64,000 nucleotides of DNA from Eledone cirrhosa (taxonomy: Eukaryota): assembly GCA_964016885.1 (NCBI GenBank), contig OZ024752.1, positions 26,288,001 through 26,352,000 on the forward strand, read 5' to 3'. The notes beneath the pieces were generated by a model. It had not been told where the DNA came from and made no database searches. It saw nothing but the letters and a program-made list of their open reading frames with translations. Below, one piece after another: positions 1 through 64,000 of the stretch. The position numbers were made by a program, and so were the translations under genes. Position 1 is the stretch's first letter; every line of letters begins with the position of its first letter.

Positions 1-14922: not shown

Positions 14923-15179
14923 CGTGTGTGTGTGTGTGCGTGTGGGTGGGGATGAGAGAACGAGAGAGAAAAAGGGTGACGGAGAAAGAGAAAAGTTGGT
15001 ACCTATGCACATGTATGGAAATATAGGCGCACTTGTTGTTGCTGGATCTCCGTCTTTACCGACGATGAGCGTTCTACACACACCTGCAAACTTAACGTAG
15101 TTCACAGAACGTTTCAGAATGAGACAATGTGTAGCAAATGTGGTTTTTTATTTCGAATGGCAGGTACAACTAATTTAGA

Positions 15180-15258
15180 CAACAAGCCGCCGGGATTCGA
15201 ACTCAAGATCGTAAGATCGGGAGGCGAAAGCCCTTACCAGAAAGCCACGATAGGCACA
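15180..15258 (-). mobile_element. tRNA-derived SINE head
   Basis: rc: gtggctttctggtaagg (A box)...gagttcgaatccc (B box). Confidence 0.65.
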
Positions 15259-15899
15259 CATATATAAACACATTGACATAACTAAAATACACCAATGTTT
15301 TGTAACTATTTGTGATGTAATGGCGGAGGGGGACGGGGTACACAAGGCTAGCAATATATGGTTGTATGTAGAAACAGCCGCACATACGTTCACACGTTCA
15401 CTCACATATACACTCAAACATACACATACACACACACATCCACGCACCTTCCACACCTCCACTCACACCTACACTCCCACCTCCATTCACATCTCCATTC
15501 ACACCTAGAATCAAACATACACTCATATATACACTCAAGCATACACACACACACACCCGCGCACCCACCCATACACACCCTCACACACACACCCATCCAC
15601 GCAAACGCTCACACCTACACTATCACCTCCACTCACACTGACACTCTCACCTTCACTCACACATACACTCACACATACACCCGTACACACACCTTCACTC
15701 ACACATACACTCACACCCCCACTCACACACCCACCCACACCTACACTCACCGCCACGCTCACTTTCACTCACACCTACACTCACACCTTCACTCACACCT
15801 TCACTCACACCTGTGACCAACGATGTGTTGATTGTTCGAACAATCGATGTATCTGTATTAATGGCAGTTCTCACTTTACTCACGCACAGTGTCTGTGTG

Positions 15900-15901
15900 T
15901 A

Positions 15902-15941
<40 letters not shown>

Positions 15942-16177
15942 TGTATATATATGTCTATATATATATATGTCTATATATATATTTATATATATATATATAT
16001 TTATATGTATATATATATGTCTATATATTTATATATGTCTATATATATATATATATATGTATATATTTATATATGCCTATATATATATATATGTCTATAT
16101 ATGTCTATAATATATATATATATATGTCTATATATATATGTGTCTATATATATATATAATGTCTATATATATATATA

Positions 16178-16213
<36 letters not shown>

Positions 16214-16239
16214 TATGTCTATATATATGTCTATATATA

Positions 16240-16316
<77 letters not shown>

Positions 16317-16360
16317 TATATATATATATATATATGTCTATATATGTCTATATATATATA

Positions 16361-16404
<44 letters not shown>

Positions 16405-16467
16405 TATATATATATATATATATGTATAATGTCTATATACATGTCTATATATATATATGTCTATATA

Positions 16468-16531
<64 letters not shown>

Positions 16532-16600
16532 TATATATATATATATATATATATGTCTATATATATATATATATGTCTATATATATAAATATATAATATG

Positions 16601-16631
<31 letters not shown>

Positions 16632-16916
16632 GTCTATATATATATGTCTATATATATCTATATATATGTCTATATATATATGTCTATATATATATGTCTA
16701 TATATATATATGTCTATATATATATATGTCTATATATATATATGTCTATATATATATATATGTCTATATATATATGTCTATATATATATCTATATATATG
16801 TCTATATATATATTTATATATATATGTCTATATATATATATTATATATATATGTCTATATATATATATTTATATATATATGTCTATATATATATATATTT
16901 ATTTATATGTATATAT

Positions 16917-16948
<32 letters not shown>

Positions 16949-16953
16949 TTATA

Positions 16954-16996
<43 letters not shown>

Positions 16997-17013
16997 GTAT
17001 ATATATTTATATA

Positions 17014-17072
<59 letters not shown>

Positions 17073-17164
17073 GTTTATATATATATTTGTATATATATAT
17101 ATATATGTTTATATATATATTTATATATATATGTCTATATATATGTCTATATATATGTCTATAT
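15900..17164. repeat. (TA)n tract with periodic GTC interruptions
   Basis: Direct repeat. Confidence 0.95.
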
Positions 17165-17482
17165 ACGATATTAACAAATGGAAACTATATTTATAAAACC
17201 ATATTTATTTCATTATACATATTCCAACAGTAATGGTTGCATTACTTAAAGGTATGTCAATATTTATTTATAAAACTGCTCTATATTATATTTTATCTGA
17301 TGAAAGCACACCATAATTTAACTTGGTGTCCTTGAAATATGTATAATGAAATAAATATGGTTTTATAAATATAGTTTCCATTTGTTAACATCGTATTTTT
17401 ACTCCAATTATTTGTTGACTGCTTTATATCAGTTATAAAAATATTTGCTTGTTGTATCCCAACAATTTAAATAGAACTTCTA
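17165..17482 (+). mobile_element. Family A element with 5' inverted partial copy
   Basis: 17165-17223 is the reverse complement of 17335-17394. Confidence 0.85.
17289..17353 (+). ncRNA. Minimal type I hammerhead (family A)
   Basis: TATTTTAT-CTGATGA-AAGCACACCATAATTTAACTTGGTGTCCTT-GAAA-TATGTA-TA-ATGAAATA. Confidence 0.85.
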
Positions 17483-17536
17483 CATATATGTCTATATATA
17501 TATTTATGTACATATATATATATATATCTCTATATA

Positions 17537-17658
<122 letters not shown>

Positions 17659-17869
17659 TTATATATATATTTATGTACATATATATATATATATATGTCT
17701 ATATATATATTTATGTACATATATATATATGTCGATATATATATTTATGTACATATATATATATATATATGTTATATATGTCTATATATATATATTTATA
17801 TATATATGTATATATATATGCATATGTATATCTCTATATATATATATCGCTATGGACGACGTTTCAGTG

Positions 17870-18195
17870 TTGTCTTGGTAAACTACAGGCTGATCACAAT
17901 GGAGGTTTGACTGGTATTCCTTGGAGAGATCCGTTTCTGGTGGTGATGGAGTATTTTTCTTTATTGATTTGTTTCGGAGTAATGTTGAATAGGACAGGAC
18001 CAGTTAATGTAAACAGGTTGTGTCGCAAAGTAGGTATGTGATGTCAGCTTGATTTTTGTAGAGGGTGAACGATACGGTGTGAAAGCCATAGGTGAGGGCT
18101 GGGGAGATTTTAAAACATATTGCTGACATAATTTGTACAACGCTGGTGGTATATTGTCCTTATTGTACAAATATTGTAATGGTTATGGCGACGTT
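17870..18195 (-). mobile_element. Degenerate CR1/L2-type LINE 3' fragment
   Basis: rc translation [26 protein letters not shown]...LQGIPVKP resembles the CR1 ORF2 C-terminus; stops present. Confidence 0.65.
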
Positions 18196-18236
18196 GGGGG
18201 AGAATAGACAAGACTGAATGTTTTGGGGCGATCCTA

Positions 18237-18705
18237 ATAATTGGTTTCTACTTGAGCACAAGCCCAGCAAATTTGATGAGGTGGAGGAAAGTCGATTAAA
18301 TTAACACCCAGTGCATTACTGGTACTTTATTTTATCGACCTCGTGAGGATGAACGGCAAAGCTAACCACAGTAGGATTTTTAAACTTAGAACGTAAAGGG
18401 CTAAAACTCTATGCTACAAAGCATGGTGTCTGACGCTCTACCGATATTGCTAAACCATCGTCCTAATAATTGTTTCTACTTTTTAGCACAAGGCTAGCAA
18501 TTACCCCAGTGCATTTCTGGTACTTTATTTTATTGACCCCGTAAGGATGAAAGGCAAAGCTAACCTCGGCGGCATTTGAACGTAAAGGGTCATAACTCTA
18601 TGCTTCTAAGCATGGTGCCTGACACTCTACCGATACTGCCCTTTTGTTGGCCTTGTGTCAAAAGCAGAAACAATTATTAGGGTGGTGGATTGGCAGTATC
18701 GGAAC
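18237..18705 (-). mobile_element. Tandem Nin/Deu-domain SINEs (2 units plus short inverted pieces)
   Basis: Same family as 6708-7575. Confidence 0.85.
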
Positions 18706-18717
18706 AATCCCTAAACT

Positions 18718-18769
<52 letters not shown>

Positions 18770-18771
<2 letters not shown>

Positions 18772-19165
18772 CGAAGGAAGTATGGTAAGGAACCAGGTGG
18801 ACCATAACGCACCAGAGTACTCGATACTTTGGGTAGTAAGAAAATAGTCAGGACCCCGATGGCAGAGCTCAAGCCGTTTCGACGGCTATTTCTGGAATAT
18901 TTCTGAACCATTTCTGAAATAGCCGTCGAAACGGCTTCAGCTCTGCTGTCGGGTCCTGACTCTTTTCCTATTATATATATATATATATATAACAAAAGAA
19001 TTGTGGTAACGCACCAGAGTACTCAATACTTAGGGTAGTAGAGTGAGAAATAGGAAAAAGTATGACACCGACGGCAGAGCTCAAGCCGTTTCGACGGCTA
19101 TTTCAGTCCAGAAATAGCCGTCGAAACGGCTTGAGCTCTGCCGCCGGGGTCATACTTTTTCCTAT
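18770..19165. mobile_element. Family F fold-back element, two adjacent copies in (TA)n
   Basis: gagctcaagccgtttcgacggctatttc...gaaatagccgtcgaaacggcttgagctc palindromes centred ~18903 and ~19107. Confidence 0.85.
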
Positions 19166-19544
19166 ATATATATATATATTTCGCTATATATATATATATT
19201 CGTGTGTGTGAGGTGGTGGTGTATGAACCACTTTCGATCCACCTGTGCGACGTTGCGCATCCCTGATGTAGATTCTGTTGAGTTCAAAATTAATTTCTAA
19301 ATTTCCAAAATACACCTCAGTACCATTATACTGTTTGTCACGACACATGTTCGACCGTTGCTACACTTTCAAAGGGAAATAATCTCGTTCTGAACTTGGT
19401 GGTTATTCTTATCAGTTGTCGTCAAACAGGCAGACAGCAAGACAATAATGCAAGGAAAATAAATGGCATGTGTTAGTGCTGGAGGTGGCAACTGTCAAAG
19501 AGAACATAAGATAAAGCGGCGAGATGTTATGCTTACGTAGTCGA

Positions 19545-19795
19545 TCGACAAGATCTAGACCTCATTCGCTTAACGAGTGGAGTGGAGCTTGTAAAATCGG
19601 ACCGTTGAAACAATGTTTCCATTGGTCATTCCAATTGCTAAGGCAGTACTATCTATCGGTCGCAAATCCAGACAGAAAGAGCAACGTAAGATAAAGTGTA
19701 TTGCTTAAGGACACGACGCACCACCCGGTCCGGGAATCGAACTCACAACCTCACGATTGGGAAATCAATTCTCTAACTACACAGCCACGCACCTC
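19545..19795 (-). mobile_element. tRNA-derived SINE
   Basis: gggaatcgaactcacaacc B-box rc; similar to 32525-32742. Confidence 0.75.
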
Positions 19796-20148
19796 AATGA
19801 ATATATATTATATCGTGCTAACTCTAAAAGTTATATATATAACTTAATGTTTCAACAACATCAATCTGTTGCCTAGGTTATTAACATCAAAACTAAATGA
19901 TCCTGTGGAAATTCTCGGTTTAATTAGAAGCTGCCACCATGTATTTAAAGATCAATATCAGATTTTAAATGTTTTATTCATGTTATACACACACACACAT
20001 GTATATATGTAAGTATATGTGTGTATGTGTATATACACACATAAATAATAATAGCAATACACTTGATAACATACATACAATACGACAAAATGAATCAAAT
20101 GAATTTACCCAATGACTGAAAATACGATATGGAGATATGCACCTACAC

Positions 20149-20241
<93 letters not shown>

Positions 20242-21044
20242 GCGAAAGAAAGAACACTTGCTGGTATTTTCAAAGGAATCGCTAATAGATATCAATTGAC
20301 TAAACTTTTGGGGGAGTCTCTCTTAATATATTCTTTTTGTATCACCAACATGCACCAAGAAGATCAGAAATATATTAAAAATTGGTGTCACCACCTCAAC
20401 CTCCACCACTACCACCACCACCACCACCACCACATCTACGTTATCCAACACCACACGCTTAAAATTTCCCTGGCCAACGAAGATACTCTATGTGGTACCT
20501 CGACCTGATAAAAGTAACGGCGAAATCTCCCTCAAATCACACATTGCCATTTTAAAGAAAGACACTTTCCAGAAAAACACACACAAACACATATATACAG
20601 AGTGAGAGGGAATGAAAGAGTGAGAGAATGAGAGAATGAGAGAGGGAGTGAGAGAGTGAGAGAGAGAGAGAGAGAAAGGGTTATAGAGAAAGACACCTTC
20701 GAGAAAAACAACAACAACAAAACATTACAAAAAACGAGTTGAGAAAAACAACAACAACAAAACATTACAAAAAACGAGTTGATCACAGTTGGAAGGCCTT
20801 TGATATTAGGTTTGCTCAATTACTACTATTAGGTTTGCTCAACTACTACTACTACTGCCACCATCACACAATTGCTACCATAATATTTGCAACCAACACC
20901 AGAACCACAGCAAATAACACCTCCATAGCTACCACAACTCTACTACAGCATAACCATTCAACCATTGAGCTACGAATTGGTAGACTCGTTATAGCGTCAT
21001 TTTGAATACCTTGTGGCATTTGTTCCGATTTTCCATGCTCTAAT

Positions 21045-21305
21045 TTCATCAGGCCAGGGCTTATCCCAGTTTCCTTGGCGTTAAGCGACTGAGAGTAGAA
21101 GACTCTCCCCGTATAAGACGCCGATCTATCGCGGGATTAACTCTGCAGCTACTACTGGTACTCATTCTTAGTAAAGTGTAATGTAACAATTAGAGAAATA
21201 AAGTGTTTTGCTCACGAACACAACACATCAGCCTGACCAGGAATCGAACCGACGACATTAAGATCTTACGCCAAGCACCCTAGCCATTAGGCCATGCGAC
21301 TCCAC
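21045..21305 (-). mobile_element. tRNA-derived SINE
   Basis: ccaggaatcgaaccgacgac head rc; similar to 58245-58490. Confidence 0.75.
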
Positions 21306-21554
21306 TACTAATAACAGTAAAAAAACCCCAGCATTCAACTCTTCTACAACAACTGGTACAAACAAAAGTACAACTGCCATTACAGCCACCACCACTGCCG
21401 CCACATTGCACCCAACATTTATAGGGCCACAATAAAACATCAACTACAACCTCTACCACAATTGATACCACTTATCGGTTTTTCTTCTACTATTACCACC
21501 ATCACCACCGTTCAAAATCTTTTCAGCACACCCTAACTCTATACTGCAAAGCCT

Positions 21555-21782
21555 GGCAGTATCGGTAGAGGGTCGGACGCCATGGGTGCATAGAGTTACG
21601 GCCCTTTAGTGTTTACCTTTGCCTTTCATTGGATTGGCAGAATCGGTAGAGGGTCGGACGCCATGCTTTGCAGCAAAGAGTTACGGCCCTTTAGTGTCTG
21701 AGTTCAAATCCCGCCGAGGTTAACTTTGCCTTTCATCCTTATAGGGTCGATAAAATAAAGAACCAGTAATACACTGGGATGA
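21555..21782 (+). mobile_element. Nin/Deu-domain SINE with partial internal duplication
   Basis: ctgagttcaaatcccgccgaggttaactttgcctttcatccttatagggtcgataaaataaag. Confidence 0.85.
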
Positions 21783-21787
21783 TTGCT

Positions 21788-22440
21788 AGTGGTGGTGGTG
21801 GTGGTGGTGATGCTGTTAATGGTGGTGGTGGTGGTTGTGATGGTGGTGGTGATGGTGGTGATGGCTGTGGTTGTAATGCTGGTGGAGGTGGTGATGGTAG
21901 TGCTGGTGGTAGTGTTGATGGTGGTGGTGATGGTGGTGCTACTGGTGGTGATGGTGGTATTGGTGGTGGTGGTGATGGTGGTGCTATTGGTAGTGATGGT
22001 AGTATTGGTGGTGGTGATGGTGGTGTTAGTTGTAATGATTGTGGTAGTGGTGGTGATGCTGGTAATGGTGGTGGTAGTGGTGTTGGTGGTGGTAGTACTG
22101 GTGATGGTGGTGATGTTAGTGCTGGTGGTGGTGGCGGCGGCAATAGTGTTGTTGTTGTTGTTGTTGTTGTAATGCTTGTGGTGATGGTAGTGGTGATGGT
22201 GGTGGTTATGGTAGTGGTGGTGATGGGGCTGGTTGTGATGGTGGTGTTATTTGTAATGCTAGTGGTGGTGATGATGGTGGTGGTGATGATGGTAGTGGTG
22301 GTAGTGGTGGTAGTGGTGGTGGTAGTACTGGTGATGGTGGTGATATTAGTGCTGGTGGTGGTGCTGGCGACGGCAGTAGTGTTGTTGTTGTTGTCGTTGG
22401 TGGTGGTGGTGGTTGTGGGTGGAGGTATTTATGATGTTGT
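21788..22440. repeat. (GGT)n tract
   Basis: Direct repeat. Confidence 0.9.
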
Positions 22441-23018
22441 AATTGGAGGTGGCGAAGGAGGAGTGGTGGTTAAGATTTGTTGATAGTAGTGATAGCAGAG
22501 GTGGTGGCAGCGGGGAGAATTTATTGACGGGATGTCGGTGTGTGTGTGTCAGTGAGTATATGTATGTGTACGTGCATGTGAGCGCGCCAGTGTATGTATG
22601 TATGTGTATGTGTATGTGTATGTGCGCGTCTGTGTATGTGTGTGTGTATGTATATTTGGGTATGCGTGTGCGTATGTGTGTGCGTATGTATGTGCCTAGG
22701 TGTGTGTGTGTGTGTGTATGTATGTATGTGTGTATGTATGTGTGTATGTATGTATGTATGTTTGTGTATGTGTGTGCCTATGTGTGTGTGTGTGTGCATG
22801 TGTGTGTGTGCGTGTGTGTGTGTGTATGTATGTTTGTGTATGTGTGCGTCTGTCTATGCGTGCGTGTATATATGTTTGAGTACGTGTGTGTGTGTGTATG
22901 TGTGTATATGCGTGTATGTGTGCGTTTATGTGTGCGTTTATGTGTGTATGTATATGACTGTTTGTGTATGTGTGTGTGTGTATGTCTGTGTGTGTGTGTA
23001 TGCGTGTGTTTATGTGTA

Positions 23019-23049
<31 letters not shown>

Positions 23050-23589
23050 ATATTTGTATGTGTGTAGGATGTGTGTAAGAGAGGTGTGTTCTACTTGCGA
23101 TGTCGTCTGGAAGTTTGATTGGATGGATTAGAGGAAGGGGGGGGGTGCTCGCATTTGGGATGATATGTCAGGTAGCGTTGAGTACCTGTGTGTGTATATG
23201 TTAGTGTGTGTGTGTGTGACGGAGAGAGGAAGAGAGAGAGGGAGGGAGAGAGAGGAAGAGAGGGGGAGGGGGCGTAGAGAAAAGATTGAAAGTCACGTGA
23301 GCAAGATGTGTGTATGTGTATGTATGTGTGTGTATGTGTATGTATGTATGTGTGTATGTATGTTTGTGTATGTATATGTGTATGTATGTATGTGTATATG
23401 TATGTGTGTATGAGTGTGTATGTGTATGCGTATGTGTGTGTGTGTATGTGTATGCGTATGTGTATGTGTGTTAGATGCTTAACTGGATGAGTGGATGAAT
23501 GATGGGTGGGCGGGTGGATGTATATTTAGAGGGGTGGACGGGTGGGTGATGGGATGGATGTGTGGGTGGATGGATGGGTTAATGGGTGG

Positions 23590-23975
23590 ATGCATAGTTA
23601 GAAGGGTGGGTAGGTGGAGGAGGTGTGGGTGGGTGTATAGTTAGAGGGGTGGTAGGGTAGATGGGTAGATGGAAGGAAGTGTGGGTGGGTGTATAGTTAG
23701 AGGGGTGGGTAGGTGGGTAGATGGAAGGAAGAGTGGGTGGGTGTATAGTTAGAGGGGTGGGTAGGTGGGTAGATGGAAGGAAGTGTGGGCGGGTGTATAG
23801 TTAGAGGGGTGGGTAGGTGGGTAGATGGAAGGAAGTGTGGGCGGGTGTATAGTTAGAGGGGTGGGTAGGTGGGTAGATGGGAGGAAGTGTGGGCGGGTGT
23901 ATAGTTAGAGGGGTGGTAGGGTGGAGGAGGTGTGGGCGGATGTATAGTTAGAGGGGTGGGTAGGTAGGTGGATGC
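23590..23975. repeat. G-rich 52-bp minisatellite
   Basis: gtatagttagaggggtgggtaggtgggtagatggaaggaagtgtgggcgggt at 23691, 23743, 23795, 23847. Confidence 0.9.
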
Positions 23976-24321
23976 ATGGATCGGCGGGTGGATTGCATAT
24001 GGGGGTGTTCGGGAGGGCGGTAGATAGATATTCGACACTGCTATTTAACAGAGCCAGCTTGGTGTATGGACCGAGCCGGGTGAAAGGAGATATTCGTATA
24101 AATAATAACAATATCATACTCCAGCCTGCACATAAACATATATACACATATATACACATAAACATGTATACAGCTAAACATATATAATCATGAGTATATA
24201 TACATGTATTAAGTACATATTACACACATAGGTATATATATAACCTAACGTAAACATAAATATATACATACATATATATATAAATATATATATATCTTAA
24301 CATAAACATAAGTATATATAT

Positions 24322-24419
<98 letters not shown>

Positions 24420-24965
24420 GTAAGTATATATATAACTAAACGTATAAAAACATAAGTATATAAATATACGTGTAAGCATATAGACACCTAAAGATATTAA
24501 CACATAGATATATATATACAGTAAACATATATATATACATATATACATATAAGCATATATACACATAGATACGTATACACATAAGTATATATATATATAC
24601 ATATTTATACACATAAATATATATCTCACATAAGTATATACATATACATAAACACATATACACACGAAAACATATACATACACATATATACACACATAAA
24701 CATATTTTTATATTACCTGATTCTTCCCGGCAAACAACAACAACAACAACACAACATAAACATTTTGGTAGGTTTGATGGGTTTATATTTTTTCAACTTT
24801 TACTTCGTCATATTGTTGTTTTGTTTTATATTTTCTGGATGTTTTTTTGTTGACGTTGTTGTTGTTGGTGTTATTTTCGTTATCATTATCTATATAAAAA
24901 TCATAATAAAATATGATACAGGCACACATTCACACACATATATATAAAATAACATGTAATATTAT

Positions 24966-25024
<59 letters not shown>

Positions 25025-25073
25025 AATTATGTATATATATGTATATATATGTATATATATATATATATGTAGT

Positions 25074-25116
<43 letters not shown>

Positions 25117-25362
25117 GTATATATACATGTATATATATATATTCACATATATATATATATATATATATATATGTGTATCTATATATATATATATGTATGT
25201 ATTTATATATATGTATGTATTTATATATGTGTATATATGTATGTATATATGTATGTATATATATGTATATATATATGTATATATGTATATATATGTATAC
25301 GTGTATATATATGTAGATATATATATGTAGATATATATATGTATGCATATATATATGTATAC

Positions 25363-25401
<39 letters not shown>

Positions 25402-25699
25402 ATATATATATGTATATATGTATATATATATATATATATGAGAATTAAGAATTAAAATACTAGAGTGTGTTGGAGTTAAACACCCTCTTCATATTATAGA
25501 AATGACAGTATAGGATATAGCTCAATGTAATTAAACAGAGCCGAAGAATTATAAAAAAATATACATATATATATATATATATGTATATGTATATATATGT
25601 ATATATATATATATATGTATATAAATATATATATATGTATATATGTATATGTATATAAATATATATATATATGTATATATGTATGTATACATATATATG

Positions 25700-25752
<53 letters not shown>

Positions 25753-25769
25753 GTATATATATATGTATG

Positions 25770-25820
<51 letters not shown>

Positions 25821-25833
25821 GTATATATATACA

Positions 25834-25867
<34 letters not shown>

Positions 25868-25977
25868 GTATTTATATATATATGTATATATATGTATATA
25901 TATATACAGTATATATGTATATATATATATGTATATATATATTTATATATATATATGTATCTATCTATATATATATT

Positions 25978-26087
<110 letters not shown>

Positions 26088-26322
26088 TATATATGTATAT
26101 GTATATATATATGTGTATGTGTGTGTATTCATATATGTATATATGTAATATATATATATATGGATGTATACATATATGTATATATGTAATATATATATGT
26201 AGGAGGTGAGTTTTATTGTAGTACAATAAAGCAATGCAAATATCGGACAAGAAGCACTCTACAGTTGGTAGGACTGGAGTATAAATAATATAAGATCGAA
26301 AGATGGTTAAAAGAGTTCCAAG

Positions 26323-26390
26323 TATTTTATTATGCGCATTTCAAAAACAAATATCATCATGGGATGATATCTGCGTTTATATCAACATAT
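26323..26390 (-). ncRNA. Partial hammerhead (3' half intact)
   Basis: rc: long hairpin GCAGATATCATC/GATGATATTTGT-GAAA-TGCGCA-TA-ATAAAATA; no canonical CUGANGA upstream. Confidence 0.5.
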
Positions 26391-26474
26391 GTTGATTTAA
26401 AACTTCATATATATGTATATATATACATGTATATGTATATATATACATGTATATGTATATATATATGTCCATTA

Positions 26475-26512
26475 CGAGTTGAGGATCCGCTAAGGTGAAA
26501 CAATTGTTCTCG
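26475..26512 (+). ncRNA. Minimal hammerhead (family G; element 26468-26609)
   Basis: CGAG-TTGAGGA-TCCGCTAAGGT-GAAA-CAATTG-TT-CTCG; second, truncated copy at 40597-40726(-). Confidence 0.65.
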
Positions 26513-26606
26513 GTATGGTGAACTAACTGTTGTGTAACCACTTCTACCTAACTCGTCCCATGGACTGAGTGCTCTACCACTACGGATATTACCTTCAGTG
26601 TTCTAC

Positions 26607-26656
<50 letters not shown>

Positions 26657-26795
26657 ATGTATATATATGTATGTGTGTATGTATATATATGTATGTGTGT
26701 ATGTATATATATGTATGTGTGTATGTGTATATATGTATGTATATATGTGTATATATAAATAGATATATTTATATATATATATATGTTCATATATG

Positions 26796-26826
<31 letters not shown>

Positions 26827-26876
26827 TTTATATATGTATTTATCTCTCTATCTACCTATATATATAATATCTAATT

Positions 26877-27115
26877 AAAAGTGAACAACACAAAATATAA
26901 CTACTCCATTACCAAAGGTTTCTGGATCACAGACAATAATAATATAGACGTCTGGATCGGTCGTCAGATAGATATGTTATCATCTCTATCTGACGACCGA
27001 TCCAGACGTCTATATTATTATTGTCTGTGATCCAGAAATCTTTGGTAATGGAGTAGTTATATTTTGTGTTGTTCACTTTCTGATTAAATAGCTCTGTTCT
27101 ATACTTAGAGCACTC
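26877..27115. mobile_element. Fold-back element with two inverted hammerheads
   Basis: Arms 26877-26973 / 26984-27079; + copy 26984-27053 CTCTAT-CTGACGA-...-GAAA-TCTTTGG-TA-ATGGAG; - copy 26904-26972 with GAAA-CCTTTGG-TA. Confidence 0.8.
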
Positions 27116-27177
27116 TTTTTTCCTTTGCTTTTCATCTGGAATTACGTAACACACACACGCACGCACACACACGCACG

Positions 27178-27315
<138 letters not shown>

Positions 27316-27487
27316 TGTGTTTTTATTTCTCCGTCTGTTTTGACAATATAGTTGAAGACTTTGCTACGACTATACTATCAAATTATTTGATCTGCTAAAT
27401 CCGAAATATTATGTATTGGGTCCGGTTAAAACCGGGGTTCTAATCTGTCTGTGATTGTGTGTGTGTGTAAATATATATATATATATA

Positions 27488-27842
27488 GGTAAACGGAATA
27501 GAAAATGCTGACAAATTGTTCACAGTTGAAAAATGGTTTAATTAGGAATAAAAGAGTATTAGTGATTGTATGGGTTAGTATTCAGTTGTGGTTTTAAGTT
27601 TTTAAGAGCAAAGCAAACAGCACGGACACTCTATCTCAAAATTATTTTTGAAAAGCATTTAGAAATGCGCAACCGGTAAAAACTTAAAAAACTTAAAACC
27701 ACAACTGAATACTAACCCATACAATCACTAATACTCTTTTATTCCTAATTAAACAACCATTTTTCAACTGTGAACAATTTGTCAGCATTTTCTATTCCGT
27801 TTACCAATATATAATAACTTGTGTGTTACACCTCTATTCTTT

Positions 27843-27847
<5 letters not shown>
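27488..27847 (+). mobile_element. Family K element with 5' inverted arm and variant hammerhead (27645-27681)
   Basis: 27488-27606 is rc of 27685-27805; TTT-TTGAAAA-GCATTTAGAAATGC-GCAA-CCGG-TA-AAA; relative at 62063-62470. Confidence 0.75.
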
Positions 27848-27908
<61 letters not shown>

Positions 27909-28033
27909 AAAACCCTACTACCATATTCTCTGAATAACTATATTGAGATACAGTATCACAACGGCCAGCTTATCTCATTGAGTGAGTGGGTCATGGTCGG
28001 AGGTCGCTGAAATAACTCCGGTGACTTTCGTAG

Positions 28034-28090
<57 letters not shown>

Positions 28091-28214
28091 GCGGTCATCT
28101 GTATGTATGTATTTGTGTATATTACAGTAAAGTTGTTAACGTGTTTGTCTAACAAGTTGGAATAAACTATTTATGATCGCTCCTATATGCGTATATATAT
28201 ATATATATATTTAT

Positions 28215-28318
28215 AGTAATAATAATAAATACGAAGGCTAAAATCCGAATATTCTGAAGATACCGTTAAGGGTGAAAGCAGCGATTCTTTGCTTAAACTT
28301 TAATCTGTTATTTTAATA
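28215..28318 (+). mobile_element. Family H TA-embedded element with hammerhead-like core
   Basis: CTGAAGA-TACCGTTAAGGGT-GAAAGCAGCGATTC; copies at 44515-44640 and 59820-59978 read CAGAAGA; stem I not evident. Confidence 0.6.
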
Positions 28319-28536
28319 TATATATATATATATATATGAGCTGTACCAAAGTGATATAAATATATCGAAAAGTACGTCTGGAGATGATGCAAAAGAAGTA
28401 AACAATGTGTGATACTTAACGTTACCTCAATTTGAACCATCACAGATAATTGGCAACAGGCCATTTCATAAAACTAGAGGAAAATACTTCCACGAGAAAC
28501 AAAACTTCACGCAATGTTTTTACATTAAAAAGTAAA

Positions 28537-28625
28537 TACCGTATGTATATTCTTGTAAAGTCGAATTTTTTTAAGATTAATTTTTTTAGGTTAAATTTAT
28601 GGGGTCGACTAATACTTGGATACTA
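28537..28625 (+). mobile_element. Tc1/mariner (pogo/Tc2-like) terminal inverted repeat remnant
   Basis: taccgtatgtatattcttgtaaagtcgaa...ggggtcgactaatac resembles TACCGTA-type TIRs; partner end not found. Confidence 0.45.
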
Positions 28626-28778
28626 CTTTCAGTGAGCTGAGTTTTATACTACAGTCCAAAATATTGTATCAATAAACTGAAGCTCAAACGGACTATAGAT
28701 GAATATATCGAGAATATATCGTGAATATATCGACCAATGGTATTAATGGGAATTCCGTACAATGTGGACCATATATAG

Positions 28779-28818
<40 letters not shown>

Positions 28819-28842
28819 CTATCTATCTATCTATCTATCTAT

Positions 28843-29106
28843 GAAGGAAAATTCAACTGATAAGGTATGTTTTCTTGGCTATGTCAAAATTTATAAAACA
28901 CACTTTGTATTTTATCTGATGAAAGCGTGCCAAAGTTTTTGGTACCCTTGAAATATATATAATAGAATAAATATGGTTTTATAAATACAGTTTCCATTTA
29001 TTTAATATCATTGAATATTTACTCCAGAAATTTGTCGAGTGCTTTGAATCAGATATAAACTTTTATATTTGTTGAATTTCCAACAAATTAAATATCCCTT
29101 CTACTT
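28843..29106 (+). mobile_element. Family A element (divergent subfamily) with hammerhead 28908-28969
   Basis: TATTTTAT-CTGATGA-AAGCGTGCCAAAGTTTTTGGTACCCTT-GAAA-TATATA-TA-ATAGAATA. Confidence 0.85.
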
Positions 29107-29163
29107 ATATATATATATAAATAAATATAAGAGTGAGAAATGAAATTTCATTTTTTCCATTTA

Positions 29164-29230
<67 letters not shown>

Positions 29231-29374
29231 GTATAATTTTATATGAATATTCTTATTTATATATATATATATATATATATATGTTTATATGTATACATAT
29301 ACATGTTTATTTATTTGTATATATATATATATACACACGAATATGCATATATATATGTATAGACATATATATAT

Positions 29375-29549
29375 ATTCACCGTATTTTTTACTAAAGGAA
29401 TTTTAGCCTGATAATGGTGTTTAGAACCCTCATTTATCTGAGGGTTCTAAACCCCATTATCAGGCTAAAATTCCTTTAGTCAAAAATACGGTGAAAGCTA
29501 TTCTATTTTCTAATTCCAAACCTGCTCACTGTTTCAAAACATACTTACT

Positions 29550-29552
<3 letters not shown>
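29375..29552. mobile_element. Fold-back TA-embedded element
   Basis: ~57-bp arms ttcaccgtatttt...agaaccctca / tgagggttcta...aaaatacggtgaa centred ~29435. Confidence 0.8.
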
Positions 29553-29597
<45 letters not shown>

Positions 29598-29622
29598 ATC
29601 AAGGAAAATTCAACTGATAAGG

Positions 29623-29659
<37 letters not shown>

Positions 29660-29666
<7 letters not shown>

Positions 29667-29830
29667 ATTAAATAAATGGAAAACTATATTTATAAAACCA
29701 TATTTATTTCATTATATATATTTCGGGGATATCATATTAACAATATGCTATGCCTTCATCAGACAAAATACAATATAAACAGTTTTATAGATAAATATAT
29801 TCGACATACCGTAATAAACTTCAACTTCAT
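29660..29830 (-). mobile_element. Family A element (divergent) with hammerhead 29705-29770
   Basis: rc: TATTTTGT-CTGATGA-AGGCATAGCATATTGTTAATATGATATCCCC-GAAA-TATATA-TA-ATGAAATA. Confidence 0.8.
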
Positions 29831-30130
29831 TTGAAGAGGTTTACGCTAGCAGTGAAAATACAGAGAGAAAGAAAGAGAGAAAGAAAAGAGGGAAAAACGA
29901 AAGAAAGAAAGACAAAACGAAGAAAAGGAAGAAAAAGAAGAAAAAGAAAAAGAAGAAATGCATGGAACAAAATAGAGAGATGGAAAAATAGATAAAGTGA
30001 AGAGCTTCATGTAAAGAGACAGAAAGATATATATATATATATAGAGAGAGGAAATAGAGATAGATACATATATATATATAGAAAATTAGGTAGTGGTAGG
30101 TCATTTTGAGTAAGTGTATCAATGATACAT

Positions 30131-30165
<35 letters not shown>

Positions 30166-30177
30166 GCTCAAGTATTA

Positions 30178-30277
30178 AGTATTTAATATTGCAAATATAC
30201 TCCAAATATTTGTCGAGTGCTTTTATATCAGTTATAAATATTTACTAGTTGTAACCCAACAATTTTAAATATAACTT

Positions 30278-30281
<4 letters not shown>
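30178..30281 (+). mobile_element. Family A 3' fragment (no ribozyme)
   Basis: tactccaaatatttgtcgagtgcttttatatcagttataaa...cccaacaatttta ending in (TA)n. Confidence 0.8.
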
Positions 30282-30373
<92 letters not shown>

Positions 30374-30662
30374 TATATGTATATATATAGGTATATGTAT
30401 ATATATAGGTATATGTATATATATAGGTATATGTATATATATAGGTATATGTATATATATAGGTATATGTATATATATATAGGTATATGTATATATAGGT
30501 ATATGTATATGTATATGTATATATAGGTATATGTATATGTATATATAGGTATATGTATATGTATATATAGGTATATGCATATGTATATACATATATATAT
30601 ACATAAATATATATATATACATCATCATCATCATCATTTTACGTCCGCTTTTCACTGCTTGC

Positions 30663-30750
<88 letters not shown>

Positions 30751-30804
30751 ATATACTTACATATATACATACACACACGTATATATATATATATATATAT
30801 TAAT

Positions 30805-31040
30805 AGTGAGTAAAATCGAAGTTGAAGCTGCGATTAGCATCTTTCGAAATCAATCTTCAGAAGTTGGTACGAAGCACTCAATGAGATGATATCGATAAAT
30901 CGATAAATTATAGCTCAGAGTAATAACAATACGTTAGGGGTGACACAGTGAAAATTGTGGCCAGAGAGATGTTGCCACGAAAGCCACTTCAGCAACGAAA
31001 ATACAAACAGGTTAAAGAGGAACTTGGATTTGATCAATAC
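30805..31040 (-). mobile_element. Family D fragment
   Basis: agtaaaatcgaag, gaagcactcaat, cagagtaataac..tacgtta, gcaacgaaaatac shared with 34852-35070 and 42763-42960. Confidence 0.7.
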
Positions 31041-31043
31041 ACA

Positions 31044-31158
31044 GGTTAACTTTGCCTTTCATCCTTACGGGGTCGATAAAATAAAGTACCAGTAATGCAC
31101 TGGGTAATTGCTGGCCTTGTGCCAAAAGTAGAAACAATTGTTTATGGCTATCAACTAT
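31044..31158 (+). mobile_element. Nin/Deu-domain SINE, 5'-truncated
   Basis: gcctttcatccttacggggtcgataaaataaagtaccag. Confidence 0.85.
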
Positions 31159-31198
31159 TATATACATATCTTCGTTTGGTTTCTGGCAATCCGAAAGC

Positions 31199-31318
<120 letters not shown>

Positions 31319-31392
31319 GTATCTATATATATATATATATATATACGTATCTATATGTATATATATACGTATGTATATATAAAATTAATACA

Positions 31393-31427
<35 letters not shown>

Positions 31428-31850
31428 TACGTATCTATATGTATATATATACGTTTGTATATATATACGTATGTATATATAAAATTAATACAAATAACCA
31501 GGATTAAATTACATTTAATCATTTAACTGATTTACAAACGTTTCAATCGACCTTTATCGATTGGATTAAAACGTTGTGGTCGATAAAATCCCATTAAAGC
31601 TTTGAATTATTCTTATGGTTGTGTTATCAACTCATATAAACTAATACACACACACACACGCACACGCACACACACACAACATTGCCGCAGCCGGATGGCC
31701 GGAATAGGCAAAAGAGTAAAAGTGTATACATACATACATACATACATACATACATACATACATACATACATACATACATACATACATACATACATACATA
31801 CATACATACATACATACATACATACATACATACATACATACATACATACA

Positions 31851-31882
<32 letters not shown>

Positions 31883-32261
31883 AATATATCTGTATGAAGG
31901 ATAAAATATATACATAAAATATACAGATAAGTTAGAGAAATGATTAAACATATCAAACTTAAGCCAGAGTTAAATCTTTCAAATATTGGTTATTCCAATG
32001 TTTTGAAGTAATTATTTATGTTTTTCGAAACAATGGTTGGAGGACTTTTTATGAGAAAATTGACTTATTTTAGTCGGTCTAGCTTATAGCGTCCTCCATC
32101 GTTGGCTGTAGTTTAAATTATATATATATATATACAGTATGTATGTGTGTAATATATATACATATATTTATATATGTGTATATAAGTAGGGAAAAGCGGA
32201 CGTAAAATGATGATGATGATGATGATTTTTATGCATGGACACACTGATATATATGCATGGA

Positions 32262-32412
32262 CACACTGGAAGAGGAAGACCATGGTTAACGTATGTTGAT
32301 GCCCTAAGGACAGACACTGGTCTGTTGGAGACGCAGGACATGGCAGCGATAATGAGGGACAGAGACCGCTGGAGAGAACTCGTCCGTGGATCTCGGGAAT
32401 TTTACCCGCCCT

Positions 32413-32415
<3 letters not shown>
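32262..32415 (+). mobile_element. RTE LINE extreme 3' end
   Basis: Near-identical to 7975-8120. Confidence 0.9.
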
Positions 32416-32472
<57 letters not shown>

Positions 32473-32524
32473 GTGTGTGTACATATATATATATATACAT
32501 ATATATATATGCATGTATCTCGAC

Positions 32525-32742
32525 AGTCGATCGACTTTCGTCAGATCGGACCAAGGAAACAATGTTTCCGTTGGTATTTCCAATTGCTAATACTATCTAT
32601 CGGTCGCTTCTCCAGGTAGAAGGAGCAACGTGAAATAAAGTGTCTTGCTCAAGGACATAACGCATTGCATGGTCTAGGAATCGAACTCACAACCTCAAGA
32701 TTGCGAATCCAATTCTCTAACCACTCAGCAACGAGCCTTCAC
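32525..32742 (-). mobile_element. tRNA-derived SINE
   Basis: rc head gctgagtggttagag...gagttcgattcc, then gtccttgagcaagacacttta. Confidence 0.8.
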
Positions 32743-32849
32743 TATATGCATGTATCTGTATATGCATGTATATATATATGTATATATATATATATGCATG
32801 TATATATATATATGTATATAAGTGTGTGTGTGTGTATATATATATATAT

Positions 32850-32950
<101 letters not shown>

Positions 32951-32987
32951 TGTATATGTATATGTATAAATATGTGTGTGAGTGTAC

Positions 32988-33018
<31 letters not shown>

Positions 33019-34112
33019 CATATATATATATATGCATGTATATGTATGCATATATATATATGCATGTATATGTGTTTGTATACACACACACACACACGCA
33101 CACACACACACACACACACACAATGTACTAGAGCTGGCAAAGATTTGAAGATTTGCTTTAGCAACGGAGGCCTACCATTTCAATACAAACAAGTAGAGGA
33201 GATGTAAGTATGTATTTATTAAACCCTTGATGAGCAACCGTCTCTCTCCTCCGCCCCCACCAATAAAAACAAAAGATAGAACCTCACAGGAGACCGTCTA
33301 TGCCCACATATTGGTGAGCCGTAACAACAACAAACTCTACATACATACATACATATATATTATATATATATATATCCACCCTTGCAAGCAGGGAAAAAGC
33401 GGACGTAAAATTAAATGATGATGATGATGATGATATATATATATGTATCTCTCTCTATATATATATACAAAGGTGTGTGTATATATATGTATGTATGCAT
33501 ATATATATATATATTTATATATATATAAATGCATACATACATACATACATATATATATTATACATACATAGATACATACATACATACAAACATACGTACA
33601 TATATACATACGTACATATATACATATATATACATACATACATACGTGCATACATATATATATACATACATACGCACATACATACATACATTCATATATA
33701 TATATATATACATACATACAACCACGCAAATATAACCCCCCACACATGCACCCCATGTACATTGACACGCAGACATGTAATGCATATATAAACTGCTGGT
33801 TTAGTGCACGCCCTATACACACATATATATATATATATATGTATTATATATATACATATATATATTATATATATGTGTGAGTATGTATGTATGTATGTAT
33901 GTATGTATGTATGTATGTATGTATGTATGTATGTATGTATGTACGTATGTATGCATTTATATATATATACAGACATATATATATATATATGCATACATAC
34001 ATACACACACATATACATCTATATATATATATATATATAACACACATATATATAACACATATACATATATATATATATACATATATATAAATATATATAT
34101 ACATATATATAC

Positions 34113-34187
<75 letters not shown>

Positions 34188-34192
34188 TATAC

Positions 34193-34227
<35 letters not shown>

Positions 34228-34312
34228 AACATATACATATATATATATATACATATATATACATATATATATACATATATATACATATATATATATATAT
34301 ACATATATATAC

Positions 34313-34349
<37 letters not shown>

Positions 34350-34851
34350 AACCTTTGCATGTAACATTATATGCTGTGTCGCACACAAATGTTGGACAGT
34401 ATAACATTTACGTTTGAGATTAAGGGAGATTACAAAATTAGAGCAGTTTTTTGTTCAAGCGAAGAGTGAATCCAACTACACATGGATTTGAGTTGTTAAT
34501 CTCTAATTACCTCACACACTAATAAACACGTATACATAAAGAAACTCACAGTATGTTCATGCTTAAGTATTTTTGTATCAATGTATGTAAAATTTCAGAA
34601 GCAGCTGTCTGACGTTCTCAGCAGCTAATGAAGTAGTTGCGATATTATCACAGCTTGGAGCATTCATGGCGAGACTCTCGTATATATGCTATATATAAAT
34701 GCTTTCATATACACTCCTGTTAGTGGTACTGCTAATATCACTCTCTCTCTCCCTCCCTCCCCCCTCTCTCTGTATATATATATACACACACACACACATT
34801 TATGACCATGAACTCCACCGTCTCTAATACCTACCACTAGGCCACCGAAGG

Positions 34852-35200
<349 letters not shown>

Positions 35201-35244
35201 AGTAAGTCACACATGTTAAATTTGGCTTCGTTTATTATAATTCT

Positions 35245-35297
35245 CTGCTATATATATTTTAGTGACAGCTATTATTGGCTGTGACCTCATCAGGCAG
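35245..35297 (-). ncRNA. Type I hammerhead with G12A lesion
   Basis: rc: CTGC-CTGATGA-GGTCACAGCCAATAATAGCTGTCACT-AAAA-TATATA-TA-GCAG; relative at 60265-60335 keeps GAAA. Confidence 0.75.
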
Positions 35298-35435
35298 TAT
35301 GAATTAATATAGAAAAAACAGGTAAACATGGTGTTGAAATGTGTTCCGCTCTATCAATTCATTGATATGTCCAGCTCCTGTATCTGCTGTTAGTCCTCCA
35401 AGGAACTGGAATCATATATATATAAGCAAGAGTAC

Positions 35436-35905
35436 CTAGCATAACCCGCTTATATAAATTTCATATACAATCACATGTTTTTTTATCATATTTTTCATAG
35501 ATTAAAAAACAACAAAAACAATCGTAATATTGAATATCTCCTCTTGACTAAGGAATGTAGATTGATATAAAATTGCTGCTCACATGCAATACTGAAGTTG
35601 AGTGTCTTTAAAAAACATACAGCATATAAACTAGAACACTAGAATTATAAAATCTAAAATATAATTTCACTCTTACAATAAAACCTAAAATATAATTTCA
35701 CTCTTTTTCTGGGAAAATACACTTATTCAAATTACTGTACTAATTTATATAATTACTCGATTTCAGTTGAACAAATCTTTTAGAAATTCATCAGAAAAAG
35801 TTATAACTCTATGACCTTTTCTTGAAAAGATGTCTTGTTATGCAAAATCTCTGTTACTCCAACGTACATACAGACACGCGTACCTAGTTTCACTTTTATA
35901 TAATA
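35436..35905 (-). mobile_element. Possible non-autonomous Helitron-like element
   Basis: rc starts tattatataaaagtgaa...gtgtctgtatgtacg and ends gcgggttatgCTAG. Confidence 0.4.
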
Positions 35906-35954
35906 TTGAGTGATCAGTCAGTTAATGTTTGAAATACATGGTATTCTCAACACA

Positions 35955-36110
35955 TAGGTGGCGAATTGACAGAATCGTTAGACCGTCGGATAGAATGCTT
36001 TATGGTATTTGTTCCGGCTCTCTGCTCTTTGAGTTCAAATCCCGCCGAGGTCAACTTTGCCTTTCATCCTTTCGAGGTCAATAAAAAAGGTACCAGTCAA
36101 GTACTGGAGT
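35955..36110 (+). mobile_element. Nin/Deu-domain SINE
   Basis: ggcgaattgacagaatcgttag head; gagttcaaatcccgccgaggtcaactttgcctttcatcctttcgaggtc. Confidence 0.85.
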
Positions 36111-36264
36111 GGATTCTTCCTCTCCCTGGAAGAAATCTGCTGTATTCAAGCTTGGAGAAGGATGGGCTCTGCCAGTCTTAAAGTGCCCAAGAAACGCCGT
36201 ATGTCGGCGCCCCTACAACTCTATCAAAAGTTACGAGACCATACATTCATACATTCTCAACACA

Positions 36265-36402
36265 GATGATTTTATACGAATGAAACAGTTTTAGTGCTGT
36301 AGAATTCATTTCTATATATATAATAAAGATGCCTATATTCTACCAATGTATTGAGTACCTTTTTAAACTGTAGTTACTCCCTGACACTACTCGGGATATT
36401 AC
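36265..36402 (+). mobile_element. Family B divergent copy
   Basis: gatgattttatacgaatgaaacagttttagtgctgtagaa...atgtattgagtacc. Confidence 0.7.
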
Positions 36403-36570
36403 ATATATTTGTTTTTTTCTATGCATACACAAAAACACACACAACATACAAACTTGTGAATATAAGTATGTGTATATTACATGTATAGGCATATCCCCCT
36501 CCTCCTCCACCACCACTACCTCCTCCTCTTCCTCCTCCTCCTCTCCCTCCTCCTGCTGCTGCTGCTGCTG

Positions 36571-36618
<48 letters not shown>

Positions 36619-37081
36619 TGAGATCAGTGGCCGTCTCTTCGTTAGAAATCTCATTCTTCAAAGGAGGCGAGCTTCAAACGGTACATGTGCTCTCTCTGCC
36701 ATCTATGTGTGTACACGTGTAAGTGTAAGTGTTATGTTTATGTTTATATGTTTGCTTGCATCTGTTTCTTTCATAACCAATTTAGAAAGGGATTAGTGTA
36801 CGGACTTGGGTGATTTACAAAGAATTGCGAAATTTGAAATTTGAAAATATAATCACCATAAATATGTTAGGCATGCATGGTTCCGTAACACCCGAGGGAG
36901 TTGTAGGAGCGCCATATTGACATACGGTGTTTCTAGGGCATTTTTAAACATGGTGGCGCCCATCTCCTGCTCCAGGTCTGAATACAGCAGATTTCTTCCA
37001 AAAAAGGATAGAGAGTGAGCGAATGGAAATGACAAAGAGATATAGCGGAAAAAATCAAGCCCGGTACTAGACCATTATCTA

Positions 37082-37505
37082 TGGCAGTATCGGTAGAGGG
37101 CTGGACGCCATGCTTTCTATCACAGTTACGTCCCTTTACGGTCTGAGTTCAAATCCTGTCGAGGTTAACTTTGCCTTTCATCTTTACGGGGTTCGAAAAA
37201 ATAAAGTACCACTAATGTACTAGCGTAATTGCTGGCCTTGTGCCAAAAGTAGAAACACTTATTTATGGCTATCAACAATTACTATAAGGGCTGTGGATTG
37301 GCAGTATCAATAGAGGGTCGTACGCCATGCTTTGTAGCATAGCGTTACGCCCCTTTACAGTCTGAGTTCAAATCCCGCCGAGGTTAACTTTACCTTTCAT
37401 CCTTACGGGGTTCGATAAAATAAAGTACCAGTAATGTACTGGCGTAATTGCTGGACTTGTGCCAAAAGTAGAAACAATTATTTTTTTTTATGGCTATCAA
37501 CTATT
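37082..37505 (+). mobile_element. Tandem pair of Nin/Deu-domain SINEs
   Basis: Two head-to-tail units starting ggcagtatc (37083, 37300). Confidence 0.85.
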
Positions 37506-37734
37506 ATTATTATAGTTATTTGCACTGTGGCGGCTACATTTTCAGAATAGACGGACTTGTCTTTCTTTTTAATCAGACCCAAAATTCTGGTTCTCTATTT
37601 TCTTCTAGAGACGTATTGATGCCTGTTGGAAGTAAGTAGTAGTAGTAGTGGTGGTGGTGGTGGTGGTGGTAGTAGTTGTAGTTAAGTAAGTAGTATGTAT
37701 TAAGTAAGTTAAGTGGCGTTATATTACATCGTCA

Positions 37735-37800
37735 ACTCGTCTTTGACATAATATCTGGCCGATTAACCTTAGTCTTTCTGTCTGCATGAATCTCGTTGTC
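37735..37800 (-). mobile_element. Remnant of restriction-like-endonuclease non-LTR element (R4/Dong-like)
   Basis: EIHADRKTKVNRPDIM resembles the IxTDRxxxxNRPDI motif. Confidence 0.45.
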
Positions 37801-38141
37801 CTTTTCAGAGACCTTTATAACCTGTCTTGGAATTATCTGCCTTCTTGTTGAATTCCAACATGGCGGCATAGTTCGCAGTGTATGAAACCTTCTATTCAGA
37901 TATATTGTAGGAAAATAACACAAATGTGATTATTATACGTTATTTAGTGAATACATAAAAGTGCTATTCAGTTTTTGAATGGTAGCGCGAGTTTTGGCTC
38001 ACCCTATATATAATATATATATATATATAAAGGTTTACATATATATATATATATATACATACATACATATACGTGTTTTGCAACGGGTCACTTTGTGGCT
38101 CAATGAATAGTTAATAAATTAAATAATCAGAGCTATATATC

Positions 38142-38450
38142 ATAAAACATATCTATAGAATCACCAGATAAAATATATACCATTTCCTCTCCCAATTAGC
38201 ATAATTAACCATATAAAAAATCGAATAGACCAAGCTATAAGAATAAGGCTTCTATGAAGAAATCTCCAACAAATAACCGAAACTAGCCCTTCGCGTCGGC
38301 TGCGACGGAATATTTATCGAATATTTCTACAGCGTAATCGTCCAGATATACAGTCAATTAAACAGAATTAGGTGTAAAATAAACTAGGAGAAAAGATTGG
38401 GAGAGGAAATGGTATATATTTTATCTGGTGATTCTATAGACATGTTTTAT
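38142..38450. mobile_element. Family E element with ~54-bp terminal inverted arms in (TA)n
   Basis: 38142-38195 is rc of 38396-38450; arm repeated at 50729-50780; divergent relative at 47978-48250. Confidence 0.8.
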
Positions 38451-38451
38451 C

Positions 38452-38481
<30 letters not shown>

Positions 38482-38483
<2 letters not shown>

Positions 38484-38628
38484 CGATATTAACAAATGGA
38501 AACTATATTTATAAAACCATATTTATTTCATTATACATATTTCAAGGACACCAAGTTAAATTATGGTGTGCTTTCATCAGATAAAATATAATATAGATCA
38601 GTTTTATAAATAAATATTGACATACCCT
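38482..38628 (-). mobile_element. Family A element with hammerhead 38524-38588
   Basis: rc matches the 17289-17353 ribozyme. Confidence 0.85.
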
Positions 38629-38899
38629 ATATATATATATATGTATATATATATGTATATATACAGATAGATATACATACATATATATATATCTCACTAT
38701 TTTTGTCTCTCTATCTATTTATCTACCTACCTCTCTCTCTCTCTCTTTATATATATATATTGTTATACTTGGGGAGGGTCATATTTGTGTAATAATATTG
38801 CCAGAATTAATAACAGACACACTCACTGTTTGGTTAGTTTTCGTTTCTGTATCTTTTATATCAGTTAATCTGGCTACAAACAAAAAGACATAATCAGAG

Positions 38900-39572
38900 T
38901 ATACGAAGGAGCCACGGAGAAGTATAAGACCCTCATAGAACTGGACATGAAAGTAATTTGCCCATTATACAGGAGCAAATCATGGAATAGCTTAGATAGG
39001 ACTAGACATAAGATAGGGAAAGTCACCTCATGGTACGACAACCAGAGATACCAAAGTGTCATGTTTGTGGACGCTACCCCTGGAGGGAAATTAGCTAACA
39101 GTGTAGAAAGGCCCCGAGAAAGACCCACTTTAAGATTAAGGTGGTAGAAAAGCCAGGAACCACCATAAAATCCCTGATCAGCAAAACCTACCCTTTTAAG
39201 AAAACCCACTGTACTAATAGGAAATGTATTATATGTAAAGTTAACCCCCGGATAAACTGTAAAACTAGAAACGTAGTCTATAGCATAAGATGTACAGAGG
39301 GTACTTGCAGAAATATGACAACAACATACATAGGCGAGACAGCTCGTAGCATAGGTGAAAGGATAGACCAACACTGGGGGAAACTAAAAGGACGAAAACA
39401 CGTTTCAGTACTATACGAACATGCCAGACAACAACACTGCGGTAACATAGACAACATAGAAATTAGAATAATATCTAAACATAGAAATGACCCAGCAGAT
39501 AGTCAAATCAGAGCGGCCAGCGAAAAAAGCACATTAACAACAAACACATATAAACACACACTAGTAAACTAA
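38900..39572 (+). pseudogene. PLE linker, Cys motif and GIY-YIG endonuclease (frameshifted near 39130)
   Basis: SVMFVDATPGGKLA / VVEKPGTTIKSLISKTYPFKKTHCTNRKCIIC...CKTRNVVYSIRC...YIGETARSIGERIDQH...SVLYEH. Confidence 0.9.
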
Positions 39573-39740
39573 GATAGAATACAATAACTAATACACAGTC
39601 ACCCAAACACGAACACACATCAAACACTATACACATACGCAACGCATGCGCAGAGAAGAAGACAAAAATAAATAAATAAATAAATAAACAGATGATTAAA
39701 TAAAGATGGCGTAGACATACAATACAACAGGAGGAAACAT

Positions 39741-39792
39741 AATAGCGCCACTGACGATGTTGCAGATGTGCAACGAAAGAACTTTGTTAGAC
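39741..39792 (+). ncRNA. Hammerhead-like motif in PLE terminal repeat
   Basis: CTGACGA-T-GTTGCA-GATG-TGCAAC-GAAA; stems I and III imperfect. Confidence 0.55.
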
Positions 39793-40037
39793 TATATATA
39801 TGTGTTTGTGTCTATATTATATCTGTATTTTTGACCGTTGGTCAGTCAATTGAGGACCGAATAAATTAAATTAACTGATATAAAAGATACAGATGCGAAA
39901 GTCAACCAAACAGTGAGTGTGTTCTGTTATTAAATCTGGCAAAATTATTACACAAATATGACCCTCCCCAAGTATAACAATATTTGTTTCGACACACGAT
40001 TTCATATCAAAAACCTCGCAAAACTAATTCAACGCCG

Positions 40038-40229
<192 letters not shown>

Positions 40230-40575
40230 GTTTGAAGAACTTTGTAACTCGAACTGGCGCGAAATTTATTATACTTATTGACCAACCAATCAAATTACTT
40301 CTCTAATAACCTGGCGTTTCGAGCCACTTTTTTCCATATAAAACAAGTAACATTCAAAGACCAACCAGATGTGAGAAAAACCACAGACCCTCCATCTTAA
40401 CTCTACTTTTGAAAGCAGAAGAACTGCGAAACCGGGTAAGGAACCAAATAAATATATGTATTTAAAAAAAAATACGACTCCAGTTGCATTTTCGATTTCA
40501 TCTTTTTTTCTTTATACTTTCACTTGTGTAGGCCACCTCGGTTATTTTTCATTTTGTAAAAAAACCTCATTTTAA
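40230..40575 (+). mobile_element. Family K2 element with degenerate U3-A8 hammerhead (40406-40442)
   Basis: Matches 61487-61700; ttgaaa-gcagaagaactgc-gaaa-ccggg-ta-agg. Confidence 0.8.
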
Positions 40576-40596
40576 AATATATATATATATATATAT

Positions 40597-40726
40597 AGGA
40601 GGTAGAACACTGGAAGGTAATATCCGTAGTGGTAGAGCACTCAGTCCATGGGACGAGTTTCGTAGAAGTAGTAACACAACAGTTAGTTCACCATACTGAG
40701 AACAATTGTTTCACCTAATGCGGATC
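40597..40726 (-). mobile_element. Family G copy truncated within the ribozyme core
   Basis: rc of 26484-26609. Confidence 0.85.
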
Positions 40727-40798
40727 TGTGTGTATATATATATATATACACACAGATAGATATACATACATATCACTCTCTCTCTATCTATCTATATA

Positions 40799-40878
<80 letters not shown>

Positions 40879-41109
40879 ACTTGCGGTAAACGTGTTTCCA
40901 ATCGGGGTTGCGTATGCAACGCACCGATCGGTGAAAAATGATGCAATTCGGTTTAAGCACTCGACGTCTGTATTATGATTTGTCAGTCAGTGATGGGGTG
41001 TATGTGTATATATATAGAATAAGTGATGTCAACATGAATGGACCTGTTATTTTTATCTAAGGAGATTTATTCAAATTCCACCCCGCCCGTCCCTTCAACC
41101 TATCTTATT

Positions 41110-41228
41110 TCTCATTCTTTCTTCTCATGAAGGACTAGCATCCGAAACGTTAAGACCCTCTTACTGCTATTTCAAGATAATATATTCCTTCCATATACTG
41201 TACTGACTATGTTGTTATTTCTGTTTAC
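41110..41228 (+). mobile_element. Family J element with mutated hammerhead core
   Basis: CTCATGA-A-GGACTAGCATCC-GAAA-CGTTAAG; 3' end also at 3359-3405; related motif rc at 42381-42404 (CTGACGA-A-GGGCTAAAATCC-GATA). Confidence 0.55.
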
Positions 41229-41231
41229 AAA

Positions 41232-41287
<56 letters not shown>

Positions 41288-41649
41288 AATACATCAAAGT
41301 GTATATAAACATGCACATATTTTATATGTAGGCATGTAAACATTCCAGAATATACGAATTACCATGTAGATGGATAAGTGTGTGTATGTGCGTTTGGATG
41401 TACGAGACACGATAATGTCAGATTCCAGTGCTTCCAAAAGACGGGGAAAGAAGAGCAAAAGGATAGCGTTTCGTGAACTGGAGAAAGGAAGAGGATTATT
41501 TCATGTGAGAGAAAGACCAGCGCTGAGAACAAAGACGACATTGTCTGCGAGAAATACAAGATAGTTGTGACATTGTGTGACAAGGTTAATTCAAAGGGTC
41601 AGTCTTATCACACATTGTATCACACTTCATCTGCATGAGATTTAATTTA

Positions 41650-41850
41650 AAGGTACATTACATACACACATACAAATGCATACAAAGACGCATACAAGGT
41701 ACATCACATACACACGCATACAAAGACGCATACAAGGTACATCACATACACACGCATACACAGACGCATACAAGGTGCATCACATACACACGCATAAAAA
41801 GACGCATACAAGGTACATCACATACACACATACAAATGCATACAAAGACG
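41650..41850. repeat. 38-bp minisatellite
   Basis: catacaaagacgcatacaaggtacatcacatacacacg repeated about 5 times. Confidence 0.9.
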
Positions 41851-41912
41851 CGTATATACATATACACTCACTAATGCAGAAACTCATGTAAACACACACA
41901 CACACACACACG

Positions 41913-41971
<59 letters not shown>

Positions 41972-42095
41972 TGGCATTGATAAATATGCTGGATCCGTCA
42001 ACTCCTTATATATATACACACACACACACACACACGCACATACACACACACACACACACACAGACACACACATACACACACATATAAATATATGT

Positions 42096-64000: not shown

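Follow-up and report, generated by a model that had tools for sequence, protein, structure and literature searches.

The window, a stretch of 64,000 nucleotides of Eledone cirrhosa DNA (OZ024752.1), carries two hammerhead-like motifs with GCAA where the hammerhead consensus has GAAA. Ruffner (1990) reportedly found substitutions of A13 to be strongly damaging, and the locus raises the question of whether C13 is a trait of a family or decay of single copies, and whether such a core still cuts.

Hammerhead-like motifs with a GCAA core

Both GCAA-core motifs claimed in the initial annotation, at 27645–27681 and 62175–62210, were present as described (Table 1). The first reads TTT-TTGAAAA-GCATTTAGAAATGC-GCAA-CCGG-TA-AAA on the plus strand, and the second (62210–62175) reads TTT-TTGAAAA-GCATTAGAAATGT-GCAA-CCGG-TA-AAA on the minus strand; the repeats around them were 86.6% identical across 209 shared bases. 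The first motif consists of stem I TTT/AAA, the U3-A8 core TTGAAAA, a 5-bp stem II, G12-C13-A14-A15.1, the palindromic CCGG, and U16.1-A17. Its stem II does pair, as had been claimed, but the quoted 6 bp (GCATTT/AAATGC) had to be rejected because only a 2-base loop would remain; 5 bp with a TAGA loop were found instead.

Table 1. Positions of the C13 motifs, their host insertions, and the K2 motif pair in the window
Feature	Position	Strand	Basis
C13 hammerhead-like motif, minimal type-I, subfamily b	27645..27681	+	sequence, fold prediction
C13 (sister family K2 and the hammerhead consensus have A)	27670..27670	+	sequence, genome-wide counts
Predicted 6-bp hairpin TCAAAA-TTAT-TTTTGA; pairs U3-U4-G5-A6, excludes stem I	27636..27651	+	fold prediction
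ACCGGT palindrome, predicted to form stem III between molecules (dimer interface)	27672..27677	+	fold; dimer model in part of PMC4209133
5′-truncated 3′ terminal repeat (pLTR), ~40-base tail running into ORF1 leader	27605..27853	+	97.2% to full-length L067
Inverted shorter second arm of the 27605..27853 insertion, without motif	27468..27606	-	sequence
Second C13 motif, subfamily a0, private C11.1-to-T	62175..62210	-	sequence, subfamily sorting
5′-truncated copy: GIY-YIG end, microsatellite-rich 3′ UTR, pLTR, then (TA)n	62041..63580	-	alignment
K2 inverted motif pair (61444 -, 61523 +), U3-A8, GAAA, 4-bp stems I and II	61413..61554		sequence

When the motif was compared with the type-I hammerhead, the first core box N3-UGA-N-N8-A9 with its 3-8 pair was found as U3 U4 G5 A6 A7 A8 A9. 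The G10.1-C11.1 pair closes a stem II of 4–5 bp that is compensated against sister family K2, and A15.1-U16.1, the UH cleavage site, and a palindromic stem III suited to a dimer (ACCGGT then A17) are all present. The second box G12 A13 A14 A15.1 is where the motif departs, since C13 stands in 11,023 of 11,163 genomic matches. By this membership test, the motif is hammerhead-derived and at most a putative ribozyme. In an Rfam search of the window (E ≤ 10), the 150 matches listed out of 848 included no hammerhead and were all microsatellite-driven miRNA models. This result and the AT-rich sequence might suggest a chance look-alike or an assembly artefact with no hammerhead descent. That reading is extremely improbable, because the motif and the K2 motif align letter for letter at corresponding positions of homologous pLTRs, pLTRs of Penelope-like retroelements (PLEs) are known to carry hammerheads (sections of PMC4209133), and the genome contains about 11,000 matches.

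Host element

The C13 motif resides in the terminal repeat (pLTR) of a recently amplified Penelope-like retroelement. The element encodes a reverse transcriptase (RT) followed by a C-terminal GIY-YIG endonuclease, as in EN+ PLEs; the Pfam RVT_1 match (E 9.8e-07) scored 29.1 bits, slightly below the cut-off of 29.6, and the GIY-YIG match had an E value of 9.1e-07. EADKG and YLDD motifs were also found. CDRPNCGIC, which precedes GIY-YIG and has the CX2-5CXXC form common to Neptune and Nematis, fits either of these groups, as judged from sequence. The pLTRs are tandem or inverted, with 5′ truncation and a tail, in the PLE arrangement. The motif-to-motif distance was 4.8 kb in two copies (L066 and L067), and the insertion unit at 27468–27853 is flanked by (TA)n runs. 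Traits typical of PLEs, matched by the window copies, are listed in the sections of PMC8557442 used here. The unit at 27468–27853 was also considered as a MITE and rejected as such, its inverted arms being truncated PLE pLTR copies.

ORF1 and ORF2 lie in different frames and overlap at a T TTT TTA heptamer in the full-length copy L067 (minus strand). The heptamer was kept in 7 of the 7 copies shown (L061, L066, L067, L068, L138, L229, and L245), and the overlap is a candidate -1 frameshift site; no stable hairpin was predicted downstream of it in L067. In 11 of 30 copies (L001–L030), similarity ended 35–50 bases upstream of the core. Stopping or template switching may be favoured in this zone, in a sample biased by the requirement for the motif.

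Position 13 across the genome

The genome was searched with a pattern that left position 13 free, with the reversed pattern as the control. The search returned 11,163 matches to the C13-family motif and none for the control, which speaks against chance; the former number counts motifs and exceeds that of insertions, because many insertions have two arms. Position 13 was C in 11,023 matches (98.7%), A in 38, and G or T in 102 (27 G and 73 T among the first 100, counted by eye). A search anchored on the flanks only gave 10,676 matches, and the first 100 of these, read by eye, comprised 98 C and 2 A. The initial annotation had taken C13 for a family trait rather than post-insertion decay, and both the 11,023 of 11,163 matches and the 98 of the first 100 flank-found copies bear this out: the genome-wide consensus at position 13 is C, and a GAAA majority was not seen. 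C13 is thus fixed family-wide.

A13 copies (38) were no more frequent than expected from ordinary mutation, for which G and T together (102) served as the measure. At seven loci (L032, L040, L048, L049, L051, L056, and L058), the A13 copy had a partner arm with C13, which identifies these A13 copies as lone mutants. A13 copies were spread over every subfamily, and private shared changes were limited to a few pairs or trios. A hidden A13 ancestor or revertant subfamily was sought among the 158 non-C matches with any stem II, and none was found in the first 100; the flank-anchored searches revealed no additional core variant family.

Eight of 24 listed runs, seven of them under other organism labels, were also examined, and no other letter was listed at position 13. 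Five of the eight are shallow (depth near 13 or lower) and may represent stray DNA, and one of these five, X14, barely covers the site; as the organism labels are also coded, the runs are not counted as evidence. Two runs under two other organism labels (X7 and X8) contained near-identical C13 repeats from at least two subfamilies, at depths of 100–600, which may equally reflect close relatives, transfer, or mixed DNA.

Sister family K2 and the origin of C13

The relation to family K2, claimed in the initial annotation, held up: the RTs are about 57–59% identical and the repeats are homologous. K2 has 11,909 exact genomic matches, the first 100 of which all had GAAA. Its inverted pair in the window (Table 1) is a natural control for the C13 motif. 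Smaller, older U3-A8 families with a different stem II (L124, L134, L125, L140, and L142) also have GAAA, so that C13 would be the derived state. In a loose pattern search for C3-G8 relatives, the control count exceeded the real count.

The K2 subfamilies differ from their consensus by 7.6, 3.4, and 1.5%, from old to young, and in the same order stems I and II each grew from 3 to 4 pairs (e.g., 61413–61554, L187, and L197), the pattern that selection on an active fold would be expected to leave. The C13 line, in contrast, lengthened stem II only. At stem I pair 2.3-1.3, K2 has C-G and the C13 family U-A, a compensated difference, and one stem II pair is G-C in K2 and U-A in the C13 family; this comparison with K2 and two outgroup copies comprised eight related rows and few events, and was matched in 1 of 500 shuffles. 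The TCAA...TTGA spacing is common to the two families.

Amplification and constraint of the C13 family

After sorting of 151 distinct C13 repeats, the distances of the subfamilies to their consensus were 3.2% (c), 2.5% (a1), 2.0% (a0), and 1.3% (b), and some copies of b, the youngest, were at 0%. Column counts left out 22 unassigned and four a2 copies, and the sample was enriched for A13 by design. C13 stood in all four subfamily consensus lines (c, a1, a0, and b). Between subfamilies, the dN/dS of ORF2 was 0.03–0.19 with dS of up to 0.136 (2–6 copies per group), ratios that point to purifying selection on ORF2. The subfamily divergences, the presence of C13 throughout, and the dN/dS values together indicate repeated recent amplification with C13.

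Could the motif then be a dead relic carried by a successful element, conserved by chance or through an overlapping DNA or splicing signal? The subfamilies cover a dS of only 0.136, and a test restricted to U3–H17 would allow this: one change in 29 positions versus 3.6 expected from silent sites of ORF2 (p 0.13). Block-level tests spoke against it. In the motif block, which extends seven bases beyond U3 on one side and seven beyond A17 on the other, 1 of 43 columns was variable, compared with 27 of 189 flanking columns (Fisher p 0.018). A stretch of 60 columns between -19 and +50, the longest to contain no more than one change, takes in the upstream hairpin strand and had a permutation p of 0.036. 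The motif block thus appears to be under modestly more constraint than the flanks, in sampled copies in which the motif was itself fixed because most loci were found by it. The sole substitution in the block and the sole loop insertion both lengthened stem II, which had 4 pairs when C13 became fixed and has 5 now; this also argues against a relic. Within and after the motif, a donor-like CCG|GTAAA in stem III is followed by TACTAAC and, some 105 bases further along, by an acceptor-like CAG (27673–27790), and K2 has a similar layout. Such an arrangement would suit a splicing signal, but genomic copies spliced from the donor in stem III gave 0 matches in either family, with one donor-acceptor pair searched per family; this absence is weak evidence because PLEs keep introns. 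Overall, we regard the relic as improbable.

RNA fold and the preferred reading

In the four C13 copies folded, stem I consisted of three A-U pairs. A UCAAAA-UUAU-UUUUGA hairpin paired U3–G5 with a predicted probability of 0.99, and stem I had a probability of 0.000 in the monomer. The active dimer lay 15–22 kcal/mol above the dimer optimum in C13 copies versus 3.2 kcal/mol for young K2. The gap was 14 kcal/mol for old K2 with its canonical GAAA, and the predicted gap does not cleanly separate C13 from canonical cores. The ACCGGU duplex was retained in the best predicted dimers, and covariation gave no support for the upstream hairpin (267 of 500 shuffles). Because A13C, an all-A-U stem I, and a hairpin burying U3–A6 coincide, cleavage is likely to be crippled. 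The initial annotation offered a tolerated variant and a dead ribozyme as alternatives; two features that it did not mention, the weakness of stem I and the predicted hairpin on U3–A6, tilt the balance toward a crippled C13 core. Free-RNA folding may mislead, since the hammerhead of a lizard PLE needed the element's protein in order to cleave.

The reading that we prefer, with a probability of roughly 0.5, is a switched-off hammerhead whose fold is kept as a structural signal in a recently amplified PLE with fixed A13C. The RNA would form two hairpins, one that buries U3–A6 and one that is stem II, together with an ACCGGU that pairs with itself, rather than a catalytic junction. The RT-endonuclease would start to copy uncut RNA some 135 bases beyond the motif on its 3′ side. 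With this starting point, cleavage in the 3′ repeat would be superfluous and would cost the RNA its 3′ end. Protein binding or RNA dimerisation would be what keeps the hairpins and the palindrome in place. Since the 3′ ends of insertions lie about 135 bases downstream, every intact genomic motif was presumably copied from an RNA that had either not been cut at the cleavage site or been joined again there. The sections of PMC11167929 used here report on a lizard PLE: insertion in vitro was unaffected by catalytic mutations of the hammerhead, the cut site was not the end of any RNA-seq read, mainly uncut RNA served as the insertion template, and cleavage required the element's protein. Core mutations generally reduce hammerhead activity, and A13 belongs to the consensus (part of PMC3088659). 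Against the preferred reading, the other core positions are intact in all C13 subfamilies and stem I pair 2.3-1.3 is compensated, as an active fold would predict.

These last points lead to the alternative that C13 is a tolerated core variant, with slow dimer cleavage once the element's protein opens the upstream hairpin. Apart from position 13, the whole core was kept in the four C13 subfamilies together with G10.1-C11.1 and the palindrome, stem II gained its fifth pair with C13 already in place, and pairs in stems I and II were compensated against K2 (in the same eight related rows, 1 of 500 shuffles). The spacing shared with K2 would suit a regulatory switch, and PLE hammerheads that are weak or protein-assisted, as well as slow natural core variants, exist in the parts of the literature cited here. 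Three defects occurring together (A13C, the all-A-U stem I, and the 6-bp competing hairpin) tell against this alternative, as do a stem I that did not improve, unlike that of K2, and the GAAA of the metazoan PLE alignment rows examined in Fig. S3 of PMC4209133. On balance we consider it possible but unlikely. Its more specific form, in which the GCAA core works in the U3-A8 background, the protein opens a conserved OFF hairpin, and the dimer cleaves, is doubtful; if true, it would represent a genome-scale exception at an 'invariant' position and a protein-gated ribozyme switch missed by GAAA descriptors.

Insertion junctions

Insertion junctions were examined for a genomic footprint of cleavage, which would be a pile-up of 5′ junctions at cut-site position 1.1. 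A first count by eye hinted at one for K2, with the 5′ junction at this position in about 9 of 41 loci. In a less biased search, in which 30 K2 loci were scored by script and five internal indels were removed, junctions were spread from -19 to +2 and 4 of 25 lay at position 1.1, one of the four being also an internal deletion. The 5′ junctions of the C13 family were blurred by TA/A microhomology at the cut site, and subfamily b was outside the less biased search.

Comparison with known systems

Minimal dimeric PLE hammerheads and the U3-A8 variant have already been published (Cervera and de la Pena 2014, PMC4209133). In the sections of that paper used here, metazoan PLE type-I hammerheads, including the U3-A8 Schistosoma Cercyon, resemble the C13 motif in their pLTR position, short stem I, G10.1-C11.1, U3-A8 covariation, and tiny palindromic stem III implying a dimer, and their families likewise include thousands of truncated copies and inverted pairs. 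The families listed there have GAAA, whereas the present one has C13, no extra base between A9 and G10.1, three A-U pairs as its stem I, and a strong hairpin on the first core box.

PAc, the Anolis Poseidon element (Frangieh et al. 2024, PMC11167929, in part), shares with the C13 element a pLTR hammerhead, tail extension, AT-rich targets, and probably the use of uncut RNA as the insertion template. The PAc hammerhead has a C3-G8 core and cleaves with protein, and its dead mutants were engineered and assayed in vitro, whereas the change in the C13 element is natural and fixed in a family amplified in vivo. U3-A8 is also among the natural core variants of Perreault et al. (2011, PMC3088659). In the text sections used, departures in the GAAA region are rare (U13a insertion) and A13C is not among the named variants, which are rare single sequences in contrast to a family with 11,000 matches. 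The CX4CXXC before a C-terminal GIY-YIG, the DKG motif, the (TA)n targets, and tandem and inverted insertions recall the Neptune and Nematis EN+ PLEs in the sections consulted of Craig et al. (2021, PMC8557442); the C13 element differs in its separate upstream ORF1, joined via the conserved heptamer. No report of an A13C hammerhead was found in the running text of the papers searched.

The dispensability of PLE hammerhead cleavage in vitro has already been published (PMC11167929, in part; this is the one direct test among the sources consulted), and the role of hammerheads in PLEs was stated to be unclear in the corresponding section of PMC8557442. K2 and the C13 family form a natural matched pair: the two sisters are alike in copy number and age, K2 has GAAA and stems that improved, and the C13 family has GCAA fixed throughout. 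As the C13 family, with about 11,000 matches, is as widespread as K2, the pair would be a natural test of the need for cutting. If C13 is dead, the family would supply in vivo evidence that large-scale retrotransposition can do without cleavage and that the fold serves a second function. If C13 cleaves, the hammerhead consensus would need widening, and GAAA-based searches would undercount ribozymes.

Other elements in the window

A third hammerhead family occurs in the window at 17297 (+), 28916 (+), 51631 (+), 38580 (-), and 1834 (-), and has a canonical CTGATGA/GAAA core, an 8-bp stem I, and a TATRTA stem III. GIY-YIG-like ORF remnants of other Penelope-like families were recognized by eye from translations at 49759–50739 (-) and 39099–39572 (+).
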